In this document: piece after piece, positions 1 to 64,000 of the stretch | How positions within the stretch are numbered: the stretch's first letter is position 1 | Layout of the letters: each line of letters begins with the position of its first letter | Notes under the pieces: generated by a model | What the model was told of the DNA's origin: nothing | Database searches by the model: none | The model's input: only the letters and a program-made list of their open reading frames with translations | Assembly: GCF_003334385.1 (NCBI RefSeq) | Contig: NZ_QOWN01000016.1 | From: Escherichia coli | GTDB taxonomy: Bacteria > Pseudomonadota > Gammaproteobacteria > Enterobacterales > Enterobacteriaceae | DNA: 64,000 nucleotides | Direction: 5' to 3' (one strand) | Made by a program: the position numbers and the translations under genes

Positions 1-884
<884 letters not shown>

Positions 885-930
885 TAATTTCACTATTTTC
901 AGAAGGATAATTAATCTTTCTACGTGCACG

Positions 931-984
931 AACGGTCCCCTCGCCCCTTTGGGGTGAGGGTTAGGGTGAGGGGAACCCGTTGGC
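931..984. repeat. GC-rich imperfect palindromic extragenic element (CCCCTC / GGGTGAGGG motif family)
   Basis: AACGGTCCCCTCGCCCCTTTGGGGTGAGGGTTAGGGTGAGGGGAACCCGTT in the convergent tldD/aaeR gap. Confidence 0.6.
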
Positions 985-1017
985 ACAGGTTTGTACAACG
1001 TAACAGTACAATATGAA

Positions 1018-1947
1018 TTACTTCTCTTTCCCGCGCCCGTGCATCTCCTGAAACAATTTACCGACCTCAACAAAATAATCCGTCAGCGAGTTGATCACGA
1101 CCTGTACCTTCAGCGGCAGCTTATCTTTTTCGGTATATAACGCATAAACCGGGCGTGGATCTGACTGGTAACGCGGCAGCAGGATCTCCAGCTCCCCACG
1201 ATTGATCTCGTTGATCACCCACATCAGCGGCACGTAGGCGATCCCGGCACCCGCCGTCAGCCAGCGCACCAGCGTCATCGGATCATTAGTCACAAATCTT
1301 CCTTGTGGGATCAGGCGAGTCGAGATCCCTTCCGGTGCGATCAGTTCAAATTCATTGTCGGGCCGCACGCTGTATTCAAGCCATGAATGACTACTCAAAT
1401 CGGCGGGTTTTTCCGGTATGCCGTATTGTGTGAGATAGCTTTTCGCGGCGCACACCACCATTGGCATCGCGCCCAGACGGCGGGAAAACAGGCTGGAATC
1501 CTGCAACGCGCCGACGCGGATCACCACATCCAGACCGTCGGCAATCAGGTCGGGGGCTGGAATTCCGGTAACCAGATTGACGCTCAAACCTGGGTATTCT
1601 TTCAGCATTTTGGCTGTCAGCCCGGCGAGAACATTTTGTGCCATAGTTGAAGAACAGCCAATGCGTAGCGTCCCGATGGGGGTGTTATTGAAGGCATACA
1701 GTTGCTCATGAACATCCTGCACTTCATGAAGCATACGACGGCAGCCCTGGTAGTAAATTCTACCGGCTTCGGTCAGGCCAATGCTGCGTGTGCTACGGTT
1801 TAACAGCTTTACCTGCAACTCATCTTCCAGTTTTGATACCGTCTGACTGATGGACGAAACGCTCATCTGTAGCTGTCTGGCGGCGGCGGTAAAAGAGCCA
1901 AATTCAACTACTTTGGCAAACACCGACATGCGTTTTAGTCGTTCCAT
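1018..1947 (-). CDS. aaeR: LysR-family transcriptional regulator of aaeXAB
   Basis: 309 aa ORF, divergent from the aaeX-aaeA-aaeB operon; sequence recognised as AaeR. Confidence 0.9.
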   Translation of the reverse strand: MERLKRMSVFAKVVEFGSFTAAARQLQMSVSSISQTVSKLEDELQVKLLNRSTRSIGLTEAGRIYYQGCRRMLHEVQDVHEQLYAFNNTPIGTLRIGCSSTMAQNVLAGLTAKMLKEYPGLSVNLVTGIPAPDLIADGLDVVIRVGALQDSSLFSRRLGAMPMVVCAAKSYLTQYGIPEKPADLSSHSWLEYSVRPDNEFELIAPEGISTRLIPQGRFVTNDPMTLVRWLTAGAGIAYVPLMWVINEINRGELEILLPRYQSDPRPVYALYTEKDKLPLKVQVVINSLTDYFVEVGKLFQEMHGRGKEK

Positions 1948-2129
1948 TATTCACTCTGACTTAAAAGTGATTTAGATCACATAATATAGATAACAGCATA
2001 ACAGTTACGCTAATATATTAAATATCAATCTACAGCAATGTTGCTCTCGCCCGGCTTTCCATGCCCTTCTCTGCGGCGACAGATGCTGAAAATAATAACG
2101 CCTGCTCTCTCTTTACAACCAAGGTCAAC

Positions 2130-2333
2130 ATGAGTCTGTTTCCCGTTATCGTGGTGTTTGGGCTGTCCTTCCCACCGATATTTTTTGAATTGCTTTTATC
2201 ACTGGCGATTTTCTGGCTGGTGCGCCGGGTACTTGTGCCAACAGGTATCTACGACTTTGTCTGGCATCCGGCGTTGTTCAACACCGCGCTCTATTGCTGC
2301 TTGTTTTATTTGATATCGCGACTGTTCGTTTGA
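2130..2333 (+). CDS. aaeX: Small membrane protein AaeX
   Basis: 67 aa from the internal Met ([12 protein letters not shown]...) of the 90 aa track ORF; hydrophobic; directly upstream of aaeA. Confidence 0.8.
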
Positions 2334-2340
2334 GGTTGAA

Positions 2341-3273
2341 GTGAAAACACTAATAAGAAAATTCTCCCGTACGGCCATCACGGTCGTATTAGTCATTCTG
2401 GCCTTCATCGCAATTTTTAATGCCTGGGTCTATTACACCGAATCCCCCTGGACGCGTGACGCGCGCTTTAGCGCTGACGTCGTTGCGATCGCGCCGGACG
2501 TTTCTGGACTCATTACCCAGGTGAATGTTCATGATAACCAGCTGGTGAAAAAAGGACAGATACTGTTCACCATCGACCAGCCGCGCTATCAAAAGGCGCT
2601 TGAGGAAGCGCAAGCCGATGTTGCTTATTATCAGGTACTGGCACAGGAGAAACGCCAGGAGGCCGGACGTCGTAACCGTCTCGGTGTGCAGGCGATGTCT
2701 CGCGAAGAGATCGACCAGGCCAACAACGTACTACAAACGGTTCTGCATCAGTTAGCGAAAGCGCAGGCGACCCGCGATCTGGCAAAACTGGATCTTGAAC
2801 GCACGGTGATCCGCGCGCCAGCAGATGGCTGGGTGACCAACCTCAACGTCTATACCGGTGAGTTTATTACTCGAGGATCAACGGCGGTTGCGCTGGTGAA
2901 ACAGAACTCCTTCTATGTACTGGCCTATATGGAAGAAACTAAGCTGGAAGGGGTGCGTCCGGGGTATCGTGCAGAGATCACGCCGCTTGGCAGTAACAAA
3001 GTGCTGAAAGGGACTGTTGATAGTGTTGCCGCAGGGGTCACCAACGCCAGCAGCACGCGTGACGACAAAGGGATGGCGACTATAGACTCTAACCTTGAAT
3101 GGGTGCGTCTTGCGCAACGTGTTCCGGTTCGTATTCGTCTCGACAACCAGCAAGAGAACATCTGGCCTGCGGGCACCACTGCTACAGTGGTGGTCACTGG
3201 CAAACAAGATCGCGACGAAAGCCAGGATTCGTTCTTCCGTAAAATGGCCCATCGCCTGCGTGAGTTTGGTTAA
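2341..3273 (+). CDS. aaeA: p-Hydroxybenzoate efflux pump, membrane-fusion subunit AaeA
   Basis: 310 aa with an N-terminal transmembrane segment; GTG start at 2341; recognised as AaeA. Confidence 0.9.
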
Positions 3274-3278
3274 TCACG

Positions 3279-5246
3279 ATGGGTATTTTCTCCATTGCTA
3301 ACCAACATATTCGCTTTGCGGTAAAACTGGCGACCGCCATTGTACTGGCGCTGTTTGTTGGCTTTCACTTCCAGCTGGAAACGCCACGCTGGGCGGTACT
3401 GACAGCGGCGATTGTTGCCGCCGGTCCGGCCTTTGCTGCGGGAGGTGAACCGTATTCTGGCGCTATTCGCTATCGTGGCTTTTTGCGCATCATCGGCACA
3501 TTTATTGGCTGTATTGCCGGACTGGTGATCATCATTGCGATGATCCGCGCACCATTATTGATGATTCTGGTGTGCTGTATCTGGGCCGGTTTTTGTACCT
3601 GGATATCCTCGCTGGTACGAATAGAAAACTCGTATGCGTGGGGGCTGGCCGGTTATACCGCGCTGATCATTGTGATCACCATTCAGCCGGAACCATTGCT
3701 TACGCCGCAGTTTGCCGTCGAACGTTGTAGCGAGATCGTTATCGGTATTGTGTGTGCGATTATGGCGGATTTGCTCTTTTCTCCGCGATCGATCAAACAA
3801 GAAGTGGATCGAGAGCTGGAAAGTTTGCTGGTCGCGCAATATCAATTAATGCAACTCTGTATCAAGCATGGCGATGGTGAAGTTGTCGATAAAGCCTGGG
3901 GCGACCTGGTGCGACGCACCACGGCGCTACAAGGCATGCGCAGCAACCTGAATATGGAATCTTCCCGCTGGGCGCGGGCCAATCGACGTTTAAAAGCGAT
4001 CAATACGCTATCGCTGACGCTGATTACCCAATCCTGCGAAACTTATCTTATTCAGAATACGCGCCCGGAATTGATCACTGATACTTTCCGCGAATTTTTT
4101 GACACGCCGGTAGAAACCGCGCAGGACGTCCACAAGCAGCTCAAACGCCTGCGGAGAGTTATCGCCTGGACCGGGGAACGGGAAACGCCTGTCACCATTT
4201 ATAGCTGGGTCGCGGCGGCAACGCGTTATCAGCTTCTCAAGCGCGGCGTTATCAGTAACACAAAAATCAACGCCACCGAAGAAGAGATCCTGCAAGGCGA
4301 ACCGGAAGTAAAAGTAGAGTCAGCCGAACGTCATCATGCAATGGTTAACTTCTGGCGAACCACACTTTCCTGCATTCTGGGCACGCTTTTCTGGCTGTGG
4401 ACGGGCTGGACTTCCGGCAGTGGTGCAATGGTGATGATTGCGGTAGTGACGTCACTGGCAATGCGTTTGCCGAATCCACGCATGGTGGCGATCGACTTTA
4501 TCTACGGGACGCTGGCCGCGCTGCCGTTAGGGCTGCTCTACTTTTTGGTGATTATCCCTAATACCCAACAGAGCATGTTGCTGCTGTGCATTAGCCTGGC
4601 AGTGCTGGGATTCTTCCTCGGTATAGAAGTACAGAAACGGCGACTGGGCTCGATGGGGGCACTGGCCAGCACCATAAATATTATCGTGCTGGATAACCCG
4701 ATGACTTTCCATTTCAGTCAGTTTCTCGACAGCGCATTAGGGCAAATCGTCGGCTGTGTGCTCGCGTTCACCGTTATTTTGCTGGTGCGGGATAAATCGC
4801 GCGACAGGACCGGACGTGTACTGCTTAATCAGTTTGTTTCTGCCGCTGTTTCCGCGATGACTACCAATGTGGCACGTCGTAAAGAGAACCACCTCCCGGC
4901 ACTTTATCAGCAGCTGTTTTTGCTGATGAATAAGTTCCCAGGGGATTTGCCGAAATTTCGCCTGGCGCTGACGATGATTATCGCGCACCAGCGCCTGCGT
5001 GATGCACCGATCCCGGTTAACGAGGATTTATCGGCGTTTCACCGACAAATGCGCCGCACAGCAGACCATGTGATATCTGCCCGTAGCGATGATAAACGTC
5101 GTCGGTACTTTGGCCAGTTGCTGGAAGAACTGGAAATCTACCAGGAAAAGCTACGCATCTGGCAAGCGCCACCGCAGGTGACGGAACCGGTAAATCGGCT
5201 GGCGGGGATGCTCCATAAGTATCAACATGCGTTGACCGATAGTTAA
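3279..5246 (+). CDS. aaeB: p-Hydroxybenzoate efflux pump subunit AaeB
   Basis: 655 aa multi-pass membrane protein 5 bp downstream of aaeA; recognised as AaeB. Confidence 0.9.
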
Positions 5247-5250
5247 GTCA

Positions 5251-5278
5251 AAACCGACGCCAAAAGCGTCGGTTTTTT
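5251..5278 (+). terminator. Intrinsic terminator after aaeB
   Basis: Hairpin ACCGACGC-caaaa-GCGTCGGT followed by a T-run, immediately after the aaeB stop. Confidence 0.75.
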
Positions 5279-5337
5279 CATGGCTATACTTAGCGATGCA
5301 CGGCAGAACTCGCCGCGAAACGTGACGGTGGCAACAG

Positions 5338-5610
5338 ATGAATATTTATACCTTTGATTTTGATGAGATTGAGAGTCAGGAGGATTTTTATCGTGACTTT
5401 AGCCAAACCTTTGGTCTGGCGAAAGATAAGGTACGCGATCTCGACTCACTATGGGATGTGTTAATGAACGATGTCCTGCCGCTACCACTTGAGATTGAAT
5501 TTGTTCATCTGGGAGAGAAAACGCGTCGCCGTTTTGGCGCGTTAATATTGCTGTTTGATGAGGCAGAGGAAGAGCTGGAAGGGCATTTGCGTTTTAATGT
5601 TCGTCATTAG
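5338..5610 (+). CDS. yhcO: Barstar-like small protein YhcO
   Basis: 90 aa acidic ORF; recognised as YhcO; the barstar-like assignment is from memory of the family. Confidence 0.75.
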
Positions 5611-5613
5611 CGC

Positions 5614-5638
5614 AAAAAAAAGCCCCCGAACCGGGGGC
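5614..5638 (-). terminator. Intrinsic terminator for yhcN (minus strand)
   Basis: Hairpin GCCCCCG-aa-CCGGGGGC with an 8 nt A-run on the plus strand, which is a U-run after the stem on the minus strand. Confidence 0.65.
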
Positions 5639-5665
5639 AATATCGTCGGACAAGACGATGAGGGT

Positions 5666-5929
5666 TTATTTGTACAGTTCAGCCGTAGCGTGCCAGGTGT
5701 CACCGCTACGAGCTTCAGTAATCTGGTAGGCCGTTGCGCCTTTCTCTTCCGCTTTTTTGTTCAGCATTTCACGCATATCCATTGGCGAAGACGCCACACC
5801 ACTTACGGATACGGTCCCGATTGCTTCACGATTTTGTGCTTGTGCAGCATCAATGGAGTCGGCAGCGAATGCACCGAAAGAGAGAACAGAAAGTACGCTT
5901 AATGCAGCAACAGTGGTTTTGATTTTCAT
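5666..5929 (-). CDS. yhcN: Periplasmic stress-induced protein YhcN (YdgH/BhsA/McbA-like family)
   Basis: 87 aa from the internal Met (MKIKTTVAALSVLS...) with a signal peptide; the track ORF is N-terminally over-extended. Confidence 0.8.
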   Translation of the reverse strand: MKIKTTVAALSVLSVLSFGAFAADSIDAAQAQNREAIGTVSVSGVASSPMDMREMLNKKAEEKGATAYQITEARSGDTWHATAELYK

Positions 5930-6293
5930 GATTTTTACCTCGACATAATCTTTTAGCTGGGCCTTTGTTTCGTGACCCATATCACAAAATCAAGTATACA
6001 CTAATTATTGAGCTAATTAATACCGCGCTAACTGTTTCAGTTGATACTAAGTGTTAAAAATGTGAATTTTAATAACAAAAAAGAATTAAAAATACGGTTA
6101 TTTATCGTTAATTCTAGTTTTTTCAATTAGATAATGAATTTTGCATAATGTGCTTTTTTTACCTTATGTATTCATTGTGTGAATGACATGTCGCAGTAAA
6201 ACGCACTATTCGTTAAATTAATCGCAGGGGAAAGCAGGGGGTTGAGAGGGATAAGCAACATTTTCCCCGCCGTCAGAAACGACGGGGCAGAGA

Positions 6294-6767
<474 letters not shown>

Positions 6768-6790
6768 TCACCCGATATGGTGGTTGATAC

Positions 6791-6825
6791 AACATTATTG
6801 TGCATACAGATGAATTTTTATGCAA
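6791..6825 (-). promoter_or_regulatory. Tandem ARG boxes (ArgR operator) in the argR promoter
   Basis: Minus strand reads TTTGCATAAAAATTCATCTGTATGCACAATAATGT, two adjacent roughly 18 bp AT-rich palindromic half-site pairs resembling the ARG-box consensus, about 30-60 bp upstream of argR. Confidence 0.6.
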
Positions 6826-7123
6826 ACAGTCAGCCCTGAAGAAGGCTGAAATAATGTTATGAAAGAGTGGGATTTTATCAAATTTCGTTATTGAGAAACA
6901 TGCCTGCGTCACGGCATGCAAATTCTGCTTAAAAGTAAATTAATTGTTATCAAATTGATGTTGTTTTGGCTGAACGGTAGGGTATATTGTCACCACCTGT
7001 TGGAATGTTGCGCTAATGCATAAGCGACTGTTAATTACGTAAGTTAGGTTCCTGATTACGGCAATTAAATGCATAAACGCTAAACTTGCGTGACTACACA
7101 TTCTTGAGATGTGGTCATTGTAA

Positions 7124-8137
<1,014 letters not shown>

Positions 8138-8153
8138 TTGATTAGCGGATAAT

Positions 8154-8183
8154 AAAAAACCGGAGCACAGACTCCGGTTTTTT
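8154..8183. terminator. Bidirectional intrinsic terminator between convergent mdh and degS
   Basis: AAAAAA-CCGGAG-cacag-ACTCCGG-TTTTTT: stem flanked by A-run and T-run. Confidence 0.8.
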
Positions 8184-8199
8184 GTTTTGAGCGCACGAC

Positions 8200-9267
8200 T
8201 TAATTGGTTGCCGGATATTCCTGAATGGTGACCTGCAGCGTTAACTGCTTATCATCACGCATCACTACTACAGGGATCACCGAACCAGGGCGAATTTCCG
8301 CCACCTGATCCATCGTCTCCAGAGCAGAGATGGCCGGTTTGTTATCCACCGAAATAATCAGATCGTTGACCTGAATACCCGCATTCGCCGCCGGGCCGTC
8401 AGGTGACACTTCATTAACCACGATCCCTTGCAGTTGATCTATACCACCGCCCTGCGCGTGCAGTGGTGCGATCTCACGTCCGCCGATACCAATGTAGCCG
8501 CGGATCACGCGACCATCGCGGATCAGCTTATCCATAATTTTGGTTGCTAACTGGAAAGGAATCGCAAAGCCGATACCTTCCGGCGTTTCGCCATCGTTAC
8601 TCTTATCAAACGACAGCGTATTAATGCCCATCAGTTCGCCCAGCGAGTTCACCAGCGCGCCGCCAGAGTTACCGTGGTTAATGGAAGCATCGGTTTGGAG
8701 GAAGTTTTGCCGCCCGGTCGGGTTCAGACCGATTCGACCCGTGGCACTAATAATCCCCTGGGTAATGGTCTGCCCGAGGTTGTACGGGTTACCGATCGCC
8801 AGTACTACGTCGCCAATGTGCGGTACGCGACGTGCATTAATTGGAATGGTAGGTAAACCGCCAGTGGCATTAATTTTAAGTACCGCCAGATCGGTTAGAG
8901 AGTCAGATCCCACCAGCAATGCTTCAAATACACGTCCATCCTGTAAGGCGACGATGATCTGATCGGCGTCGTTGATGACGTGTTTATTGGTGATGATATA
9001 ACCGTGTTGATCCATGATTACACCGGATCCCAGGGTGCGGATCTCAAGCTGGTTGTGAGAGTTGGTGTTCAAACCACGGTTGTAAACGTTAACCACCGCT
9101 GGCGCGGCGCGGCGAACCGCCAGATTATAGCTGGCAGGCGTCTCATCGGTACTGTCAAATTGCGGAGTGGAAAGCGGGTTAAGGCTGCGCAGCGAAGGCA
9201 TGGCAACCAGCAGAATAGCGCCGACAATTAATCCAATCGCAACGGAACGTAAGAGCTTCACAAACAT
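8200..9267 (-). CDS. degS: Inner-membrane serine endoprotease DegS
   Basis: 355 aa with an N-terminal transmembrane anchor, trypsin-like domain and one PDZ domain; recognised as DegS. Confidence 0.95.
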   Translation of the reverse strand: MFVKLLRSVAIGLIVGAILLVAMPSLRSLNPLSTPQFDSTDETPASYNLAVRRAAPAVVNVYNRGLNTNSHNQLEIRTLGSGVIMDQHGYIITNKHVINDADQIIVALQDGRVFEALLVGSDSLTDLAVLKINATGGLPTIPINARRVPHIGDVVLAIGNPYNLGQTITQGIISATGRIGLNPTGRQNFLQTDASINHGNSGGALVNSLGELMGINTLSFDKSNDGETPEGIGFAIPFQLATKIMDKLIRDGRVIRGYIGIGGREIAPLHAQGGGIDQLQGIVVNEVSPDGPAANAGIQVNDLIISVDNKPAISALETMDQVAEIRPGSVIPVVVMRDDKQLTLQVTIQEYPATN

Positions 9268-9356
9268 GATGGAGGCGTCATTAAAAAAGGGAACGGCAGC
9301 AGCATACCACGAGTTAACCGGACATCACACGTAAGCCTGATGCCCGGTTTACGACA

Positions 9357-10724
9357 TTAACGCATCAGCAGATAGATGCTTTCATTGCCGCGTACAATTT
9401 GCAGGGCGATGATGGCCGGTTTTGCCGCCAGCACTTTACGCATTTCAGCAATCGAGTTCACCCGATCGCGGTTGACGCCAATGATCACATCGTCTTTTTG
9501 CAAGCCAGCCTGAGCAGCTGGGCTTCCTTTGACAACTTCATCGATTTTAATACCTTTGCCGCCATCTTTTAGCTGACCATCGCTCAACGTTGCACCTTCC
9601 AGCGCTGGCGTGATCATTTCAGCGCTGGCCGACGAAGAGGTGCTGGTATCGAGCGTCACTTCTACTTCCAGTGGTTTGCCGTTACGCAGCAGGCCAAGCT
9701 TCACTTTCGTGCCCGGCTCGGTGGTCGCGATACGAGAGCGCAACTCAGCAAAGCTATTCAGCGGTTTGCCGTTGAGGCTGGTAATAATATCGCCCGCTTT
9801 GACGCCCGCTTTTGCCGAGCCAGAACCTGGCAACACTTCGCTGACAAACGCGCCACGCTGCACGTCAAGGTTGAAGGCTTTGGCGATATCGGCACTCATC
9901 TCGGTGCCTTTGATGCCTAACAAACCGCGTTTGATTTCACCAAAGTCGATAAGCTGCTGCGCCAGTGTTCGCGCCATATTACTGGGGATGGCAAATCCAA
10001 TCCCGACGCTCCCGCCGCCAGGCGCAAGGATTGCAGTGTTGATGCCAATTAACTCACCGTTAAGGTTTAATAGTGCACCGCCGGAGTTACCGCGGTTAAT
10101 GGAAGCATCTGTCTGGATAAAGTTTTCCAGACCTTCAAGATTCAACCCGCTGCGGCCTAATGCGGAAACAATGCCAGAGGTGGCGGTTTGCCCAAGGCCA
10201 AATGGGTTACCGACCGCTACGGCAAAATCACCGACGCGCAATTTATCGGAGTCGGCAATAGCGATTTGCGTTAATTTGCTCGGGTTTTGAATTTGTAACA
10301 GGGCGATATCGCTCTGGTCATCGCTACCAATCAGTTTTGCATCAAACTCGCGCCCATCATTGAGCTGAATACTGATTTTCTGTGCCTGATTAATCACATG
10401 GTTGTTGGTCAGCACATAGCCTTTACTGGCGTTGATGATGACACCGGAGCCTAAACCTTCGAAGGGTTGTGCAGGTTGATCCGGTAAATCATCACCAAAA
10501 AACTTTTTGAATTCTTCCGGGATTTTCTGTCCCTGACTGGCCGTTCCTTCCACCCGTACGCTCACCACTGCCGGAAGCACTTTTTCCAGCATTGGAGCCA
10601 GACTGGGGAGAGGGGCCTGATCGGCAACCTGGCCTGGAATCGACGCGACGGCCTGAAATGACGCCGAGAGAGTTAACCCGACACTTAACGCTAATGCACT
10701 CAACAGCTGGGTTTGTTTTTTCAT
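9357..10724 (-). CDS. degQ: Periplasmic serine endoprotease DegQ
   Basis: 455 aa from MKKQTQLLSALALS (signal peptide) with a protease domain and two PDZ domains; the track ORF is over-extended by 14 codons. Confidence 0.95.
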   Translation of the reverse strand: MKKQTQLLSALALSVGLTLSASFQAVASIPGQVADQAPLPSLAPMLEKVLPAVVSVRVEGTASQGQKIPEEFKKFFGDDLPDQPAQPFEGLGSGVIINASKGYVLTNNHVINQAQKISIQLNDGREFDAKLIGSDDQSDIALLQIQNPSKLTQIAIADSDKLRVGDFAVAVGNPFGLGQTATSGIVSALGRSGLNLEGLENFIQTDASINRGNSGGALLNLNGELIGINTAILAPGGGSVGIGFAIPSNMARTLAQQLIDFGEIKRGLLGIKGTEMSADIAKAFNLDVQRGAFVSEVLPGSGSAKAGVKAGDIITSLNGKPLNSFAELRSRIATTEPGTKVKLGLLRNGKPLEVEVTLDTSTSSSASAEMITPALEGATLSDGQLKDGGKGIKIDEVVKGSPAAQAGLQKDDVIIGVNRDRVNSIAEMRKVLAAKPAIIALQIVRGNESIYLLMR

Positions 10725-10877
10725 TATTCCTGCTCTCGTACCTGAATGATAAGAAAAGAGATTCAAAACAGTTTGATGTTATTGAATTTTCAGACGGCTA
10801 ACAATGAGACACCAGATTAAATGATAGTCGGGGAGGGAGAGAAGAGGAGGGCGCAATGGCTGCGCCCGAAAAATAAA

Positions 10878-11276
10878 TTAGTCGCGCTTCGCGCCAGTAC
10901 GCAGCAGGCCGGATGCGCCTTCAGAATAGTCGCGAGGCATCTGCACCGGTGCCTGATCGTTGCTGGCTTCAGACTCTGCCAGACGATTACGGAACGGGTT
11001 TGCTTCAGCAGACAGTTCCGGCAGCAGGCTGCTGGAGCTTTTTGCCATGTGCTGATACAGCTGGCGATAGTCGTGCGCCATGGTATCCAGTAATTCCGCG
11101 CTGCGGGCAAAGTGGCTAACCAGCTCTTCGCGATACTCGTCCAGTTCAGCTTTATTCTTTTCCAGTTCGTACTGCAACGCCTGTTGCTGGCGTAGTTTAC
11201 GATTACCAAAACGCATGGCCACAGCACCAATAATGATGCCGACGACTAACCCAATTAGCGCATATTCCCAGGTCAT
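10878..11276 (-). CDS. zapG: Z-ring associated inner-membrane protein ZapG (YhcB)
   Basis: 132 aa from MTWEYALIGLVVG with an N-terminal transmembrane helix and coiled coil; recognised as YhcB. Confidence 0.85.
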   Translation of the reverse strand: MTWEYALIGLVVGIIIGAVAMRFGNRKLRQQQALQYELEKNKAELDEYREELVSHFARSAELLDTMAHDYRQLYQHMAKSSSSLLPELSAEANPFRNRLAESEASNDQAPVQMPRDYSEGASGLLRTGAKRD

Positions 11277-11469
11277 GAACATCTCCCGTTGTCTTTTGTT
11301 TCCGTAGGGTGTTGGCTTCAGGCTCCATGCCTGCGGCTGATTATGCCACTATAACCGTTAATTCCACAGAAGTGGAATCCCGACTGCATATCGCGTAGTG
11401 TAGAACGGCCTTTTTTTCGTCAACCGTGAACAACGGCGCACCGATTATTCAAGGAATAACAATAAGATC

Positions 11470-12597
11470 ATGCAAAGCGTTACCCCAACATCGCAATACC
11501 TGAAGGCGCTTAATGAAGGCAGCCATCAACCCGACGACGTTCAAAAAGAGGCCGTCAGCCGCCTGGAAATTATTTATCAGGAACTCATCAATAGCACGCC
11601 ACCAGCCCCCAGGACGAGTGGGCTAATGGCGCGGGTCGGTAAGCTGTGGGGTAAACGCGAAGACATAAAGCATACGCCAGTGCGTGGCTTATATATGTGG
11701 GGCGGTGTAGGACGCGGGAAAACCTGGCTGATGGACCTTTTCTATCAAAGCCTGCCGGGAGAGCGGAAACAGCGCCTGCACTTTCACCGTTTTATGCTGC
11801 GGGTGCATGAAGAGCTAACTGCCTTACAGGGGCAGACCGATCCGCTGGAAATTATTGCCGATCGCTTTAAAGCCGAAACTGACGTGCTCTGTTTTGACGA
11901 ATTTTTTGTTTCTGATATTACCGATGCCATGCTACTTGGCGGTCTGATGAAAGCCCTGTTCGCTCGCGGTATTACCCTGGTAGCGACGTCAAATATTCCG
12001 CCGGATGAACTTTATCGAAATGGCCTGCAACGTGCGCGTTTTCTGCCTGCAATCGATGCCATTAAACAGCATTGTGATGTAATGAACGTGGACGCTGGTG
12101 TTGATTATCGTCTGCGTACACTCACTCAGGCGCATCTGTGGCTTTCGCCACTTCACGATGAAACCCGGGCGCAAATGGATAAACTATGGTTGGCGCTGGC
12201 GGGGGGGAAACGAGAAAATTCACCGACGTTAGAAATCAACCATCGGCCATTAGCAACAATGGGCGTCGAGAACCAGACGCTGGCGGTCTCTTTTACTACG
12301 CTGTGCGTCGACGCCCGCAGTCAGCATGACTATATTGCGCTCTCACGTCTCTTTCATACGGTCATGTTGTTTGATGTACCAGTTATGACGCGGTTGATGG
12401 AGAGCGAAGCGCGGCGCTTTATTGCGCTGGTGGATGAGTTTTACGAGCGCCATGTCAAATTAGTGGTGAGTGCAGAAGTGCCGCTGTATGAAATTTATCA
12501 GGGCGATCGGCTGAAGTTTGAGTTCCAGCGTTGCCTGTCACGTCTGCAAGAGATGCAAAGCGAAGAGTATCTGAAGCGCGAGCATTTGGCGGGTTAA
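11470..12597 (+). CDS. zapE: Cell division ATPase ZapE (AFG1-like, YhcM)
   Basis: 375 aa with Walker A GVGRGKT; recognised as YhcM/ZapE. Confidence 0.9.
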   Translation: MQSVTPTSQYLKALNEGSHQPDDVQKEAVSRLEIIYQELINSTPPAPRTSGLMARVGKLWGKREDIKHTPVRGLYMWGGVGRGKTWLMDLFYQSLPGERKQRLHFHRFMLRVHEELTALQGQTDPLEIIADRFKAETDVLCFDEFFVSDITDAMLLGGLMKALFARGITLVATSNIPPDELYRNGLQRARFLPAIDAIKQHCDVMNVDAGVDYRLRTLTQAHLWLSPLHDETRAQMDKLWLALAGGKRENSPTLEINHRPLATMGVENQTLAVSFTTLCVDARSQHDYIALSRLFHTVMLFDVPVMTRLMESEARRFIALVDEFYERHVKLVVSAEVPLYEIYQGDRLKFEFQRCLSRLQEMQSEEYLKREHLAG

Positions 12598-12728
12598 AAC
12601 CTGTCACAAATCACAAAAAGGGGTCGATCTTTGACCCCGACTTCTCTATAATCCTGCGACCCCACGTTACAAGAAAGTTTTTTTCCCAAAACTTTTTGTG
12701 TGCTGGCATAGGCTATTCGAAGGGGTAG

Positions 12729-13244
<516 letters not shown>

Positions 13245-13256
13245 TCGGGATTATAG

Positions 13257-13652
<396 letters not shown>

Positions 13653-13684
13653 TTGGCTTCTGCTCCGGCAGAAAACAATTTTCG

Positions 13685-13711
13685 AAAAAACCCGCTTCGG
13701 CGGGTTTTTTT
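13685..13711 (+). terminator. Intrinsic terminator of the rplM-rpsI operon
   Basis: AAAAAA-CCCGC-ttcg-GCGGG-TTTTTTT about 35 bp after the rpsI stop. Confidence 0.85.
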
Positions 13712-14046
13712 ATAGCTAAAATCTGAATCAGCGTAAAAACTGGAAAGTTGCTTTTTGCTGCCACCTGACAGACAGGTAAAACAAAAACCACATCGCCAAT
13801 AAGGGACTAAGTCAACTATTTCAGACTAAAGCGCATCTCTTTTTCCCCATTTCCGGCATCGACTCACCACAATGGTCGCAAAATCTGGTAAACTATCATC
13901 CAATTTTCTGCCCAAATGTCGGGTATTGCTCATTTTTTGTTTGATTTTCGAACAAAGAGAGTCGTTCCTTATTGGGTAACACAACTTCTGACTGGCCACC
14001 TGGTGGCTGGTAGCAGTAAAAATTCTGACTATACCTGGAGGTTTTC

Positions 14047-14685
14047 ATGGCTGTCGCTGCCAACAAACGTTCGGTAATGACGCTGTTTTCCGGTCCTACT
14101 GACATCTATAGCCATCAGGTCCGCATTGTGCTGGCTGAGAAAGGTGTAAGTTTCGAGATCGAACACGTGGAAAAGGACAATCCGCCTCAGGATCTGATTG
14201 ACCTCAACCCGAATCAGAGCGTTCCGACCCTGGTGGATCGTGAGCTGACCCTGTGGGAATCTCGCATCATTATGGAATATCTGGATGAGCGTTTCCCGCA
14301 TCCGCCACTGATGCCTGTTTACCCGGTAGCTCGCGGTGAAAGCCGTCTGTACATGCATCGCATCGAAAAAGACTGGTACACGCTGATGAACACCATCATC
14401 AACGGTTCAGCTTCTGAAGCAGATGCCGCACGTAAGCAACTGCGCGAAGAACTGCTGGCGATTGCGCCGGTCTTCGGTCAGAAGCCGTACTTCCTGAGCG
14501 ATGAGTTCAGCCTGGTCGATTGCTATCTTGCTCCGCTGCTGTGGCGTCTGCCGCAACTGGGCATCGAGTTCAGCGGCCCGGGTGCGAAAGAGCTGAAAGG
14601 CTATATGACCCGCGTCTTTGAGCGTGACTCTTTCCTTGCTTCTTTAACTGAAGCAGAACGTGAAATGCGTCTGGGCCGGAGTTAA
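14047..14685 (+). CDS. sspA: Stringent starvation protein A
   Basis: 212 aa GST-like protein; recognised as SspA. Confidence 0.95.
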   Translation: MAVAANKRSVMTLFSGPTDIYSHQVRIVLAEKGVSFEIEHVEKDNPPQDLIDLNPNQSVPTLVDRELTLWESRIIMEYLDERFPHPPLMPVYPVARGESRLYMHRIEKDWYTLMNTIINGSASEADAARKQLREELLAIAPVFGQKPYFLSDEFSLVDCYLAPLLWRLPQLGIEFSGPGAKELKGYMTRVFERDSFLASLTEAEREMRLGRS

Positions 14686-14690
14686 TCTGT

Positions 14691-15188
14691 ATGGATTTGT
14701 CACAGCTAACACCACGTCGTCCCTATCTGCTGCGTGCATTCTATGAGTGGTTGCTGGATAACCAGCTCACGCCGCACCTGGTGGTGGATGTGACGCTCCC
14801 TGGCGTGCAGGTTCCTATGGAATATGCGCGTGACGGGCAAATCGTACTCAACATTGCGCCGCGTGCTGTCGGCAATCTGGAACTGGCGAATGATGAGGTG
14901 CGCTTTAACGCGCGCTTTGGTGGCATTCCGCGTCAGGTTTCTGTGCCGCTGGCTGCCGTGCTGGCTATCTACGCCCGTGAAAATGGCGCAGGCACGATGT
15001 TTGAGCCTGAAGCTGCCTACGATGAAGATACCAACATCATGAATGATGAAGAGGCATCGGCAGACAACGAAACCGTTATGTCGGTTATTGATGGCGACAA
15101 GCCAGATCACGATGATGACACTCATCCTGACGATGAACCTCCGCAGCCACCACGCGGTGGTCGACCGGCATTACGCGTTGTGAAGTAA
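14691..15188 (+). CDS. sspB: ClpXP specificity-enhancing adaptor SspB
   Basis: 165 aa with an acidic C-terminal tail; 5 bp after sspA. Confidence 0.95.
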   Translation: MDLSQLTPRRPYLLRAFYEWLLDNQLTPHLVVDVTLPGVQVPMEYARDGQIVLNIAPRAVGNLELANDEVRFNARFGGIPRQVSVPLAAVLAIYARENGAGTMFEPEAAYDEDTNIMNDEEASADNETVMSVIDGDKPDHDDDTHPDDEPPQPPRGGRPALRVVK

Positions 15189-15190
15189 TA

Positions 15191-15225
15191 CAAAACAGGC
15201 CCAGGCGGCCTGTTTTGTCTTTTTA
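15191..15225. terminator. Bidirectional terminator between convergent sspB and dcuD
   Basis: ACAGGCC-cag-GCGGCCTGT stem flanked by A-rich and T-rich runs in the 42 bp gap. Confidence 0.7.
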
Positions 15226-15230
15226 ATGAC

Positions 15231-16598
15231 TTAATAAAATAGCGTGATTGTGGCAATCATATTCACCACGAAACCGACTGCCATGGGGATCGCTGTCCGC
15301 TTCACCACCGCAAAAGGCGAAACGCCTGCAATTCCTGACGTAACGACCACCACCGCAGTAATCGGCGAAACCGCGCGCGCTAGCGTCGTGGCAAAATGCA
15401 TCGGCATAATCATTACAACCGCTGGTACATGTAGTCCGGCTGCGATATTCGGAATAAGACTGGCAAATGACATAAACGGCGCATTGCCAGAGCCCATCAC
15501 AATGGCACAAATGGCAATGACCAGCGCCATAATAATCATCACGCCAATACCGCCCAGACCAGAATGCTCCGCCCCCCTGATAACCGCATCGACAGTGCCA
15601 ATCGTCGTTAAGCCTTTCGCAAATATTTCACCCGCGACCACCAGCGTTACCACGTTGGCAAACTGCGTACCCATGCCGTCAAAAAACGCCTGCACATCGT
15701 CCATTGTTTCGCGCAAGTTATGCTTGCGGAAGAACTCAACAAACATCGTCACAGTCAAACTCAGTAACATCACCACCACCAGATGCAGTTCTGACTGCAT
15801 CAGCCCGACGTGGGCGAGGAACAGCGAGCCGAGCATCAGGATTAACGGCATCACAGGTAAAATGGCGTAATAGAGCGGCGGGACATTATCGAGAGCTTTT
15901 TGCTCTGCCTGTTCGTGATTGATATTTTTATCTTTTTTGTCAAAAGCGCGTTGCACGAAAAAGTGGGAGATCGCCACCGAGATAATGACGCAAGAGGCGA
16001 CCGGAAGCTGGTAGTGGAAGAAGTATGTGGCAATTTTCATTCCCGCTACCTGGGCAGCAAAAATGGAGTTCGTTTCCAGAATCCCCCACTCAATGGACAT
16101 CGTGGTTGCGATAACTGCCACCGCAGAGAGACGACTTACTCCCAGACTCACCAGCGTCGGAAATAAGGTGACCATCAGCAACATACCCAGACCGGAGGCG
16201 CTGGTAATAAACTGCGCCATGATTTGGCCGATGACGTAAGTTGCCGACAGAATAATATACGGCGAGCGAATGAGTTTTAACGGGCGGCTTAACAAGCTCA
16301 CCATCGCGCGACTGGCCCCTATGCGCTCCATGTAGCGGGCATAACCGCCCACCGCCATAATCGACAGCCCCAATCCGGCAATGCGGTTGGACAGCATGCG
16401 CAGGATTTCATTATAAATATCGACGATCAAGTAGCCGCTGCTTTTGGTGGGATCGAGTACACCACCGAACCCTAACCAGACACCGCACATCATCAGGAAG
16501 ATACCTGCGGCAGCCAGCACCACCTGAGGTTTGTAGTTTTTCAGGATCAAATAGCCCATCGTAATTAATACGATGACAGATATAATTATGCCGAACAT
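15231..16598 (-). CDS. dcuD: DcuC-family anaerobic C4-dicarboxylate transporter homologue
   Basis: 455 aa polytopic membrane protein from [15 protein letters not shown]; recognised as DcuD (YhcL). Confidence 0.85.
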
Positions 16599-16977
16599 TG
16601 TTGAACTCCGTGTCAAAAGAAAACGGTCAATCCCATAAACGGCAGATTGAAAACAACGATGTTATATTTTTTGCAAGGCTATTTATGGTGCGGATGTCGT
16701 GTTTTTAATTGTAGGTGAGGTGATTTTTCATTAAAAAATATGCGCTTATGATTATTTTGTAAGAACACATTCATAATATTCATAATGCTCGTGAATAGTC
16801 TTATAAATAATTCAAACGGGATGTTTTTATCTGCGTTACATTAATTTTTCGCAATAGTTAATTATTCCGTTAATTATGGTAATGATGAGGCACAAAGAGA
16901 AAACCCTGCCATTTTCCCCTACTTTCAATCCTGTGATAGGATGTCACTGATGATGTTAATCACACTGACCTTACAGA

Positions 16978-17769
16978 ATGGGCCTTATGAACGCATTTGA
17001 TTCGCAAACCGAAGATTCTTCACCTGCAATTGGTCGCAACTTGCGTAGCCGCCCGCTGGCGCGTAAAAAACTCTCCGAAATGGTGGAAGAAGAGCTGGAA
17101 CAGATGATCCGCCGTCGTGAATTTGGCGAAGGTGAACAATTACCGTCTGAACGCGAACTGATGGCGTTCTTTAACGTCGGGCGTCCTTCGGTGCGTGAAG
17201 CGCTGGCAGCGTTAAAACGCAAAGGTCTGGTGCAAATAAACAACGGCGAACGCGCTCGCGTCTCGCGTCCTTCTGCGGACACTATCATCGGTGAGCTTTC
17301 CGGCATGGCGAAAGATTTCCTTTCTCATCCCGGTGGGATTGCCCATTTCGAACAATTACGTCTGTTCTTTGAATCCAGTCTGGTGCGCTATGCGGCTGAA
17401 CATGCCACCGATGAGCAAATCGATTTGCTGGCAAAAGCACTGGAAATCAACAGTCAGTCGCTGGATAACAACGCGGCATTCATTCGTTCAGACGTTGATT
17501 TCCACCGCGTGCTGGCGGAGATCCCCGGTAACCCAATCTTCATGGCGATCCACGTTGCCCTGCTCGACTGGCTTATTGCCGCACGCCCAACGGTTACCGA
17601 TCAGGCACTGCACGAACATAACAACGTTAGTTATCAACAGCATATTGCGATCGTTGATGCGATCCGCCGTCATGATCCTGACGAAGCCGATCGTGCGTTG
17701 CAATCGCATCTCAACAGCGTCTCTGCTACCTGGCACGCTTTCGGTCAGACCACCAACAAAAAGAAATAA
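16978..17769 (+). CDS. nanR: GntR/FadR-family repressor of sialic acid catabolism
   Basis: 263 aa; recognised as NanR; GGTATA operator lies downstream in the nanA promoter. Confidence 0.95.
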
Positions 17770-17832
17770 TGCCACTTTAGTGAAGCAGATCGCATTATAA
17801 GCTTTCTGTATGGGGTGTTGCTTAATTGATCT

Positions 17833-17856
17833 GGTATAACAGGTATAAAGGTATAT
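17833..17856 (+). promoter_or_regulatory. NanR operator: three direct GGTATA repeats in the nanA promoter
   Basis: GGTATAACAGGTATAAAGGTATA lies about 35 bp upstream of the nanA start; three evenly spaced GGTATA hexamers is the known NanR site architecture. Confidence 0.75.
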
Positions 17857-17890
17857 CGTTTATCAGACAAGCATCACTTCAGAGGTATTT

Positions 17891-18784
17891 ATGGCAACGA
17901 ATTTACGTGGCGTAATGGCTGCACTCCTGACTCCTTTTGACCAACAACAAGCACTGGATAAAGCGAGTCTGCGTCGCCTGGTTCAGTTCAATATTCAGCA
18001 GGGCATCGACGGTTTATACGTGGGTGGTTCGACCGGCGAGGCCTTTGTACAAAGCCTTTCCGAGCGTGAACAGGTACTGGAAATCGTCGCCGAAGAGGCG
18101 AAAGGTAAGATTAAACTCATCGCCCACGTCGGTTGCGTCAGCACCGCCGAAAGCCAACAACTTGCGGCATCGGCTAAACGTTATGGCTTCGATGCCGTCT
18201 CCGCCGTCACGCCGTTCTACTATCCTTTCAGCTTTGAAGAACACTGCGATCACTATCGGGCAATTATTGATTCGGCGGATGGTTTGCCGATGGTGGTGTA
18301 CAACATTCCAGCCCTGAGTGGGGTAAAACTGACCCTGGATCAGATCAACACACTTGTTACATTGCCTGGCGTAGGTGCGCTGAAACAGACCTCTGGCGAT
18401 CTCTATCAGATGGAGCAGATCCGTCGTGAACATCCTGATCTTGTGCTCTATAACGGTTACGACGAAATCTTCGCCTCTGGTCTGCTGGCGGGCGCTGATG
18501 GTGGTATCGGCAGTACCTACAACATCATGGGCTGGCGCTATCAGGGGATCGTTAAGGCGCTGAAAGAAGGCGATATCCAGACCGCGCAGAAACTGCAAAC
18601 TGAATGCAATAAAGTCATTGATTTACTGATCAAAACGGGCGTATTCCGCGGCCTGAAAACTGTCCTCCATTATATGGATGTCGTTTCTGTGCCGCTGTGC
18701 CGCAAACCGTTTGGACCGGTAGATGAAAAATATCTGCCAGAACTGAAGGCGCTGGCCCAGCAGTTGATGCAAGAGCGCGGGTGA
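17891..18784 (+). CDS. nanA: N-acetylneuraminate lyase
   Basis: 297 aa; recognised as NanA. Confidence 0.95.
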
Positions 18785-18789
18785 GTTGT

Positions 18790-18820
18790 TTCCCCTCGCT
18801 CGCCCCTACCGGGTGAGGGG
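18790..18820. repeat. GC-rich palindromic extragenic element of the same family
   Basis: TTCCCCTCGCTCGCCCCTACCGGGTGAGGGG immediately after the nanA stop. Confidence 0.6.
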
Positions 18821-18892
18821 AAATAAACGCATCTGTACCCTACAATTTTCATACCAAAGCGTGTGGGCATCGCCCACCGCGGGAGACTCACA

Positions 18893-20383
18893 ATGAGTAC
18901 TACAACCCAGAATATCCCGTGGTATCGCCATCTCAACCGTGCACAATGGCGCGCATTTTCCGCTGCCTGGTTGGGATATCTGCTTGACGGTTTTGATTTC
19001 GTTTTAATCGCCCTGGTACTCACCGAAGTACAAGGTGAATTCGGGCTGACGACGGTGCAGGCGGCAAGTCTGATCTCTGCAGCCTTTATCTCTCGCTGGT
19101 TCGGCGGCCTGATGCTCGGCGCTATGGGTGACCGCTACGGGCGTCGTCTGGCAATGGTCACCAGCATCGTTCTCTTCTCGGCCGGGACGCTGGCCTGCGG
19201 CTTTGCGCCAGGCTACATCACCATGTTTATCGCTCGTCTGGTCATCGGCATGGGGATGGCGGGTGAATACGGTTCCAGCGCCACCTATGTCATTGAAAGC
19301 TGGCCAAAACATCTGCGTAACAAAGCCAGTGGTTTTTTGATTTCAGGCTTCTCTGTGGGGGCCGTCGTTGCCGCTCAGGTCTATAGCCTGGTGGTTCCGG
19401 TCTGGGGCTGGCGTGCGCTGTTCTTTATCGGCATTTTGCCAATCATCTTTGCTCTCTGGCTGCGTAAAAACATCCCGGAAGCGGAAGACTGGAAAGAGAA
19501 ACACGCAGGTAAAGCACCAGTACGCACAATGGTGGATATTCTCTACCGTGGTGAACATCGCATTGCCAATATCGTAATGACACTGGCGGCGGCTACTGCG
19601 CTGTGGTTCTGCTTCGCCGGTAACCTGCAAAATGCCGCGATCGTCGCTGTTCTTGGGCTGTTATGCGCCGCAATCTTTATCAGCTTTATGGTGCAGAGTA
19701 CAGGCAAACGCTGGCCAACGGGCGTAATGCTGATGGTGGTCGTGTTGTTTGCTTTCCTCTACTCATGGCCGATTCAGGCGCTGCTGCCAACGTATCTGAA
19801 AACCGATCTGGCTTATAACCCGCATACTGTAGCCAATGTGCTGTTCTTTAGTGGCTTTGGCGCGGCGGTGGGATGCTGCGTAGGTGGCTTCCTCGGTGAC
19901 TGGCTGGGAACCCGCAAAGCGTACGTTTGTAGCCTGCTGGCCTCGCAGCTGCTGATTATTCCGGTATTTGCGATTGGCGGCGCAAACGTCTGGGTGCTCG
20001 GTCTGTTACTGTTCTTCCAGCAAATGCTTGGACAAGGGATCGCCGGGATCTTACCAAAACTGATTGGCGGTTATTTCGATACCGACCAGCGTGCAGCGGG
20101 CCTGGGCTTTACCTACAACGTTGGCGCATTGGGCGGTGCACTGGCCCCAATCATCGGCGCGTTGATCGCTCAACGTCTGGATCTGGGTACTGCGCTGGCA
20201 TCGCTCTCGTTCAGTCTGACGTTCGTGGTGATCCTGCTGATTGGGCTGGATATGCCTTCTCGCGTTCAGCGTTGGTTGCGCCCGGAAGCGTTGCGTACTC
20301 ATGACGCTATCGACGGTAAACCATTCAGCGGTGCCGTGCCGTTTGGCAGCGCCAAAAACGATTTAGTCAAAACCAAAAGTTAA
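18893..20383 (+). CDS. nanT: Sialic acid MFS transporter
   Basis: 496 aa from [15 protein letters not shown]; the track ORF is over-extended by 10 codons. Confidence 0.93.
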
Positions 20384-20430
20384 TCCTGTTGCCCGGTCTA
20401 TGTACCGGGCCTTTCGCTAAGGGAAGATGT

Positions 20431-21116
20431 ATGTCGTTACTTGCACAACTGGATCAAAAAATCGCTGCTAACGGTGGCCTGATTGTCTCCTGCCAGCCGG
20501 TTCCGGACAGCCCGCTCGATAAACCCGAAATCGTCGCCGCCATGGCATTAGCGGCAGAACAGGCGGGCGCGGTTGCCATTCGCATTGAAGGTGTGGCAAA
20601 TCTGCAAGCCACGCGTGCGGTGGTGAGCGTGCCGATTATTGGAATTGTGAAACGCGATCTGGAGGATTCTCCGGTACGCATCACGGCCTATATTGAAGAT
20701 GTTGATGCGCTGGCGCAGGCGGGCGCGGACATTATCGCCATTGACGGCACCGACCGCCCGCGTCCGGTGCCTGTTGAAACGCTGCTGGCACGTATTCACC
20801 ATCACGGTTTACTGGCGATGACCGACTGCTCAACGCCGGAAGACGGCCTGGCATGCCAAAAGCTGGGAGCCGAAATTATTGGCACTACGCTTTCTGGCTA
20901 TACCACGCCTGAAACGCCAGAAGAGCCGGATCTGGCGCTGGTGAAAACGTTGAGCGACGCCGGATGTCGGGTGATTGCCGAAGGGCGTTACAACACGCCT
21001 GCTCAGGCGGCGGATGCGATGCGCCACGGCGCGTGGGCGGTGACGGTCGGTTCTGCAATCACGCGTCTTGAGCACATTTGTCAGTGGTACAACACAGCGA
21101 TGAAAAAGGCGGTGCT

Positions 21117-21120
<4 letters not shown>
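20431..21120 (+). CDS. nanE: N-acetylmannosamine-6-phosphate 2-epimerase
   Basis: 229 aa from [16 protein letters not shown]; recognised as NanE. Confidence 0.93.
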
Positions 21121-22453
<1,333 letters not shown>

Positions 22454-22472
22454 AACTTAGTTCGTTTTAAAG

Positions 22473-22497
22473 ATTCTGCAGACACTGTCTGCAGAAT
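22473..22497. repeat. Palindromic element, CAGAC-N3-GTCTG family, copy 1 (extragenic, between nanQ and yhcG)
   Basis: ATTCTGCAGAC-act-GTCTGCAGAAT with perfect 11 bp arms; lies in the 59 bp gap between the two convergent genes. Confidence 0.8.
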
Positions 22498-22512
22498 TCG
22501 AAACCGCTGAAA

Positions 22513-23640
22513 TTAACGGCGTCTATAGCCTTCCTCTAGCACCGCCTGTGTTCGAACGAGTTCATCTGCGAGTCGTTTCTCATCAGGTAGTTGCATCTTA
22601 TATTCGCTTGCCAGAACGGTGTTAGGCAAACCTGCCAGAGCATAATGCGCTTCTCCGGCTCCTTTCTCTGCACAGAGAACCAGACCGATGGGCGGATTTT
22701 CATCCGGTAGCGTCCAGTGCTCTTTGGCGTAGTTGAGATACATATTCATCTGTCCGGCATCGCTATAGCTGAATTTGCCCACTTTTAGATCGACGATTAG
22801 CAGGCAGCGTAAACGGCGGTGGAAAAACAGCAGATCGACACGAAACCAGTTGTCATCAATGCGTAACCTTCGCTGCCGACCAACAAAGGCAAAATCATCC
22901 CCAAGTTCCAGCATGAAATCCATCAGGTGGTTGATCAGCGCCTCCTCAAAATCGGATTCTGAATATTCATCTTTCAATTCCAGAAATTCGAGCACAAAGG
23001 GATCGCGTATCGCCTGTTGCGGAAGAATATGCGTCTCGGCAGGAGCGTGTTGTTGCAGCATGGCTGATTTGTCATGTGACAGTAGTGTCCGCTCATAAAA
23101 CTGGGTCGCAATTTGCCGCTCTAGCTGGCGAACAGACCAGCCACAGCGGAGCGTCTCTTTTTCATAAAAGCTGCGGGCGTCAGCGTTTTTAACGGAAAGT
23201 AAACGGACGTAGGTGGACCTGGGCAAGGGGAAAGATTTGGCAGACAGCGTCTGCCAAATCTTTGCCGATGGGAATTCTGCAGACGGTGTCTGCGGAATTC
23301 CCAATGGTGTTAATTCGCCAGACATTGTCTGGCGAATTTCAACATGTTGAAAAAAGAGGTAAAAAAGCCTCATTTGGCGTAAGTTTTTTGCAGAGAACCC
23401 ACGCTTATACCTTAGACATAAATCCTTTGATAGTCGCTTGATTAGCTGCGCACCATACGCAGCCCTGGCCTCGCCACCTTGTTCAAATTCGACAATTCGT
23501 CGGCCAATTTCCTGGTACGTCGCGGTCATTAACGCGTTAACGCTACGTACCGTTTCCGTCCGGGCGCTATCGACCAGATGAATAATACCGTCGTGGATTT
23601 GCTGGTAGCCTGCTGTGGTTCCTTCTGAGAGCGATTCCAT
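22513..23640 (-). CDS. yhcG: YhcG, DUF1016-type protein with a predicted PDDEXK nuclease-like C-terminal region; function unknown
   Basis: 375 aa ORF convergent with nanQ; recognised as YhcG; the centre carries three in-frame 39 bp palindromic repeats (23231-23338). Confidence 0.8.
   Translation of the reverse strand: MESLSEGTTAGYQQIHDGIIHLVDSARTETVRSVNALMTATYQEIGRRIVEFEQGGEARAAYGAQLIKRLSKDLCLRYKRGFSAKNLRQMRLFYLFFQHVEIRQTMSGELTPLGIPQTPSAEFPSAKIWQTLSAKSFPLPRSTYVRLLSVKNADARSFYEKETLRCGWSVRQLERQIATQFYERTLLSHDKSAMLQQHAPAETHILPQQAIRDPFVLEFLELKDEYSESDFEEALINHLMDFMLELGDDFAFVGRQRRLRIDDNWFRVDLLFFHRRLRCLLIVDLKVGKFSYSDAGQMNMYLNYAKEHWTLPDENPPIGLVLCAEKGAGEAHYALAGLPNTVLASEYKMQLPDEKRLADELVRTQAVLEEGYRRR
23231..23338. 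repeat. Three tandem palindromic elements of the same family (copies 2-4), 39 bp period, inside the yhcG reading frame
   Basis: AAAGATTTGGCAGAC-agc-GTCTGCCAAATCTTT (perfect 15 bp arms), GGGAATTCTGCAGAC-ggt-GTCTGCGGAATTCCC (one mismatch), AATTCGCCAGAC-att-GTCTGGCGAATT (perfect 12 bp arms); centres 39 bp apart; the minus strand translates as ...RQTMSGELTPLGIPQTPSAEFPSAKIWQTLSAKSFP... within YhcG. Confidence 0.85.
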
Positions 23641-23824
23641 TATCTGTCCCTTTATATGGAGCTAAGTTGAATAATGGAATGAGCTATACTCTGGGGGGTG
23701 AGCACTGAACAATTAAGAACAGCGTATTACATTTACTTTCCCCAAGATATGCGAAGAGCTTTCCTGAAACATTAACCGATCGTATAAAACGAATGCCTGA
23801 TAGTACTCCTGTCCGGCATTGTTA

Positions 23825-24541
23825 TCACAAGTAGACTACGCTTATCACAGCTTTCCCATCAAGTTCGATTTTTTCTGAACCGCCTAAATCATTCGCGATA
23901 GATGCGCTCACCTGAAGCGGTATAATGGCGTTCGTTACAGGAGTTGGGGTTGTTTCACCTGGTTTTACAAAGGTGTAATAATAGCTTTGATCGACTGCAA
24001 GCGGATAAGCGGTGAGCGTTTGCCATGCTCTTTTTTGCCCTGTTATGACGGCATCTGCACCTGCTATTGATACAGCTAACGTCTGGCTACCATTGCTGGC
24101 ACTAATGTTGTTGCTATCAATTAACACGGCATAACTACCGATATTTTTATTATCTTTTGTTTTCCCTAAGCCGAATAAGCGCGTTGTCTGGCTAATATAA
24201 CCTCCGCCATTTAAGGTATATTTTACACCACTCTGACCCCCACTATCTTTTCCGGTGGTCATACTATCCATTCGTGTATCACGAGCGGTAATCGCAATGC
24301 TGGTAGCGGATTCGCAAGTTATAGTCATATTAATATTACGTGTTCCAATCTGTGTGTAGTGCTGCGTTGAAAGTCTATTGACTGAATGACTACCGAAGTT
24401 AACAACTCCGCCGTTGCTTAGTATTGGAGTACAAGCTGCAGCTTCCAGAGTCACCTTAACGTCAATTGATACTCTATCAGCGGCTTGCGCTGACATGGCA
24501 AAAAAGGCACTTCCGGCAATCAGTAATTTTACATTGTTCAT
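23825..24541 (-). CDS. yhcF: Secreted fimbrial-like protein YhcF (DUF1120 type)
   Basis: 238 aa with signal peptide MNNVKLLIAGSAFFAMSAQA; paralogous pattern to GltF (GxCTP...ITC); last gene of the chaperone-usher operon. Confidence 0.8.
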   Translation of the reverse strand: MNNVKLLIAGSAFFAMSAQAADRVSIDVKVTLEAAACTPILSNGGVVNFGSHSVNRLSTQHYTQIGTRNINMTITCESATSIAITARDTRMDSMTTGKDSGGQSGVKYTLNGGGYISQTTRLFGLGKTKDNKNIGSYAVLIDSNNISASNGSQTLAVSIAGADAVITGQKRAWQTLTAYPLAVDQSYYYTFVKPGETTPTPVTNAIIPLQVSASIANDLGGSEKIELDGKAVISVVYL

Positions 24542-25089
24542 TTTGCCTCCACCAGGACCGTCAGATTGCCTGTAATATCTGTCATGTCGGTTAGTTCCCC
24601 TTCATCCTTAAAAGCTGGAGCCATTGTCAGTGTGAGGCTAACGCTTTTACCGCTATCAATTACCACTTCTTGACCATTTTGCATAAACACCAGCCAATTA
24701 TTGGGGGAAGTACTAATTGATGCTGTTCCTGTGCTGCCCGGATTGTCATTTTTGCCACTGGCTAACGCCAGGTCGAGATTGTTACTACCTGAAAATGCAT
24801 CGCTGGCGATCAGATTTAATGAACCATTCGGGCCAAATCCAAATCCGTTGTTGGAAATATTAGCGGTATTCAACTGAACACGAATATGAGCGTCCTGATC
24901 GCATTGCATTACCAGCGTGATTGTTCTGTCTGCTAATTGTGTTGTTTTACCCCGGTCAACTTGGCGCATGGCAGCACTTCGTTTGCCATAGTCGATATTT
25001 TGTATGCTACTGGAGATATTACACTCTGCCTGAGCGGCCATGGCGAAGTTCAGCAGCAGGCATCCTGTTATTATCCGTTTCATTGGCAC
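24538..25089 (-). CDS. yhcE: Secreted fimbrial-like protein YhcE (DUF1120 type), apparently intact
   Basis: 183 aa with a signal peptide; start overlaps the yhcD stop by 10 nt. Confidence 0.75.
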   Translation of the reverse strand: MPMKRIITGCLLLNFAMAAQAECNISSSIQNIDYGKRSAAMRQVDRGKTTQLADRTITLVMQCDQDAHIRVQLNTANISNNGFGFGPNGSLNLIASDAFSGSNNLDLALASGKNDNPGSTGTASISTSPNNWLVFMQNGQEVVIDSGKSVSLTLTMAPAFKDEGELTDMTDITGNLTVLVEAK

Positions 25090-27461
25090 TCTCCTGTTGC
25101 TGTCTCATAGAACACATCTTTTGGTGCATCTTCTGGGAATGTAAGGTGAATACGGCATGATTGCTGCTCATCTTTTATATCTAGCACCATGTCCGGTTTG
25201 ATGTTATTGAGGAATACAACACCGTCATCCACTGATGTTGTCAGATAGTTGCCTTCACTATCTTCAATCGCAACGCCTCTGGGCAGTTTTTTGCCGTCGG
25301 AAAGTGTGATATTGAGTAATGCACGGCGTTGTGTTATCGCACTGAATCCGACTTTCCCTACTGCACCACGGCCTTGTTTGATCATTTTTGTGCCGTTACC
25401 GATATCGACATTTTTTGGCAAGCTGGCGGTATCGATCTCAACTCCTGATGTTCGCCACGACTGGATTGATGGAATGACGGCATTACCCCGAAAATCTGTC
25501 CATACTGGGCCTGCCTGAGATGTAATTCTGACACCTGCAATATTGTTATCCATTTTTGCGATGGCGAAAGTGTCATTGATAGTCCACGGTGAAAAGGTCA
25601 CTCCCTGATCATGTACGGCAATACCACCTGACATCGTACCGTTGTAAGTACGGCTATCACTGCCGCTTGCTCCTGCGGCAAGGCTGACTTGGGTGTAATG
25701 GAGATTGGAACTGATACTGCCGTTCAAGCTCGTTTCACGTTCGTCGTGATCTCGTTCAGCATTCACATAGTAGGACATCTCATCTGAGACGACTCCCATG
25801 ACACCAGTACCATAGTGGGTTTTATGATCGTCATGGCGAGTATACAGTGTGGCGGTGTTTGATCTGCCAAATGGAATACTGATGTTGACGTAGAACAGAT
25901 CACCATCGTCTTCATTATTTTCTGAAGCACTAAGTTGATGCTGCCAGTTGACGGAAACCGTGGCGTGTTTGAACGCTTTGTTCCAGTTAATATTAAGGTT
26001 GCTTGAGTCATTGTCACCGTCGTAACTATATGTTTTATAGCCACTGATGTTGAAACCACCCAGAATGGAGTTAGACCAGTTTAAACCAAGCGCATAAGTG
26101 CTTTTAGTCGGATCGGTATAATCATCATCAATCGCTTCAGACAGTTCGCGATAATGGCGATCAGATCGAGTGAGGCTGGTTGTTAGCCCAAGTGAAAATG
26201 GGAGATTGTAGTTCGCGTCAAGACGATATTTCTGTCCTTGCAGTGAGTCTTTCGTATCCTGCGATGTACTAATTTGGCTGCTCACTGTTAAATCGGGCAG
26301 GGGAACCAGACTCGACCGGATTGATGCCGCCTGATAATTTTCTGCTACGATAACGCCGCCGTTCATTGCACTCCAGCGTGTCAGATTCCATCCGCTCGAT
26401 GCACTAATTACCCAAGGTGATTCGTCATAGTCATCGTCTACCCGCCCTATCGCGAAGCGATAACCCTGGAAGCTTTCTACATGCTGATTAAACAGGGTGG
26501 AGGGAACAATATAGTTGTGCGAACTACCGTCTGTTTCGACAACGGTGACATTAAGATCACTATTACCATTGCGAACAGGTACATCAGGGATAGTGAATGC
26601 GCCCGCAGGAACCAGAATGGAATGAATTAAAACTCCTTGTTGACGAATCTCGACACGAGCCTGAGAGGTGTTGGCTATACCAGTAACTTGCACACCACTG
26701 CCGCTGGTTTGCAATGCGTTGTCCGGTGCGATTTCGATACCGTAAATACTGGCTCCTTCCAACACGCTATTATTGAGGTTAACTTCACCTGCTCGCATGA
26801 GTGTTTTAAGATCTGTAAAGGTACGTTGAAGGTAGGTTGACGAGTTCTGGTTACTGAATGTGCCATTTGTTTGTGTAAGGAACTGATGGCTGCGTAACAT
26901 CCAGTCATTAATATTAATCCCGCCTTCAAGTGCAGCCTGGGAGTAGTCCGAACTCCCATTAGAAAATTCTGCACGGCTGCTCATCAGAGAGTAGTTTAGC
27001 AGCGCAGCTGTTCCACCAGTTGCTGCGTTTGTGAGATCCAACCCTATGGGAATGATCGCCTGTGGTGAAACGATAATATCTAACGCTTCCTGGTTAGGTA
27101 ATGGTGTGATTGTGGTACCCGGGTAGGACAATATATAGTCGTAACAGCCATTTTTTTCTTCAGAAGGAATTTTTAAACCGGCTTGTTGCAGAAATGCCTG
27201 ATCAAGACAAATGTCGCCATTTTCATCAAAGCGCGTAGCAATGTTGCCTTTTTTTTCGCCATTTACTGATACTATCAGTGAATATTCACCTGGCAAAAAA
27301 CGGGCTGAACGGGAAAAATAATGCGATATATTAGGATCTACACCTAGTGATTTTAATGTTTCCCGATCAAAATCAACAGCGGCAATCTCTATACCATCTG
27401 CATTGGCTGGGGGAGAAAAGGCAAAACCAATGGTGTAGGCCAGTAACGTTTTTTTTAACAT
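25080..27461 (-). CDS. yhcD: Outer-membrane fimbrial usher
   Basis: About 793 aa from MLKKTLLAYTIG (track ORF 799 aa); usher-like beta-barrel sequence with a C-terminal Cys pair. Confidence 0.88.
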   Translation of the reverse strand: MLKKTLLAYTIGFAFSPPANADGIEIAAVDFDRETLKSLGVDPNISHYFSRSARFLPGEYSLIVSVNGEKKGNIATRFDENGDICLDQAFLQQAGLKIPSEEKNGCYDYILSYPGTTITPLPNQEALDIIVSPQAIIPIGLDLTNAATGGTAALLNYSLMSSRAEFSNGSSDYSQAALEGGININDWMLRSHQFLTQTNGTFSNQNSSTYLQRTFTDLKTLMRAGEVNLNNSVLEGASIYGIEIAPDNALQTSGSGVQVTGIANTSQARVEIRQQGVLIHSILVPAGAFTIPDVPVRNGNSDLNVTVVETDGSSHNYIVPSTLFNQHVESFQGYRFAIGRVDDDYDESPWVISASSGWNLTRWSAMNGGVIVAENYQAASIRSSLVPLPDLTVSSQISTSQDTKDSLQGQKYRLDANYNLPFSLGLTTSLTRSDRHYRELSEAIDDDYTDPTKSTYALGLNWSNSILGGFNISGYKTYSYDGDNDSSNLNINWNKAFKHATVSVNWQHQLSASENNEDDGDLFYVNISIPFGRSNTATLYTRHDDHKTHYGTGVMGVVSDEMSYYVNAERDHDERETSLNGSISSNLHYTQVSLAAGASGSDSRTYNGTMSGGIAVHDQGVTFSPWTINDTFAIAKMDNNIAGVRITSQAGPVWTDFRGNAVIPSIQSWRTSGVEIDTASLPKNVDIGNGTKMIKQGRGAVGKVGFSAITQRRALLNITLSDGKKLPRGVAIEDSEGNYLTTSVDDGVVFLNNIKPDMVLDIKDEQQSCRIHLTFPEDAPKDVFYETATGECQ

Positions 27462-27481
27462 CCTTGTCGCTCCAGGCAAAG

Positions 27482-28156
27482 TTATTTTAAGTCAGTGACA
27501 TATTTATTACCGCGATAACCATATCGGCTGGCTGGGTAAAACTCGACTTTTGTATCCGTAGCGTTTGTTAATGCAGTAGTTGTACTGGTGTGTGGTAGAA
27601 AATAGGTCTTATTTATAGCCCCCGTTTTTCCTGAAGGGAGCGTTTTAAATTGTAAGGTCATACGAACGACATAATTACTGGGGTTGCTAATCTCAATTTG
27701 GTCGCCATTTTTACGCCATTCCAGGAATTTCCAGGTCTCTCGCTCTTCCGGCAGGGAAGCCGGGTGGATCAGTACAGGTAGATCCTGACGAATTGAAACA
27801 GTAACTCTGCTGCTCTTGTCATCTTTTGGTGGAATACCTTCGAACGTTACGCGTTTCAGCTCTTCTGATTGCAGAGGAACAGTCGCCTGAAGTAAAAATC
27901 GAACCTGTTGTACTTGACCGGCTTCAACACGAATAACGGGCTGAGTCGGGATTAAACGAATTGATTTATTGCTTTCAGGCAAATCAACAATGGTGGTGTA
28001 AAGCAATGAAGGATGATCATCTGTATTCTTAATATTAATACTAGCTTCACCACGCTTTTCATCAACCAGCAATACTGATGTTTCAGGAACCATCCCTGTG
28101 GCTAAGGTATTCATTGATGTTGTTATAAATACAGTGAATGTAATGTGTCTGAGCAT
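27482..28156 (-). CDS. yhcA: Periplasmic fimbrial chaperone (PapD-like)
   Basis: 224 aa with a signal peptide; 2 bp upstream of the usher gene. Confidence 0.88.
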   Translation of the reverse strand: MLRHITFTVFITTSMNTLATGMVPETSVLLVDEKRGEASINIKNTDDHPSLLYTTIVDLPESNKSIRLIPTQPVIRVEAGQVQQVRFLLQATVPLQSEELKRVTFEGIPPKDDKSSRVTVSIRQDLPVLIHPASLPEERETWKFLEWRKNGDQIEISNPSNYVVRMTLQFKTLPSGKTGAINKTYFLPHTSTTTALTNATDTKVEFYPASRYGYRGNKYVTDLK

Positions 28157-28327
28157 TTAAATTAAAACTCCTGTAATAATGATAAATAACGCAGAAACAT
28201 ATTGTTAATATATGTTATGCACTGTTTGCGATGAGATTGATTAAGACAGACCATGTCATAGGGCATAATCTGTCCGAGTTATAGCTAACTGGTTAATGCG
28301 TAAAAATAAAAACTGTATTACAAGTTC

Positions 28328-29092
28328 TTATAAATACTGAACGCTGATAGTGACGTTACCATCCAGTTTGATCGTTTCATCAGAACCAAGAATAGTATTG
28401 TCATTTACCGCAGCATCAATCAGTAACGGGAAGGTGACCGCTGTAATGGCAACAGGTGTCAGTTCCCCTGTTTTTGCAACAGAATAACCGCGCTCGATTG
28501 CTGAGCAACTTGTCAGCGAGCAGAATGCGCCATTAGATGAGGCTTTCCATGTGGGGGTCGCTGCTGACCAGTGGTCAGTTTGAATCAGGTCGACAGGAAT
28601 TTCACCTGTATCGTCCGCCGCGTGAATCCCACCATTAGACCTGTCAATACCAATGGATGCAGCGCCAATTTTTTGTCCATTAGGCGCAGAACCTAAACCA
28701 AAGGCGTTTTTCGTTCCCTTCATATCTACGAGAGTATCATAAGCTTTTTCAATATAGGATGTGTCGTTTAACGCTACAATGGTCGACTGACGGTTATCCT
28801 TGGAGGTTACAGCAATTAGCGTTGGTGCTGTGCAGGTTATATTTAATGTGCTGTTTTTGCGGCCCAGTTGAACCAGTTTATTACTTTTACCGGTCGGATT
28901 CAGCGCACTGTTATGATGTTTCCCATAGTCAACAATGCCGCCGCCCGTAACAACTGGGGTACATGCACCAGGGGTATACTCGCCGATGATAGTTAATTCT
29001 GTATCAGTTGAATCTGTTGCCATGGCACTGAATGCTGCAACAGAAAGTGCTGCACAAATAGCAGCTGTTGTGAGGTTCTTTTTGAAAAACAT
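28328..29092 (-). CDS. gltF: Secreted fimbrial-like protein GltF (DUF1120 type), probable first subunit of the chaperone-usher operon
   Basis: 254 aa with signal peptide MFFKKNLTTAAICAALSVAAFSAMA; paralogous to YhcF. Confidence 0.85.
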   Translation of the reverse strand: MFFKKNLTTAAICAALSVAAFSAMATDSTDTELTIIGEYTPGACTPVVTGGGIVDYGKHHNSALNPTGKSNKLVQLGRKNSTLNITCTAPTLIAVTSKDNRQSTIVALNDTSYIEKAYDTLVDMKGTKNAFGLGSAPNGQKIGAASIGIDRSNGGIHAADDTGEIPVDLIQTDHWSAATPTWKASSNGAFCSLTSCSAIERGYSVAKTGELTPVAITAVTFPLLIDAAVNDNTILGSDETIKLDGNVTISVQYL

Positions 29093-29611
29093 ATGAACAT
29101 ATCCTTAATAACAAATTTATTTTTTAAAATAAAAAGCTGAAGCAGTATATATATCTGTTTGTGAATGTAAATAAATAACTCGTTCAGAAATAGCCAACTT
29201 GCTGGGATGTATTTATTTAATGAATTTTATAGTTACGATCATGTGAATAATAAGGTGCTGGTGAGGTGGTTTGTGGTGATAATTATTCATTACATGAATG
29301 TTTGCGCTGAAAAATAGGAAAATATATAGATAATTAAGGATAATATATTGGTTTTTTATATTCATATTTTGTATATTAATATCGAGACAATTTACATGGA
29401 ATGAAAAGACTGAATAGCTTGCAGAATCGGTATTGTCAGAGGTGTTAACAAGTAATTGAGACGGATTGTAAATGAGAAATTGCTTGATGTGCTTCACTCA
29501 TCAGACTTGGTGAACAAAGCACAATTTATTGAAAATTATCCCTATTATAGGAAAGGTCAAACGCTCATGCCGCATTTGCCAGAAAACAACGCGCACTTCG
29601 TCAGTAATTTG

Positions 29612-29636
29612 ATTCGCCAGACACAGTCTGGCGAAT
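29612..29636. repeat. Palindromic element, CAGAC-N3-GTCTG family, copy 5 (extragenic, just downstream of gltD)
   Basis: ATTCGCCAGAC-aca-GTCTGGCGAAT with perfect 11 bp arms; arms identical to intragenic copy 4. Confidence 0.8.
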
Positions 29637-29651
29637 TCATTGTTACCTCGC

Positions 29652-31082
<1,431 letters not shown>

Positions 31083-34000
31083 TTACTGCGCCTGCACGCG
31101 CAACTCAGCTGCGCTACGACTACGGTGACCCAGCAGTGCTTTTACATCACTGGACTTCGGTTTAACCAGCGCAAATTTAGTGGCGAAGGTTGACCAGTTC
31201 GCCAGAATCTCTTCACCGCGCTGAGAGCCGGTATGCTGCACATGCTCGGTGATAAGACCACGCAGATGCTCTTCATGGATCGCCAGAGCGTCAACGCTTA
31301 AGACCTCGACCAGTTCCGGGTTAACGCGTTTGCGGAAATCGCCGCTTTCATCGAGAACGTAAGCGAAACCGCCGGTCATGCCCGCACCGAAGTTAACGCC
31401 GGTTTTACCCAGAATGCAGACGATACCACCCGTCATATATTCACAACCGTTGTCGCCAATGCCTTCTACCACGGTGATAGCACCGGAGTTACGCACGCCG
31501 AAACGTTCACCCGCGCGGCCTGCGGCATACAGACGACCACCGGTCGCGCCATACAGGCAGGTGTTGCCGATAATGCTTGCTTCATGGCTGCGGAAGGCGG
31601 AACCAACCGGAGGACGAATGGCGATTAAGCCGCCCGCCATGCCTTTACCGACATAGTCGTTGGCATCACCGGTCAGGTACAGTTCCACGCCGCCCGCGTT
31701 CCACACGCCGAAGCTCTGGCCTGCGGTGCCGTTGAAGTACGCTTTGATAGGATCGGCTGCCAGCCCCTGATCGCCGTGCGTCTGGGCGATATAGCCTGAA
31801 AGCGACGCGCCGACAGAACGGTCGGTGTTGCGAATATCGAACCAGAAGGTTTTGCTCTGGCGCTCATCGACAAACGGTTTCGCCTGTTGCAGCAACTGCG
31901 CGTTCAGCAGGCCGTTATCAAACGGCGGGTTGTTTTCGGTGCAGTAGAGTGCCTTACCTGGATGCGGTTCGGCAGTCTCCAGCAGCTTCGACAGCGCCAG
32001 CTTCTGCTGTTTGGCGGTGAAACCGTCCAGCTCTTTCAGCAGGTCGGTGCGACCAATCAGATCCACCAGACGTGTTACGCCAAGCTGTGCCATCAGCTCG
32101 CGGGTTTCACGGGCGATAAACTCAAAGTAATTCGTCACCTTGAATGGCAGGCCGTGATAGTGGTTCTTACGCAGTTTGTCATCCTGAGTTGCTACACCCG
32201 TTGCGCAGTTGTTCAGATGGCAAATACGTAGATATTTACAGCCGAGCGCCACCATCGGGCCAGTGCCGAAGCCGAAGCTTTCTGCGCCGAGAATCGCCGC
32301 CTTGATGATATCGACACCCGTTTTCAGGCCGCCATCGACCTGCAAACGGATCTTGTGACGCAAGCCGTTAGCAACCAGCGCCTGCTGGGTTTCAACAAGC
32401 CCCAGCTCCCACGGACAGCCTGCGTATTTCACCGATGAAAGCGGACTTGCGCCGGTGCCGCCGTCATAGCCTGCGATGGTGATCAAGTCCGCATAAGCTT
32501 TTGCCACGCCAGTCGCGATGGTGCCTACTCCCGGTTCGGAAACCAGCTTCACGGAGATCATCGCTTTCGGGTTAACCTGCTTGAGGTCGAAAATGAGCTG
32601 CGCTAAGTCCTCGATAGAGTAGATATCGTGGTGCGGCGGCGGGGAGATCAGCGTCACTCCGGGCACCGAATAGCGCAGTTTGGCGATGTAAGGCGTGACT
32701 TTATCACCCGGCAACTGACCGCCTTCGCCTGGCTTCGCGCCCTGGGCGACTTTAATCTGAATGACGTCGGCATTGACCAGATACGCCGGAGTAACCCCAA
32801 AGCGACCGGAAGCCACCTGCTTGATGCGCGACACTTTGTTGGTGCCGTAGCGCGCCGGGTCTTCGCCGCCTTCACCGGAGTTCGAATTACCGCCGATGCT
32901 GTTCATCGCTTCCGCCAGCGCCTCGTGGGCTTCCGGGCTTAACGCGCCGATAGACATCGCGGCGGTATCAAAGCGTTTAAACAGTTCGCTTGCCGGTTCA
33001 ACATCAGCAATGTTGACCGCGTTTTCACCCGGCGTAATTGCCAGCAGATCGCGCAGCGTGGTTGCCGGACGCTCATTAACCAGCTTCGCGTATTCCTGAT
33101 AGTCGCTGTACTCGCCGCTTTGTACCGCTTGTTGCAGCGTGCGCACCACGTCCGGGTTGTAGGCGTGGTATTCGCCGCCGTGGACGTATTTCAGCAGACC
33201 GCCCTGGCTGATGGGCTTACGCGCCAGCCAGGCACGTTTCGACAGATTCAGCAGATCCTGCTGGAAGTCTTCAAAGCTTGCTCCACCAATGCGGCTGACC
33301 GCCCCCTGGAAGCACAGGCCCACTACATCATCGTGTAGACCGACCGCTTCAAACAGTTTCGAGCAGCGGTAAGAGGCGATGGTGGAGATGCCCATTTTGG
33401 ACATGATTTTGTACAAGCCTTTGTTGATGCCGTTACGGTAGTTGAGCATCACGGTACGATAATCTTTGGCAATCGCATGGGTGTCTACCAGGCGGCCCAG
33501 CGTTTCATAGGCAAGGTATGGATAAATAGCCGTCGCGCCGAAGCCCAGCAACACGGCGAAGTGGTGCGGATCGCGGGCGCTGGCGGTTTCGACGATGATG
33601 TTGGCATCGCAACGCAGGCTTTGATCGACCAGACGGGTCTGGATCGCGCCAACCGCCATCGGGGCTGGAACCGGCAGGCGATCTTTAGCGATATTCCGGT
33701 CGGAGAGCACCAGCAGCACGGTGCCGCTACGTACCATTTTTTCGGCTTTGTCGCACAGCTCTTTGACTGTCGCTTCGAGCGTGGTTTTAGTGACGTCAAA
33801 GGTGATATCCAGCGTATCTGCGCGGTAGTGCTCCTCTTTCATCGTCGTGAGCTGTTTGAAATCGGAGTAGAGCAGAATCGGCGATTTAAAGCTTAAACGG
33901 TGCGCCTGGCCCTCTGCTTCGCAAAAGACGTTCATTTCACGACCGATACTGGTGGCGAGCGACATAACATGCGCTTCACGCAGCGGGTCGATTGGCGGGT

Positions 34001-35543
34001 TAGTCACCTGGGCAAACTGCTGGCGGAAGTAGTCGTAAATAATGCGCGGCTGACTGGAGAGCACGGCGAATGGGGTATCATCGCCCATCGAACCGACCGC
34101 TTCCTGACCGTTTTCGCCCAGTACGCGAATTACGGAGTCCAGCTCTTCCGCGCTGTAGTTAAACTGTTTCTGGTAGCTGGCAAGCGTGTCGTCGTCCAGT
34201 TCGCGGCTACCCACTTCTTCATCGGGCAGATCTTCAAACGGTACCAGTCGGCGGACGTTTTTCTCCATCCACTCTTTATATGGATGGCGGCTTTTCAGAT
34301 CGTCATCGGTTTCTGCCGAGTGCAGAATACGCCCACTGCGGGTGTCGATAACCATCAGTTCGCCTGGCCCGACGCGGCCTTTTTCGACCACTTCGTCAGG
34401 CTGGTAATCCCAGATACCGACTTCAGAGGCGCAGGTGATGAGCTTATCTTTGGTGATGACGTAGCGCGCCGGACGCAGACCGTTACGGTCGAGGTTACAG
34501 GCGGCAAAACGACCGTCGGACATCACGATGCCCGCCGGGCCATCCCACGGCTCCATATGCATGGAGTTAAAGTCAAAGAAGGCACGCAGTTCCGGGTCCA
34601 TATCCGGGTTGTTCTGCCAGGCGGGTGGTACTAATAGACGCATGGCGCGGATGATATCCATCCCGCCTGCCAGCAGCAGTTCCAGCATGTTATCCATCGA
34701 ACTGGAGTCAGAGCCGGTTTCGTTGACGAACGGTGCGGCGTCGTGCAGGTCAGGGATAAGCGGTGTCTGGAATTTATAAGTACGCGCACGCGCCCATTGG
34801 CGGTTACCGGTGATGGTGTTGATTTCACCGTTATGCGCCAGATAGCGGAACGGTTGCGCCAGCGGCCAGCGCGGTACGGTGTTAGTGGAGAAGCGCTGGT
34901 GGAACAGGCAAATGGCCGATTCCAGACGCAGGTCCGCAAGATCCAGATAAAAGCGCGGCAGATCCGTCGGCATACACAGACCTTTATAGATGTTCACCAG
35001 ATTCGACAGGCTACAGACGTAGAAGTCTTTGTCGGCTTCGAGACGCTTTTCAATGCGGCGGCGGGCGATAAACAGACGGCGCTCCATATCGCGTGGACGC
35101 CAGCCTGCCGGGGCGTTCACAAAAATTTGCTCAATGCGTGGCAGAGAGGAGAGGGCGATTTCACCCAGCACGCCTTCGTTAGTGGGGACATCACGCCAGC
35201 CCACAATCGACAAGGTTTCGCGTTGCAGTTCTTCTTCAACGATGCGGCGTGCGGCAGCGGCGAGTTCAGGATCTTTATTCAGGAAGAGCATCCCGACAGC
35301 GTAGTTTTTTGCTAAACGCCAGCCGCGCTCCTGCGCAACGATGCGAAAAAAGCGATCCGGTTTTTGTAACAGCAAGCCGCAACCGTCGCCGGTTTTACCA
35401 TCGGCGAGAATCGCGCCACGGTGCTGCATGCGGGCCAGTGCGTGTATTGCAGTACGCACTACCTTGTGGCTAGGTTCGCCTTCTATGTGGGCGATCAGGC
35501 CGAAACCACAGTTATCCCTCTCAAGGGATTTATCGTACAACAT
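31083..35543 (-). CDS. gltB: Glutamate synthase (NADPH) large subunit
   Basis: 1486 aa from [16 protein letters not shown] (amidotransferase Cys after the propeptide); the track ORF extends 36 codons further to 35651, so the start is uncertain. Confidence 0.93.
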
Positions 35544-36217
35544 ATCGTGAACCTCCCCCAGGCTCTGCGGGAACCCCACTTCCGAACCGCTGCGCACGGG
35601 CACAGAAAGAGCGTGGCGACGGGGTTTGCGTGTCATACGCGCGCCTCGCATTCGCCCCCTTGTTGTCCTTTTCGCATCGGTTAATACGGTGAAGAGGGGA
35701 TCTCAATTACTGCATAAATATGATGAGCAGGCTGCTCATCCAGAAAGCTTCCAGCGGATTTCCAACTTATCGGGAAAGCTGATACAGGTCAAATGGCAAG
35801 CTTATTGGTACAGAAATGTGCTTTAGCGCAAAATTCTTTATTAAATGACTGAAATTAAAATGGATTTTATCTTTAAGGCTAAAAGGGAAGTCGTTAGAGA
35901 AACAGTCAATTCCTGACTGTCATAAAGGTGTGTTAACCCTTATCCTGCCTTGAACTGACGACAAAACCAGCATTTTATACTGCCTTAATTGGTAATGACG
36001 TTTCATGCTACTGTTTTTGCCTAAAATCCATCAGGAGATAAAAAAATCTGACACAAGATAAGCAAAAGTGATTTATGTGATTATGCATGAAATTTCGGTA
36101 ATTTTGATTGATTATGCAGTTGATAAAAGCAGGCCGGGACGATTGATCCAGGTCATCGCCGAATTGAGCTAAAAATGGCAGGCTTTGGCCTCTTTTCAAG
36201 GCGCGGTCTATCAGATT

Positions 36218-37147
36218 ATGCAGTTACAGAAATTAGTCAATATGTTTGGTGGTGATCTCACCCGTCGTTATGGGCAAAAGGTGCATAAGCTGACGCTGCA
36301 CGGCGGTTTTAGCTGCCCTAACCGTGACGGTACCATCGGGCGTGGTGGCTGCACATTCTGTAATGTTGCCTCGTTTGCCGATGAAGCGCAGCAGCATCGT
36401 TCCATTGCCGAGCAACTGGCGCACCAGGCGAATTTAGTTAACCGCGCTAAACGCTATCTGGCCTACTTTCAGGCGTATACCAGCACCTTTGCGGAAGTTC
36501 AGGTGCTGCGTTCTATGTATCAGCAGGCGGTGAGCCAGGCCAATATTGTCGGTTTGTGTGTGGGTACCCGCCCGGACTGCGTGCCGGATGCGGTGCTGGA
36601 TCTGCTTTGCGAATATAAGGACCAGGGTTACGAAGTGTGGCTGGAGCTGGGGCTACAAACCGCCCACGACAAAACACTGCATCGCATCAACCGCGGCCAT
36701 GATTTTGCCTGTTATCAGCGTACAACCCAGCTGGCACGTCAGCGCGGGCTGAAGGTGTGTTCCCACTTAATTGTCGGCCTGCCTGGCGAAGGGCAGGCTG
36801 AATGTTTGCAAACGCTGGAGCGAGTGGTTGAAACCGGCGTGGACGGCATAAAGCTGCATCCGCTGCATATTGTGAAAGGCAGCATTATGGCGAAAGCCTG
36901 GGAAGCGGGGCGTTTGAACGGTATTGAACTGGAGGATTACACGCTCACTGCCGGAGAAATGATTCGCCATACGCCACCGGAAGTGATCTACCACCGCATT
37001 TCCGCCAGCGCCCGTCGCCCGACGCTGCTTGCTCCGCTGTGGTGCGAAAATCGATGGACGGGAATGGTCGAGCTGGATCGCTATCTGAATGAACATGGCG
37101 TACAGGGATCGGCGCTGGGACGTCCGTGGCTACCTCCAACGGAGTAG
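36218..37147 (+). CDS. yhcC: Radical SAM protein YhcC
   Basis: 309 aa from MQLQKLVNMFGG with Cys-rich motif CPNRDGTIGRGGCTFC; divergent from gltB. Confidence 0.88.
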   Translation: MQLQKLVNMFGGDLTRRYGQKVHKLTLHGGFSCPNRDGTIGRGGCTFCNVASFADEAQQHRSIAEQLAHQANLVNRAKRYLAYFQAYTSTFAEVQVLRSMYQQAVSQANIVGLCVGTRPDCVPDAVLDLLCEYKDQGYEVWLELGLQTAHDKTLHRINRGHDFACYQRTTQLARQRGLKVCSHLIVGLPGEGQAECLQTLERVVETGVDGIKLHPLHIVKGSIMAKAWEAGRLNGIELEDYTLTAGEMIRHTPPEVIYHRISASARRPTLLAPLWCENRWTGMVELDRYLNEHGVQGSALGRPWLPPTE

Positions 37148-37242
37148 GTCGTTGAGGGGAATTCCGCATTTCTCACACAATTTATAACGTAACTGTCAGA
37201 ATTGGGTATTATTGGGGCAGGTTGTCGTGAAGGAATTCCCTA

Positions 37243-39579
37243 ATGAAGCAAATTCGTCTGCTGGCGCAGTATTATGTTGACCTGATGATGAAGTTAGGTC
37301 TGGTGCGCTTCTCAATGTTGCTGGCGCTGGCCCTCGTCGTTCTTGCCATTGTGGTACAAATGGCGGTAACCATGGTGCTGCATGGTCAGGTCGAAAGCAT
37401 TGATGTTATTCGTTCTATCTTCTTTGGTTTGCTGATTACGCCGTGGGCGGTCTACTTTCTATCGGTGGTCGTCGAGCAACTGGAGGAGTCACGACAACGT
37501 CTGTCACGGCTGGTGCAAAAACTGGAGGAGATGCGCGAGCGCGATTTGAGCCTCAACGTTCAGTTAAAAGATAATATTGCCCAGCTAAATCAGGAAATTG
37601 CCGTTCGTGAAAAAGCGGAAGCAGAACTGCAGGAAACCTTCGGCCAACTGAAAATTGAAATCAAAGAGCGCGAAGAGACACAAATTCAGCTCGAGCAGCA
37701 ATCCTCATTCTTACGTTCCTTCCTTGATGCTTCACCCGACCTGGTTTTTTATCGTAACGAAGATAAAGAGTTTTCCGGCTGTAACCGCGCGATGGAGCTG
37801 CTGACCGGAAAAAGCGAAAAACAACTGGTTCACCTGAAACCTGCTGATGTTTACTCACCGGAAGCCGCCGCAAAAGTCATTGAAACCGATGAAAAAGTGT
37901 TCCGTCATAATGTGTCACTGACCTATGAACAGTGGCTGGATTACCCGGACGGGCGCAAAGCCTGCTTTGAAATCCGTAAAGTGCCGTACTACGACCGCGT
38001 GGGTAAACGTCACGGTTTGATGGGCTTTGGTCGCGACATTACCGAGCGTAAGCGGTATCAGGATGCGCTTGAACGGGCCAGCCGCGACAAAACGACGTTT
38101 ATCTCCACCATCAGTCACGAATTGCGTACACCGCTGAACGGTATCGTCGGTCTGAGCCGCATTCTGCTGGATACCGAACTCACCGCCGAGCAGGAAAAAT
38201 ATCTCAAGACCATCCATGTTTCGGCCGTCACGCTGGGGAATATCTTTAACGATATTATCGACATGGATAAGATGGAACGGCGCAAGGTCCAGCTTGATAA
38301 TCAACCGGTTGATTTCACCAGCTTCCTTGCCGATCTGGAAAATCTCTCCGCATTGCAGGCGCAACAAAAAGGATTGCGCTTTAACCTGGAGCCGACGCTG
38401 CCATTACCGCATCAGGTCATTACCGACGGGACGCGTTTACGGCAGATCCTGTGGAACCTCATCAGTAACGCCGTCAAATTCACCCAGCAAGGCCAGGTTA
38501 CCGTGCGCGTGCGCTACGATGAAGGCGATATGCTGCATTTTGAAGTGGAAGACTCTGGTATCGGCATTCCGCAGGATGAGCTGGATAAAATTTTCGCCAT
38601 GTATTACCAGGTGAAAGACAGTCATGGCGGTAAACCTGCCACCGGCACCGGTATTGGTCTGGCCGTTTCTCGTCGTCTGGCGAAAAATATGGGCGGCGAT
38701 ATTACGGTTACCAGCGAACAGGGCAAAGGTTCAACCTTTACGTTGACGATCCACGCACCGTCGGTAGCAGAAGAGGTCGATGATGCGTTTGATGAAGACG
38801 ATATGCCTTTACCGGCGCTGAATGTGCTGCTGGTGGAAGACATTGAACTGAACGTGATTGTTGCGCGTTCTGTGCTGGAAAAATTAGGTAACAGCGTTGA
38901 TGTCGCCATGACCGGCAAGGCGGCGCTGGAGATGTTTAAACCGGGCGAATACGACCTGGTGTTGCTGGATATTCAGTTGCCAGATATGACCGGGCTGGAT
39001 ATCTCTCGTGAACTGACGAAACGTTATCCGCGCGAGGATTTACCGCCGCTGGTGGCCTTAACCGCTAACGTGCTGAAAGACAAACAAGAGTACCTCAATG
39101 CTGGAATGGATGATGTGCTGAGTAAGCCGCTTTCTGTTCCGGCGCTAACCGCGATGATCAAGAAATTCTGGGATACCCAGGATGATGAGGAGAGTACGGT
39201 GACGACAGAAGAGAACAGTAAATCAGAAGCATTGCTCGATATTCCCATGCTGGAACAGTATCTCGAACTTGTAGGACCGAAGCTGATCACCGACGGGTTA
39301 GCGGTGTTTGAGAAGATGATGCCGGGCTATGTCAGCGTGCTGGAGTCGAATCTGACGGCGCAGGATAAAAAAGGCATTGTTGAGGAAGGACATAAAATTA
39401 AAGGTGCGGCGGGGTCAGTGGGGTTACGCCATCTGCAACAGCTGGGTCAGCAAATTCAGTCTCCTGACCTTCCGGCCTGGGAAGATAACGTCGGTGAATG
39501 GATTGAAGAGATGAAAGAAGAGTGGCGTCACGACGTAGAAGTGCTGAAAGCGTGGGTGGCAAAAGCCACTAAAAAATGA
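37243..39579 (+). CDS. arcB: Aerobic respiration control sensor kinase ArcB
   Basis: 778 aa with transmembrane, PAS, HisKA/ATPase, receiver and HPt regions; recognised as ArcB. Confidence 0.96.
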   Translation: MKQIRLLAQYYVDLMMKLGLVRFSMLLALALVVLAIVVQMAVTMVLHGQVESIDVIRSIFFGLLITPWAVYFLSVVVEQLEESRQRLSRLVQKLEEMRERDLSLNVQLKDNIAQLNQEIAVREKAEAELQETFGQLKIEIKEREETQIQLEQQSSFLRSFLDASPDLVFYRNEDKEFSGCNRAMELLTGKSEKQLVHLKPADVYSPEAAAKVIETDEKVFRHNVSLTYEQWLDYPDGRKACFEIRKVPYYDRVGKRHGLMGFGRDITERKRYQDALERASRDKTTFISTISHELRTPLNGIVGLSRILLDTELTAEQEKYLKTIHVSAVTLGNIFNDIIDMDKMERRKVQLDNQPVDFTSFLADLENLSALQAQQKGLRFNLEPTLPLPHQVITDGTRLRQILWNLISNAVKFTQQGQVTVRVRYDEGDMLHFEVEDSGIGIPQDELDKIFAMYYQVKDSHGGKPATGTGIGLAVSRRLAKNMGGDITVTSEQGKGSTFTLTIHAPSVAEEVDDAFDEDDMPLPALNVLLVEDIELNVIVARSVLEKLGNSVDVAMTGKAALEMFKPGEYDLVLLDIQLPDMTGLDISRELTKRYPREDLPPLVALTANVLKDKQEYLNAGMDDVLSKPLSVPALTAMIKKFWDTQDDEESTVTTEENSKSEALLDIPMLEQYLELVGPKLITDGLAVFEKMMPGYVSVLESNLTAQDKKGIVEEGHKIKGAAGSVGLRHLQQLGQQIQSPDLPAWEDNVGEWIEEMKEEWRHDVEVLKAWVAKATKK

Positions 39580-39692
39580 CCCCGGCTAGACCGGGGTGCG
39601 CGAATACTGCGCCAACACCAGGGAAATCTTGGCTGCGCCGTAAATTATTATGATGAGTTACAAGGGCACAGCACTGTTTTTCAGGCCGCACG
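39571..39692 (-). ncRNA. arcZ: ArcZ small regulatory RNA (Hfq-dependent), convergent with arcB
   Basis: The minus-strand sequence reads GTGCGGCCTGAAAAACAGTGCTGTGCCC...CACCCCGGTCTAGCCGGGGTCATTTTTT, matching my recollection of ArcZ including its terminator hairpin and U-tract; the U-tract is complementary to the arcB stop region. Confidence 0.85.
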
Positions 39693-39808
39693 CAGTTAAG
39701 ATAGCAAAACTTAAATGATTTGTTACATGAATCAGTTAAATGTGTGATGCGTACCATTTTTATTAAAAAAATTAATGTGTTTCAGTCAATTGCGAAAGGA
39801 TGATCACA

Positions 39809-40462
39809 ATGAAGAAAATTGGCGTAATTCTGAGCGGATGCGGCGTCTATGACGGTTCTGAAATTCATGAAGCGGTGTTGACGTTGTTAGCTATTTCACG
39901 CAGCGGTGCGCAGGCGGTCTGCTTTGCACCGGATAAGCAGCAGGTTGATGTTATCAACCATTTAACTGGCGAAGCGATGACGGAAACGCGCAATGTGCTG
40001 ATTGAAGCGGCACGAATAACGCGCGGTGAAATCCGTCCTCTGGCCCAGGCCGATGCCGCTGAACTGGATGCGTTGATTGTGCCGGGGGGGTTTGGCGCGG
40101 CGAAGAATTTAAGCAATTTTGCCAGTCTTGGTAGCGAATGCACCGTTGACCGTGAATTAAAGGCGCTGGCACAAGCGATGCATCAGGCCGGAAAACCGCT
40201 TGGTTTTATGTGTATTGCCCCGGCGATGCTGCCGAAAATTTTCGATTTCCCGCTGCGTTTGACCATCGGTACTGATATCGATACCGCAGAAGTGCTGGAA
40301 GAGATGGGCGCGGAGCATGTGCCGTGTCCTGTCGATGATATCGTGGTTGATGAAGACAATAAGATTGTCACCACCCCAGCATATATGCTGGCGCAGAACA
40401 TTGCAGAAGCGGCGAGCGGCATTGATAAGCTGGTTTCCCGCGTGCTGGTTCTGGCTGAATGA
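39809..40462 (+). CDS. elbB: DJ-1/PfpI-family glyoxalase-like protein ElbB (YhbL)
   Basis: 217 aa from [21 protein letters not shown]; recognised as ElbB. Confidence 0.9.
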
Positions 40463-41187
40463 GTAAAAGCCGCTTAACGGTGTTTAGTTTCGTTCGCCGT
40501 TTTCTTTTGCGGTTAATGGTTGTCCTCGCCGTTTTCTGGGGCGGGGGCATCGCGTTGTTTAGCGTTGCGCCTGTTCCCTTCTCAGCGGTAATGGTCGAGC
40601 GACAGGTCAGCGCCTGGCTGCATGGCAATTTTCGTTACGTGGCACATTCTGACTGGGTCAGTATGGATCAAATCTCGCCGTGGATGGGACTGGCGGTGAT
40701 TGCCGCAGAAGATCAGAAATTTCCTGAGCACTGGGGCTTTGATGTCGCTTCCATTGAGAAAGCCCTGGCGCACAACGAGCGCAATGAAAACCGTATTCGC
40801 GGTGCTTCAACGATTTCTCAACAGACAGCCAAAAATCTCTTTTTATGGGATGGGCGTAGCTGGGTTCGAAAAGGGCTGGAAGCCGGATTAACGCTGGGGA
40901 TAGAAACGGTCTGGAGCAAAAAGCGTATCCTGACGGTTTACCTGAATATCGCCGAATTTGGCGACGGTGTGTTTGGCGTCGAAGCTGCGGCACAACGTTA
41001 TTTCCACAAACCCGCGAGCAAACTTACCCGGTCGGAAGCTGCATTACTGGCAGCTGTATTACCTAATCCACTTCGTTTCAAAGTCTCCTCGCCATCGGGC
41101 TACGTGCGTAGCCGTCAGGCGTGGATTTTACGGCAGATGTATCAGTTAGGCGGTGAGCCGTTTATGCAACAACACCAGCTGGATTAA
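40459..41187 (+). CDS. mtgA: Monofunctional peptidoglycan glycosyltransferase
   Basis: 242 aa with an N-terminal transmembrane segment; overlaps the elbB stop by 4 nt. Confidence 0.93.
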
Positions 41188-41816
41188 GCTTCGCGCGAAG
41201 TGAGGGCCAGCGTTTTGCTCTCACGAGGTTGCAGATCTTTCTGCAGGGCAATAGCCAGCGCCGGTTGGGCGATAAATCGTTTCCATAACCGCTCTTGCTT
41301 ACGCAGACAACACCACTTCGACCAGGTCGCCAGTGGAATCAATGTGCTTTCACCAATGTTGTCGCAGACGACCGGGATAACCTCTGACTCACTGATGCGG
41401 TGACAGAGGATATTCTGCGGCTTCAGCGACATCGTCACGATACGGTTATCCTGCAAATAACGCTTCAGCTGTTTCAGTAGCTGGCGCAGTTGTGCAATGT
41501 CTTCTTCGTAACGGCATTGTTCAGCAAATTCGGTCAGCGTAATGGAAGGCTTGCCGTCAAAATCTGCAATCACATCGTAGACATAACCGGTTCCGCAATC
41601 CGTCTCAACGGTACCGTGATAGCGCGGTATTCCACTCCAGTCTTTTAACCGGCGACCAAGATGCGCGTAGTACTTTAACTCACGGCGGATCTCTTTATCG
41701 CCACCATCGCCACGATGGTAGACAATCTTGATACAGCGTTGGGCATCTTCCGGATGCGCATAACATTTCCGATGTCTTCCGGTGCCCAGGGGACTTTGTT
41801 CAGATAAGCGAATCAT
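41184..41816 (-). CDS. yrbL: YrbL (PhoP-regulon protein of unknown function)
   Basis: 210 aa from [24 protein letters not shown]; convergent with mtgA and overlapping it by 4 bp; a PhoP-box-like repeat lies upstream. Confidence 0.85.
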
Positions 41817-41866
41817 GCCATCTCCTGGAAATATTTTCTGACGATCTCCAGTATGGTCGATTAACT

Positions 41867-41883
41867 TAAACAAAACCTAAACA
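41867..41883 (-). promoter_or_regulatory. PhoP-box-like direct repeat (TGTTTA-N5-TGTTTA) upstream of yrbL
   Basis: Minus strand reads TGTTTAGGTTTTGTTTA about 50-67 bp upstream of the yrbL start; matches the PhoP box consensus. Confidence 0.55.
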
Positions 41884-42029
41884 ATGCCTCTTAAGGTTTT
41901 CTTAAGGTTCTTCTGAAAGTGAAAAGCGCACAAAATGTACAAATGACGTTGATTGAGAACGATTTCAGTACGTGATTTTCTTATTGTCGGGGGGAGTTTG
42001 AAGGGAGTTGTATGTCAAAGTGATGAAGA

Positions 42030-42302
42030 TTAATCTTCATCAAAACCAGAATTAAAGAGGGCGATAACGGCGGCCAGTGCTTCCTCTTCCTGTGGACCGG
42101 TCGCTTCAACTTCAATCTGCCGTCCTTTGGCAGAATCCAACATCAGCAGCGCAATAACGCTGTTGGCTTCAGCCTCGGTGCCTTCGTCATTACGTAAGAG
42201 CACTTCAGCGTCAAAACCCTGCATTAATTCAAACAGCTTCATTGCAGGCCGGGCATGCATGCCCAGCTTGTTTGTGATTTCAACAGTTTGCTTGACGGTC
42301 AT
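42030..42302 (-). CDS. npr: Nitrogen-PTS phosphocarrier protein NPr
   Basis: 90 aa HPr-like protein; recognised as PtsO/NPr. Confidence 0.93.
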
Positions 42303-43153
42303 GGTTTACGTTTTTCCAGCGTACGATGGCGTGACTGGACGTTTTTACCGCGCGAGCGGAAGTAGTCTGCCAGTTGCTCTGCAATATACACCGAACGGTG
42401 CTTCCCGCCGGTACAACCAATGGCGACCGTCAAGTAGCTACGGTTGTTGGTTTCCAGCATAGGTAACCATAGCTCAAGATAGCTTCGCGTCTGGTAGATA
42501 AAATTGTGTACTTCTGTGTGGCGGTCGAGGAACGCGGCGACAGGTTTATCAAGACCTGTCATTGGACGCAGTTTCGGATCCCAGTGCGGGTTCGGCAAGA
42601 AGCGCACGTCAAAGACGTAATCTGCATCGATAGGGATACCGTGTTTGAAGCCGAAAGACTCAAAGACCATGGTCAGTTCGCGTTCACGTTTACCCAGCAG
42701 ACGGGTACGCAGCATTTCAGCCAGCTCGTGAACGGACATTTCTGAGGTATCGACAATCAGATCCGCTCGCGAACGCAGAGGCTCCAGCAAATCGCTTTCT
42801 TTGTCGATAGCACTTTCCAGCGACAGGTTTTTGCTGGAAAGCGGATGCAGTCGGCGCGTGTCACTGTAACGACGAATTAAGGTATTACGGTCGGCATCCA
42901 GGAACAGGAGTTGCGGTGAGAAAGCGTCAGGCAGGTTACTCATCGCCTGTTCGAATATTTCTGGTGACTCCGGCATATTACGAACATCAATGCTGACGGC
43001 GGCAGAAATCTCGCGATCGGCCAGGGTTCGAGCCAGATCGGGTAACAACACTACGGGAAGGTTATCCACGCAGTAAAAACCCATATCTTCCAGCGCACGC
43101 AGGGCGACAGATTTACCTGAACCTGAACGTCCGCTGACGATCATCAGTACCAT
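42299..43153 (-). CDS. rapZ: RNase adaptor protein RapZ (YhbJ)
   Basis: 284 aa with Walker A GRSGSGKS; stop overlaps the npr start. Confidence 0.93.
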
Positions 43154-43198
43154 GTACTGTTTCTCCTCACAACGTCTAAAAGAGACATTACCGAATAA

Positions 43199-43690
43199 CT
43201 ACGCTTCATCCGGAGTACCTTCGGTATCCGTAATGATTTGATACAGCTCTTCATCGCTCTGGGCTGCGCGTAAACGGCGGCAGATGGTTTTGTCCGCCAG
43301 ACGTTTCGCCACCAGCGACAGAGTATGCAGGTGCGTTTTAGTTTGGTCTGCCGGCACCAGCAGGGCAAAAAGTAAGTCCACCGGTTGGTTGTCGATGGCA
43401 TCGAAAGCTATAGGCGTTTCGAGCTGAACGAAAACGCCAACGGCGCGCAGAGTATCTTCTTCCAGTTTGCCATGCGGAATGGCAATACCATTGCCGATAC
43501 CGGTACTGCCCATTTTTTCCCGCGTCAGGATAGCTTCAAAAACCACCTGAGGCGGCAGGCTAAGTTGTTTCGCCGCCAGCTCGCTGATGATTTCCAGGGC
43601 GCGTTTTTTGCTCTGACAGTGGACGCGGCTTCGCGTACATTCCCTGTTAAGAACACTGCTAAGCTGTAGAGTTGTATCATTATTTGTCAT
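43199..43690 (-). CDS. ptsN: Nitrogen-PTS enzyme IIA (EIIA-Ntr)
   Basis: 163 aa from MTNNDTTLQLSSVLN; recognised as PtsN. Confidence 0.93.
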   Translation of the reverse strand: MTNNDTTLQLSSVLNRECTRSRVHCQSKKRALEIISELAAKQLSLPPQVVFEAILTREKMGSTGIGNGIAIPHGKLEEDTLRAVGVFVQLETPIAFDAIDNQPVDLLFALLVPADQTKTHLHTLSLVAKRLADKTICRRLRAAQSDEELYQIITDTEGTPDEA

Positions 43691-43807
43691 AATTTCACCT
43701 AAGAACCTGCCCACTCAAACAGTGGAACAGGCTCGGAGCATTAACCGTACAAATGGCCCGTTGTGCCGCACAACAGACCGCCATGCACATGCTAATTGCC
43801 CGGACAA

Positions 43808-44095
43808 TTAGTGTTGTTTCAGTTTATCTTTATGTTTGGTCAACTGGCGTGCCAGCTTATCAATTAAGCCATCAATGGCAGCGTACATGTCCTGACCTTC
43901 CGCGCTGGCATGAATTTCACCACCGTTTACATGCAGTGTTGCATCTGAGGTGTGGGTGACTTTCTCCACTTTCAGAACAACATAGACCTGGTTGATTCGG
44001 TCAAAATATTGCTCAAGTTTGGCAAATTTGGCTGTAACAAATTCGCGCAGTGCCTCGGTGATCTCGACGTTATTTCCGGTAATGTTGAGCTGCAT
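43808..44095 (-). CDS. hpf: Ribosome hibernation promoting factor
   Basis: 95 aa from MQLNITGNNVEITEALREF; the track ORF is over-extended by 28 codons. Confidence 0.93.
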   Translation of the reverse strand: MQLNITGNNVEITEALREFVTAKFAKLEQYFDRINQVYVVLKVEKVTHTSDATLHVNGGEIHASAEGQDMYAAIDGLIDKLARQLTKHKDKLKQH

Positions 44096-44117
44096 AGTGT
44101 CTTCCTTATCGGTTGGG

Positions 44118-45551
44118 TCAAACGAGTTGTTTACGCTGGTTTGACGGCGGAATGGATAAAGACTCTCGGTACTTCGCAACAGTGCGGCGTGCCACCATGA
44201 TACCTTGTTCCGACAGCAAAGAGGTTAACTTGCTGTCGCTCAACGGTTTCGCTGGGTTTTCCGCCGCGATTAATTTCTTCACCAGCGCACGAATCGCCGT
44301 GGAGGAAGCTTCGCCGCCGCCCTCGGTATTGACGTGACTGGAAAAGAAATACTTCAGTTCAAAAATGCCTCGTGGACTATGCAGGTATTTTTGCGTGGTC
44401 ACGCGAGATATCGTCGATTCATGCATTTCGACAGCCTGGGCGATATCGGCCAGTACCATCGGTTTCATATATTCTTCACCTTGCTCAAAGAAGGCTTGCT
44501 GCTGTTCAACGATACAGCGACTCACGCGCAGTAGCGTATCGTTACGGCTTTCCAGACTCTTGATCAACCATTTGGCATCCTGCAGATTGCTGCGGATAAA
44601 CTGGCTGTCACCATCGTTGCGCGCGTTATTGCACATCGAGGCGTAGTGCTGGTTGATTTGCAGACGCGGAATGCTGTCACTGTTGAGTTCTACCGTCCAG
44701 TGACCGTTATGCTTACGCACCAGCACATCTGGAATGACATACTCAGGTTCGCCAGTCTGGATCGACTGCCCGGGGCGCGGATCGAGCGACTGGATCAGAT
44801 TGACGGCTTCTTTCAGCACATCTTCTTTCAGACGCGTGACGCGCATTAAAGTGCGGAAGTCGTGATTGGCTAACAGATCGAGATGATCGCTAATGATCAG
44901 TCTGGCCTCTTCCAGCCACGGCGTGGTCTTATCGAATTGGGAGAGTTGGATCAGCAGACAGTCACGCAGATCTTTTGCCGCCACACCGACCGGATCAAAC
45001 CGTTGGATCCGCTTAAGGACGGCTTCAACTTCGTCGATGTCGATCTCTTCATCGCCTATACTTTCGAGAATATCTTCCAGCGGGACAGTCAGATAACCGG
45101 TTTCATCAACGGCATCGACGATAGAGGTAGCAATAGCGCGGTCAGTGTCGGAAAACGGTGTCAGCTCAACCTGCCACATCAGGTAATCCTGCAAGGTCTG
45201 CGTCGTTTCGCCCTGGTAGACCGGCAGCTCGTCGTCAATGTAGTCACCGCTGGTGCCGGATGGTGTACCAGCGGTGTAAATGGTGTCCCAACTGGCATCG
45301 AGCGGCAGCTCTTCCGGCATCTCTTTTTGTTCGAGCGCGTCGGCGGTGTCCAGCGTTTCACTGTCTTGCGTTTCGCGGGTGTCGATTTCTTCATGAGTGT
45401 CGATTTGCTCAAGCAGCGGATTACTCTCCAGCGCCTGCTGTAGCTCCTGCTGAAGTTCCAGCGTCGACAACTGCAACAGACGAATTGCCTGTTGGAGCTG
45501 TGGCGTCATCGCCAGTTGTTGGCTAAGCCTGAGTTGCAAACCTTGCTTCAT
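44118..45551 (-). CDS. rpoN: RNA polymerase sigma-54 factor
   Basis: 477 aa with a Gln/Leu-rich N-terminus and the conserved [10 protein letters not shown] box near the C-terminus. Confidence 0.97.
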
Positions 45552-45598
45552 GTTCAGAATCGTACTCTCCTGCTAAAACGTCGCAAACTTCTACCCTA

Positions 45599-46324
45599 TC
45601 AGAGTCTGAAGTCTTCCCCAAGGTATACACGCTTAACGTGTTCGTCTTGTAAGATTTCTGTAGGCGTGCCGTGGGCGATCAAATGCCCCTGACTGACGAT
45701 ATAAGCGCGTTCACAAACCGCCAGTGTTTCACGCACGTTGTGGTCAGTGATCAGCACGCCCAGGCCGCTGTCGCGCAGGTGCTCAATGATGCGTTTAATG
45801 TCGATAACCGAGATCGGGTCAACCCCGGCAAACGGTTCGTCGAGCAGAATAAATTTCGGATTCGCAGCCAGTGCGCGGGCAATTTCTACACGGCGACGTT
45901 CACCCCCGGAGAGTGACTGCCCCATGCTGTCACGCAGGTGCTCAATGTGAAACTCTTCCATCAACTCGTTCGCGCGGTCTTCACGTTGTTCAGCAGACAA
46001 GTCGTCACGAATTTGCAGTACCGCCATCAGGTTATCGTAAACGCTGAGGCGACGGAAAATGGAGGCTTCCTGTGGCAGATAGCCGATACCGCGGCGCGCG
46101 CGTGCATGCAGAGGCAGCAGACTGATATCGTCATCATCAATAATGATGTTGCCCGCATCGCGCGGCACAATGCCTACAACCATGTAGAAAGTGGTGGTCT
46201 TACCGGCACCGTTTGGCCCCAGCAGACCGACAATTTCCCCGGAGTTGACGGTCAGGCTGACGTCTTCTACCACGCGACGGCCTTTATAGGCTTTTGCAAG
46301 GTTCTTTGCAGTTAATGTTGCCAT
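45599..46324 (-). CDS. lptB: LPS export ABC transporter ATPase LptB
   Basis: 241 aa with Walker [10 protein letters not shown] and ABC signature LSGGERRR. Confidence 0.96.
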
Positions 46325-46330
46325 AACGAA

Positions 46331-46888
46331 TTAATTACCCTTCTTCTGTGCCGGGGTCTGGCCTTTGTTGTTTTTGTCCTGCAGCTGCGACGGCACCAGA
46401 ACGGTTGTTACGCGCTTGCCTTTGTCGCTGAAAGCCTGCATTTTCTGCTCTTTCACCAGGTAAGTGATCTTATCGCCCTTAATGTTGCTATCGACCTGCT
46501 GCAGATAAGCATTACCCGTCAGAACGACAAAATCTTTTGCCAGTTCGTAGTGCATCTGGGAAGCGTGACCTTCAACGGGTTTACCGTTGTCCTGCATCTG
46601 GTAGAACGTTGCCGGTTTACCGTAGCCGTCAATCACTTCTTTACCTTGTTCGCCGCCCGGACGGGTAACGACCACTTTGTCGGCATTAATTTTGATGGTG
46701 CCCTGGGTGACGATGACATTACCGGTAAAGGTAACCACGTTGCCTTGCATATCAAGAGATTGCTGGTCCGATTCAATGTGGATCGGCTGATCAGTGTCTC
46801 CGGTTACGGCAAATGCCGGAATGCTGGCGGCCAGAAGTGAGCTGGCAAGCACAAGATTAAGGCTGAGTTTGTTTGTTTTGAATTTCAT
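46331..46888 (-). CDS. lptA: Periplasmic LPS transport protein LptA
   Basis: 185 aa from MKFKTNKLSLNLV (signal peptide); start overlaps the 3' end of lptC by 32 nt. Confidence 0.93.
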   Translation of the reverse strand: MKFKTNKLSLNLVLASSLLAASIPAFAVTGDTDQPIHIESDQQSLDMQGNVVTFTGNVIVTQGTIKINADKVVVTRPGGEQGKEVIDGYGKPATFYQMQDNGKPVEGHASQMHYELAKDFVVLTGNAYLQQVDSNIKGDKITYLVKEQKMQAFSDKGKRVTTVLVPSQLQDKNNKGQTPAQKKGN

Positions 46889-47432
46889 AGGATGTTCTAA
46901 CCTTTTCAATCAGCTCGGCGTTCTTGCTGCGTAAGTTGCCGCGCATTTTCAGACCGCTGGAGTTAAATGTTGTTCCGTATAACGTGACGAGGTCTTCAGA
47001 GGTAACATCCTGCGTCACCAGATTGATCTGCGCGTTATCCGTCGTGATTCTGCGAAGTTGAGAGTCTGGCACAAGTGCGTTGACTTCAACGTGTCCATAT
47101 AAATAGAGCATCCGGTCATTGGTCAGCTTGGCTTTATCTGCTTTTACGGACCATGTCGGGATTTTATCCTTATCAAACGTGGTAAGTACCGGCTGCGTAA
47201 ACCACGAAACGGCCTGATCGGAATAATATTCAACGTGTTGAGCAATCAATCGATAGCTTAGTGCCCCTTCTGGGTTATAGACGAGCGTGTCCGTATGCTC
47301 GCTTTTATAGGTGGGATCATTGTTGTTGACGACCACCTGGGCGGTATCGTCTTTTTCGGCCATATTAATGCCGATCATCACCAGAACCGCCAGTGATAGC
47401 ACAATGATAACCCAACGTCTGGCTTTACTCAT
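46857..47432 (-). CDS. lptC: LPS transport inner-membrane protein LptC
   Basis: 191 aa with an N-terminal transmembrane anchor; overlaps the kdsC stop. Confidence 0.93.
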   Translation of the reverse strand: MSKARRWVIIVLSLAVLVMIGINMAEKDDTAQVVVNNNDPTYKSEHTDTLVYNPEGALSYRLIAQHVEYYSDQAVSWFTQPVLTTFDKDKIPTWSVKADKAKLTNDRMLYLYGHVEVNALVPDSQLRRITTDNAQINLVTQDVTSEDLVTLYGTTFNSSGLKMRGNLRSKNAELIEKVRTSYEIQNKQTQP

Positions 47433-47995
47433 ATCGATTGCCCTTTGGCTTCATCCAGTTTGCCCTGCGCCAGGAGTAATAAGTCGCAAACTTCGCGCAC
47501 TGCGCCACGACCGCCAGCAATGCGCGTCACGTAATCGGCGCGCGGGATCAACAGTGGATGCGCATCGGCCACGGCGACGCTTAAACCCACTTTTTCCATT
47601 ACCGGCCAGTCGATGAGATCATCGCCGACATAAGCCACATTTTCCGGGGCAATCGCCAGTTTTTCCAGCAGATCGCTAAAGGCGATCAGTTTGTTTGACT
47701 GCCCCTGATACAAGTGAGTGATCCCCAATGTGGCACAACGATCTTCTACCAGTTTAGCCTTTCGCCCGGTAATGATAGCGACTTCAATATCAGAGGTGAG
47801 CGCACAACGAATGCCATAACCGTCACGAACATTGAACGCTTTCAGCTCTTCGCCATTATTGCCCATATAAATCAGGCCATCTGACAGTACGCCATCGACA
47901 TCGAGGATCAGCAGACGAATGTTCTCTGCTTTTGCTATAACGTCGGCGCTGACAGGGCCGTAACAGGTCGCAAGCGACGCACCTGCTTTGCTCAT
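47429..47995 (-). CDS. kdsC: KDO-8-phosphate phosphatase
   Basis: 188 aa HAD-like protein (DVDGVLSDG); recognised as KdsC. Confidence 0.93.
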   Translation of the reverse strand: MSKAGASLATCYGPVSADVIAKAENIRLLILDVDGVLSDGLIYMGNNGEELKAFNVRDGYGIRCALTSDIEVAIITGRKAKLVEDRCATLGITHLYQGQSNKLIAFSDLLEKLAIAPENVAYVGDDLIDWPVMEKVGLSVAVADAHPLLIPRADYVTRIAGGRGAVREVCDLLLLAQGKLDEAKGQSI

Positions 47996-48015
47996 TGTTG
48001 TTTATCCTTGAATCT

Positions 48016-49002
48016 TTACACTACGCCTGCACGCAGTAAATCATGCATATGTAACACACCGAGTAAATGGTCGCCATCGGCAACCATCACGGAGGTGATA
48101 TGGCGGGACTGCATTAAGTTCAGTGCCTCAACGGCCAGAATGCCAGGGCGCACACGTATTCCCCCCGGCGTCATCACATCGGCAATACTTAACTGACGAA
48201 CATCCACGCCCATATCGAAGACACGGCGTAAATCACCGTCGGTAAAGATGCCTTCAATCATCATATTGTCATCGCAAATGACAGTCATACCAAGATTTTT
48301 GCGGGTAACTTCCAGCAACGCGTCACGCAGACTGGCCGTTTTCTTAACATGCGGGATCTCATCGCCCGTATGCATAATATCGTTTACGCGCAGCAGAAGT
48401 TTACGACCCAGTGCGCCGCCTGGGTGTGAGAGCGCAAAATCTTCAGCAGTAAAGCCGCGTGCTTTTAACAGCGCGACAGCGAGGGCATCGCCCATAACCA
48501 GCGTGGCGGTGGTGCTGCTGGTCGGTGCCAGCCCTAACGGACAGGCTTCTTTCGCTACTTTAACACACAGATGCACATCTGCGGCGCGCGCCATGCTGCT
48601 CTCCGGGCGACCGGTGATGCAGATTAACGGTACGTGAAGACGCTTAAGCACTGGAATTAAGGCCGTGATTTCGCTGGATTCACCAGAGTTAGAGATAGCA
48701 ATCACCACATCCTGTGGGGTAACCATGCCTAAATCACCATGCGCGGCTTCACCAGGATGGACGAAAAATGAAGGTGTACCGGTGCTGGCAAACGTTGCCG
48801 CCATTTTTCGCCCAATATGCCCCGATTTTCCCATCCCCATGACGACAACTTTCCCTTTACACCAGAACATCTTTTCACAGGCAAGCGTGAAATTCTGATT
48901 GATGTATTGATCAAGCTCCGCCAGGCATTCACGTTCAATCGCCAGGACTTCTTTACCTGCTTGCTGAAAGTCAAAACCCGGTTGTAACTCTACGTGCGAC
49001 AT
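48016..49002 (-). CDS. kdsD: D-arabinose-5-phosphate isomerase
   Basis: 328 aa from MSHVELQPGFDFQQAGKEV with SIS and tandem CBS domains; the track ORF is over-extended by 7 codons. Confidence 0.93.
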   Translation of the reverse strand: MSHVELQPGFDFQQAGKEVLAIERECLAELDQYINQNFTLACEKMFWCKGKVVVMGMGKSGHIGRKMAATFASTGTPSFFVHPGEAAHGDLGMVTPQDVVIAISNSGESSEITALIPVLKRLHVPLICITGRPESSMARAADVHLCVKVAKEACPLGLAPTSSTTATLVMGDALAVALLKARGFTAEDFALSHPGGALGRKLLLRVNDIMHTGDEIPHVKKTASLRDALLEVTRKNLGMTVICDDNMMIEGIFTDGDLRRVFDMGVDVRQLSIADVMTPGGIRVRPGILAVEALNLMQSRHITSVMVADGDHLLGVLHMHDLLRAGVV

Positions 49003-49015
49003 AATGCGTTTCCAG

Positions 49016-49993
49016 TTATTCAACGAGTATTGGCGATAACCAGTACAACATCGCCAGCCATACGATAAATCCGCCAGTTAATAATACCCCTACACCACGG
49101 CCCGGTTGCGGGGAGCGCCGCCAGCACAGCAACGCAAAAATAATGCTCACCAGCAACATCACGCTGTAGTCACGACTGTACGCCAGTGGATCAATCTCTC
49201 CTGGCGTTATCAGCGCGGGTAAACCCAACACGATGACAATATTAAAAATGTTTGCGCCAATGATATTTCCGACAGCAATGTCGTTTTCACCTTTGCGAAC
49301 CCCCGCTATTGCGGTTGCCAGTTCCGGCAGGCTGGTTCCGATAGCAATTGCCGTCAGACCCATCGTCAACTCGCTGATGGCAAAGTAATTCGCCAGCACC
49401 GTGGCGTTATCAACCACCATCCGCGTGGCCACTGGCATGATGATAAGCGCAATGCCGAGCCATAAAAACGCGACGGGCAATCCGCCGTCACGCGGCAGCT
49501 CTGCAAGCTGCTCTCTGGTCAGGCTGTCAGTCCCCTGACGTTCAGCCTGACGTGCAAGTTTAACAATGAACAGCAGCCATAGCACAGCCAGAAAGAGGAG
49601 AAAGATACCATCGCTGCGACTAAGTTGTCCGTCATAGAGTACGGAACCGGCCACCACGCTGACCAACAACATTAAGGGTAATTCACGGCGTAGAACATCA
49701 GAATGGACGGTAAAAGGACGAACCAGCGCAGCCAGACCGAGGATCAGCAATATATTGATAATGTTTGAGCCGAGGGCTGTACCAACGGCTAAATCGCGTT
49801 GTTCGTGCAGAGACGCGGCAAGCGAGACGATGACTTCTGGTAACGATGTACCAATACTGACCACCGTCATGCCGATGATCAGCGGCGGGATGCCAAAGGT
49901 TCGGCAAAGAATAGACGCGGCAAAAACCAGGCGGTCGGCACTGTAAACGACCAAAAGTAAACCAACAATTAACAGTGCCGTAGCTAAAAGCAT
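49016..49993 (-). CDS. yrbG: CaCA-family cation antiporter YrbG
   Basis: 325 aa polytopic membrane protein with duplicated GTSLPE alpha-repeats. Confidence 0.9.
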   Translation of the reverse strand: MLLATALLIVGLLLVVYSADRLVFAASILCRTFGIPPLIIGMTVVSIGTSLPEVIVSLAASLHEQRDLAVGTALGSNIINILLILGLAALVRPFTVHSDVLRRELPLMLLVSVVAGSVLYDGQLSRSDGIFLLFLAVLWLLFIVKLARQAERQGTDSLTREQLAELPRDGGLPVAFLWLGIALIIMPVATRMVVDNATVLANYFAISELTMGLTAIAIGTSLPELATAIAGVRKGENDIAVGNIIGANIFNIVIVLGLPALITPGEIDPLAYSRDYSVMLLVSIIFALLCWRRSPQPGRGVGVLLTGGFIVWLAMLYWLSPILVE

Positions 49994-50202
49994 CTAACGT
50001 CCTTTCTTCAGGTATACTCGCCGGTCCGCTGAAGATTTTCAGAAAGCCGTAACGGATGCTTAATTTTGACTTTATGCGGCTAAAAAGTAAAACAAATGCC
50101 AGCTTTCGCTAACCACGGCGGGTAATATTCTGTAAATATGTTGGGTTCAAGGTTAAATTGAGCGCCATGCTTAGAAAATCAACGCAAGACGAAGGGTGAA
50201 TT

Positions 50203-51802
<1,600 letters not shown>

Positions 51803-51806
51803 GTTC

Positions 51807-52358
51807 ATGCAAACGAAAAAAAATGAAATTTGGGTGGGTATCTTTTTATTAGCAGCACTGCTGGCGGCGCTGTTTGTTTGCCTGAAGGCGGCGAACGTGA
51901 CGTCCATACGTACTGAACCGACCTACACGCTTTATGCGACGTTCGATAACATTGGCGGCCTGAAAGCGCGCTCTCCGGTCAGTATTGGTGGCGTTGTTGT
52001 GGGTCGGGTGGCGGATATTACGCTGGACCCGAAAACCTATCTGCCGCGCGTAACGCTGGAAATTGAACAACGTTATAACCACATTCCAGATACCAGTTCG
52101 CTGAGCATTCGTACTTCCGGCCTGCTGGGGGAACAATATCTGGCATTAAACGTCGGTTTTGAAGACCCGGAACTGGGGACTGCTATCCTGAAGGATGGCG
52201 ATACAATTCAGGACACTAAGTCTGCGATGGTGCTGGAAGATCTCATTGGTCAGTTCCTTTACGGTAGTAAAGGCGATGACAATAAGAATAGTGGCGATGC
52301 GCCAGCTGCTGCGCCAGGTAATAATGAAACCACTGAACCTGTGGGTACAACGAAATAA
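51807..52358 (+). CDS. mlaD: MCE-domain phospholipid-binding protein MlaD
   Basis: 183 aa from MQTKKNEIWVGIFLLAALL with an N-terminal transmembrane anchor. Confidence 0.93.
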   Translation: MQTKKNEIWVGIFLLAALLAALFVCLKAANVTSIRTEPTYTLYATFDNIGGLKARSPVSIGGVVVGRVADITLDPKTYLPRVTLEIEQRYNHIPDTSSLSIRTSGLLGEQYLALNVGFEDPELGTAILKDGDTIQDTKSAMVLEDLIGQFLYGSKGDDNKNSGDAPAAAPGNNETTEPVGTTK

Positions 52359-53011
<653 letters not shown>

Positions 53012-53012
<1 letters not shown>

Positions 53013-53305
53013 TGAGCGAGTCACTGAGCTGGATGCAGACGGGTGACACGCTGGCGTTATCCGGAGAGCTGGATCAGGACGTTTTGCTACCGCTTTGGGA
53101 AATGCGTGAGGAAGCGGTGAAGGGGATTACCTGCATCGATCTTAGCCGTGTCTCCCGCGTGGATACGGGGGGACTGGCACTGCTGCTCCATCTTATCGAT
53201 CTGGCGAAAAAGCAGGGCAACAATGTGACGCTTCAGGGGGTAAACGACAAAGTGTATACCCTGGCGAAATTGTATAATTTGCCTGCTGATGTTCTGCCTC
53301 GTTAA
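53012..53305 (+). CDS. mlaB: STAS-domain protein MlaB
   Basis: 97 aa from MSESLSWMQTGDTL; start overlaps the mlaC stop (TAATG); the track ORF starts upstream in the same frame. Confidence 0.9.
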
Positions 53306-53464
53306 ATTTTTTCAGGCCGGATATGGCGTTAACCGCCTGTCCGGCAAACCTGCCTGCAAGTCGAGCCTTGTCTGATTTATCAGCGAGGCTTTTTGCTTAT
53401 TTATGCCAGCGCAACTTTGCTCTAAGATGTTTCGCTGGTTTATTAACTGATGATTGAAGATCCC

Positions 53465-53719
53465 ATGGAAAATAATGAAATTCAGAGCGTGTTGATGAAC
53501 GCTCTCTCCCTCCAGGAAGTCCACGTTTCCGGCGATGGCAGCCACTTTCAGGTTATTGCCGTGGGTGAGTTGTTTGACGGCATGAGTCGGGTTAAAAAAC
53601 AGCAGACGGTCTATGGTCCGCTGATGGAATATATTGCGGATAACCGCATTCATGCTGTGTCGATCAAAGCGTATACCCCTGCGGAGTGGGCGCGCGATCG
53701 CAAACTGAACGGCTTTTGA
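53465..53719 (+). CDS. ibaG: BolA-family acid-stress protein IbaG (YrbA)
   Basis: 84 aa from [14 protein letters not shown]; recognised as IbaG. Confidence 0.9.
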
Positions 53720-53773
53720 GCTATGGGCGATTCGCCGGTAGCGGATATGAATTGTTAACTGAGAACAAACTAA

Positions 53774-55033
<1,260 letters not shown>

Positions 55034-55080
55034 TCGTCTGAGAGCTGGCAGCCCCGTTCGCGGGGCTACCGCCAGACCAC

Positions 55081-55359
55081 TCATTTTTTCGGTTTAGTGT
55101 AGCTACGCATCAACTGCGTTCTGTCGATAAACTCATGGGTCTGCGGATCATGGTAGCGTGATGGCCAGATAACCCAGGGGTCAGTTCCCAGGGCTTTCGC
55201 AATAATCATCTCTCCTTTCGGCCATGGGCGCGATAATGCATTCGCCAGCGTTGAGGAACTCAAACCATTTCTGCGAGATTCCGCCGCCATTGACGTTCCC
55301 TTCTTGCGCAAACCCGCAATGATGTCAGCGGGATGCCAGTCAATGAAATTACTTTCCAT
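55081..55359 (-). CDS. sfsB: Ner-like DNA-binding regulator SfsB (Nlp)
   Basis: 92 aa; recognised as SfsB/Nlp. Confidence 0.9.
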   Translation of the reverse strand: MESNFIDWHPADIIAGLRKKGTSMAAESRRNGLSSSTLANALSRPWPKGEMIIAKALGTDPWVIWPSRYHDPQTHEFIDRTQLMRSYTKPKK

Positions 55360-55552
55360 TTTTCCTCACTCCTTAAGTTAGTCGCTTTCATTCAGAACAC
55401 TTCTTCTGTCGAGTATCACTATACTCCTGATGGCCTATTGCTCTAAAAAGTTCCTGTAAAGAGTGTGAATATTCAGAATATATAAAGATGCACATCCCTA
55501 TTTTTCAGGTGTTATAGAGCTGAATAAGTGTTTTTATGGAACTTACTGGAAC

Positions 55553-55575
55553 CATCCCGCGCGCTGCGCGGGATG
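55553..55575. repeat. Perfect palindrome ATCCCGCGC-gct-GCGCGGGAT just downstream of ispB
   Basis: 9 bp GC-rich arms with a 3 nt spacer, 12 bp beyond the ispB stop; no U-tract on either strand. Confidence 0.6.
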
Positions 55576-55586
55576 AGGGGAGGGGA

Positions 55587-56558
55587 TTAACGATCGCGTT
55601 GAACAGCGATGTGCGCGAGGCCGATGAGTGCTTCTCGCCAAGGGGTGTCCGGGAGCACCTGTAACGCTGCGATGGCTTTGTCTGCTTCTTCCTCGGCACG
55701 CTGACGCGTCCATTCAAGAGATCCACAAGCGTTCATTGCTTCCAGAACCGGTTCCAGAAGATGGCGACCGTTACCCTGTTCGATGGCGGTACGGATCATC
55801 TGTGCCTGTTCTGGTGTGCCATGATGCATCGCATGCAGCAGCGGCAGCGTCGGTTTACCTTCGTTCAGATCGTCGCCGACATTTTTACCTAACTGTTCGC
55901 CATCGGCATTGTAATCGAGTAAATCGTCGATCAACTGGAAAGCAGTGCCGAGATAGCGCCCATAATCCTGCAGGCCTTTCTCCTCCTCCGGCGTACAGCC
56001 AGCCAGAATCCCGGAACACTGCGCGGCAGCCTCAAACAGACGCGCGGTTTTGCTATAGATAACGCGCATGTAGTTTTCTTCAGTGATGTCCGGATCGTTA
56101 ACGTTCATCAGTTGCAGAACTTCACCTTCTGCGATGACGTTTACGGCTTCTGACATGACTTCCAGCACTTTGAGCGAACCGAGGCTGGTCATCATCTGGA
56201 AAGCGCGGGTATAAATAAAATCGCCTACCAGCACGCTGGCGGCATTGCCAAATGCGGCGTTGGCGGTAGCTTTACCCCTGCGCATATCTGATTCATCCAC
56301 AACGTCGTCGTGTAGCAGAGTCGCCGTGTGGATAAACTCGATCAGGGCAGCAATGGTGACATGCGCATTTCCCTCATAGCCAACAGCTCGTGCAGCCAGT
56401 ACAGCAATCATCGGACGAATACGTTTACCGCCGCCGCTGACGATGTAATAGCCTAACTGATTGATCAGTTGGACGTCGGAATTAAGCTGCTCAAGGATTG
56501 CCGCATTAACACCCGCCATATCTTGCGCGGTTAACTCATTGATTTTTTCTAAATTCAT
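55587..56558 (-). CDS. ispB: Octaprenyl diphosphate synthase
   Basis: 323 aa with polyprenyl synthase DDxxD motifs (LLHDDVVDESD, IDDLLD); ATG at 56556-56558. Confidence 0.95.
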   Translation of the reverse strand: MNLEKINELTAQDMAGVNAAILEQLNSDVQLINQLGYYIVSGGGKRIRPMIAVLAARAVGYEGNAHVTIAALIEFIHTATLLHDDVVDESDMRRGKATANAAFGNAASVLVGDFIYTRAFQMMTSLGSLKVLEVMSEAVNVIAEGEVLQLMNVNDPDITEENYMRVIYSKTARLFEAAAQCSGILAGCTPEEEKGLQDYGRYLGTAFQLIDDLLDYNADGEQLGKNVGDDLNEGKPTLPLLHAMHHGTPEQAQMIRTAIEQGNGRHLLEPVLEAMNACGSLEWTRQRAEEEADKAIAALQVLPDTPWREALIGLAHIAVQRDR

Positions 56559-56715
56559 CGCAAAAGCCGGGCTTTTCGCCCCGATTACCTTACTGTGAAC
56601 AAAGGCAACTTAGGGTTTATGGTTAGGAATATAGGGTGATTGTACTGAAAAAATGGCACAGATAAACGTTACCGTACAAGTTGTGTTTTTTTTCTTCGTG
56701 TATTGACTGTAGCAC

Positions 56716-56744
56716 TTGTCAAAGGCGTGCGTTTTGCGTAATAT
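56716..56744 (+). promoter_or_regulatory. Candidate sigma-70 promoter for rplU-rpmA (TTGTCA, 17 bp spacer, TAATAT) with a GC-rich discriminator
   Basis: Near-consensus hexamers with 17 bp spacing about 70 bp upstream of rplU, followed by TCGCGCC. Confidence 0.4.
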
Positions 56745-56780
56745 TCGCGCCCTATTGTGAATATTTATAGCGCACTCTGA

Positions 56781-57406
<626 letters not shown>

Positions 57407-57431
57407 GTTTTTCGCGTCCCGGTAACGGATG

Positions 57432-57461
57432 AAAGCCCCGCAACACGTTGCGGGGCTTTTT
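57432..57461 (+). terminator. Intrinsic terminator after rplU-rpmA
   Basis: AGCCCCGCAAC-acg-TTGCGGGGCT followed by TTTTT. Confidence 0.85.
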
Positions 57462-57532
57462 ACATTCGATAACCGGTAAAAATGCGCATGGTGCGACGTT
57501 AATCCGCAAATGCGCTTTGCAGGGAATACGGT

Positions 57533-58498
57533 ATGAAGCAGCAGGCAGGCATTGGCATTCTTTTGGCGCTCACCACAGCAATTTGCTGGGGGGCGTTGCC
57601 AATCGCAATGAAGCAGGTGCTGGAGGTGATGGAACCTCCGACAATCGTGTTTTACCGTTTCTTGATGGCGAGTATTGGCCTGGGTGCCATTCTTGCGGTG
57701 AAGAAGAGGTTGCCGCCATTACGCGTGTTTCGTAAGCCACTCTGGTTGATTTTGTTGGCAGTGGCGACCGCCGGGCTGTTTGGGAACTTCATCCTGTTCA
57801 GCTCATCCTTGCAATACCTGAGTCCGACCGCTTCGCAGGTGATTGGGCAACTCTCGCCAGTTGGCATGATGGTTGCCAGCGTATTTATCCTCAAAGAGAA
57901 AATGCGCAGCACTCAGGTTGTAGGGGCATTGATGCTCCTGAGCGGCCTGGTGATGTTTTTTAACACCAGTCTGGTCGAGATATTTACAAAGCTCACCGAT
58001 TACACCTGGGGAGTTATCTTTGGGGTCGGTGCGGCGACGGTTTGGGTGAGTTATGGCGTGGCGCAAAAGGTTTTATTGCGTCGGCTGGCCTCACCGCAGA
58101 TCCTGTTTTTACTGTACACTTTATGTACAATTGCGCTCTTCCCTCTGGCAAAGCCTGGAGTGATAGCGCAGCTTAGCCACTGGCAGCTCGCATGTTTAAT
58201 TTTTTGCGGACTGAATACCTTGGTAGGATATGGCGCCCTGGCGGAAGCGATGGCTCGCTGGCAGGCAGCGCAGGTGAGCGCGATCATCACGCTCACCCCA
58301 CTGTTTACGCTGTTTTTTTCAGATCTTTTATCACTGGCCTGGCCCGATTTCTTCGCCAGACCGATGTTAAACCTTTTAGGTTATCTCGGTGCGTTTGTCG
58401 TGGTTGCGGGCGCGATGTATTCCGCCATTGGTCATCGTATTTGGGGCGGATTACGTAAGCATACAACGGTGGTATCGCAACCCCGCGCAGGCGAATGA
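57533..58498 (+). CDS. yhbE: EamA/DMT-family membrane transporter YhbE
   Basis: 321 aa, ten predicted transmembrane segments; lies between rpmA and obgE. Confidence 0.88.
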   Translation: MKQQAGIGILLALTTAICWGALPIAMKQVLEVMEPPTIVFYRFLMASIGLGAILAVKKRLPPLRVFRKPLWLILLAVATAGLFGNFILFSSSLQYLSPTASQVIGQLSPVGMMVASVFILKEKMRSTQVVGALMLLSGLVMFFNTSLVEIFTKLTDYTWGVIFGVGAATVWVSYGVAQKVLLRRLASPQILFLLYTLCTIALFPLAKPGVIAQLSHWQLACLIFCGLNTLVGYGALAEAMARWQAAQVSAIITLTPLFTLFFSDLLSLAWPDFFARPMLNLLGYLGAFVVVAGAMYSAIGHRIWGGLRKHTTVVSQPRAGE

Positions 58499-59686
<1,188 letters not shown>

Positions 59687-59710
59687 TCACTGATGATAAA
59701 CGCCAAATCA

Positions 59711-59808
<98 letters not shown>

Positions 59809-59837
59809 ATAAACAAAGCGCACTTTGTCAATAATCT

Positions 59838-59869
59838 GAAGCCCCGGCCATGTGCCGGGGTTTCTTTTT
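59838..59869 (+). terminator. Intrinsic terminator downstream of obgE, after the REP pair
   Basis: CCCCGGC-catgt-GCCGGGG followed by TTTCTTTTT. Confidence 0.7.
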
Positions 59870-59871
59870 GA

Positions 59872-61305
59872 CTAATTGTTCTGATAAATATCTTTATACA
59901 AACGGCTTTCAAAACGCACTAACGGAATACGGCGATTACGCTGATCCGCAGGTTCTACTGCATAGCCAGAAAGATATTGCACAAACGCCATTCGTTGCCC
60001 GCTCGCTGTGGTAATGAATCCCGCCAGGTTATATACCCCCTGCAACGAACCGGTTTTCGCTGAGACTTTTCCATCCACGCCCGCCTGATGCAGACCTGCA
60101 CGGTACTGCAAAGAGCCGTCATAGCCCGCCAGCGGCAGCATGGAGATAAAGTTAAGTTCATTGTCGTGTTGGACAATGTATTGCAGCACCTGCATCATGG
60201 TGGCGGGGGCAATCAGGTTATGCCGCGAAAGCCCTGAACCATCGGCAATAATGGTGTTTCCAATATCGACACCGGCTTGCTGGCGCAGGATCTGACGCAC
60301 GGCGTCCGACCCGGCCCGCCATGTTCCAGGCACATTGAAGCGCGCATGGCCTATCATGCGGAAAACCGTATCGGCGATCATGTTGTCCGACTTTTTCAGC
60401 ATAATCTTAAGCAGATCGTGCAGCGGGGCCGACTGTTTACTGGCAACTACCGTTCCAGGTTCGTTAACCTGAGTCTGGCGCAGCAGTGTTCCGCTCCAGG
60501 TGATACCCGCCTGTTTTAACTCATCTTTCAGAATTGCACCGGCATAGCTGGCTCCATCCTGCACGGCAAAAGCCAACGGGAGCGGCTCAGAACGTTGTGG
60601 CAGGCATCCCGTCAGCGTAAAGCGGTTCAGGTCGCCTGGCACCACATCCAGTTCGCAGTATTGCGCTTCGGCAGAACCACGGGGGAGGGTGCGTACCTGG
60701 CTGAACATCGTAACGGGGTAATAAGATGCCACGCGTATAAAAGCCATATCACCAGGCTTTGGGGCACTGTAGAGCGAGACGGAGAAACAGTTGCGGTCAA
60801 CTATGGCGGCGGCAGGCGGAGCGCTAAAGCATTGTGTCATGTCATTCCATGGCCAGCCGGGGGCTTTATCGTGGCTGGCGAAAATGGAGGTATCTATCAA
60901 CACATTGCCATCGATTTGGTTGACGCCAGATTTTTTCAAAGTCGCGACCATATTGCGAATATCCTGACGTTTTAACGTCGGATCGGCACCAAATCGCGCC
61001 ACTAAGTCACCCTTAAGTACGCCGTTTTCCACATTGCCTTTGGTTTCAAGCGTCGTGGTAAAACGAAAATCGGGGCCGAGTTGAATCAACGCCGCCAGCG
61101 CAGTAATCACTTTCTGGGTACTGGCAGGCAGCGCCATCTGCTGACTGTGGTAATCAATAGCGGGGGCCGACGCGCCGACTTTTTGCACCATCAGGGCAAG
61201 GTTGGCACCAGCGGGGAGTTGAGTAATGTACTCATCAACATTTGCGGCCTGAACACTGAACGCTATACAGCTGGTCAATCCGATGATAAATCTGGAAAAT
61301 CGCAT
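59872..61305 (-). CDS. dacB: D-alanyl-D-alanine carboxypeptidase/endopeptidase PBP4
   Basis: 477 aa with a signal peptide and STQK active-site motif; recognised as DacB. Confidence 0.95.
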   Translation of the reverse strand: MRFSRFIIGLTSCIAFSVQAANVDEYITQLPAGANLALMVQKVGASAPAIDYHSQQMALPASTQKVITALAALIQLGPDFRFTTTLETKGNVENGVLKGDLVARFGADPTLKRQDIRNMVATLKKSGVNQIDGNVLIDTSIFASHDKAPGWPWNDMTQCFSAPPAAAIVDRNCFSVSLYSAPKPGDMAFIRVASYYPVTMFSQVRTLPRGSAEAQYCELDVVPGDLNRFTLTGCLPQRSEPLPLAFAVQDGASYAGAILKDELKQAGITWSGTLLRQTQVNEPGTVVASKQSAPLHDLLKIMLKKSDNMIADTVFRMIGHARFNVPGTWRAGSDAVRQILRQQAGVDIGNTIIADGSGLSRHNLIAPATMMQVLQYIVQHDNELNFISMLPLAGYDGSLQYRAGLHQAGVDGKVSAKTGSLQGVYNLAGFITTASGQRMAFVQYLSGYAVEPADQRNRRIPLVRFESRLYKDIYQNN

Positions 61306-61414
61306 AATCTCGCGCTAACAACCTGGAATCGAGCCGTCATACTACGGCGCAACGCCCTATAAAGTAAACGATGACCCTTCGGGAACTTCAGGGTAAAATG
61401 ACTATCAAAATGTG

Positions 61415-61448
61415 AATTGTAGCTGACCTGGGACTTGTACCCGGGTCG
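61415..61448 (+). terminator. greA leader intrinsic terminator, which would release a short GraL-type leader RNA
   Basis: Hairpin GACCTGGG-acttgta-CCCGGGTC (one G-U pair) followed by GGTATTTTTTT, about 100 bp upstream of the greA start. Confidence 0.55.
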
Positions 61449-61552
61449 GTATTTTTTTGCTTCTGGCCCCGGTAAGGAGTTATGCCGGGCAGGCCGAACA
61501 GCCGGGGTGGGTGAAGACTTGCCCTATCAGGAATATTCAAGAGGTATAACAA

Positions 61553-62029
<477 letters not shown>

Positions 62030-62072
62030 GAATTACCCAATACTCAAGATGTTGATGTATTGTAAAGAAAGG

Positions 62073-62097
62073 AAAAAGGCCGCTATGCGGCCTTTTA
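62073..62097. terminator. Bidirectional terminator between convergent greA and yhbY
   Basis: AAAAAGGCCGC-atag-CGGCCTTTT. Confidence 0.8.
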
Positions 62098-62184
62098 TCA
62101 ACGAACAGAGCGTGGCATTTTGCTCTCCTGCCTGCGGAAAACCCCTCGTTTTACACAGCAAATGTGTGTAACTTTAGGATAATC

Positions 62185-62478
62185 TTAGCGTGGCAGCGAG
62201 ATTTTACGTTCTTTAGTTGGGCGATAAAGCACCAGCGTTTTACCGATGACCTGTACATTACAGGCGCCGGTTTCGCGCACGATAGCTTCCACGATCAAGG
62301 TTTTAGTTTCGCGATCTTCGGTGGCGATTTTCACCTTGATGAGTTCATGGTGCTCTAACGCTTGTTCAATCTCGGCCAGCACCCCTTCGGTCAAACCATT
62401 ACTGCCAAGCAGAACAACTGGCTTGAGCGGATGTGCCAGACCTTTCAGGTGCTGTTTTTGTTTAGTACTCAGATTCAT
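62185..62478 (-). CDS. yhbY: CRS1/YhbY-type RNA-binding protein (ribosome assembly)
   Basis: 97 aa; recognised as YhbY; divergent from rlmE. Confidence 0.93.
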   Translation of the reverse strand: MNLSTKQKQHLKGLAHPLKPVVLLGSNGLTEGVLAEIEQALEHHELIKVKIATEDRETKTLIVEAIVRETGACNVQVIGKTLVLYRPTKERKISLPR

Positions 62479-62603
62479 CGTATTTTTTGCTTACGTTGGG
62501 ATTGAAAACGGGTCATTCTACCGCCATCTCCCATATATCACCAAATAGGCGCGTAAAAATTTACGCAATTGGTTACGATGAGTTATCCCCATGGGAAAGT
62601 TAA

Positions 62604-63233
62604 ATGACAGGTAAGAAGCGTTCTGCCAGCTCCAGCCGCTGGCTTCAGGAACACTTTAGCGATAAATATGTTCAACAGGCACAGAAAAAGGGGTTACGTT
62701 CCCGTGCCTGGTTTAAACTTGATGAAATACAGCAAAGTGACAAACTCTTTAAACCGGGAATGACGGTTGTCGACCTTGGTGCTGCTCCGGGTGGTTGGTC
62801 ACAATATGTGGTCACCCAAATTGGCGGCAAAGGCCGCATCATCGCTTGCGATCTTTTACCTATGGATCCTATCGTTGGTGTGGACTTTCTTCAGGGCGAT
62901 TTTCGTGATGAACTGGTGATGAAAGCACTGCTGGAGCGCGTTGGCGACAGCAAAGTCCAGGTTGTCATGTCCGATATGGCACCAAACATGAGCGGAACAC
63001 CGGCGGTGGATATCCCCCGTGCCATGTATCTGGTGGAACTGGCGCTAGAAATGTGTCGTGATGTATTAGCGCCAGGTGGCAGTTTTGTAGTGAAGGTGTT
63101 CCAGGGCGAAGGTTTCGATGAGTATCTAAGGGAAATTCGCTCCCTGTTTACGAAGGTCAAAGTTCGTAAGCCGGACTCTTCTCGTGCACGTTCGCGGGAA
63201 GTGTATATTGTAGCGACCGGGCGTAAACCCTAA
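62604..63233 (+). CDS. rlmE: 23S rRNA (U2552 2'-O)-methyltransferase RlmE (FtsJ/RrmJ)
   Basis: 209 aa with SAM-binding motif [11 protein letters not shown]; recognised as RlmE. Confidence 0.96.
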
Positions 63234-63332
63234 CCGGGAGATTTCAGACGAAAGTTTGAAAGATGCTGGATATAGAGTATCCTGACGCTGTTTTTAACAC
63301 AGTTGTAATAAGAGGTTAATCCCTTGAGTGAC

Positions 63333-64000
63333 ATGGCGAAAAACCTAATACTCTGGCTGGTCATTGCCGTTGTGCTGATGTCAGTATTCCAGAGCTTTGG
63401 GCCCAGCGAGTCTAATGGCCGTAAGGTGGATTACTCTACCTTCCTACAAGAGGTCAATAACGACCAGGTTCGTGAAGCGCGTATCAACGGACGTGAAATC
63501 AACGTTACCAAGAAAGATAGTAACCGTTATACCACTTACATTCCGGTTCAGGATCCGAAATTACTGGATAACCTGTTGACCAAGAACGTCAAGGTTGTCG
63601 GTGAACCGCCTGAAGAACCAAGCCTGCTGGCTTCTATCTTCATCTCCTGGTTCCCGATGCTGTTGCTGATTGGTGTCTGGATCTTCTTCATGCGTCAAAT
63701 GCAGGGCGGCGGTGGCAAAGGTGCCATGTCGTTTGGTAAGAGCAAAGCGCGCATGCTGACGGAAGATCAGATCAAAACGACCTTTGCTGACGTTGCGGGC
63801 TGCGACGAAGCAAAAGAAGAAGTTGCTGAACTGGTTGAGTATCTGCGCGAGCCGAGCCGCTTCCAGAAACTCGGCGGTAAGATCCCGAAAGGCGTCTTGA
63901 TGGTCGGTCCTCCGGGTACCGGTAAAACGCTGCTGGCGAAAGCGATTGCAGGCGAAGCGAAAGTTCCGTTCTTTACTATCTCCGGTTCTGACTTCGTAGA
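63333..64000 (+). CDS. ftsH: ATP-dependent zinc metalloprotease FtsH, N-terminal part (3' end lies outside the window)
   Basis: ATG at 63333 gives [20 protein letters not shown]... with two transmembrane segments and the start of the AAA module (GPPGTGKT at about 63907-63930); frame is open to the window end, so it is absent from the ORF track. Confidence 0.93.

Follow-up and report, generated by a model that had tools for sequence, protein, structure and literature searches.

The 64,000-nucleotide stretch of Escherichia coli DNA analysed here (the window) carries on its minus strand, between positions 23825 and 29092, five co-oriented open reading frames with zero internal stop codons, corresponding to gltF, yhcA, yhcD, yhcE, and yhcF. 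The locus is textbook K-12 content and represents one of the 12 chaperone-usher operons of strain MG1655. The genes, the island in which they sit, and the position occupied by an insertion sequence in K-12 are as follows:

23770..29649, minus strand: low-GC island of 5.9 kb carrying gltF-yhcADEF, inserted between gltD (at its stop codon) and the region upstream of yhcG
28328-29092, minus strand: gltF, 254 aa; first gene of the operon; DUF1120 subunit bearing a signal peptide plus an N-terminal extension
27482-28156, minus strand: yhcA, 224 aa; periplasmic PapD-like chaperone of the beta type
25080-27461, minus strand: yhcD, 793 aa; outer-membrane usher, full length
24538-25083, minus strand: yhcE, 181 aa; predicted pilin-fold protein with a signal peptide and no N-terminal donor strand
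23825-24541, minus strand: yhcF, 238 aa, 717 bp; the other DUF1120 subunit, whose N-terminal extension resembles a donor strand
24713..24716, no strand assigned: empty IS5 target site, reading CTAA on the plus strand; the site of IS5R in K-12

The boundaries of the island are given by comparison with E. coli HS, a phylogroup A strain that lacks it: the HS sequence matches the window up to position 23769 and resumes at 29650, with ∼53 bp in between. GC content is ∼0.31-0.49 within the island and 0.55-0.60 in the flanking gltBD and nan regions. The island is carried by 1141 of 5426 complete E. coli genomes (about 21%) and is missing from about 79%, and identity among the carriers is at least 99%. 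The initial annotation had described five co-oriented, uninterrupted genes that include a chaperone (yhcA) and an usher (yhcD), and this description holds, the reading frames being open and the family models being matched by their products. It had also reported overlaps of 10 bp between yhcD and yhcE and 4 bp between yhcE and yhcF, of which only the latter stands as given. The 10-bp overlap requires a GTG start codon sitting 1 nt past an AGGAG sequence, whereas the ATG at 25083, which is the RefSeq start, has AGGAG 7 nt upstream and yields a 4-bp ATGA overlap with yhcD. Judged from these signals, yhcD and yhcE most probably overlap by 4 bp (ATGA) rather than 10 bp, the same length as at the yhcE/yhcF junction.

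In MG1655, yhcE (b4569) is annotated as a pseudogene split by IS5R. Both MG1655 and a K-12-like strain carry a 1195-bp IS5 at exactly the equivalent of window positions 24713-24716, bounded by duplicated CTAA/TTAG, whereas the window is without the 1195-bp element and retains a single CTAA. Removal of the IS5 and of one copy of the 4-bp target duplication from MG1655 reproduces the window with the exception of six SNPs in 11.3 kb. No residue differs between the window and MG1655 in GltF, YhcA, or the restored YhcE, and a single residue differs in YhcD (P668S) and in YhcF (G81S). An inactivating effect of YhcD P668S was ruled out, as ushers vary at this column (P, A, or E). The expectation that K-12 bears an IS5 in yhcE from which the window is free is thus confirmed by both the alignment to MG1655 and its annotation. 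The K-12 IS5 site in yhcE is uninterrupted in 788 of the 1141 carrier genomes, a count that concerns interruption at this site only. An IS-free yhc locus has already been published from 13 phylogroup A ETEC genomes (Del Canto et al., 2017; PMC5216030), and the ETEC and K-12 loci share with the window the same position, gene order, and essentially the same sequence. The yhcF gene of the window is full length at 717 bp, in contrast to the truncated yhcF2/yhcF3 variants. The intact, IS5-free form is common in natural strains and already known, and its presence here is a correct but ordinary finding.

The usher YhcD comprises PapC_N (residues 31-159), Usher (176-706; E=4e-150), and PapC_C (715-777) domains, and matches NF011832 with 1271 bits against a cut-off of 723, with residues 1-793 covered in a model of 801 positions. 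The locus encodes a PapD-like chaperone (YhcA) and a complete outer-membrane usher (YhcD), two of the elements expected of a chaperone-usher operon. Placement of this usher in the beta clade follows from its near-identity to MG1655 YhcD (one residue different), the E. coli reference member, from its NF011832/PRK15304 match above cut-off, and from the published assignment of Yhc (PMC5216030; PMC9238391). The region is almost certainly an intact beta-class chaperone-usher operon, gltF-yhcADEF, and the initial view of it as the uninterrupted form of a non-canonical, cryptic chaperone-usher system is backed by both the analysis and the literature.

Operons orthologous to this one, with an unchanged gene order and 48-85% identity, occur in E. 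albertii, Enterobacter, Klebsiella, Leclercia, and Citrobacter, and the sequence motifs, invariant cysteines, C-terminal Tyr, and chaperone cleft residues are conserved across them. The divergent alleles within Escherichia, in E. albertii and E. ruysiae, stand at 75-85% identity. The beta class is the least studied chaperone-usher clade. Another member of this clade is Stj of Salmonella enterica; its chromosomal location and gene order differ from those of Yhc. The NCBIfam models NF011832/PRK15304 and PRK15301-PRK15303, which we take to derive from the stj operon, are matched by the window proteins above cut-off in the case of NF011832/PRK15304, but below the equivalog cut-offs in the case of PRK15301 (YhcE-like) and PRK15302/PRK15303 (DUF1120-like); with 54-107 bits against cut-offs of 226-337, the Stj and Yhc subunits are only distantly related. 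When induced, Stj forms discrete thin fibres of 2.3-3.5 nm (PMC5583245).

YhcA matches Pfam PapD_N (E=1e-23) and, over its full length, NCBIfam NF007392 (320 bits against a cut-off of 183), and its sequence matches in the PDB include Caf1M, DraB, CupB2, and PapD; with Pfam PapD_C, the C-terminal domain is undetected in YhcA, though detected in some orthologues. In an alignment with FimC, R8 is replaced by Val (with Ser beside it) and K112 by Pro, replacements that are kept across 13 beta-type chaperones, and no basic residue lies within two positions either side of the R8 or K112 sites. YhcA thereby departs from the classical FGS/FGL chaperones of the Pap, Fim, and Caf1 type, in which an invariant Arg8/Lys112 pair binds the subunit C-terminal carboxylate, and shares with beta-fimbriae chaperones the lack of this anchor. 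Beta-fimbriae chaperones have been described as carrying residues analogous to the non-classical anchor and as closer in this respect to non-classical systems, although they do not have a register-shifted donor strand (Gln at P0) (Pakharukova et al., 2015; PMC4654587), and the YhcA cleft agrees with this published cleft type since it is without Arg8/Lys112. The archaic and alternative systems, such as Acinetobacter Csu and E. coli ECP, are likewise without the classical anchor (PMC4654587), but the Yhc usher belongs phylogenetically within the classical clades, and the Yhc subunits are of the DUF1120 rather than the SCPU or EcpA types. The chaperone seems to combine traits of the two pathways, classical and non-classical, as a hybrid.

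The initial annotation had treated GltF, YhcE, and YhcF as three DUF1120 paralogues sharing a single GxCTP...ITC pattern, which is upheld for two of them. GltF and YhcF are both members of Pfam DUF1120 (PF06551; E=1.8e-45 and E=2.4e-47, respectively), carry the motif as xACTP...ITC, and are clear paralogues of each other, with 30% identity (E=5e-26). YhcE, conversely, falls under the DUF1120 threshold (E=0.12) and reads AECNIS...VMQC in the corresponding segments. In DUF1120 proteins the penultimate residue is an invariant Tyr, and the C-terminus is conserved as LDGxAVIS-VYL. GltF carries a cleavable signal peptide, and both YhcF and GltF have an N-terminal extension with alternating hydrophobic residues, as seen in the mature N-terminus of YhcF, ADRVSIDVKVTLE. 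A search of the PDB with the YhcF sequence returned nothing meaningful (one chance match, E=0.026) and a search with YhcE gave no match, so that a comparison of folds was needed. Structure prediction, named in the initial annotation as a check on the subunits, yields a pilin-like fold for YhcF and YhcE, the two proteins that were folded. In the AlphaFold2 model of YhcF (pLDDT 83), residues 1-34, which include the extension, are disordered, and the remainder resembles FimI, FimA, and PapA.

YhcE is a single-domain protein with a signal peptide and 162 mature residues, and its relation to the DUF1120 proteins is more remote. A simple paralogy with GltF or YhcF was rejected: BLASTP comparisons of YhcE with each are not significant. 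Against Pfam DUF1120, 1 of 56 YhcE-family members reaches E≤0.001. By hhalign, however, YhcE matches DUF1120 with 93% probability (E=3.5e-7) over 45 columns, restricted to the Cys-Cys segment, and the profile link between the YhcE family and DUF1120 starts at the first Cys. From profile and predicted fold, YhcE is only a distant relative of the DUF1120 proteins. A pilin-type Ig fold is confidently predicted for it, with the FimH pilin domain as the best structural match and the PapG pilin domain and PapE also near the top, and faint matches to Pfam MrpH_C are seen in the YhcE family. Members of this family have only 1-3 residues ahead of the first Cys and hence no N-terminal donor strand, a feature shared with the two-domain tip adhesins FimH, PapG, and MrpH; FimH/PapG-type adhesins have two domains, whereas YhcE has one and is without a separate receptor-binding domain. 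YhcE is without the C-terminal Tyr motif seen in DUF1120 subunits. A lipoprotein assignment was also rejected, as the Cys is preceded by E, D, or N and not by G, A, or S.

Related operons place YhcE-like genes in a consistent setting. In the complete, independent loci L005, L010/L011, and L014, a YhcE-like gene comes immediately after the usher gene, and this arrangement is also seen with an usher C-terminal fragment in L009 and with unannotated partial ORFs in L012/L013. The 4-nt overlap between the two genes often recurs. In other related operons, this position is taken by two-domain proteins of 375-394 aa that align end to end with YhcE and mature YhcF without a gap at the junction, the YhcE-like domain being N-terminal (distal) and the DUF1120 domain C-terminal. 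The pairing of YhcE with YhcF is not universal, as no DUF1120 gene follows the YhcE-like gene in L010.

These features suggest how the operon might work. Following Sec export, YhcA would cap each subunit by donor-strand complementation and hand it over to the usher YhcD, where the N-terminal extension of the incoming subunit would replace the chaperone strand in the previous one and the fibre would grow outward through YhcD. With a predicted pilin fold and no N-terminal extension, YhcE could accept a strand but not donate one, so that it would be the first subunit incorporated and occupy the distal tip. YhcF, whose gene overlaps yhcE by 4 bp and whose counterpart is fused to a YhcE-like domain elsewhere, would donate its strand to YhcE and is, on its modelled fold, a candidate adaptor joining YhcE to the fibre; GltF, the product of the promoter-proximal gene, would form the shaft and is from its gene position the likely major subunit. 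A thin, flexible fibre resembling that of Salmonella Stj (2.3-3.5 nm) would be expected as the product. We consider this explanation as a whole, an intact beta-class operon with the assembly mechanism described, to be probable. That the operon assembles a surface fibre when expressed is favoured with somewhat more reserve, and the specific order of YhcE tip, YhcF adaptor, and GltF shaft, drawn from sequence and models, is proposed tentatively, at a little under an even chance. By analogy with other cryptic fimbrial operons, of which its AT-rich upstream region is typical, expression is probably silent in laboratory conditions.

Beta-class loci have been described as without recognisable tip subunits, and YhcE as without a predictable function (PMC5216030). 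A broader proposal, which we regard as plausible but more doubtful than the subunit order, is that beta-class fimbriae do have a dedicated tip in the donor-strand-less YhcE family, and that yhcE and yhcF are the split equivalent of the two-domain proteins, in which the linker would be the YhcF donor strand complementing the YhcE-like domain in cis. If true, this would run contrary to the published view, and the fused homologues would be natural counterparts of engineered donor-strand-complemented constructs. A YhcE tip paired with YhcF amounts to a specific, testable assembly order. The IS-free allele, otherwise near-identical to K-12, offers a convenient expression template.

The lack of a recognisable beta-class tip can also be read differently: an afimbrial, capsule-like polyadhesin without a specialised tip, of the kind that Nuccio and Baumler proposed for beta-fimbriae according to Del Canto et al. 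(PMC5216030), would leave YhcE as an accessory periplasmic or assembly factor, for which the missing C-terminal Tyr motif might also speak. This is improbable given that YhcE has a predicted pilin-type Ig fold whose best matches are pilin domains residing in fibres, that its counterpart in other operons is joined covalently to a downstream DUF1120 pilin domain, and that Stj takes the form of discrete thin fibres rather than a capsule. An older annotation separates GltF from yhcADEF altogether and makes it a regulator of nitrogen metabolism encoded by the third gene of a gltBDF operon. The gene does lie downstream of gltBD on the same strand; Castano et al. in 1992 are said to have proposed a regulatory role for GltF, and Goss et al. 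in 2001 reportedly found no nitrogen phenotype for gltF. Some papers still place gltF in gltBDF (e.g., PMC8403718), but its product is made with a cleavable signal peptide and is paralogous, within DUF1120, to YhcF, for which a pilin fold is modelled; the island on which the gene resides is lacking in most of the E. coli strains that retain gltBD; between gltD and gltF lie a strong hairpin and 559 bp of AT-rich DNA; and the current MG1655 annotation is "periplasmic protein GltF". The nitrogen-regulator reading is effectively already refuted, and we give it almost no credence.

A weightier alternative to the functional fibre operon is that the genes are intact in sequence but belong to a decaying, silent remnant, their open frames reflecting recent ancestry with K-12-like strains. 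The island is found in only 1141 of the 5426 complete genomes and is absent even from phylogroup A strain HS, and the close identity of its carriers means that intactness says little about purifying selection. The locus has been struck repeatedly and independently by IS elements across genomes, namely IS5 (in K-12), IS1, ISKpn26, and ISVsa5, which fits relaxed selection, and IS5 has also inserted into the gltF-yhcA spacer during laboratory evolution (PMC8403718). Premature yhcD stop codons and truncated yhcF variants occur in ETEC, where a yhc knockout left adherence to Caco-2 cells unchanged (PMC5216030). Most carriers, however, are uninterrupted at the K-12 site in yhcE (788 of 1141), operons with the same gene order and conserved motifs persist at 48-85% identity in the other genera and species listed above, and the Salmonella counterpart Stj does form fibres (PMC5583245). 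Decay is thus considered unlikely, and an operon capable of assembling a fibre remains the preferred reading.

Candidate regulatory and RNA elements of this operon lie at the following positions:

29611..29638, minus strand: strong hairpin upstream of gltF, directly past the stop codon of gltD; perfect 10-bp stem GCCAGAC..., -22.6 kcal/mol, z=-3.1
29144..29171, minus strand: sigma-70-like promoter candidate TTTACA-16-TATACT with 10/12 matches, ∼50 bp upstream of gltF in the AT-rich spacer, from a consensus scan
28244..28275, minus strand: 12-bp hairpin in the 171-bp gltF-yhcA spacer; -21.3 kcal/mol, z=-3.2
23788..23823, minus strand: terminator-like hairpin with a short U tract directly past the yhcF stop codon, from sequence reading and folding; weak, z=-1.7

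A motif scan for promoters and terminators returned sites no more frequently than in shuffled sequence, so that those named here are positional candidates only, and an Rfam scan of positions 22000-31500 found no RNA family at E≤1. The hairpin at 29611..29638 lies inside the island and is therefore not part of the ancestral gltBD 3′ end. By analogy with the pap and fim operons, the hairpin in the gltF-yhcA spacer may act as an attenuator or stabilise the mRNA past the first subunit gene.

Five co-oriented open reading frames, none of which contains an internal stop, occupy positions 23825-29092 on the minus strand of the window and form gltF-yhcADEF (Yhc), the reference beta-class chaperone-usher locus of E. 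coli:

28328-29092, minus strand, gltF, 254 aa
27482-28156, minus strand, yhcA, 224 aa
25080-27461, minus strand, yhcD, 793 aa
24538-25083, minus strand, yhcE, 181 aa
23825-24541, minus strand, yhcF, 238 aa

The RefSeq annotation of a genome with 100% identity across the query gives the same genes and boundaries, and the five uninterrupted frames described in the initial annotation were borne out. That annotation had also placed an IS5 insertion in yhcE of K-12 MG1655 (NC_000913.3), where the gene (b4569) is indeed annotated as a pseudogene split by IS5R. This is correct, since cutting out of MG1655 both the 1195-bp IS5 and a single copy of the 4-bp target duplication (CTAA, window 24713-24716) leaves a sequence that matches the window apart from six substitutions over 11.3 kb. 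No residue differs between the two in GltF, YhcA, or the restored YhcE, while nonsynonymous differences are found in YhcD (P668S, window 25460), in a column that varies among ushers, and in YhcF (G81S, window 24301), where most orthologues carry Gly. The observation is therefore real and its reading as an uninterrupted non-canonical chaperone-usher system is right, but both the locus and its uninterrupted state were already known. IS-free gltF-yhcADEF had been described in 13 phylogroup A ETEC genomes, and full-length YhcE in 353 database entries, by Del Canto et al. (2017; PMC5216030), whose yhc mutant showed no defect in adhesion to Caco-2 cells. Yhc is typical of a largely non-pathogenic cluster (adhesiomeR, 2024), and its operon was among the 12 chaperone-usher operons removed in MG1655 engineering work. 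Induction of the Salmonella beta-fimbria Stj yields thin fibres, of 2.3-3.5 nm (PMC5583245).

Of 5426 complete E. coli genomes, 1141 are matched by a 221-bp probe spanning the IS5 site, and the site is uninterrupted in 788 of these, the rest being largely K-12 laboratory derivatives. Independent insertions of IS1, of ISKpn26 with IS1A, and of ISVsa5 lie inside the locus in different carriers (genome matches H1, H7, and H9), and in a laboratory evolution experiment IS5 entered the spacer between gltF and yhcA (PMC8403718); the AT-rich yhc locus seems to attract IS elements.

The entire cluster is absent from E. coli HS, which matches the window to 23769 and resumes at 29650, two bases ahead of the gltD stop, with ∼53 bp containing a different hairpin (9170-9222 of the HS locus) in place of window 23770-29649. 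This indel takes in gltF-yhcADEF, the hairpin after gltD, and an AT-rich spacer. Because the whole cluster is missing from HS and the GC content of the cluster (0.31-0.49) lies below that of the flanks (0.55-0.60), gltF-yhcADEF constitutes a 5.9-kb lower-GC island, and gltF therefore did not belong to the ancestral glt operon. The hairpin 3′ of gltD is strong (z=-3.1) and is followed by AT-rich DNA, 559 bp long, in which a promoter-like site is well placed but statistically unremarkable; a second hairpin lies in the gltF-yhcA spacer (z=-3.2), and a search of Rfam returned no family matching the region. Beyond the cluster, yhcG (window 22513-23640; PDDEXK nuclease/DUF1016) is intact and only ∼80-92% identical in most other E. 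coli genomes. In HS it is truncated beside a transposase, and in strain DETEC-S560 an IS3-family element splits it. This flank, too, has the look of a variable hotspot.

The gene overlaps had been taken to suggest translational coupling, but the overlap between yhcD and yhcE is most likely 4 bp and not the 10 bp proposed. The GTG start behind the 10-bp overlap lies only 1 nt after an AGGAG, whereas the ATG at 25083, which is the RefSeq start, has this AGGAG 7 nt upstream and gives a 4-bp overlap (ATGA), like that at the yhcE/yhcF junction. A 4-nt overlap of a yhcE-like gene with the gene upstream recurs in the unrelated loci L010, L012, and L013 (in the last two the upstream frame is partial and without Pfam annotation), and this recurrence supports coupling as a conserved feature.

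YhcA is a PapD-like chaperone by profile and sequence matches, and in YhcD the PapC_N, Usher, and PapC_C domains make up a complete usher. Aligned with MG1655 FimC, YhcA has Val (adjoining a Ser) for the Arg8 anchor and Pro for Lys112, replacements kept in 13 beta-type chaperones, and is not a classical chaperone; the non-classical cleft of the beta class has already been published (Pakharukova et al., 2015; PMC4654587).

The claim of three DUF1120 paralogues sharing one motif stands for GltF (E=1.8e-45) and YhcF (E=2.4e-47), the only significant matches to the family, which are 30% identical and share the cysteine pattern xACTP...ITC. It fails for YhcE, which scores E=0.12 against the DUF1120 model, carries AECNIS...VMQC instead, and does not match GltF or YhcF significantly by BLASTP. 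At the C-terminus of the DUF1120 proteins the penultimate Tyr is invariant and LDGxAVIS-VYL is kept. Ahead of the first Cys, hydrophobic residues alternate in YhcF (ADRVSIDVKVTLE) and its orthologues, and more weakly in GltF, in a stretch that looks like a donor strand. A lack of the pilin-like Ig fold in DUF1120 proteins would have counted against the initial reading; YhcF, the one of them that was modelled, is instead predicted to be pilin-like.

YhcE belongs to a family of proteins of ∼175-200 aa, for which a profile search against 1.84 billion representative proteins gave 119 matches at E≤0.001, and two cysteines are the only invariant residues among 56 aligned members. Because the mature N-terminus in this alignment starts 1-3 residues ahead of the first invariant Cys, the family is linked to DUF1120 from that Cys onward (profile-profile, 93% probability, E=3.5e-7), and AlphaFold2 models YhcE with confidence (pLDDT 93.1), YhcE is predicted to be a pilin-fold protein that lacks the N-terminal donor strand. 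If assembly follows donor-strand exchange, only the distal end of a fibre would then be open to it.

In every readable yhc-like locus, the YhcE-like gene lies directly 3′ of its upstream gene, which encodes a complete usher in L005, L010/L011, and L014, a C-terminal usher fragment in L009, and an unannotated partial frame in L012/L013; the complete loci also contain DUF1120 genes and a PapD_N chaperone. In L005 (6001-7128) and L009 (787-1920), a protein of 375-377 aa with two domains occupies the YhcE-like position after the usher. A YhcE-like N-terminal domain is joined to a DUF1120 C-terminal domain in five proteins of this kind (P0085, P0091, P0095, P0103, and P0110; 375-394 aa), and YhcE plus mature YhcF aligns with them end to end with no gap at the junction, the counterpart of the YhcF N-terminal extension being the inter-domain linker. 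This fusion argues that YhcE would adjoin a DUF1120 subunit in the fibre, with YhcE distal, and the proposed order would run from YhcE at the tip through YhcF, the adaptor, to GltF, which would form the shaft. In L010 (1642-7573), three tandem DUF1120 genes, a chaperone, an usher, and a YhcE-like gene are followed by no DUF1120 gene, and YhcE/YhcF adjacency is therefore not universal. That YhcE is a donor-strand-less tip subunit forming a split two-domain unit with YhcF is tentatively put forward as possible, if somewhat short of probable; it alone among these results may add to the literature and, if true, would hold moderate interest for pilus biologists.

Some members of the YhcE family (L009:787-1920, L012:1311-1856, and L013:1269-1814) show faint Pfam matches to MrpH_C, which in the tip adhesin of Proteus MR/P is the pilin domain; these matches fit a tip role as a hint and are not evidence for it. 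The YhcE profile also matches 5-16 repeated stretches in each of several very large proteins (P0083, of 4559 aa, P0128, P0141, P0146, and P0176), which may represent tandem YhcE-like Ig modules in giant adhesin-like proteins.

Follow-up and report, generated by a model that had tools for sequence, protein, structure and literature searches.

The gene-free gap between gltD and gltF in the 64-kb stretch of Escherichia coli DNA analyzed here (64,000 nucleotides; hereafter the window) is probably the 5' non-coding leader of an accessory beta-class chaperone-usher cassette, gltF-yhcADEF, that lies downstream of gltBD on the same strand. Sequence, distribution and synteny place gltF as the first subunit gene of this cryptic fimbrial cassette. 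The membership of gltF in the cassette for beta-class Yhc fimbriae is already published, and the conclusion reached in a preliminary description of this DNA is correct in substance but known. The present comparison adds the inverted arrangement of the cassette in other genera, a three-way polymorphism downstream of gltD within E. coli, strong divergence of alleles between conserved flanks, and a compositional hint of a Rho-type insulator.

Organization of the gltD-gltF locus

The genes and sequence elements of the locus are listed in Table 1. The gap runs from the gltD stop to the gltF start (29093-29651, 559 bp), which agrees with the spacer of about 560 bp in the preliminary description, and the boundaries of both genes are the same in the RefSeq annotation of an E. 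coli segment that is 100% identical. For comparison, gltB and gltD are 12 bp apart, yhcA and yhcD 20 bp, and both yhcD-yhcE and yhcE-yhcF have distances of -4 bp. These distances bear on an alternative that makes gltF the third member of a gltBDF operon, with the gltB promoter as its main source of transcription and the spacer as a long intercistronic region. gltF does lie on the same strand as gltD, but an untranslated gap of 559 bp is far from the short intercistronic distance of 12 bp between gltB and gltD. The gltF-yhcA region contains a 12-bp hairpin (28245-28275) and a promoter-like site (28208-28179), and an IS5 insertion in this region has been described in evolved K-12 lines (PMC8403718).

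Table 1. Genes and sequence elements around the gltD-gltF spacer (positions in the window)
Feature	Position	Strand	Basis
gltB	31083-35651	minus	ORF list
gltD, glutamate synthase small subunit, last gene of the core gltBD unit	29652-31070	minus	ORF list and RefSeq
Hairpin GAATTCGCCAGAC-TGT-GTCTGGCGAATC, 13 nt after the gltD stop	29611-29638	minus	11-nt perfect inverted repeat
gltD-proximal part of the spacer, 41% GC	29421-29610	minus	composition
C-rich, G-poor untranslated sense RNA, candidate Rho loading (rut) region	29180-29520	minus	composition
AT-rich core, 25.6% GC, putative cassette promoter and silencing region	29093-29420	minus	composition, 8 related leaders
Conserved block TATATTTTCCTATTTT	29311-29326	minus	common to L004 (61% GltF allele), partly L007
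Inverted repeat ATTCAT-GTA-ATGAAT, possible regulator site	29285-29299	minus	partly kept in L004 and L007
Candidate sigma-70-like gltF promoter: -35 TTTACA, 16-nt spacer, -10 TATACT	29171-29166 (-35), 29149-29144 (-10)	minus	
Shine-Dalgarno AAGGA, 9 nt before the gltF ATG	29102-29106	minus	sequence
gltF, secreted DUF1120 protein, putative beta-class (Yhc) fimbrial subunit	28328-29092	minus	
gltF-yhcA intergenic region, 171 bp, ~35% GC	28157-28327	minus	
yhcA, PapD-type periplasmic chaperone	27482-28156	minus	NCBIfam PRK09918, E 9e-96
yhcD, outer-membrane usher	25080-27479	minus	NCBIfam PRK15304, 1271 bits
yhcE, intact in this window	24538-25089	minus	ORF list and RefSeq
yhcF, second DUF1120 subunit, last gene of the cassette	23825-24541	minus	
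yhcG	22513-23640	minus	
nanQ, convergent	21989-22453	plus	

Base composition and coding content of the spacer

The preliminary description called the spacer highly AT-rich and free of any credible gene, and both statements are borne out. Its GC content is 0.320, while the window averages 0.509, gltD 0.562 and gltF 0.455. No other place in the 64-kb stretch is as GC-poor over this length, and the spacer ranks in the lowest 0.23% among all 559-bp segments; all clusters below 36% GC in the window overlap the gltD-gltF gap. The composition is uneven, with 25.6% GC in the gltF-proximal 328 bp (29093-29420) and 41.1% in the gltD-proximal 231 bp (29421-29651). The AT runs quoted earlier are present in the AT-rich part (TTTTTTAAAATAAAAAG at 29120-29136 and ATATATAT at 29147-29154). 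These 328 bp make up a long stretch whose AT content far exceeds that of the genome, as is looked for in xenogeneic promoters, and the cassette as a whole has a GC content of 0.443 versus 0.569 for gltBD.

The largest open reading frames in the spacer would encode 94 amino acids on the minus strand (29213-29497, GTG start) and 72 amino acids on the plus strand (29456-29674), and their existence is what speaks for an overlooked gene in the spacer, coding for a small protein or a small RNA. Neither ORF has a match in NCBIfam, and the homologous spacers of other alleles (the L004 and L008 leaders) contain no ORF conserved with these two; both were therefore rejected as genes. The 94-aa product is of low complexity, like translated AT-rich DNA. 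Furthermore, an Rfam scan of 27900-30000 at E<=1 returned no match, RefSeq has no feature under the spacer in any record listed, and comparison of the spacer with yhcG and the other genes of the locus revealed no homology except a palindrome of 26-29 nt. A concealed gene is scarcely credible in light of these results.

GltF as a putative subunit of the Yhc fimbriae

The protein family by itself marks gltF as the leading subunit gene in a chaperone-usher cluster. GltF matches the Pfam family DUF1120 (E 1.8e-45), has a signal-peptide-like N-terminus, and is paralogous to YhcF (30% identity, E 5e-26). Its structure model resembles chaperone-usher pilins, which suggests that the first gene of the cluster encodes a secreted subunit with the pilin (incomplete Ig) fold, and a PDB sequence search with a GltF profile gave spurious matches only. 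The family match, the paralogy and the pilin-like model support the fimbrial-subunit character ascribed to GltF in the preliminary description, and the pilin-like nature of GltF, together with its kinship to YhcF, speaks against its being a third member of gltBDF. The remaining components of a chaperone-usher system are also encoded here: homologues of the usher YhcD carry PF13954, PF00577 and PF13953, and the adjoining gene encodes the PapD-type chaperone YhcA, whose homologues carry PF00345. In eight of eight loci from five genera, a gltF homologue is linked to and heads the cluster, in the order gltF-like gene(s), chaperone, usher, yhcE-like gene and yhcF-like gene.

The Yhc locus has reportedly been classed in the scheme of Nuccio and Baumler of 2007 and by Korea et al. 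in 2010. Several published surveys treat gltF in the same way. For example, gltF-yhcADEF is counted as one of 12 chaperone-usher operons in MG1655 (PMC8174762), phylogroup A strains are described as having a beta chaperone-usher locus whose putative subunits are GltF and YhcF (PMC5216030), and a comparison table for E. coli W includes gltF-yhcADEF as a chaperone-usher locus (PMC3032704).

Distribution of the cassette and its leader

Within E. coli, the spacer was found in 1237 of 5426 complete genomes (1148 of these matches are nearly full length, almost all with at least 99% identity), and only where gltF is or was present. K-12 strains match a 519-bp query from the spacer (29093-29611) with 100% identity. 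In another 946 of the 5426 genomes, Nissle 1917 among them, one hairpin separates gltD from convergent nanQ, and in 3139 yhcG, either intact or as a remnant, directly follows gltD. It follows from these counts that gltBD occurs without gltF in ~78% of E. coli genomes, the spacer and cassette being present in ~21-23% of the complete genomes. Strain RM14721 has kept half of the spacer beside an IS1 element, and the remainder was deleted by IS1. Cassette and leader behave as one unit, either both present or both missing in E. coli. The alternative of a gltBDF operon would lead one to expect conserved co-occurrence and co-orientation of gltF with gltBD, and neither was found.

In other Escherichia lineages the cassette occupies the same place in the same orientation, but as highly divergent alleles: the flanking gltBD DNA is ~94% identical compared with ~73% for the cassette DNA, GltF is 61% or 78% identical, and the leaders measure 449 and 342 bp at 30-31% GC. 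In Enterobacter mori, Kluyvera sp. and Pseudenterobacter timonensis the cassette also lies beside gltD but is inverted, with its last gene converging on gltD. The gene order in these three genera is one to three gltF-like genes, chaperone, usher, yhcE-like gene and yhcF-like gene, and the leaders, which face sspB, are 548, 518 and ~400 bp long, respectively (26-30% GC). E. hormaechei has a 268-bp leader after sspB. Hence, an AT-rich leader of 268-559 bp and 26-32% GC precedes the first gltF-like gene in all eight loci from five genera, whatever the orientation of the cassette or the neighboring gene. It should be noted that the taxonomic survey is thin, as a scan of genome contigs with GltF peptide patterns yielded two loci only.

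The inverted cassettes of E. mori, Kluyvera and P. timonensis make co-transcription of the gltF homologue with gltBD impossible in those genera, and the persistence of a long AT-rich leader in them indicates that the leader travels with the 5' end of the cassette. The claim that gltF heads the yhc operon rather than being a third gene of gltBDF thus holds for cassette membership in evolutionary terms, given the absence of gltF from ~78% of E. coli genomes and the inversion elsewhere; whether every gltBD transcript ends before gltF is a separate matter, taken up below. The description of the operon as horizontally acquired is less certain, since the cassette flanks gltD in Escherichia, Enterobacter, Kluyvera and Pseudenterobacter alike, and its presence at the same locus across genera makes a recent acquisition doubtful. 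An old, often-lost and often-exchanged resident would fit this shared position at least as well as a recent import. A survey of Escherichia fimbriae lists the type as sporadic and does not decide between an ancient remnant and a recent acquisition (PMC3559732).

The same variation could be read to mean that the spacer is non-functional debris of an insertion, inversion or recombination hot spot downstream of gltD, containing a promoter at most. Spacer length does vary among alleles (342, 449 and 559 bp), IS1 has removed part of the spacer in RM14721, and the gltD-proximal 230 bp have no counterpart elsewhere, the palindrome excepted. As an account of the whole spacer this is quite improbable, given that a leader of this length and composition is kept in every one of the eight loci and that alleles with no more than ~73% identity between their cassettes still share conserved blocks. 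Junk DNA is possible for the gltD-proximal 230 bp and unlikely for the AT-rich core, which has been retained in five genera. The segment at 29421-29610, for which no counterpart apart from the palindrome was found in L004 or L007, is probably filler or boundary DNA.

Possible transcription into the spacer from gltBD

The hairpin beyond gltD has a predicted fold of -22.6 kcal/mol (z -3.6) and is followed by AAAUUACUGACG, so that in this allele it is without the U-tract of an intrinsic terminator; a promoter and terminator scan likewise reported no terminator-like site at the hairpin. Intrinsic termination at this point may therefore be weak, and some read-through is plausible. Allele L002, which lacks the cassette, has this hairpin too; there, A/U-rich arms flank it on either side, and it resembles a bidirectional terminator placed between gltD and nanQ. 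The hairpin in the window is likely the 3'-end structure of gltBD. It is also one of five copies of CAGACNNNGTCTG in the 64-kb window, where 0.02 would be expected.

Beyond the hairpin, the untranslated RNA is C-rich and G-poor (C/G 1.45 overall). In the candidate rut region the C/G ratio in 78-nt segments ranges from 1.6 to 6.3, compared with a window-wide 99th percentile of 2.29, and the region includes ATCACCACAAACCACCTCACCAGCACC at 29254-29280. Untranslated RNA that serves for Rho entry would be expected to have such a composition. The leaders of three Escherichia alleles have C/G ratios of 1.33-1.56, versus 0.68-0.97 for four leaders of other genera; in E. mori and Kluyvera sp., the upstream gene sspB has a canonical intrinsic terminator.

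Taken with the likely identity of the spacer as a cassette leader, these features are consistent with the following scenario. Most transcripts of gltBD would stop at the hairpin or a short way beyond it, and Rho would complete termination on the 340-nt untranslated C-rich, G-poor stretch. gltF would have a promoter of its own in the last ~100 bp of the leader (~45-80 nt before the ATG), for which TTTACA-16-TATACT is the best candidate. The 25.6%-GC core would silence this promoter by H-NS-type binding, in analogy to other cryptic fimbrial operons of E. coli, and minor read-through from the gltB promoter may account for the historical 'gltBDF operon' label.

The contrary view, that gltF is expressed chiefly as part of gltBDF, draws on the hairpin without a U-tract and on published reports. 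Castano et al. are said to have named gltF as a member of gltBDF and to have reported co-transcription in 1992. Goss et al., on the other side, reportedly found in 2001 no nitrogen phenotype upon deletion of gltF, and no gltF in several enterics. Some papers, along with the regulon databases, list gltBDF as a single operon, and regulatory papers still use the operon name (PMC1784095, PMC8403718, PMC2374795). In addition, gltD and gltF have similar fold changes in one microarray table (0.34 and 0.32; PMC3181261), which fits some co-transcription. Low-level read-through is plausible, given the hairpin without a U-tract and the parallel change of gltD and gltF on the array. Transcription of gltF mainly from the gltB promoter is rather unlikely, however, considering the length of the gap, the many gltBD-bearing genomes without gltF, the inverted cassettes, the pilin-like protein, and the C-rich, G-poor untranslated RNA, which favors Rho termination.

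The C-over-G bias, present in the Escherichia leaders and not in those of the other genera, raises a further and more specific reading, in which the Escherichia leader has been reshaped into an insulator composed of the U-tract-less hairpin, a Rho entry and an H-NS platform. In Escherichia, reshaping would have followed the arrival of the cassette behind gltBD on the same strand, leakage would place Yhc partly under the Lrp-dependent gltB promoter, and recombination would proceed at CAGACNNNGTCTG. These palindromes flank the cassette and are repeated inside yhcG, and recombination between them could have given rise to the three-way polymorphism. Taken as a whole, this combination is tentative and unlikely to be correct in full.

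Candidate promoter and possible silencing of gltF

The candidate gltF promoter (29171-29144) agrees with the sigma-70 consensus at 10 of 12 positions and would start transcription near 29137. The 61% allele L004 has a TTTACA-16-TACACT element at the aligned position, and the conserved block TTTATTTACAnTCAnAAACA comprises the -35 TTTACA followed 16 nt later by a -10 of the form TAnACT. A sigma-70 consensus scan found a number of promoter-like matches in the region that is not above the shuffled expectation; the element is therefore a mere candidate, with conservation across alleles as the sole argument for it. The K-12-type leader and that of L004 share few blocks, namely TATATTTTCCTATTTT, the inverted repeat listed in Table 1, TTTATTTACAnTCAnAAACA and the ribosome-binding region, whose AAGGA is kept in all aligned alleles.

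With regard to H-NS, the motif TCGATAAATT is uninformative and not enriched in the spacer: at <=2 mismatches there are two spacer matches (29321 and 29523), and the window as a whole has 77 versus 62 expected. Other regulators may act within the leader. A ChIP peak of CsiR presumably lies ~257 bp upstream of the gltF ATG, near position 29349 of the window, on U00096.2 coordinates, in which the spacer would span about 3,358,639-3,359,197. This peak, within the spacer, was assigned to gltF, and gltF was up 2.5-fold on CsiR induction (PMC5217608). gltF is also among the genes whose RNAP-occupied promoter overlaps the site of a newly characterized transcription factor (PMC6237786). Together, the two reports weakly favor independent control of gltF.

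The position of the candidate promoter also brings to mind a phase-variation switch, either an invertible promoter like fimS or a Dam/Lrp switch like that of pap, since a perfect 10-bp inverted repeat (TATCCTTAAT at 29100-29109 and ATTAAGGATA at 29333-29342) brackets a 223-bp segment containing the candidate (29110-29332). The invertible promoter was rejected because the repeat is at chance level (a comparable one occurs in 16% of shuffled spacers), none of 1150 genomes has an inverted junction, and the cassette is without a recombinase gene. The pap-like Dam switch was rejected because the spacer holds a single GATC, at 29237. A switch of either kind is thus very improbable.

Implications for annotation

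The result is mainly a matter of annotation, as gltF is still treated in places as a glutamate synthase operon gene or its regulator. Regulon models that place gltF under the Lrp, Nac or ArgR control of gltBD may be wrong or may report read-through. The comparative evidence supports a view already current in the fimbria literature and opens no new question.

Comparison with known systems

The locus can be compared with four known arrangements. The gltBDF operon model matches it in gene order and strand but differs in intergenic distance, phylogenetic distribution, protein family and orientation in other genera. The fimS element of type 1 fimbriae and the pap switch are likewise non-coding, measure a few hundred bp and precede the gene for a major subunit; unlike them, the yhc leader has no orientation variants among the 1150 genomes, no nearby recombinase and a single GATC. 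The beta-clade Yhc locus of K-12 and phylogroup A is this locus, identical in its five genes, in their order and in its place downstream of gltD. One difference from MG1655 is that yhcE, intact here, is disrupted there by IS5 (PMC5216030); the fiber itself is putative and known here from its genes.

The remaining comparison is with the cryptic chaperone-usher operons of K-12 (yad, yeh, ybg, yfc, yra, sfm and ycb). These are said to be silenced by H-NS, which Korea et al. reportedly showed in 2010 for cryptic chaperone-usher operons other than yhc. Like them, yhc has a long AT-rich region upstream of its first subunit gene, a GC content below that of its neighbors, and no known expression in the laboratory. 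Unlike theirs, the yhc leader abuts a strongly expressed core operon on the same strand, and it must therefore also handle incoming transcription from gltBD.

Arrangements downstream of gltD and a repeated palindrome

Among complete E. coli genomes, three arrangements are found downstream of gltD (loci L002, L003 and L001). Approximately 1150-1237 genomes carry the AT-rich spacer followed by gltF-yhcADEF and yhcG, 946 have gltD followed by a single hairpin and then nanQ, and in 3139 genomes gltD is followed directly by yhcG, which is frequently cut off by a transposase. The palindrome CAGACNNNGTCTG, whose arms are GAATTC-like, occurs five times in the window against 0.02 copies expected by chance, with every copy located at the gltD-yhcG-nanQ locus (see table). 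In the yhcG reading frame, its three copies translate into the repeated peptides IRQTMSGEL, IPQTPSAEF and IWQTLSAKS. Because these palindromes lie at or close to the breakpoints that separate the three arrangements, they may act as sites of recombination.

Insertion sequences are also present at this locus. E. coli RM14721 (L013 3248-4264) carries an IS1 in the spacer at approximately window position 29348, along with a deletion that extends from this IS1 through part of yhcG, and in other strains IS1 is found within gltF.

Features of the gltD-yhcG-nanQ locus (window coordinates)
Feature	Position	Description
CAGACNNNGTCTG palindrome, 3' of nanQ	22479-22491	
CAGACNNNGTCTG palindromes within yhcG coding sequence (n = 3)	23241-23253, 23280-23292, 23319-23331	
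gltF-yhcA intergenic region	28157-28327	171 bp, ~35% GC
Promoter-like site in gltF-yhcA intergenic region	28208-28179	
Hairpin in gltF-yhcA intergenic region	28245-28275	12 bp
CAGACNNNGTCTG palindrome, 3' of gltD	29618-29630	

Divergence and duplication within the cassette

In other Escherichia lineages (L004-L007), the cassette shares only ~73% DNA identity with window 23825-29092, compared to 90-94% for the flanking gltBD and nan genes. This divergence is mosaic, as demonstrated by the two alleles L004 (61% identity to the window in GltF, 86% in YhcF) and L007 (78% in GltF, 59% in YhcE). Such a mosaic of divergence between well-conserved flanks suggests allele exchange or diversifying selection at the cassette. 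In other genera the gltF-like gene is present in tandem copies, with three in Kluyvera (L010 9011-11724) and two each in Pseudenterobacter and E. hormaechei (L011, L012). The intergenic regions between the Kluyvera copies, each ~255 bp, are nearly the same as each other.

Candidate control regions

The gltF-yhcA intergenic region, which contains a hairpin and a promoter-like site, could be an attenuator or a second promoter for yhcADEF. A sigma-factor SELEX peak has been reported at the start of yhcA, and evolved K-12 lines have gained an IS5 in this intergenic region (PMC8403718).

The sense strand of the leader (window 29180-29520) is C-rich and G-poor only in Escherichia alleles, a comparison of three against four leaders and hence a small sample. 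The biased leaders are those of cassettes located after gltD on the same strand (the three Escherichia alleles), whereas the leaders of L008, L010, L011 and L012, where the cassette follows sspB, are without this bias. The region upstream of gltB (window 35652-36184) is likewise long and AT-rich (34-40% GC in 300-bp windows), in agreement with the large Lrp/IHF control region known for gltB.

Follow-up and report, generated by a model that had tools for sequence, protein, structure and literature searches.

In the Escherichia coli DNA analysed here, the small RNA gene arcZ is encoded opposite the 3′ end of arcB, and the two convergent genes share 9 bp in such a way that the arcB stop codon falls where the stem of the ArcZ terminator gives way to the U-tail. 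Taken as a whole, the locus is best explained as arcZ, overlapping arcB with the stop in this stem/tail junction and engaged in cross-talk with it, most likely by RNA pairing, an account that we hold with high confidence. All positions refer to the window, the whole stretch of 64,000 nucleotides that was analysed.

Identification of arcZ

The interval is arcZ, an Hfq-dependent small RNA of Enterobacterales. The Rfam ArcZ model RF00081 matched 39584-39691 of the minus strand with 120.8 bits (E = 4.1e-27; gathering score 66), and the alignment spanned the whole model (positions 1-106 of 106). Comparison with annotated ArcZ, proposed as a check with the original prediction, showed complete (100%) identity of 39480-39800 with E. 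coli K-12 MG1655, in which arcZ (b4450, 3350577-3350697) is annotated as an ncRNA of 121 nt. The model match and this annotation bear out the prediction that ArcZ is encoded antisense to the arcB 3′ end, and its description as a known locus agrees with the annotation and with published literature; the predicted 5′ end at 39692 was 1 nt too far, the transcription start being 39691 (the G of GUGCGG). According to the open reading frame list, NCBIfam and the MG1655 annotation, arcZ lies between arcB and elbB (from about 39800), both of which are on the plus strand, and the same layout is described in a review (PMC11331407). The identity of arcB is secure: its product matched the NCBIfam equivalog NF008302 with 1483.1 bits against a cut-off of 838, residues 1-778 falling on profile positions 1-779.

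The minus strand also holds an open reading frame of 62 aa (39569-39757) that begins with ATG, and the RNA might be read as its mRNA. However, this ATG is placed 66 nt upstream of where arcZ is annotated to start, conservation between genera is poor in the 5′ half, which contains indels, the frame has no NCBIfam match and the structural RNA model RF00081 matches the region in full. The frame was accordingly rejected as a gene, and we give the protein-coding reading practically no credence.

Table 1. Features of the arcZ/arcB locus (positions in the window).
Feature	Position	Strand	Basis
arcB CDS, 778 aa; stop TGA 39577-39579; last codons AAA AAA 39571-39576	37243-39579	+	ORF list, NCBIfam, MG1655
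arcZ (SraH/RyhA, b4450), 121-nt primary transcript	39571-39691	-	RF00081 and identity with MG1655
arcZ/arcB overlap, 9 bp: ArcZ 3′ UCAUUUUUU opposite arcB AAA AAA TGA	39571-39579	both	sequence and MG1655 annotation
ArcZ U6 tail: terminator T-run, presumed Hfq-binding 3′ end	39571-39576	-	sequence; T-run invariant in 30-genus alignment
ArcZ intrinsic terminator stem-loop (ACCCCGGU-CUA-GCCGGGGU)	39579-39597	-	scan, MFE fold, covariation
Processed ArcZ 3′ fragment, 56 nt; predicted RNase E cut GA|UUU between 39627 and 39626	39571-39626	-	counted from review motif
Conserved seed/processing determinant CCCUGGUGUUGGCGCA	39608-39623	-	exact match to motif quoted in PMC11331407; invariant
ArcZ 5′ stem-loop (GCUGUGCC / GGCGCAGC), lost on processing	39632-39672	-	Rfam consensus structure and fold
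Probable arcZ promoter: -35 GTAACA 39726-39721, 17-bp spacer, -10 TATCTT 39703-39698	39698-39726	-	manual reading from annotated start

The ArcZ terminator and the overlap with arcB

A terminator scan of 39300-39900 returned one site, on the minus strand, compared with an average of 0.4 sites in shuffled sequence. Its stem has 8 pairs, 6 of them G-C, and is followed by CATTTTTTAG; the hairpin appears also in the MFE fold. U-tails of sRNAs act in Hfq binding, and the stem followed by U6 has the form of a rho-independent terminator with U-tail, as would suit the 3′ end of an Hfq-dependent sRNA.

The overlap measures 9 bp both in the window and in MG1655, in which arcB (b3210, 3350689-3353025) and arcZ share 3350689-3350697; the sRNA and the kinase gene are thus convergent and physically overlapping, as predicted. 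The six U residues of the ArcZ tail face the two final Lys codons of ArcB, the CA spacer faces the T and G of the arcB stop codon, and the closing U of the terminator (39579) faces its third base. This U is the sole stem base opposite arcB codons, and the remaining stem and loop (39580-39597) face the arcB 3′ UTR. The genes therefore share 9 bp because the U-tail is the complement of the Lys-Lys codons and the stop occupies the stem/tail junction; with the stop in this position, the Lys-Lys end of ArcB is written by the sRNA U-tail. The original prediction had set both hairpin and U-tract against the last codons and stop of arcB, which is correct for the U-tail, whereas the hairpin lies opposite the 3′ UTR save for its closing U. 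The overlap has already been described (Argaman 2001; Mandin and Gottesman 2010; review PMC11331407), the review giving its extent as ‘ten bases’ where the MG1655 annotation and the window give 9.

Predicted processing, seed and candidate promoter of ArcZ

For the expression, processing and Hfq binding of ArcZ we draw on the literature and on motifs in the sequence. ArcZ RNAs of ~121 nt and ~56 nt that depend on Hfq and RNase E have been described, together with the RNase E motif RN|WUU (PMC11331407). In the window, CCCUGGUGUUGGCGCA is preceded by GA|UUU, which fits this motif and is the predicted site of cleavage. The never-varying columns of the 30-genus alignment begin at 39625, and the seed is invariant in it, with positions 39608-39618 falling within the 24-mer that was used to collect the loci.

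The candidate arcZ promoter agrees with the consensus at only 8 of 12 positions, and a sigma-70 promoter scan of 39300-39900 returned no site, omitting the candidate because an 8/12 match is below its threshold. Inactivation of arcZ by a -10 mutation, chosen to spare the overlapping arcB, has been reported (PMC3937726), as have binding and repression of the arcZ promoter by ArcA-P (PMC11331407). A search of 39692-39800 with the ArcA 15-mer consensus, allowing up to 3 mismatches, gave no match, such a simple consensus search being a weak test.

Conservation of the stop codon in the stem/U-tail junction

To assess the breadth of this arrangement, Enterobacterales loci were collected by an exact 24-mer, a criterion that leaves out lineages whose ArcZ has diverged (Dickeya, Pectobacterium); in both of these genera ArcZ and arcB do not overlap, according to review PMC11331407. 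The hairpin followed by GGG-TYA-TTTTTT was present in 119 of the 122 fetched loci by pattern count, and in all 30 aligned genera the stem led into T(C/T)A and then 6 or more T. Across these genera 99.6% of the cells of the ArcZ stem were paired, with compensatory changes at 3 pairs. Placement of the arcB stop was assessed by eye in the 30-genus alignment and from open reading frame lists for 12 loci; the stop was the junction triplet in 28 of the 30 alignment rows and in 10 of the 12 listed loci (Photorhabdus, Pantoea, Rahnella, Yersinia, Salmonella, Proteus, Providencia, Xenorhabdus, Rouxiella and Klebsiella). Overall, the stop (TGA or TAA) was exactly the triplet between the ArcZ stem and the U-tail in 36 of 41 loci. 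Judged from these sequences, the geometry is retained in Enterobacteriaceae, Erwiniaceae, Yersiniaceae and Morganellaceae and lost in few lineages.

The five exceptions are two Morganella loci, Pluralibacter, Mixta and Chimaeribacter. In Morganella and Pluralibacter the arcB stop has moved inside the T-run, and in Mixta and Chimaeribacter it lies 6 and 80 nt past the T-run, respectively, with the UCA and U-run of ArcZ kept, which implies that the coding overlap is not indispensable. ArcB of these exceptions does not end in Lys-Lys (the Morganella protein, for instance, ends in ...LADRR), and the Lys-Lys end therefore looks dispensable for the kinase. Shifted stops, persistence of the ArcZ stem and tail where arcB ends elsewhere, and a dispensable Lys-Lys would all suit the view that the overlap is a by-product of packing, the terminator being constrained by the needs of ArcZ and arcB running into the A-run and stopping, with no regulatory role for the overlap, so that any cross-talk would proceed through the ArcA-P loop or pairing elsewhere. 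This view is possible but doubtful, given the retention of the geometry in most loci of four families and the reports that ArcZ acts directly on arcB mRNA by pairing at the junction of 3′ UTR and coding sequence (PMC11331407, PMC4281340). It is also conceivable, if quite improbable, that placement of the stop in the junction has itself been selected as a coupling device, Lys-Lys being a passenger of the Hfq-binding tail of the sRNA. If this were true, a ribosome at the arcB stop would sit precisely over the part of the mRNA with which the ArcZ tail and stem pair, and translation of arcB would control whether ArcZ directs the decay of arcB mRNA, or arcB that of ArcZ. Lineages without the stop in the junction could serve as natural controls for the importance of the overlap.

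Termination on the arcB strand

No canonical arcB terminator is present, as the terminator scan found no plus-strand intrinsic terminator in 39300-39900. Downstream of the stem the plus strand continues as TGCGCGAA and not as a T-run, and its fold gives a hairpin followed by UGCGCG. Because this hairpin is not followed by a T-run, arcB is probably transcribed antisense into arcZ; its transcripts may extend through much of arcZ, and the ArcZ/arcB interface probably exceeds the 9 bp of coding overlap.

Were the hairpin instead a bidirectional terminator ending both ArcZ and the arcB mRNA, the transcripts would overlap by only about 20-27 nt. The stem is indeed nearly palindromic and forms on the plus strand too, where an A-run precedes it; however, with the T-run on the minus strand only and no plus-strand site in the scan, a shared terminator was rejected and appears very unlikely. 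The alignment also argues against it, since 8 G-U cells of other genera would become A·C mismatches if read on the arcB strand and only 1 cell shows the reverse. A weak arcB terminator in E. coli, formed by the antisense of the ArcZ 5′ stem-loop with GTTTTTC after it (about 39632-39681), was likewise considered and set aside: the matching A-run of ArcZ is not conserved in other genera, and folding of the plus strand gave nothing out of the ordinary (z = -1.4), which counts against it.

Reported cross-talk between ArcZ and arcB

Mutual repression, of arcB by ArcZ and of ArcZ by arcB expression, is stated in review PMC11331407 (citing Mandin and Gottesman 2010), where arcB mRNA is also suggested to destabilise ArcZ in the manner of an antisense RNA. 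In the other direction, ArcZ is reported to destabilise arcB mRNA (PMC3937726), with decay induced when it pairs with the 3′ UTR and the last 6 coding nt (PMC4281340). We infer the mode of this repression from the literature and from the geometry described above. In the proposed scheme, arcZ would be transcribed from the minus strand, starting at 39691 and ending at the intrinsic terminator at 39571, convergent with arcB, and RNase E would cut at GA|UUU to free the conserved 56-nt 3′ fragment, which, according to the literature, would pair with rpoS, flhDC and other mRNAs. ArcB would phosphorylate ArcA and ArcA-P would repress arcZ, while ArcZ would lower arcB mRNA and arcB expression would lower ArcZ, both loops being drawn partly from published work and partly by inference. 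RNA-RNA pairing is the mechanism thought most likely for this cross-talk: arcB read-through RNA and the functional 3′ part of ArcZ would form a perfect duplex, leaving both RNAs open to decay.

The original prediction had proposed mutual transcriptional interference. This agrees in outline with the mutual repression stated in PMC11331407, but the mechanisms suggested in the sources act at the RNA level (PMC11331407, PMC4281340, PMC3937726) rather than by polymerase collision. Repression mainly by interference, with converging RNA polymerases colliding or dislodging each other in the interval from the arcZ promoter to the 3′ end of arcB, would be in keeping with the convergent orientation of the genes, with the wording of the review, which speaks of repression of ‘transcription’, and with the finding that no intrinsic terminator on the plus strand separates the arcB stop from the arcZ promoter, owing to which arcB polymerases could reach that promoter. 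Given the RNA-level mechanisms, and a literature search that found no link of ArcZ/arcB to transcriptional interference, we consider such collision improbable as the main cause and retain RNA pairing as the preferred mechanism.

Significance and comparison with known systems

The locus, the overlap and the mutual repression are already known, and the arrangement is real and conserved across enterobacteria. Its recovery from raw sequence indicates that the first reading was sound and adds no new biology, while the comparative survey is a modest refinement that establishes the breadth of the stop-in-junction geometry. In enterobacteria ArcZ connects oxygen sensing (ArcB/ArcA) with motility and virulence traits as well as with the general stress response (RpoS), and the arcZ/arcB overlap underlies the published feedback loop.

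Bidirectional intrinsic terminators of convergent gene pairs resemble this locus in having, between the genes, a G+C-rich and nearly palindromic hairpin flanked on one side by an A-run, but differ in that the ArcZ hairpin has a T-run on one side only, which by sequence makes it a one-way terminator serving ArcZ; a literature search returned nothing relevant linking ArcZ to terminators of this kind. In GadY/gadX and McaS/abgR the sRNA gene likewise faces the 3′ end or 3′ UTR of the mRNA next to it, a class that has been discussed together with ArcZ/arcB (PMC4281340). In that account GadY stabilises gadX mRNA and abgR is unaffected by McaS, in contrast to the reported lowering of arcB mRNA by ArcZ; unlike this class, ArcZ is above all a trans-acting, Hfq-dependent RNA with many targets (PMC11331407). 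With annotated ArcZ (RF00081, b4450) itself, all features tested match, including the sequence, the full model, the position and the convergence with arcB; the 3′ seed, the RNase E motif and the terminator tail overlapping the arcB stop are all in the window, and nothing of substance differs.

Identity and coordinates of the arcZ locus

The Rfam model of the sRNA ArcZ (RF00081) matched the minus strand at 39691-39584, spanning 106 of 106 model positions between arcB and elbB, the next plus-strand gene after arcB (120.8 bits; gathering score 66; E = 4.1e-27), and the NCBIfam ArcB equivalog matched the whole length of the arcB reading frame (1483 bits versus a cut-off of 838). Positions 39480-39800 were identical to K-12 MG1655, whose annotation places arcZ (b4450) at 3350577-3350697 and arcB (b3210) at 3350689-3353025, a 9-bp overlap; comparison with annotated ArcZ therefore bore out the identity assigned in the original prediction, and of its interval, 39571-39692, all but the 5' end held, this being off by one base. 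Of 5426 complete E. coli genomes, 5417 had a match to a 501-nt query around the arcZ site (39400-39900), and in 5264 of these the identity was at least 99%.

Only two Rfam families reached the gathering score in the 64-kb window, ArcZ and the greA leader, a known element found full-length upstream of greA (RF01769; 61336-61457, plus strand; 127.5 bits). Locus L002 (NZ_CP025842.1, 1672-1702) showed no difference from the window across the 501-nt query; its record annotates arcB and elbB with no arcZ feature, which the MG1655 record has, and reliance on that annotation would miss the sRNA. An intact yhcE (183-aa ORF, 24538-25089, minus strand), split by IS5 in MG1655 and here without the IS5 end repeat in the gene and its surroundings, identifies the window as E. 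coli but not K-12; left of this point, MG1655 coordinates are offset by ~1.2 kb relative to the window. For elbB (plus strand), the longest ORF opens at ATG 39800 and encodes 220 aa; the MG1655 gene, annotated as 654 nt and 217 aa, would begin at 39809 here, and residue 4 of the 220-aa ORF is the first that the NCBIfam profile covers.

Coordinates of features in the window and of variant loci among relatives
Feature	Position	Strand	Basis or remark
arcB ORF, 778 aa	37243-39579	+	ORF list and NCBIfam ArcB equivalog
arcZ, 121 nt	39691->39571	-	transferred from MG1655 annotation
arcZ/arcB overlap, 9 bp	39571-39579	both	MG1655 annotation transferred
ArcZ U6	39576-39571	-	complement of arcB's two last Lys codons
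ArcZ CA and stem-closing U	39578-39577 and 39579	-	complement of arcB TGA stop
Remaining ArcZ stem and loop	39580-39597	-	opposite arcB 3' untranslated region
Putative arcZ promoter	-35 GTAACA 39726-39721; -10 TATCTT 39703-39698	-	inferred
Morganella, two species	L014 202-211; L088 5125-5134		arcB stop overlaps only last two T of run
Pluralibacter MAG	L036 4830-4840		arcB stop is TAA inside T5 run (T-run only five)
Mixta sp.	L040 2470-2510		arcB stop 6 nt past ArcZ T-run, genes without overlap
Chimaeribacter arupi	L115 5115-5226		arcB end 80 nt past ArcZ T-run, genes without overlap

The arcB stop codon lies in the ArcZ terminator

The minus strand through the arcZ 3' end reads ...GCGCACCCCGGUCUAGCCGGGGUCAUUUUUU, and a terminator scan of 39300-39900 returned a single site, on this strand, with a stem at 39597-39579 (8 pairs, 6 G-C) followed by CATTTTTTAG; the minimum-free-energy fold of the 121-nt ArcZ ends in the same hairpin. 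Read from the sequence, arcB closes with ...GCC ACT AAA AAA TGA, and its stop codon occupies 39577-39579. The terminator does overlap the arcB stop codon, as had been proposed, through the closing stem U and the adjoining CA; the further claim of complementarity between the hairpin and the last arcB codons failed, only one stem base falling within the reading frame. With these two small corrections, the original observation was confirmed and its interpretation supported.

On the plus strand the hairpin can form too, with UGCGCGAA, not a U-run, after it, and the terminator scan found no plus-strand terminator in 39300-39900. For these two reasons the hairpin is, by sequence, a predicted one-way terminator, and arcB transcripts probably continue antisense into arcZ, possibly towards elbB. 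If such read-through occurs, the RNA-RNA interface would extend far past 9 nt and take in the functional 3' portion of ArcZ.

Conservation and selection among Enterobacterales

Loci were collected by exact match to an ArcZ core 24-mer using one genome per species, which yielded at least 120 Enterobacterales loci; this sampling makes columns 39595-39618 invariant by construction and leaves lineages with diverged ArcZ out of the sample. Thirty genera (Enterobacteriaceae, Erwiniaceae, Yersiniaceae and Morganellaceae) were aligned, one row each, with the arcB frame read back from a conserved Trp codon. Among the matches listed, the pattern 'GCGCACCCC, 7-12 nt, GGG-TYA-TTTTTT' occurred in 119 of 122 loci, T[C/T]A and at least six T directly followed the stem in 30 of 30 aligned genera, and in 28 of 30 rows the TYA triplet coincided with the arcB stop, TGA or TAA. 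ORF calls placed the arcB stop where predicted in 10 of the 12 loci so checked (Photorhabdus, Pantoea, Rahnella, Yersinia, Salmonella, Proteus, Providencia, Xenorhabdus, Rouxiella and Klebsiella), and 36 of 41 loci assessed shared the E. coli geometry, again among the matches listed.

In the 8-pair stem, standard pairs made up 99.6% of cells over the 30 rows, and three pairs had changed on both sides from G-C to A-U; the covariation score was reached by none of 500 shuffles, and a one-column shift of the 3' partners lowered pairing to 57-61%. G-U pairs in the ArcZ sense (A.C mismatches in the arcB sense) filled 8 cells and the converse only 1. On this modest but consistent evidence, it is the terminator of the sRNA, rather than arcB, for which the stem is maintained.

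Mixta and Chimaeribacter retained stem-UCA-U7/8 in ArcZ despite arcB ending beyond the T-run, and are natural controls for the importance of the overlap. ArcB ends in ...LADRR in Morganella psychrotolerans. The terminal KK of ArcB is missing in lineages without overlap, which suggests that the constraint on these residues comes from ArcZ, not from the kinase. The U-tail of Hfq-dependent sRNAs is their Hfq-binding 3' end; if this holds here, the C-terminal Lys-Lys of ArcB would be written by the Hfq tail of an sRNA. In Enterobacter sp. EA-1 (L112 6753-6790), ArcZ has the seed variant CCCCGCAGUGUUGG in place of CCCUGGUGUUGG, as well as a T-run of T5-C, and is otherwise conserved.

Processing and transcriptional control of arcZ

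E. coli ArcZ occurs as 121-nt and processed 56-nt forms, with an RNase E site, RN|WUU, just upstream of CCCUGGUGUUGGCGCA (PMC11331407). The motif mapped to GA|UUU, cut between 39627 and 39626 on the minus strand, giving a putative 56-nt product at 39626-39571; the never-varying columns of the 30-genus alignment begin at 39625. The putative promoter matches 8 of 12 consensus positions and hence falls below the promoter-scan threshold; a published arcZ inactivation used a -10 mutation chosen to spare the overlapping arcB (PMC3937726). arcZ is repressed by ArcA-P (PMC11331407). A simple consensus search for the ArcA-box 15-mer (three mismatches or fewer) gave no match between arcZ and elbB (39692-39800) and three in the window (6935, 8404 and 24810), no more than expected by chance. 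A 62-aa ATG ORF over arcZ (39569-39757, minus strand) has its start codon 66 nt ahead of the site where arcZ transcription begins; no NCBIfam profile matched this ORF, and it is almost certainly not a genuine gene.

Cross-talk between ArcZ and arcB

Identity, coordinates, terminator, overlap geometry and its conservation, stem covariation and the lack of a canonical arcB terminator were computed here; ArcZ expression, Hfq dependence, RNase E processing, ArcA-P repression and mutual ArcZ/arcB repression are taken from the literature. Repression of arcB by ArcZ is attributed to Mandin and Gottesman (2010), as cited in PMC11331407, and ArcZ binding to the 3' UTR plus six coding nucleotides before the stop induces arcB mRNA degradation (PMC4281340); that arcB mRNA destabilises ArcZ as an antisense RNA is speculation in the review (PMC11331407). 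Read-through from arcB would supply such an antisense partner, and RNA pairing rather than polymerase collision is probably the main mode of cross-talk.

The arcZ/arcB pair is a textbook locus and, as the original prediction stated, already known. MG1655 annotates the overlap, and the review has arcZ lying downstream of arcB in the opposite orientation and describes the two genes as non-overlapping in Pectobacterium carotovorum (PMC11331407). The comparison across genera refines that account neatly without amounting to a discovery.

Follow-up and report, generated by a model that had tools for sequence, protein, structure and literature searches.

Which regulators act on the yrbL promoter of Escherichia coli, and is the direct repeat in front of this gene one of their binding sites? 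We addressed this question in a 64,000-nt stretch of DNA, hereafter the window. A sequence-only reading had described a TGTTTA-N5-TGTTTA repeat on the yrbL coding strand, about 50 bp upstream of the start. It had proposed that the repeat matches the PhoP consensus and mediates Mg2+/PhoPQ-dependent activation. We found that the repeat is real in every detail. The proposal also holds, and it describes something already known: the repeat is the documented PhoP box through which PhoP turns on yrbL, and it is a textbook site of that regulon, not a new one.

The direct repeat and its core promoter

The 1.3 kb surrounding the site are 95-100% identical to all 5,426 complete E. coli genomes, which assigns the locus to this species, and the genes are arranged in the order mtgA, yrbL, npr, rapZ. 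The yrbL product matches the NCBIfam family NF007671 from end to end (398.9 bits, residues 1-210 of 210). The name "PhoP regulatory network protein YrbL" is given by this family and by RefSeq in all listed genomes, and thus already documents the link to PhoP. We place the ATG at 41816 because the RefSeq coordinates, the full-length coverage of NF007671 and the AGGAG motif all point to this codon. Positions of the features discussed here are collected in Table 1.

On the minus strand, the box reads TGTTTAGGTTTTGTTTA and has no mismatch to the direct repeat (T/G)GTTTA-N5-(T/G)GTTTA. The gap between the box and the ATG is exactly 50 nt (41817-41866), so both strand and distance had been read correctly. 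The box can also be written as two 11-nt tandem units, TGTTTAGGTTT and TGTTTAAGTTA, and a repeat finder independently returned an 11-nt tandem repeat (41863-41873 and 41874-41884) with 91% identity. Counting both strands, the perfect pattern TGTTTA-N5-TGTTTA occurs once in the window against 0.01 occurrences expected from dinucleotide-preserving shuffles, one of 100 of which contained a match. Allowing up to two mismatches gives 5 matches, no more than chance would produce (5.27 expected). Thus, only the perfect site stands out.

Table 1. Features of the yrbL promoter region in the window. Conservation is the mean majority fraction in an alignment of 23 promoters.
Feature	Position	Strand	Basis	Conservation
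yrbL CDS (210 aa), the regulated gene	41184-41816	minus	RefSeq annotation of identical E. coli sequence; NCBIfam NF007671 equivalog	
5' leader, GTCAGAAAATATTTCCAGGAG	41820-41840	minus		0.80
Shine-Dalgarno AGGAG, within the conserved leader	41822-41826	minus	sequence	
Predicted transcription start region	41842-41848	minus	colinearity with the S1-mapped Salmonella promoter	
-10 hexamer CATACT	41850-41855	minus	11 nt 3' of the box; conservation; same hexamer in Salmonella	0.91
Box-to-(-10) spacer, AGTTAATCGAC, 11 nt				0.61
Degenerate -35 TAGGTT, inside the PhoP box	41874-41879	minus	2/6 matches to TTGACA, 18-nt spacer; same in Salmonella yrbL	
PhoP box TGTTTA-GGTTT-TGTTTA	41867-41883	minus (yrbL strand)	sequence; pattern count; repeat finder; orthologue conservation	0.82
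PhoP half-sites 1 and 2	41878-41883 and 41867-41872	minus		0.86 and 0.85
6-nt gap between PmrA and PhoP boxes				0.49
PmrA/BasR box CTTAAG-AAAAC-CTTAAG (CTTAAGAAAACCTTAAG)	41890-41906	minus	0.03 expected; repeat finder; conservation	0.87
Variable spacer, upstream block to PmrA box				0.53
Upstream block, TTGTACATTTTGTGCGCTTTT	41922-41942	minus		0.84

The core promoter around the box has a weak -35. A scan of 41700-42100 for sigma-70 consensus promoters and terminators found nothing, which is expected if an activator must replace the -35 element. Given this empty scan, the assignment of the -10 hexamer rests on its conservation and on the Salmonella table. A poor -35 (two of six consensus bases) and the lack of a consensus promoter in the scan are both traits of an activator-dependent promoter. 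Moreover, the box lies in direct orientation on the yrbL strand, overlaps the -35 and precedes the -10 by 11 nt. This is the layout known as architecture I, in which the distance to the -10 is about 12 nt and for which the 11 nt of yrbL are a published exception (PMC3335776).

From the -10, a 33-nt stretch carrying the AGGAG motif leads to the ATG. With a 32-nt leader, as in Salmonella, transcription of E. coli yrbL would start at about 41848; with the canonical distance of 5-8 nt from the -10, it would start at about 41842-41845. The S1 start of Salmonella lies just 2 nt past the -10 hexamer, an unusual distance (PMC3335776). Therefore, either this start or the assigned -10 is imprecise. Conservation of the 5' leader extends well past the Shine-Dalgarno motif, and could reflect a post-transcriptional control site or the context of the start site. 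An Rfam scan of the intergenic region returned a single sub-threshold match to a eukaryotic snoRNA, which we regard as noise, and thus no evidence of an RNA element.

Conservation and PhoP dependence of orthologous promoters

Orthologous promoters were retrieved by searching a single genome of each species for a degenerate DNA pattern that encodes the YrbL N-terminal motif GTGRHRKCY, an anchor that is independent of the promoter. Among the 26 loci obtained, we discarded a chance match in Sphingomonas, a contaminant labelled Tannerella and two loci ending short of the promoter. The remaining 22 upstream regions and the window make up an alignment of 23 promoters from at least seven genera, with orthologues from Escherichia, Citrobacter, Pseudocitrobacter, Intestinirhabdus, Siccibacter, Cedecea, Pluralibacter and an Enterobacteriaceae MAG. 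Salmonella, Klebsiella and Enterobacter fell outside the scan set, as their N-terminal motif evidently differs; Salmonella was covered through the literature.

This set is phylogenetically clumped (six Escherichia, eight Citrobacter), and its fractions are descriptive, overstate the number of independent observations and carry no significance test; read in this way, they give the whole PhoP box a value of 0.82 against 0.49 and 0.61 for the adjoining spacers. The best conserved non-coding block is the -10, which reads CATACT or GATACT in 21 of the 23 promoters. Outside Escherichia, the usual box is CGTTTA-N5-CATTTA at the same 11-nt distance from the -10. In most of these genera, half-site 2 is CATTTA rather than TGTTTA and the box has three to five mismatches to the strict consensus. 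Escherichia, Citrobacter, Pseudocitrobacter, Siccibacter and Intestinirhabdus retain both the GTTTA/ATTTA cores and the 11-nt register. Weaker boxes in the same register are present in Cedecea and the Enterobacteriaceae MAG, and Pluralibacter has only a degenerate AATTTG-N5-AATTTA without an aligned -10.

Control by PhoP is well documented at the orthologous promoter of Salmonella enterica. There, a single box in direct orientation, TCGTTTAGGTTTTGTTTAA, lies 11 nt from a CATACT -10 (PMC3335776), and the values tabulated for it include TAGGTT as the -35, 18 nt for the spacer and 32 nt for the leader (PMC3335776, Table 2). A single S1 start is active in 10 uM Mg2+ and silent in 10 mM Mg2+ as well as in a phoP mutant, and the Salmonella boxes have been footprinted with PhoP by DNase (PMC3335776). 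In vivo, PhoP-P occupies the yrbL promoter early, and transcription of yrbL precedes that of the other PhoP-activated genes (PMC4196223). The two promoters differ in the first half-site, which is CGTTTA in Salmonella and TGTTTA, the perfect consensus, in the window. Since the -10, the -35 and their spacings in the window equal those of Salmonella yrbL, with its footprint and its S1 start dependent on PhoP and low Mg2+, we consider the E. coli box to be PhoP-dependent as well.

Shigella falls phylogenetically inside E. coli. The yrbL site predicted in Shigella flexneri 2a, tTGTTTAggtttTGTTTAa (PMC5775216), is identical to the window over 19 nt, and there is no difference at the level of the box. 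A Shigella yrbL promoter fragment with this identical box is shifted by phosphorylated PhoP in EMSA (PMC5775216). Deletion of phoPQ reduces yrbL mRNA to 0.02 of the wild-type level by microarray and to 0.07 by qRT-PCR, which corresponds to a decrease of about 50-fold in the microarray (PMC5775216).

Two further promoters share the layout. In Salmonella, yrbL is classed as architecture I together with mgtA and phoP, with class II activation predicted for the class and demonstrated for mgtA (PMC3335776). The mgtA and phoP promoters of E. coli and Salmonella likewise carry a (T/G)GTTTA-N5-(T/G)GTTTA box over the -35, about one helical turn from the -10, in a class II layout, and activation of mgtA has been shown to be independent of the alpha-CTD. 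Unlike yrbL, with its 11 nt, they have 12 nt between box and -10. Further differences are the long regulatory leader of mgtA, the second, constitutive promoter of phoP and the lack of a neighbouring PmrA box in both.

As to E. coli itself, the primary work on yrbL control is reportedly that of Minagawa in 2003 and Zwir in 2005, which we know through the papers that cite it. Later studies treat yrbL as an established member of the PhoP regulon and use it as a reporter or a deletion target (PMC13215669, PMC2789325, PMC5740661). Expression of a PyrbL-gfp fusion rises upon PhoP induction, and yrbL reporters respond weakly and saturate early (PMC13215669). BasR and PhoP are the regulators given for E. 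coli yrbL (PMC4145685). Deletion of yrbL has no effect on PhoP reporters (PMC2789325), and no function of YrbL within the circuit is known. Hence, the Mg2+/PhoPQ-dependent activation anticipated from the repeat is borne out by published work on this promoter or on near-identical orthologues. Since EMSA, Mg2+ and phoP-mutant experiments have been published for the yrbL promoter or for identical orthologues, our results add little beyond confirmation. Their value is that of a positive control, in which a sequence-only reading recovered a real, experimentally validated operator. For those who use PyrbL as a PhoP reporter, they also provide three leads: an in-register PmrA box, allele frequencies from 5,426 genomes and a conserved upstream block.

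The PmrA/BasR box and competing readings of the repeat

The sequence-only reading dealt with activation by PhoP and left out the repression that is also known, for which a PmrA/BasR box lies just upstream. The two boxes are separated by 6 nt, and the PmrA/BasR box falls within a region (41889-41909) that contains the 11-nt unit AACCTTAAGA twice. A PmrA box is defined by the half-sites CTTAAG and NTTAAT with 5 bp between them (PMC3973317). The site found here conforms to this definition, its second half-site ending in G instead of T. Among the 23 promoters, it is also more conserved than the PhoP box (0.87 vs 0.82). Read from the sequence, the four half-sites of the two boxes start 11, 12 and 11 bp apart, and are therefore all on much the same side of the helix.

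Repression of yrbL by PmrA is stated for E. coli and predicted in Salmonella in PMC3335776, which draws on Zwir 2005, and PMC2681069 and PMC4196223 repeat it from the same source. In Salmonella, the PmrA box of yrbL is about 24 bp from the PhoP box (PMC2681069), compared with 23 bp, centre to centre, in the window. Moreover, in iron-adapted populations of E. coli B, yrbL is down where basR and eptA are up (PMC13405929), a fall that agrees with repression by BasR. In line with the published repression, we propose the CTTAAG repeat as a predicted repressor input for PmrA/BasR. A similar two-input logic is found in Salmonella pmrD, with a PhoP box at the -35 and a repressing PmrA box upstream, and pmrD and yrbL have been described as a bi-fan motif (PMC2681069). 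The pmrD boxes are about 38 bp apart, unlike those in the window, and the pmrD product feeds back on PmrA, whereas no circuit role is known for YrbL.

The segments 41863-41881 and 41891-41909, separated by 9 nt, form an imperfect 19-nt inverted repeat with 79% complementarity; read on the opposite strand, the PhoP box resembles a PmrA box through a common TTAA core. This inverted repeat may be merely the product of two adjoining AT-rich sites with 11-bp periodicity.

Taking these data together, we propose the following scheme. PhoQ phosphorylates PhoP upon sensing low Mg2+, cationic peptides or an osmotic upshift. A PhoP-P dimer would then bind the two TGTTTA half-sites, which are spaced by 11 bp, one helical turn, and face the same side of the DNA. 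Placed 11 nt upstream of CATACT, the occupied box would take the place of a usable -35, and PhoP would most likely act as a class II activator, recruiting sigma-70 RNA polymerase to an otherwise inactive promoter. The class II contact with the polymerase is suggested for yrbL by its shared architecture with mgtA, the one promoter for which it has been demonstrated. PmrA/BasR, bound at the adjacent in-register box, would provide a second, negative input that lowers the output, a manner of repression that we infer. We assign a probability of roughly 0.95 to the repeat being the PhoP box of the E. coli yrbL promoter and acting by this class II mechanism with a PmrA input. This assessment combines sequence, geometry, rarity, conservation and identity or near-identity to characterised orthologous sites, all from the present analysis, with the PhoP binding and the phoP and Mg2+ dependence reported in the literature for identical or orthologous sites. 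Caveats aside, nothing contradicts it.

The other readings that we considered would take the repeat out of PhoP control. An AT-rich intergenic region may yield such a motif by chance, without any regulatory role: only 12 bases are specified, 0.01 matches per 64 kb amount to about one perfect chance match in an E. coli-sized genome, and sites with up to two mismatches occur in the window at the chance rate. However, a chance motif would hardly be expected in the correct orientation 11 nt from a conserved -10, or to be kept across genera while its flanks diverge, or to have identical and near-identical orthologues in promoters that are bound by PhoP and depend on it. We consider the probability of this coincidence negligible. 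Practically no weight falls on the possibility that the region is coding. In the mechanical list of open reading frames, the yrbL frame runs up to an in-frame TTG at 41873, within the box, and the repeat would then encode the N-terminus of a longer YrbL. Against this, the RefSeq start is at 41816, the 210-aa protein already spans the family model end to end, an AGGAG stands 5 nt ahead of its ATG, and the orthologues carry indels between box and ATG whose lengths are not multiples of three.

The repeat might instead be the main target of another regulator of the OmpR/PhoB family, for instance PmrA/BasR spreading from the adjacent box, with an indirect dependence on PhoP. The complementarity between the two box regions (79% over 19 nt, on the opposite strand), their common TTAA core and 11-bp periodicity, and the better conservation of the PmrA box would all fit such a reading. 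Nonetheless, EMSA with purified PhoP-P gives a shift of the Shigella yrbL fragment, and footprinting places PhoP on the Salmonella box (PMC5775216, PMC3335776). In Salmonella, moreover, occupancy by PhoP-P in vivo comes early, and no other gene of the regulon is transcribed before yrbL (PMC4196223). The half-sites themselves are perfect for the PhoP consensus and lack the CTTAA of the PmrA half-sites CTTAAG/NTTAAT. This makes a primary role for another family member very unlikely.

Box alleles and the conserved upstream block

Three alleles account for the PhoP box in 5,389 of the 5,426 complete E. coli genomes, and all of them keep GTTTA in both half-sites. The window type, TGTTTAGGTTTTGTTTA, is present in 3,345 genomes (62%). 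The allele TGTTTAGATTTCGTTTA is found in 1,196 (22%), with matches that include Nissle 1917, and is also seen in an ST131 strain; TGTTTAGGTTTCGTTTA is found in 848 (16%), with matches that include O157:H7. The alleles differ at the first base of half-site 2 (41872), giving TGTTTA in 62% and CGTTTA in 38% of the complete genomes, and an additional G-to-A change in the spacer (41876) is present in 22%. The matches carrying the C allele thus include O157:H7, Nissle 1917 and ST131 genomes. This T/C difference falls on the first, degenerate position of the half-site, and CGTTTA half-sites are present in the footprinted Salmonella boxes (PMC3335776). Therefore, all three E. coli alleles would be expected to be functional.

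A different kind of variant affects the PmrA box. In the ST131 strain 4993 (NZ_CP103557.1), an 11-bp deletion has removed exactly one of the two PmrA units in 41889-41909 and left a single half-site. The deletion occurs in one of the 5,426 complete genomes, which rules it out as a feature of the population; it is due either to rare slippage or to a mistake in the assembly.

The alignment also contains a conserved 21-nt block, TTGTACATTTTGTGCGCTTTT, which lies about 40 bp 5' of the PhoP box and has variable sequence on both flanks. It is common to Escherichia, Citrobacter, Pseudocitrobacter, Intestinirhabdus, Siccibacter and Pluralibacter, and its conservation is level with that of the PhoP and PmrA boxes. 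We found no regulator or function for this block in the literature surveyed, and the scans returned neither an Rfam match nor a sigma-70-like promoter within it. Comparison by eye with consensus sequences gave no support for any of four candidates. A sigma-54 -24/-12 element lacks its GG doublet, and the G that is present is not conserved in Siccibacter; a CRP site would have a right half that is wrongly spaced and not conserved; the A-tract of a marbox is not conserved in Citrobacter; and just the first half of the RstA-like TACATnTnGT is present. It is conceivable, if rather doubtful, that the block represents a third, undescribed input to the yrbL promoter and that, separately, the T/C allele sets lineage-specific PhoP thresholds for yrbL.

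Several minor observations concern the neighbouring DNA and the assemblies used. A perfect 8-bp AT-rich inverted repeat, ATGAAGAT-TA-ATCTTCAT, spans the stop codon of npr (42023-42040, minus strand). Our scan of the stretch from npr to yrbL revealed no intrinsic terminator in E. coli, and therefore read-through from the rpoN operon into yrbL may be possible in this species. A T-run at the end of npr is obvious in several other genera.

Upstream of yrbL in the Pseudocitrobacter MAG contig CAJYVI010000036.1, homology to the window ends within the -10 region, and unrelated sequence with a hairpin (ATAGTGTCCAT...ATGGACACTAT) stands in place of both boxes, PhoP and PmrA. This change is either a rearrangement or insertion in the promoter or a misassembly of the MAG. 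Finally, the 420-nt contig NZ_JUET01000135.1, labelled as Tannerella forsythia ATCC 43037, is 99.8% identical over its whole length to E. coli yrbL (41429-41848); E. coli DNA has almost certainly contaminated this public assembly.

Follow-up and report, generated by a model that had tools for sequence, protein, structure and literature searches.

The yrbG-lptB (yrbG-yhbG) operon of Escherichia coli was reportedly described by Sperandeo et al. in 2006, Martorana et al. in 2011 and Benedet et al. in 2016. Its six genes are co-transcribed from a strong promoter, yrbGp, and the minor promoters lptAp1 (sigma-E dependent) and lptAp2 lie inside lptC (PMC4986956). When lptC is untranscribed, lptAB is expressed from lptAp1 and lptAp2, and plasmid-borne lptA alone complements (PMC4986956, PMC8727689, PMC4072712). 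All six distances of the operon are tabulated (PMC10666635 Table S2). For the overlap of lptC and lptA, the literature gives 32 nt (PMC4986956) and a distance of -32 (PMC10666635 Table S2).

For coupling by termination-reinitiation (TeRe), Huber et al. treated distances of -8 to +10 nt as predictive; TeRe was down by 40-80% at +14 nt, and abolished or down by 80-90% at +38 nt (PMC10666635). On the overlapping side, re-initiation declines linearly beyond an overlap of -10 nt, and Tian & Salis gave an overlap of at least 25 nt to prevent it (PMC4538824). A review also reports a loss of re-initiation as overlaps approach 25 nt (PMC12548453), a rule of ~25 nt that comes from synthetic reporters.

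The Lpt machine is essential and an antibiotic target, which makes the control of its subunit ratios a matter of real interest. An earlier note on this DNA had read the tight packing of the chain as implying translational coupling and stoichiometric control of the lipopolysaccharide (LPS) transport bridge. Proximity alone does not establish either of these.

The operon and its junctions

The window (the whole stretch of E. coli DNA analysed, 64 kb) holds the six genes on the minus strand as intact open reading frames with ATG starts, as determined by a script on the window. The genes are listed with the bit scores and cutoffs of their NCBIfam equivalog models, followed by the junctions.

49016-49993, minus strand: yrbG, operon gene 1, calcium/sodium antiporter family, intact frame of 325 aa (RefSeq; NF008005, 608 bits vs cutoff 432)
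48016-49002, minus strand: kdsD, arabinose-5-phosphate isomerase, 328 aa (NF008141, 697 bits vs cutoff 505)
47429-47995, minus strand: kdsC, Kdo-8-phosphate phosphatase, 188 aa (NF007019, 353 bits vs cutoff 208)
46857-47432, minus strand: lptC, inner-membrane-anchored periplasmic LPS transport protein, 191 aa (NF008142, 364 bits vs cutoff 230)
46331-46888, minus strand: lptA, periplasmic LPS bridge protein with signal peptide, 185 aa (NF008143, 368 bits vs cutoff 234)
45599-46324, minus strand: lptB, LPS export ABC ATPase, 241 aa (NF008144, 539 bits vs cutoff 381)
49003-49015, minus strand: yrbG-kdsD spacer, 13 nt, weak Shine-Dalgarno match (duplex -3.3 kcal/mol)
47996-48015, minus strand: kdsD-kdsC spacer, 20 nt, with AAGGA Shine-Dalgarno (duplex -5.2 kcal/mol, spacing 8)
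47429-47432, minus strand: kdsC/lptC start/stop overlap ATGA (-4), script on window
46857-46888, minus strand: lptC/lptA overlap, 32 nt, covering LptC Y182 (part) to P191 plus stop and LptA M1 to N11 (part)
46325-46330, minus strand: lptA-lptB spacer, 6 nt, script on window

All six products scored above the curated cutoffs of their models. The gene order, which continues with rpoN-hpf-ptsN, matches the known Enterobacteriaceae operon and was found again in 80 enteric genomes and in three distant loci (L085, L086 and L094). In sequence, the region matches E. coli K-12 MG1655 at 100% identity, and it is present in 5426 of 5426 complete E. coli genomes. The RefSeq CDS coordinates of MG1655 gave the same gene bounds and distances as the window frames. 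Hence, the locus is the well-studied K-12 operon, from whose published form it does not differ in sequence, gene order or junctions, and nothing realistic would overturn this identity. The earlier note had the gene identities and distances right; the range it quoted, 46331-49993, omits lptB, which its text names. Locus, junctions and promoters are already published, and what it observed is ordinary and already known.

From yrbG to lptB, the distances were +13, +20, -4, -32 and +6, followed by +47 to rpoN. They agree with the published values (PMC10666635 Table S2; 32 nt in PMC4986956), and the five that had been quoted earlier (13, 20, an overlap of 4, an overlap of 32, and 6) were exact according to both the window script and RefSeq MG1655.

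In itself, tight packing is nothing unusual here. Of the 47 pairs of co-directional neighbours in the window, 23 were at most 20 nt apart and nine overlapped. The neighbouring mlaFEDCB, also an envelope-lipid transport operon, has equally tight junctions (+7, +4, +18 and -1), so compaction is the norm in this region. Unlike lptC/lptA, however, mlaFEDCB has no long overlap. The 32 nt shared by lptC and lptA formed the sole overlap above 8 nt among the co-directional pairs of the window, and "unusually long" was a fair description, judged from this sample and from published statistics.

One promoter-like motif was found in lptC:

46949-46976, minus strand: candidate sigma-E promoter, GGAACAA-N16-TCTGA, 61-88 nt 5' of the lptA ATG, motif match

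The pattern GGAAC-N18-TCTGA matched once in the 64-kb window, inside lptC, with 0.04 matches expected by chance. The exact motif occurs in only 4 of 79 enteric genomes. It is possibly the published lptAp1, judging by the motif and its place. The strict sigma-E pattern GAACTT-N15-18-TCNNA had no match in lptC, and a sigma-E search with three mismatches was no better than chance (50 matches vs 55 expected). A generic sigma-70 scan of the operon returned 2 promoter-like sites vs 6.9 expected, and a terminator scan returned 10 consensus-like sites vs 6.9 expected from shuffles (sd 2.6), which is no excess over chance.

Translational coupling along the chain

Only kdsC/lptC (-4) and lptA/lptB (+6) lie within the range of -8 to +10 nt. 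Both are alike in distance to the TeRe pairs with -4 or -1 overlaps (Huber et al. 2019, 2023), and coupling read from proximity fits the TeRe range at these two junctions. KdsC and LptC are not complex partners, unlike the coupled subunit pairs of the Huber type. The spacers yrbG/kdsD (+13) and kdsD/kdsC (+20) fall outside the range, in the band that Huber et al. set aside as variable, and fit poorly; reporter data show a strong loss from +14 to +20 nt, with coupling down by 40-80% or nearly gone. The lptC/lptA overlap (-32) also lies outside the range of -8 to +10 nt. As re-initiation disappears once overlaps reach some 25 nt, the 32 nt argue against coupling, and it would be wrong to take the long overlap as support for it.

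The earlier note had itself named independent initiation at lptA as the observation that would speak against its reading. The expression of lptAB when lptC is not transcribed, together with the complementation by plasmid-borne lptA, points to essentially this. Dependence of lptA on upstream translation of lptC is at most partial.

Ribosome densities (Burkhardt 2017, PMC5318159; a filtered table without lptC and yrbG) were 90.6 for kdsD, 131.3 for kdsC, 214.2 for lptA and 171.2 for lptB. In the same order, mRNA levels were 156, 181, 232 and 203, and translation efficiencies were 0.58, 0.73, 0.92 and 0.84 (PMC5318159). The densities span a 2.4-fold range along the chain, which means that the output is not equimolar. 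Moreover, yrbG, kdsD and kdsC do not encode Lpt subunits, and the genes for LptD/E/F/G lie outside this operon. That the chain controls the stoichiometry of the bridge does not follow from its packing.

We consider it very probable that this is a compact polycistronic operon in which several layers of control, rather than a single chain of translational coupling, determine expression, with lptA translated mainly de novo. According to published work, the promoter yrbGp drives the polycistron, and lptAp1 and lptAp2 add transcripts for lptA and lptB from within lptC. Some termination-reinitiation may take place at the -4 and +6 junctions, and kdsD and kdsC would start from ordinary ribosome-binding sites in their spacers. 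For lptA, de novo initiation would mainly use a region that is conserved, A-rich, weakly structured and embedded in the last lptC codons. It is more probable that the 32-nt overlap reflects independent translation of lptA than that ribosomes are handed over from lptC.

It is improbable that, instead, the whole chain is coupled, lptC to lptA included, so that a restart at each gene fixes the Lpt stoichiometry, with a backward scan after the lptC stop. Older phage work reportedly described limited backward scanning to restart codons. Every junction is overlapping or at most 20 nt long, but coupling is already weak across spacers of +13 and +20 (PMC10666635). LptC, LptA and LptB are parts of a single machine, Huber et al. 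mark lptC/lptA and lptA/lptB as subunit pairs of a complex in their table, and complex subunits are enriched in short overlaps (PMC10666635); yet the same chain carries three genes for non-Lpt proteins, and LptD/E/F/G are unlinked (PMC4986956). The strong conservation of -4, -32 and +6 would suit coupling at each of these junctions, whereas re-initiation is lost as the overlap nears 25 nt or more (PMC4538824, PMC12548453). A weak Shine-Dalgarno match at lptA would also be expected, but lptA and lptB are expressed without lptC transcription (PMC4986956, PMC8727689, PMC4072712). Finally, ribosome densities that differ 2.4-fold and mRNA that rises distally (PMC5318159) do not suit a restart at each gene.

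Conservation and origin of the lptC/lptA overlap

The comparison set comprised 80 Enterobacteriaceae species genomes. By count, the -32 was kept in 77 of 80; one of the 77 has an earlier in-frame TAA and an overlap of 20 nt, so the true value is 76 of 80. The -4 of kdsC/lptC was kept in 77 of 79 genomes and the +6 of lptA/lptB in 79 of 80. Conservation of the exact distances -32, -4 and +6 is far above chance. In most of 74 Enterobacteriaceae genomes, the yrbG-kdsD spacer measured between 9 and 16 nt, and the kdsD-kdsC spacer had lengths of 13-31 nt over the genomes compared.

Around the lptA start, an alignment of 76 distinct sequences was nearly invariant:

46857-46915, minus strand: -27 to +32 around the lptA ATG, an almost invariant stretch comprising the lptA translation-initiation region and the dual-coding overlap

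The third-position entropy of lptC dropped from ~1.2 bits to 0.3-0.4 bits in this block, the lowest of all 21-codon windows of lptC, and the collapse of synonymous-site entropy spans the last ~30 lptC codons. Within the overlap, 17 distinct sequences encoded 17 different LptA N-termini, and the LptC tail YEIQNKQTQP was unchanged in 12 of them.

Distant lineages were sampled one at a time, as a search with a four-sequence LptA alignment returned Enterobacteriaceae only. Their lptC/lptA overlaps measured 14-23 nt. The lptA ATG lies within TAT-GAA in six of the seven overlapping lineages and within AAT-GAA in the seventh. This sample agrees with the published LptC>LptA distances for 364 genomes, which have their median at -14 and their lower quartile at -23 (PMC10666635 Table S4); the 32 nt of E. 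coli lie beyond the lower quartile of their own gene-family pair. When that table is ordered by increasing median distance, LptC>LptA ranks eleventh from the top. Other long-overlap pairs in it (Huber 2023) are the type VI secretion protein VasA with its neighbour (median -37) and EcfA2/EcfA2 (median -15), and KdsC>LptC has a cross-phylum median of -4. The LptC>LptA pair is tabulated in PMC10666635, where we noticed no discussion of it.

The recurrence of the ATG within the Tyr-Glu codons of LptC in distant lineages shows that the overlap is old, and it is longest in the enterics. It reaches 32 nt there owing to an eight-residue tail that follows Tyr-Glu in LptC. The core model TIGR04409 stops at Y182 of LptC, and the core model TIGR03002 starts at residue 28 of LptA. 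The overlap thus brings together an LptC tail that lies past the core family model and the charged n-region of the LptA signal peptide. As this n-region tolerates substitutions, a long overlap is affordable, and the pairing explains why long overlaps are habitually tolerated in the lptC-lptA pair. We did not find these comparative additions (-32, -4 and +6 in 80 enteric species, the ATG in LptC Tyr-Glu, the frame under selection) stated in the literature consulted.

A different view of the overlap takes it as an insulator or interference device, in which ribosomes ending lptC occlude the lptA start and so uncouple or anticorrelate LptA and LptC; we regard this as improbable. The overlap does exceed the reporter limit for re-initiation (PMC4538824), and lptC>lptA is among the most negative gene-family pairs over 364 genomes (PMC10666635). 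The exact geometry is conserved in the enterics, with the block from -27 to +32 nearly invariant, but dual coding and an embedded ribosome-binding site explain this conservation more simply. Moreover, overlap lengths of 14, 17, 20, 23 and 32 nt were recorded, one lineage has no overlap (L095, +14) and another is rearranged (L090), so no set length is required. There is little likelihood that the embedded ATG in Tyr-Glu and the lineage-tuned overlap form a selected device that insulates LptA synthesis from LptC translation by occlusion. If they did, the amount of LptA, here the bridge subunit whose abundance indicates how bridge assembly proceeds, would depend on the LPS-stress-responsive internal promoters instead of on read-through of the operon.

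The lptA start site

The lptA ATG lies inside the LptC codons Tyr182-Glu183 (tATGaa). The RNA fold of the start region was no different from that of shuffled sequence (z = -1.0), and an Rfam search for known RNA elements gave no hit at E <= 1. In vivo, the DMS Gini from -20 to +40 was lowest for lptA, at 0.317 (PMC5318159). A model of coupling by the melting of an inhibitory structure was dropped on this fold score and the low Gini value.

The Shine-Dalgarno match of lptA is weak (-3.4 kcal/mol, spacing 11). Some would take this to mean that lptA relies on ribosomes arriving from upstream, which counts against de novo initiation, as does a contribution of coupling that may exist on the full-length native mRNA.

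By its conservation, the annotated start that defines the 32-nt overlap is sound. It is highly improbable that the annotation is an artefact and that lptA truly starts, without the long overlap, at the GTG of codon 13 or at another codon: gene callers do not place the start alike in every genome (there are LptA entries of 191-197 aa), the starts they chose for L089 and L093 look questionable, and the GTG lies 4 nt past the lptC stop in E. coli, but a start-type codon is present there in only 31 of 80 genomes vs the ATG in 80 of 80, the GTG has no Shine-Dalgarno match (duplex +1.2 kcal/mol), a start there would lose the Lys/Arg-rich n-region (net charge of residues 2-11 from +2 to +4 in all 80 genomes), and the layout of an ATG in Tyr-Glu is found again in distant lineages. 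The GTG was rejected as a start on its poor conservation. An in-frame TTG at -21 was likewise rejected, as a stop codon lies between the TTG and the ATG in six genomes. The seven-residue extension from this TTG varies freely, with 19 variants vs 4 in the lptC frame.

Operon layout and junction distances

On the minus strand, 45599–49993 comprises six intact ORFs, each with an ATG start:

49016–49993, minus strand, yrbG
48016–49002, minus strand, kdsD
47429–47995, minus strand, kdsC
46857–47432, minus strand, lptC
46331–46888, minus strand, lptA
45599–46324, minus strand, lptB

The range in the earlier note (46331–49993) covered yrbG to lptA but ended at 46331 and omitted lptB. RefSeq gene coordinates agreed with the ORFs of the window, and all six products exceeded the curated cutoffs of NCBIfam equivalog models. 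E. coli K-12 MG1655 was 100% identical over the operon stretch, which was found in every complete E. coli genome searched (5426 of 5426).

The stop-to-start distances along the six genes (positive for spacers, negative for overlaps) were +13, +20, −4 (ATGA), −32 and +6, and rpoN lay 47 nt beyond lptB. According to the ORF coordinates and RefSeq, all five previously claimed distances were exact. They were already known, as was the 32-nt overlap: Benedet et al. describe the overlap as well as a strong promoter, yrbGp, and two minor ones within lptC, lptAp1 (sigma-E) and lptAp2 (PMC4986956), and in the E. coli table of Huber et al. 2023 the pairs stand at 13, 20, −4, −32, 6 and 47 nt. The cross-species table gives medians of −4 for KdsC>LptC, +5 for LptA>LptB and −14 for LptC>LptA (quartiles −23 and +1, 364 genomes), the last being in the eleventh row of a table sorted from the most negative median upward (PMC10666635). 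The junctions and the overlap have thus been described before, in an envelope operon that is among the best studied; the anatomy of the overlap is new detail on it.

Tight gene packing is ordinary in the window: of its 47 pairs of co-directional neighbours, 23 have a distance of ≤20 nt and 9 have overlapping ends. The adjoining mla operon is similarly tight (+7, +4, +18 and −1). The description of the lptC/lptA overlap as unusually long held, since it is the only overlap >8 nt among the co-directional pairs of the window. Separately, mtgA (plus strand) and yrbL (minus strand) are convergent, with 3' ends overlapping by 4 nt (41184–41187).

The exact geometry of three junctions was strongly conserved: lptC/lptA was −32 in 77 of 80 genomes (one of the 77 has an earlier in-frame stop, giving −20), kdsC/lptC was −4 in 77 of 79 and lptA/lptB was +6 in 79 of 80. 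Drifting spacers were found between yrbG and kdsD (9–16 nt), kdsD and kdsC (13–31 nt) and lptB and rpoN (45–226 nt). In two genomes (loci L064 and L071), an earlier lptC stop cut the overlap to 17 nt. L071 (CACSKA010000008.1) carries a Chryseobacterium label, but the locus is of the Enterobacteriaceae type with an LptA identity of 81%, which suggests that the assembly is mislabelled or contaminated. In Entomohabitans teleogrylli (L058, NZ_KQ947378.1), the lptC stop TAA reads TCA, and the lptC ORF is 714 nt long with a 170-nt lptA overlap; this is either a genuine tail extension or a sequencing error.

Anatomy and age of the lptC/lptA overlap

The DNA from −27 to +32 around the lptA ATG was nearly invariant among 76 distinct enteric sequences. 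Third-position entropy in lptC fell from about 1.2–1.3 bits to 0.3–0.6 bits over the last ~30 codons, and at the 3' end it was below that of every other 21-codon window of the gene. Synonymous-site entropy in the first 10 lptC codons (47403–47432) was 0.44 bits versus about 1.2–1.3 in the gene body, which fits a constraint on the lptC initiation region and on the overlap with kdsC.

The 17 distinct overlap sequences encode 17 different LptA N-termini. The LptC tail YEIQNKQTQP was unchanged in 12 of the 17, and the common substitutions (LptA F3S/Y, K4R, T5I, L8R/H and L10R), non-synonymous in lptA, are all synonymous in lptC. The lptC frame thus bears the stronger constraint. The overlapped lptA segment is the substitution-tolerant n-region of the LptA signal peptide. 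In all 80 genomes, the net charge of LptA residues 2–11 was between +2 and +4, as the n-region of a Sec signal peptide should have. TIGR04409, the family-wide model for LptC, stops at Y182, and TIGR03002, the one for LptA, starts at residue 28; the overlap falls outside both conserved cores.

In distant lineages (LptA 34–53% identical), the six-gene order was often retained. The overlaps as called were 14, 14, 20, 20 and 23 nt; two more loci, called at 8 and 44 nt, have an ATG in the homologous position that makes the overlap 17 nt. The ATG lay within the LptC Tyr-Glu codons (tATGaa) in six of the seven overlapping lineages and within Asn-Glu codons in the remaining one. One lineage had a +14 spacer and no overlap. 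In a small-genome organism (L090; GCA_900016775.1, LN890288.1, a 650-kb contig), the order was kdsC-lptC-lptB-lptA, the reverse of E. coli for lptA and lptB; the genes do not overlap, and the spacers measure about 150 and 190 nt. The embedded lptA start is old. Overlap length follows the number of LptC residues after Tyr-Glu, and enterics have the longest such tail (8 residues). The long overlap could possibly act as a regulatory insulator or occlusion device, although its length differs across lineages, which speaks against a need for any one length.

Coupling and initiation at lptA

The earlier note proposed that successive genes are translationally coupled, fixing the stoichiometry of the LPS transport bridge. 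This reading is supported in part. Coupling along the full chain is disfavoured, but on the native full-length mRNA it may contribute. In native E. coli pairs, termination-reinitiation was down 40–80% at +14 nt and was cut by 80–90% or abolished at +38 nt, and Huber et al. give −8 to +10 as the predictive coupling range (PMC10666635). Only kdsC/lptC (−4) and lptA/lptB (+6) are within this range, and KdsC is an enzyme rather than a subunit of Lpt; lptC/lptA and the +13 and +20 junctions are outside. Tian & Salis reported that re-initiation declines linearly past an overlap of −10 nt and advised overlaps ≥25 nt to prevent it (PMC4538824; review, PMC12548453). Because re-initiation is lost at such lengths in reporters, the 32-nt overlap counts against a hand-over from lptC to lptA. 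Moreover, lptAB expression persists when lptC is silent: in araBp-lptC strains without arabinose, it still comes from the promoter inside lptC, and plasmid-borne lptA alone complements (PMC4986956, PMC8727689, PMC4072712).

Ribosome output was also uneven. In a published table, ribosome densities were 90.6 (kdsD), 131.3 (kdsC), 214.2 (lptA) and 171.2 (lptB), and mRNA levels were 156, 181, 232 and 203, respectively; the filtered density table lacks lptC and yrbG and covers these four genes rather than LptC:LptA (PMC5318159). Operon output is not equimolar and rises distally, as expected of internal promoters and gene-specific efficiencies, which speaks against stoichiometric control. Among the operon genes in the published table, lptA had the lowest in vivo DMS Gini at its start (0.317) and the top translation efficiency (0.92). 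Its start region is A-rich with a weak Shine-Dalgarno match, and neither significant predicted structure (z = −1.0) nor an Rfam match was found there. Most likely, the junctions do not form one coupled chain.

The motif GGAAC-N18-TCTGA had a single match in the whole window (0.04 expected by chance), at 46949–46976 inside lptC. It is a candidate for the published sigma-E promoter of lptA, an assignment that is tentative because the exact motif is retained in only 4 of 79 enteric genomes. Transcription from it would begin some 54 nt before the lptA ATG, and lptA on such a transcript could be translated only by de novo initiation. A sigma-70-like match (ATGACT-17-TATGAT; 48260–48288, minus strand), the only consensus match on the operon strand, lies inside kdsD about 265 nt upstream of kdsC; it carries no weight, as the scan yielded 2 sites versus 6.9 expected, below chance. 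The window's only zero-mismatch sigma-E consensus (GGAACTT-N16-TCAAA; 61382–61409, plus strand) precedes the start of greA (61553), a gene with a sigma-E-dependent promoter, by about 144 nt.

The lptA start codon

The lptA start was checked across 80 Enterobacteriaceae species genomes because the 32-nt figure rests on it. A mis-annotated start, which would make the long overlap unreal, is rejected: the ATG was kept in all 80, and only 31 have a start-type codon at position 13 (GTG in E. coli, 4 nt beyond the lptC stop). In 6 genomes, a stop codon intervenes between the ATG and the in-frame TTG 21 nt upstream; the extension of 7 residues from this TTG varies freely (19 variants), whereas the lptC reading of these bases is conserved (4 variants). 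The annotated start holds, and the 32-nt overlap is real.

Elsewhere in the window, an IS5 element (23339–25083; transposase CDS 23586–24566, plus strand) divides yhcE into two pseudogene fragments, a known K-12 feature.

Follow-up and report, generated by a model that had tools for sequence, protein, structure and literature searches.

The locus and its question

What does a perfect, GC-rich palindrome do immediately downstream of an essential gene if it lacks the U-tract of an intrinsic terminator? Such a palindrome follows ispB in the window analyzed here, a stretch of 64,000 nucleotides of the Escherichia coli chromosome that includes the region mlaC-murA / sfsB / ispB / rplU. An earlier note, based on the letters of this DNA, had proposed that the element is more likely a protein-binding palindrome, an RNA stability element or a REP-like unit. 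The genes and signals around it are the following (positions of the window).

mlaC, mlaB, ibaG and murA (murA at 53774..55033), + strand: genes from the ORF list, the RefSeq annotation of matching genomes and MG1655
55081..55359, - strand: sfsB (nlp) CDS, co-directional with ispB and downstream of it (ORF, RefSeq, MG1655)
55418..55447, - strand: sfsB sigma-70 promoter TTTAGA-18-TATAGT, next transcription unit (promoter scan)
55587..56558, - strand: ispB CDS, octaprenyl diphosphate synthase, 323 aa (ORF; RefSeq E. coli genomes; MG1655 b3187)
55587-55589, - strand: ispB stop codon TAA
after ispB, + strand: rplU-rpmA (ORF list, RefSeq annotation)

The hairpin region would insulate the sfsB unit from ispB. 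For sfsB, a constitutive RpoD promoter with the same hexamers has been described (PMC3946193). The locus is present in 5,426 of 5,426 complete E. coli genomes, and MG1655 and the window share one sequence over the ispB stop, the hairpin and its tail. An IspB scan of species-representative genomes yielded 80 Enterobacterales loci, in most of which sfsB lies 186-333 bp after ispB; this position (+186 to +333 nt from ispB) holds for most Enterobacteriaceae, Erwiniaceae and Hafniaceae loci. Two short ORFs, one of 56 aa (55543..55713, - strand) and one of 42 aa (55536..55664, + strand), were dismissed as out-of-frame, low-complexity and unsupported.

Several other elements were observed around sfsB. 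A near-invariant GGAACTT/GAACTTTTTAGAAC at 55430-55447 overlaps the sfsB -35 region and resembles the sigma-E -35 element (GGAACTT); the -10 side beside it is a poor sigma-E fit, and the promoter is catalogued as RpoD-constitutive. Upstream of this promoter, at 55454-55487, lies an imperfect palindrome with a conserved block, TATATTCTGAATATTCAC. The BglJ-RcsB activator site has been mapped by mutagenesis with its centre 65-68 bp upstream of the sfsB start site (PMC3950696), and the position of the block would fit that site. Convergent murA and sfsB have in common a GC-rich hairpin (GGCAGCCCCGTTCGCGGGGCTACC) at 55040-55095, with TTTTTT about 19 nt downstream on the + strand, on which a simple terminator scan made no call. 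Published data place 3' ends there at MG1655 3335191-6 for murA and 3335229 for sfsB.

Geometry and significance of the palindrome

On the + strand, positions 55553-55575 read C-ATCCCGCGC-gct-GCGCGGGAT-G. At 100% complementarity, its two arms (55553-55562 and 55566-55575) form a 10-bp perfect inverted repeat around a 3-nt loop, which bears out the description of the palindrome as perfect. The distance of 12 bp from the ispB stop given earlier is right for a palindrome with 9-bp arms; the 10-bp stem ends 11 nt away. Two features follow on the strand of ispB.

55576..55586, - strand: C-rich, G-free spacer UCCCCUCCCCU from the stop codon to the hairpin (sequence)
55553..55575, - strand: RNA stem-loop CAUCCCGCGC-AGC-GCGCGGGAUG, 10 bp, or 11 bp if a closing U.G is counted, at roughly -18 to -20 kcal/mol

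The order in the ispB-sense RNA is UAA-UCCCCUCCCCU-CAUCCCGCGC-AGC-GCGCGGGAUG-GUUCCAGUAAGUUCCAUAAAAAC. The palindrome had been described as followed by GAGGGGAGGGG; this is correct on the + strand but not in the transcript, where that stretch is the pre-hairpin spacer UCCCCUCCCCU, and the RNA sequence 3' of the hairpin is GUUCCAGUAAGUUCC. As had been noticed, a U-run is missing on either strand: the tail after the stem is GUUCCAGUAAG, with a longest U-run of 2, and a consensus scan found 0 terminator-like sites in 54900-56700.

The exact palindrome pattern matches once in the window, against 0.09 matches expected. A search of the window for perfect stems of 10 bp or more and loops of 3-8 nt gave 23 hits at about 11 sites, where dinucleotide shuffles gave 0.35, and most of the other hairpin-type repeats of this size have an A-run at their start, as canonical terminators often do. 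When 121 nt of the - strand RNA were folded, the hairpin dominated the structure (z = -3.5) and 0 of 200 shuffles folded equally well. A scan of 54900-56900 against Rfam 15 at a permissive E-value returned no match on the hairpin; the three matches obtained in all lay elsewhere and were at chance level (E of at least 1).

The window also contains five near-identical perfect palindromes of another kind, TTCnnCAGAC-N3-GTCTGnnGAA, where 0 are expected by chance.

22474-22496, 23236-23258, 23275-23297, 23314-23336 and 29613-29635: TTCnnCAGAC-N3-GTCTGnnGAA palindromes

Three of them are arranged in tandem with 39-bp spacing inside a yhcG-sized ORF of 375 aa (22513..23640, - strand), where they encode a repeated xQTxSxE/K peptide; one lies just past the stop of this ORF and one between gltD-sized and gltF-sized ORFs. 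This family occupies 1-4 places in E. coli genomes.

Conservation of the hairpin and strand preference

Eight E. coli strains (92-99.7% identity) have the same stem apart from a single A-to-G change, which converts A-U into G.U on the ispB-sense strand, and the middle base of their loop is C or U. A hypervariable stretch of about 50 nt starts about 25 nt downstream of the hairpin in these strains. The hypervariable spacer (about 55490-55530) runs from the hairpin and its adjoining motif to the sfsB promoter block, with conserved sequence on both flanks, and in one genome an IS1 is inserted about 20 nt after the hairpin (NZ_CM194533; L008 3223-3920).

Beyond the species, a hairpin of -12 kcal/mol or lower occurs within 80 nt of the ispB stop in 91% of 81 Enterobacterales loci, compared to 4.4% of dinucleotide shuffles, and the mean energy of the best simple hairpin in that interval is -16.1 kcal/mol. 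The stem varies from 7 to 14 bp and the loop from 3 to 8 nt across these loci. Between families, the stem sequence is wholly different and the hairpin is retained, as the following stems illustrate.

Escherichia: CCCGCGC
Buttiauxella: UAGCGCGCC
Pantoea: GGGGCC
Serratia: CAGACCCGC
Photorhabdus: AACCUGG

Covariation was analyzed in two ways. RNAalifold, applied to an unfitted MAFFT alignment of 37 Enterobacteriaceae sequences, returned 6 pairs, 5 of them with compensatory changes. A covariance model was then built from the MAFFT alignment with the E. coli stem as structure, and its 32 sense-strand hits were realigned (set A5). The search for this set used a stricter E-value than that for a previous set (A4), in which reverse-strand self-matches and unrelated weak hits were mixed. 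In A5 (32 Enterobacteriaceae), 92.1% of the cells are paired compared to 77% in shuffles, 8 of the 10 pairs carry changes on both sides, and 42 cells are doubly changed where 11.9 are expected; none of the 500 shuffles attains these figures, and controls with a slid partner are 28-67% paired. These figures come from an alignment fitted to the structure and from related sequences, but they are backed by the unfitted alignment and the shuffled-energy test, which agree in direction.

When both strands were searched symmetrically, the sense hairpin was the more stable one in 40 loci and the antisense hairpin in 18 (binomial p = 0.005). G.U pairs number 42 on the sense and 27 on the antisense strand, and A5 contains 16 U.G/G.U and 9 A.C/C.A cells. 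This strand bias gives modest but consistent backing to an RNA element of the ispB transcript. Since pairing is kept while sequence drifts, and since G.U pairs are biased to the sense strand, the hairpin acts as RNA and not as a protein-binding DNA palindrome. These comparative data show selection of the hairpin as an RNA structure on the ispB-sense strand.

The same data bear on two of the functions proposed in the earlier note. That the palindrome is bound as DNA by a protein dimer, for instance as an operator in the regulatory region of sfsB, might be expected from the perfection of the symmetry, from the location upstream of sfsB and from the inner C-G/G-C pairs, near-invariant in Enterobacteriaceae (31/32). 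Yet the half-sites are not conserved among orthologous loci: in other families they are fully replaced while the hairpin persists, the stem changes are compensatory and include G.U wobbles, which in DNA are mismatches of the symmetry, and stem and loop are both variable in length. The palindrome also lies about 140 bp upstream of the sfsB start site, not at the mapped BglJ-RcsB position 65-68 bp upstream (PMC3950696). The protein-binding proposal thus does not stand up to the comparison between families, and we consider an operator very unlikely. A dispersed extragenic palindrome of the REP/BIME kind has even less to recommend it, to the point that we give it practically no credence. The ispB palindrome is indeed extragenic, GC-rich and placed at a gene 3' end, and REPs can likewise serve as 3' protective structures that stabilize the upstream mRNA (PMC6061677). 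But the 64-kb window contains it only once, also when 3 mismatches are permitted, and a 37-nt query centred on it (E<=10) finds a single place in K-12-type genomes, a uniqueness that does not fit a REP-like unit. The same query finds two or more "places" in some E. coli genomes; the extra ones may arise because a palindrome also hits its own locus on the opposite strand. A REP unit is also longer than the 23 nt of the palindrome, and its consensus is a different sequence.

Mapped 3' ends of ispB

The hairpin coincides with a 3' end mapped in vivo. For ispB, a 3' terminus classed as "Primary" is recorded on the MG1655 + strand by Bar et al. 2023 (TRS, Nat Commun; PMC10687069); we transferred it to the window via identical sequence.

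55540..55553, - strand: published ispB 3'-terminus peak (MG1655 + 3334715-3334728)

Supplementary Data 2 of that study has two rows for it on different sheets (3334715-3334728, dominant 3334720, signal 0.77; 3334715-3334724, dominant 3334718, signal 0.88), and Supplementary Data 3 has one (3334716-3334727, dominant 3334721, signal 0.82; PMC10687069). The dominant ends 3334718, 3334720 and 3334721 are window positions 55550, 55548 and 55547. As the stem ends at 3334715, the dominant mature ends are located 3-6 nt beyond it. The fold predicted in the same resource is exactly the ispB hairpin, entered in Supplementary Data 3 at -20.2 kcal/mol, and its "Max U-tract" is 2; the ispB 3' UTR is given there as 41 nt, and the read density of the sfsB CDS is 5-8 times below that of ispB (PMC10687069). 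The ispB end is not prominent in every dataset: in the two passages covered of the Term-seq table from Adams et al. 2021, no + strand 3' end is given at this site. The elemental-pause consensus (G-10 Y-1 G+1) was tried as well and misfits the mapped ends.

Mapping of ispB 3' ends had been suggested as a check on the palindrome, and the published maps of MG1655 answer it with a primary terminus just past the hairpin. Together with the conservation of structure, not of sequence, in Enterobacterales, this mapped steady-state end upholds the RNA stability element among the functions proposed in the earlier note. What fails is the premise that a missing U-run speaks against a 3'-end role, as U-poor hairpin termini form a large known class in E. 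coli (PMC6061677).

Flanking composition and type of terminator

In that class, described by Dar & Sorek 2018 (NAR 46:6797; PMC6061677), Rho-dependent E. coli transcripts end sharply just after stable stem-loops that have neither U-tracts nor upstream A-tracts. Such 3' ends are created by the trimming activity of PNPase and RNase II, and C>G enrichment (rut) is found just downstream of the stem-loops; the authors further discuss that the type of terminator could switch in evolution by U content alone, with transition states (PMC6061677). The ispB element is compared here with both this class and the canonical intrinsic terminator, starting with its flanks.

55490..55552, - strand: C>G, G-poor tract, candidate Rho-loading/termination zone (composition, YC periodicity)

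In E. coli, C/G is 3.0 in the 60-nt segment 55571-55630, whose end lies within the hairpin; over the roughly 100 nt that follow the hairpin, it is 1.3-1.7. Averaged over 37 Enterobacteriaceae, the 60 nt after the hairpin contain 27% C and 11% G (C/G 2.5), and the spacer from stop to hairpin in the 37 loci contains 46% C and 8% G. YC dimers are periodic at lags 10 and 11 (z = 6.2 and 4.4; 37 Enterobacteriaceae), with z-scores that overstate independence because the 37 sequences are related. Being C-rich, G-poor and YC-phased, the flanks resemble a rut site in sequence, C>G composition and YC spacing being weak predictors of low specificity.

With the canonical intrinsic terminator, the ispB element shares a stable GC-rich stem-loop (10-11 bp, -18.4 to -20.2 kcal/mol) of equal size and energy and the position after a gene, but it lacks the 7-8-nt U-rich tract directly 3' of the stem, E. 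coli having 2 consecutive U's. Real U-tracts are borne by the homologous hairpins of Hafnia, Edwardsiella, Photorhabdus and several Pantoea. These U-tract homologues reach tail scores of 4-5, E. coli 2.4. At least 6 T in 8 nt are found at 1 of 37 Enterobacteriaceae loci against 11 of 44 loci of other families, and 20 of the 37 have at most 3 T per 8-nt window near the stem end. A d'Aubenton-Carafa-type score is marginally positive in E. coli (+4), above 0 in 14/37 Enterobacteriaceae and below 0 in 23/37. The distribution of U-tracts would fit a switch of terminator type.

Compared with the class of Dar & Sorek, the ispB steady-state end is sharp and falls right after the stable stem-loop (3334718-21 vs 3334715), there is no U-rich sequence after the stem and no A-tract before it (5' flank UCCCCUCCCCU), and a rut-like excess of C over G, a feature of low specificity, lies beside the structure. 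By these sequence criteria, the element belongs to the class of U-less 3'-terminal protective stem-loops.

A conserved motif adjoining the hairpin

The sequence that follows the stem contains a motif of its own.

55533..55551, - strand: tail motif UUCCAGUAAG-UUCCAUAAA, conserved, adjoining the hairpin and built of two units, each about 10 nt; unique in the window

It reads UUCCA(G/A)UAAG-UUCC..AUAAA (55533-55552, - strand; L009-L043, L087). YCCA(R)(W)AA occurs within 0-11 nt of the hairpin in 21 of 37 Enterobacteriaceae and 0 of 44 loci of other families, against a background of 0.5% of 24-nt windows; it starts 0-5 nt past the hairpin in 19 of the Enterobacteriaceae loci and 9-11 nt past it in 2 more. 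The motif is conserved within E. coli, the next 40 nt being hypervariable, and the published dominant ispB 3' ends fall within its first UUCCA. Its TAA is not universally conserved and is therefore not a conserved stop codon. None of the consensus sequences of Mu Ner, CpxR, TorR, ArcA and sigma-E seems a convincing match.

A generic rut site does not account for the conserved UCCA(R)UAA. The motif may consist of the phased YC dimers of a rut site, or it may be a specific exonuclease stop, a site for an RNA-binding protein or a far-upstream DNA site of sfsB.

Proposed mechanism and alternative explanations

Because the ispB element shows every sequence-level feature of the class described by Dar & Sorek, we favor termination downstream of the hairpin, probably Rho-dependent, followed by trimming back to a protective hairpin, a reading that we hold to be probable, with some reserve. 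In the monocistronic ispB mRNA, the transcribed palindrome would be the final structured element, 11 nt past the stop. RNA polymerase would mostly pass the hairpin. Its release would come a little later, in the C-rich and G-poor spacer that precedes the sfsB promoter, with Rho as the most likely agent, to judge from the resemblance to the class. PNPase and RNase II would then trim the unstructured tail 3'-to-5' until the hairpin halts them, and this trimming would leave the sharp mature end 3-6 nt past the stem. The hairpin would thereby define and protect the ispB 3' end and, together with the termination zone, keep ispB transcription out of sfsB. The idea of protective stem-loops at Rho-dependent transcripts' 3' termini is reportedly a hypothesis of Peters et al. 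from 2012.

The likeness to the class thus comprises a stable GC-rich hairpin soon after the stop, a steady-state end just past the stem, the missing U-tract and upstream A-tract, C>G downstream and low-to-moderate gene expression. Two points differ: at ispB, Rho sensitivity and exonuclease trimming are ascribed by resemblance, and the element has an unusually conserved UCCA(R)UAA abutting the stem as well as a C-rich tract before it. In the lambda tR1 Rho-dependent terminator, the order is rutA - boxB hairpin - rutB. C-rich segments likewise flank its hairpin on both sides, and a hairpin could join two rut halves at ispB too; this analogy is architectural only: the sequences are dissimilar, and an N/Nus antitermination context is absent at ispB.

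Release of polymerase without Rho is the alternative that deserves most attention, although we regard it as rather unlikely. Here the strong hairpin and the two proximal U's (GG-UU-CC) would act as a non-canonical intrinsic terminator, possibly with help from NusA/NusG or with Rho as backup ("hybrid"), and the mapped ends would be points of termination, lightly nibbled. The position of the ends 3-6 nt past the stem agrees with this, as does the hairpin energy of -18 to -20 kcal/mol, which is in the intrinsic-terminator range. E. coli has a slightly positive d-score and Citrobacter (tails UUCUUAUAA) a clearly positive one, and the pattern of U-tracts across families, frequent on the homologous hairpin outside Enterobacteriaceae, suggests descent from a canonical terminator. 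Intrinsic terminator efficiency in E. coli, however, drops steeply without a U-tract; the longest U-run at ispB is 2, the consensus scan gave no hit, the d-score is negative in most Enterobacteriaceae, and the U-less state with C-rich flanks is kept across the whole family. We retain this alternative because of the very strong stem with its two U's and the +4 d-score. A different possibility, and an improbable one, is that the hairpin and the UCCA(R)UAA repeats form an RNA processing or regulatory module (RNase, ProQ/Hfq platform, or exonuclease stop at CC) that would set ispB mRNA stability or permit conditional read-through into sfsB. The tight placement of the motif beside the hairpin, its restriction to Enterobacteriaceae, its persistence next to a hypervariable stretch and the dominant ends inside its first UUCCA all argue for such a module. 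On the other hand, the hairpin matches no Rfam family, the literature searched contained nothing linking ispB to ProQ or Hfq, and the motif is equally explicable as phased YC dimers of a rut site or as a DNA site of the sfsB upstream region. The more specific proposal that the hairpin and the Enterobacteriaceae-specific UUCCA(R)UAA repeats are a dedicated 3'-end module and not just any barrier, with a tRNA-like "stem-NN-CCA" end or a phased protein-binding platform, appears to us quite improbable. If true, such a module would determine precisely where the ispB transcript ends or would render termination conditional, and expression of the essential quinone-tail synthase IspB would be coupled to read-through into the regulator gene sfsB.

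Implications

The ispB hairpin is an ordinary, known kind of 3' end, and published data already record its position. One need not seek an exotic function when the U-tract is missing: U-poor hairpins mark the stable 3' ends of a large share of E. coli genes. Beyond annotation, the importance of the finding is small, and the adjacent conserved UCCA motif is a small residual puzzle at the ispB 3' end. For the cell, the hairpin probably sets the mRNA stability of essential ispB and probably shields the weak, BglJ-RcsB-activated sfsB promoter from upstream transcription. For the order, the Enterobacterales series, in which some families have U-tract terminators and all of Enterobacteriaceae a U-less hairpin flanked by C-rich sequence, is a natural example of the switching of terminator type proposed by Dar & Sorek.

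Follow-up and report, generated by a model that had tools for sequence, protein, structure and literature searches.

The locus considered here raises the question of what a hairpin followed by a run of thymines does in the leader of greA, and whether it takes part in the control of that gene. The window, a stretch of 64,000 nucleotides of Escherichia coli DNA (contig NZ_QOWN01000016.1, assembly GCF_003334385.1), carries greA on the plus strand at 61553–62029, encoding 158 amino acids, as given by the list of open reading frames and by RefSeq for the K-12 region, which is identical. The gene is flanked divergently by dacB (59872–61305, minus strand; from the same list and the RefSeq annotation). 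Also within the window's last 4.5 kb are obgE (plus strand), yhbY (62185–62478, minus strand) and rlmE (62604–63233, plus strand). The hairpin is on the same strand as greA, between the promoters P1 and P2 of that gene and its start, and dacB runs divergently. A role as the terminator of an upstream gene was excluded, since dacB is divergent and lies on the opposite strand.

The hairpin is formed on the plus strand, which is the coding strand of greA, and has a stem of 11 pairs built from a 5′ arm, GCTGACCTGGG (61422–61432), and a 3′ arm, CCCGGGTCGGT (61440–61450), that are joined by a 7-nt loop, ACTTGTA (61433–61439). Seven of the pairs are G–C, one is A–U and three are G–U. Directly 3′ of the stem lies the T-tract ATTTTTTTGCTT (A T7 G C T T, 61451–61462). 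Counted from the greA ATG at 61553, the stem ends 103 nt upstream and the T7 run 95 nt upstream, in agreement with a first-pass annotation of this DNA that had placed a stem-loop with a U-tract about 100 bp upstream of the greA start on the coding strand. The interval it gave, 61415–61448, begins 7 nt too early, stops 2 nt short of the last stem pair and omits the T-tract. Folding gives the hairpin region a minimum free energy of −20.2 kcal/mol (z = −3.4 against shuffled sequences), and the 59-nt P1 transcript (61404–61462) one of −21.4 kcal/mol (z = −4.2), a stability that none of 200 shuffles equals. An intrinsic terminator is recognized by a GC-rich hairpin and a following U-rich tract on the transcribed strand, and both are present here.

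At the leader the sole matching Rfam family is RF01769 (Enterobacteria greA leader), whose score of 127.5 bits exceeds the gathering score of 60 (E = 4.4e-24). The match is full length, with model positions 1–124 corresponding to 61336–61457 of the window, and the terminator hairpin is the 3′ hairpin of the model (positions 88–117). In the greA leader Potrykus et al. (2010; PMC2836576) described an intrinsic terminator whose stem of 11 bp leads into AU7GCU2, and positions 61422–61462 of the window fit this description exactly. The element is almost certainly the E. coli GraL terminator, which is Rho-independent, moderately efficient and located 18 nt past the start of greA P1. It is already known, having been published in 2010 and refined in 2019, and the reading made from sequence only is a correct re-identification of it; as such it can serve to some degree as a positive control of that first-stage reader.

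Comparison of the window with K-12 MG1655 over 3.4 kb (59750–63120) gives two differences. One is at 60173, within dacB (A in the window, G in MG1655), and the other at 61467 (C in the window, T in MG1655), which is 5 nt beyond the last mapped GraL 3′ end. Neither falls in the promoters, the hairpin or the T-tract, and the sequence from the promoters through the T-tract is identical to that of MG1655. Since the window matches MG1655 over the element, the experiments published for that strain are directly applicable here. A 371-nt segment around the terminator is found in all 5426 of the 5426 complete E. coli genomes, at 95–100% identity, and strain SCU-104 has 100% identity to the window over 61250–61620.

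The promoters can be placed on the window with the help of the published start sites. A consensus scan locates P1 at 61371–61399 on the plus strand, with a −35 hexamer ATGACC (61371–61376), a 17-nt spacer and a −10 hexamer TAAAAT (61394–61399). P1 depends on sigma-70 and P2 on sigma-E, the latter starting 11 bp downstream of the former (PMC2836576). As the greA AUG is at +150 from P1 (Dylewski et al., 2019; PMC6829880) and the ATG lies at 61553, the P1 start is A61404, and the P1 hexamers are at the expected spacing from this position. The P2 start is A61415 or A61416. P2 overlaps P1 (61382–61409, plus strand), with a −35 box GGAACTT (61382–61388) and a −10 box TCAAA (61405–61409), and these boxes fit the sigma-E consensus, GGAACTT-N16-TCAAA. 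Among the 118 orthologues described below GAACT and TCAAA are invariant or nearly so, GAACT itself being part of the pattern used to find them. The dinucleotides at the two starts, AU at 61404–61405 and AA at 61415–61416, agree with the published initiating dinucleotides, ApU for P1 and ApA for P2 (PMC2836576). No other greA promoter has been validated in published work, according to which P3 and P4 are probably processing products.

The transcript from P1 begins with the 5′ single-stranded segment of GraL, AUCAAAAUGUGAAUUGUA (61404–61421, plus strand, +1 to +18), which in the minimum free energy fold is unpaired except for a weak 5-bp outer helix. It continues with the terminator hairpin (61422–61450, plus strand, +19 to +47) and the U-rich tract A-U7-G-C-U2 (61451–61462, plus strand), in which termination is imprecise. 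The regions distinguished by Dylewski et al. (2019) correspond on the window to 61404–61421 (+1 to +18), 61422–61451 (+19 to +48) and the sequence beyond 61462 (past +59). In published studies GraL is 49–59 nt long when started from P1 and 37–47 nt when started from P2, with ends mapped to ±2 nt, and these lengths place the 3′ ends at 61452–61462. The ends proposed in the first-pass annotation, at 61445–61450, are therefore too far upstream. Transcripts that pass the terminator, about one-third of the total, carry the remainder of the greA 5′ untranslated region (61463–61552, plus strand), with a Shine–Dalgarno sequence AAGAGG at 61539–61544.

Termination at this site has been characterized in detail. 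About two-thirds of the transcripts from P1 and P2 end in the leader, with 3′ ends spread over approximately 10 nt, and give rise to the GraL RNAs (PMC2836576); published values for the greA leader are 66% in vivo and about 60% in vitro, constant through growth. Pure RNA polymerase frees the short RNAs from immobilized templates, and Gre factors have no effect in vitro (PMC2836576). Northern blots reveal clusters of about 45 and 55 nt that are present only with the terminator, and removal of the terminator raises reporter activity about 3-fold (PMC2836576). Published mutations of the stem alter both the efficiency and the precision of termination, and shortening the stem from its top lowers efficiency. 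The first reading had also predicted premature termination of greA transcripts and a short leader RNA of the GraL type, and this is borne out by the termination of about two-thirds published for the identical sequence and by the RNAs detected on Northern blots. A search of the literature available found no Term-seq paper that names GraL; an mBio 2014 RNA-seq paper cites GraL and nothing more.

Conservation was followed across the order by scanning the DNA of one genome for each species with the pattern of the promoter block, AAAGTAAACGATGNCCN6GAACT. This gave 120 loci, 118 of them usable, from the Enterobacteriaceae, Erwiniaceae, Pectobacteriaceae, Yersiniaceae and Hafniaceae; the set was chosen by the promoter motif and samples motif-keeping lineages only. 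In every complete locus with a recognizable start, the motif is followed by greA 170–216 nt downstream. In 106 of the 118 loci the hairpin is perfect and its tail rich in T, most of the stems having 9–15 bp and the offset being constant, and folding gives bulged hairpins in the other 12, which a strict mismatch-free search had missed. The 11 stem pairs of E. coli are formed in 91.7% of the cells of the alignment of the 118 orthologues (A1), and nine of the 11 show compensatory changes. Double changes occupy 100 cells of the stem, compared with 34 ± 8.6 after shuffling, a number reached by none of 500 shuffles, and sliding the 3′ arm by 1–3 columns lowers the pairing to 20–57%. This pairing and covariation demonstrate that the terminator structure has been selected across the Enterobacterales.

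The same changes bear on whether the hairpin has a role in RNA at all, or is instead a fortuitous GC-rich hairpin or a protein-binding palindrome acting at the level of DNA in the dacB–greA divergent region. Such a reading could draw on the position between divergent genes and on the stem core, CCTGGG...CCCGGG, which is partly palindromic as DNA. However, three of the 11 pairs are G–U, and the substitutions preserve pairing (G–U to C–G, C–G to U–A), which points to selection on RNA structure; the T-tract is found on the greA strand only; and termination with release of the transcript has been shown directly in published work, in vitro as well as in vivo. A DNA-level or fortuitous origin is thus vanishingly improbable.

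The features that surround the stem are less constant than the stem itself. The bottom pair is G–U in 48 sequences, C–G in 29 and U–G in 10, and only Escherichia, Citrobacter and Salmonella have an 'A' after the stem and an uninterrupted U7, in place of which UUUUCUUUU is present in most genera. Potrykus et al. (2010; PMC2836576) tied the 'A + U7' tail and the bottom G–U pair to imprecise termination and noted their conservation in four species, but across the order these features are not kept (A1 columns 89/120 and 121–130). Imprecise termination may be clade-specific. In Tenebrionibacter intestinalis the hairpin is kept (−17.9 kcal/mol) and the T-tract is replaced by GTAAGACTGCTG; a greA start was not recognized downstream in the DNA fetched for this species. 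The function of the terminator may have been lost in this lineage.

A terminator in a 5′ leader invites comparison with classical attenuators, in which an upstream antiterminator competes with the terminator hairpin. Naville and Gautheret (2010; PMC2965389) report a 'clear antiterminator structure' for the greA and rnk leaders, and RF01769, the whole of which is matched by the window, holds three helices 5′ of the terminator. These helices (61336–61406) are not contained in the transcripts, as the starts of P1 (61404) and P2 (61415 or 61416) lie downstream of or inside them. The screen from which the model derives took up to 200 nt 5′ of each terminator, ignoring transcription starts (PMC2965389). 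Nor do the helices covary in the 118 orthologues. Their covariation is 0.010, against 0.010 for shuffled alignments and reached by 245 of the 500 shuffles, a test in which 3′ columns 29–30, 34–41 and 48 are fixed by the search pattern, limiting helix 1, and in which columns 42/47 and 57–60/68–71 are free to vary. The columns that do vary break the pairs, with 38, 46 and 39 unpaired cells at three of them. The upstream Rfam helices were accordingly excluded as an antiterminator or leader structure, since they lie 5′ of the mapped starts and show no covariation.

The transcripts themselves offer little room for an alternative fold. Only 18 A/U-rich nucleotides precede the stem in the real transcript, both the minimum free energy and the centroid folds retain the full terminator, and folding of 61404–61462 gives no antiterminator in the P1 and P2 transcripts. 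Within 61404–61421 there is no leader open reading frame, no aptamer and no other Rfam family. In addition, GreA enhances rather than relieves termination (PMC6829880). A classical attenuator is therefore very unlikely. The suggestion made at first that this is an attenuation-like control point holds in so far as GreA raises termination in vivo, but there is no antiterminator and the effector increases termination, so that the element is not an attenuator in the classical sense. It is a partial constitutive terminator tuned upwards by GreA, and not a switch between terminator and antiterminator. The authors of the 2019 study take the same view and call the element hard to classify (PMC6829880).

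The approximately 70 nt of the RF01769 match that lie at 61336–61403 contain highly conserved blocks, GTCATACTACGG and AAAGTAAACGATGACC, and the blocks of this region include the −35 hexamer of greA P1. On the minus strand there is a weak candidate promoter for dacB, TTTACT (61368–61363) and TAGTAT (61344–61339) with an 18-nt spacer. The region looks like conserved divergent promoter DNA and not like RNA structure. Caution is required in the use of RF01769, as about two-thirds of this greA-leader model is promoter DNA.

In E. coli, RNA polymerase has GreA as its main factor against backtracking and for fidelity, and the GraL terminator both sets the level of GreA and feeds back on it. Deletion of greA lowers GraL about 4-fold and derepresses a reporter fusion about 3.5-fold, and the catalytically dead variant D41A does not complement (PMC6829880). 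The feedback is independent of the promoter, and deletion of the sequence past +59 is harmless to autoregulation; it does require the native +1 to +18 segment and the native sequences of the arms, scrambling of +1 to +18 giving weaker autoregulation (PMC6829880). In the purified system GreA leaves termination unchanged (PMC2836576; PMC6829880). Nus factors, Hfq and sigma-E have been ruled out as cofactors of the feedback, and GraL supplied in trans has no effect on greA fusions (PMC6829880). Because the effect of GreA is not reproduced in vitro, we infer a cofactor or an indirect route.

Taken in order, the events at the leader are as follows. Transcription starts at two strong overlapping promoters, P1 (sigma-70, 61404) and P2 (sigma-E, 61415 or 61416), and the 11-bp hairpin (61422–61450) folds in the nascent RNA. 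At UAU7GCU2 about two-thirds of the polymerases let go, at any of about 10 adjacent positions (61452–61462), to give GraL RNAs of 37–59 nt. The remaining third or so pass the terminator and make greA mRNA, so that the terminator sets the output of GreA. Active GreA in vivo raises the terminated fraction, closing a negative feedback loop. In a speculative 'second-chance' mechanism GreA would act directly at the GraL terminator: polymerases that creep through UAU7GCU2 would slide back into the U-tract, and cleavage stimulated by GreA would remake the 3′ end within the zone of termination, so that the hairpin could once more bring about release. We regard this as distinctly unlikely, and it would still need a cofactor, GreA being inert in the purified system. 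If it were true, the greA leader would sense how well the cell itself can counter backtracking.

A further question is whether the terminator serves greA, or chiefly marks the 3′ end of a separate gene for a trans-acting small RNA, to which read-through into greA would be incidental. Most of the output of the two strong promoters goes into GraL, and overexpression of GraL has been published to change more than 100 genes and to improve fitness. GraL is also reported to act in trans, with nudE named as its target, a role for which overexpression data are cited. The reason why strong promoters should precede a terminator is a puzzle raised by the published authors themselves. A gene for a small RNA would be compatible with the main explanation of the element as the GraL terminator of the greA leader. 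As an account of its primary role it meets with the observations that the terminator cuts a greA reporter about 3-fold and mediates the feedback by GreA in cis, and that GraL in trans does not act on the fusions. Moreover, greA has no other validated promoter on which to rely, P3 and P4 probably being processing products. Across the order the stem structure and the promoter boxes are kept, and the loop, the bottom pair and the tail vary, a pattern that suits a terminator acting in cis at least as well as a small RNA that pairs through a seed. On balance a primary role in trans is unlikely.

Downstream of the GraL terminator, a second hairpin, GGGGUGGGU / GAAG / ACUUGCCCU, is found in the read-through leader at 61504–61525 (plus strand). 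Its stem is of 9 bp in E. coli, no U-tract follows, and it lies 28 nt 5′ of the greA AUG. Among 56 Enterobacteriaceae its covariation is 0.507, against 0.284 for shuffled alignments (reached by 0 of 500 shuffles), with 60 double-change cells against 18, and all seven aligned pairs show compensatory changes. As the published deletion past +59 keeps the feedback (PMC6829880), this hairpin is dispensable for regulation by GreA. It may have a role in the stability, translation or processing of the mRNA.

The leader also contains a 10-codon open reading frame at 61482–61514 (plus strand; ATG at 61482, TGA at 61514), which would encode MPGRPNSRGG and follows an AAGGAG at 61474–61479. No more than 2 nt separate this Shine–Dalgarno sequence from the ATG. 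E. albertii, E. whittamii and a divergent 'E. coli' have GTG in place of the ATG and have lost the stop, and other genera have unrelated small open reading frames or none at this place. It is probably not a gene.

Between obgE and dacB (59732–59838) there are REP-like palindromic elements, unrelated to the GraL terminator, which give Rfam matches below threshold to naRNA4 (40.5 bits, threshold 59.5) and to ES036 (31.5 bits, threshold 37.6). They are followed, 3′ of obgE, by a hairpin at 59838–59864 (plus strand) that resembles a strong terminator. Where greA and yhbY converge, the stretch between them has a palindromic hairpin of 10 perfect bp, AAAAGGCCGCATAGCGGCCTTTT, on both strands (62074–62096); with T-runs on both strands, it is probably a shared bidirectional terminator. 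The sub-threshold Rfam matches to this segment are terminator-like and likewise unrelated to the GraL terminator.

The closest known system is the GraL/greA leader of K-12 itself (PMC2836576; PMC6829880), which is at the same locus and has the same P1, P2, 11-bp stem, 7-nt loop and UAU7GCU2. There is no difference within the element, the nearest being C61467, which is T in K-12. The RF01769 family, which comes from a screen for premature terminators (PMC2965389), is matched over its full length and shares the 3′ terminator hairpin, but 61336–61403 and the helix that ends at 61406 are upstream of the published transcription starts and show no covariation. As in trp and his leaders, T-boxes and riboswitch expression platforms, an intrinsic terminator in the 5′ untranslated region is combined with read-through that sets downstream expression. 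Unlike trp and his leaders and T-boxes, the greA leader has neither a leader peptide nor an antiterminator fold, with 18 nt before the stem, and unlike in classical attenuators its effector, GreA, enhances termination and is inactive in the purified system. The SreA riboswitch of Listeria, named by Dylewski et al. (2019; PMC6829880), is likewise a terminated leader reported to act in cis on its own gene as well as in trans on another mRNA. GraL differs from SreA in having no ligand-binding aptamer, in its length of only 37–59 nt and in its heterogeneous 3′ ends.
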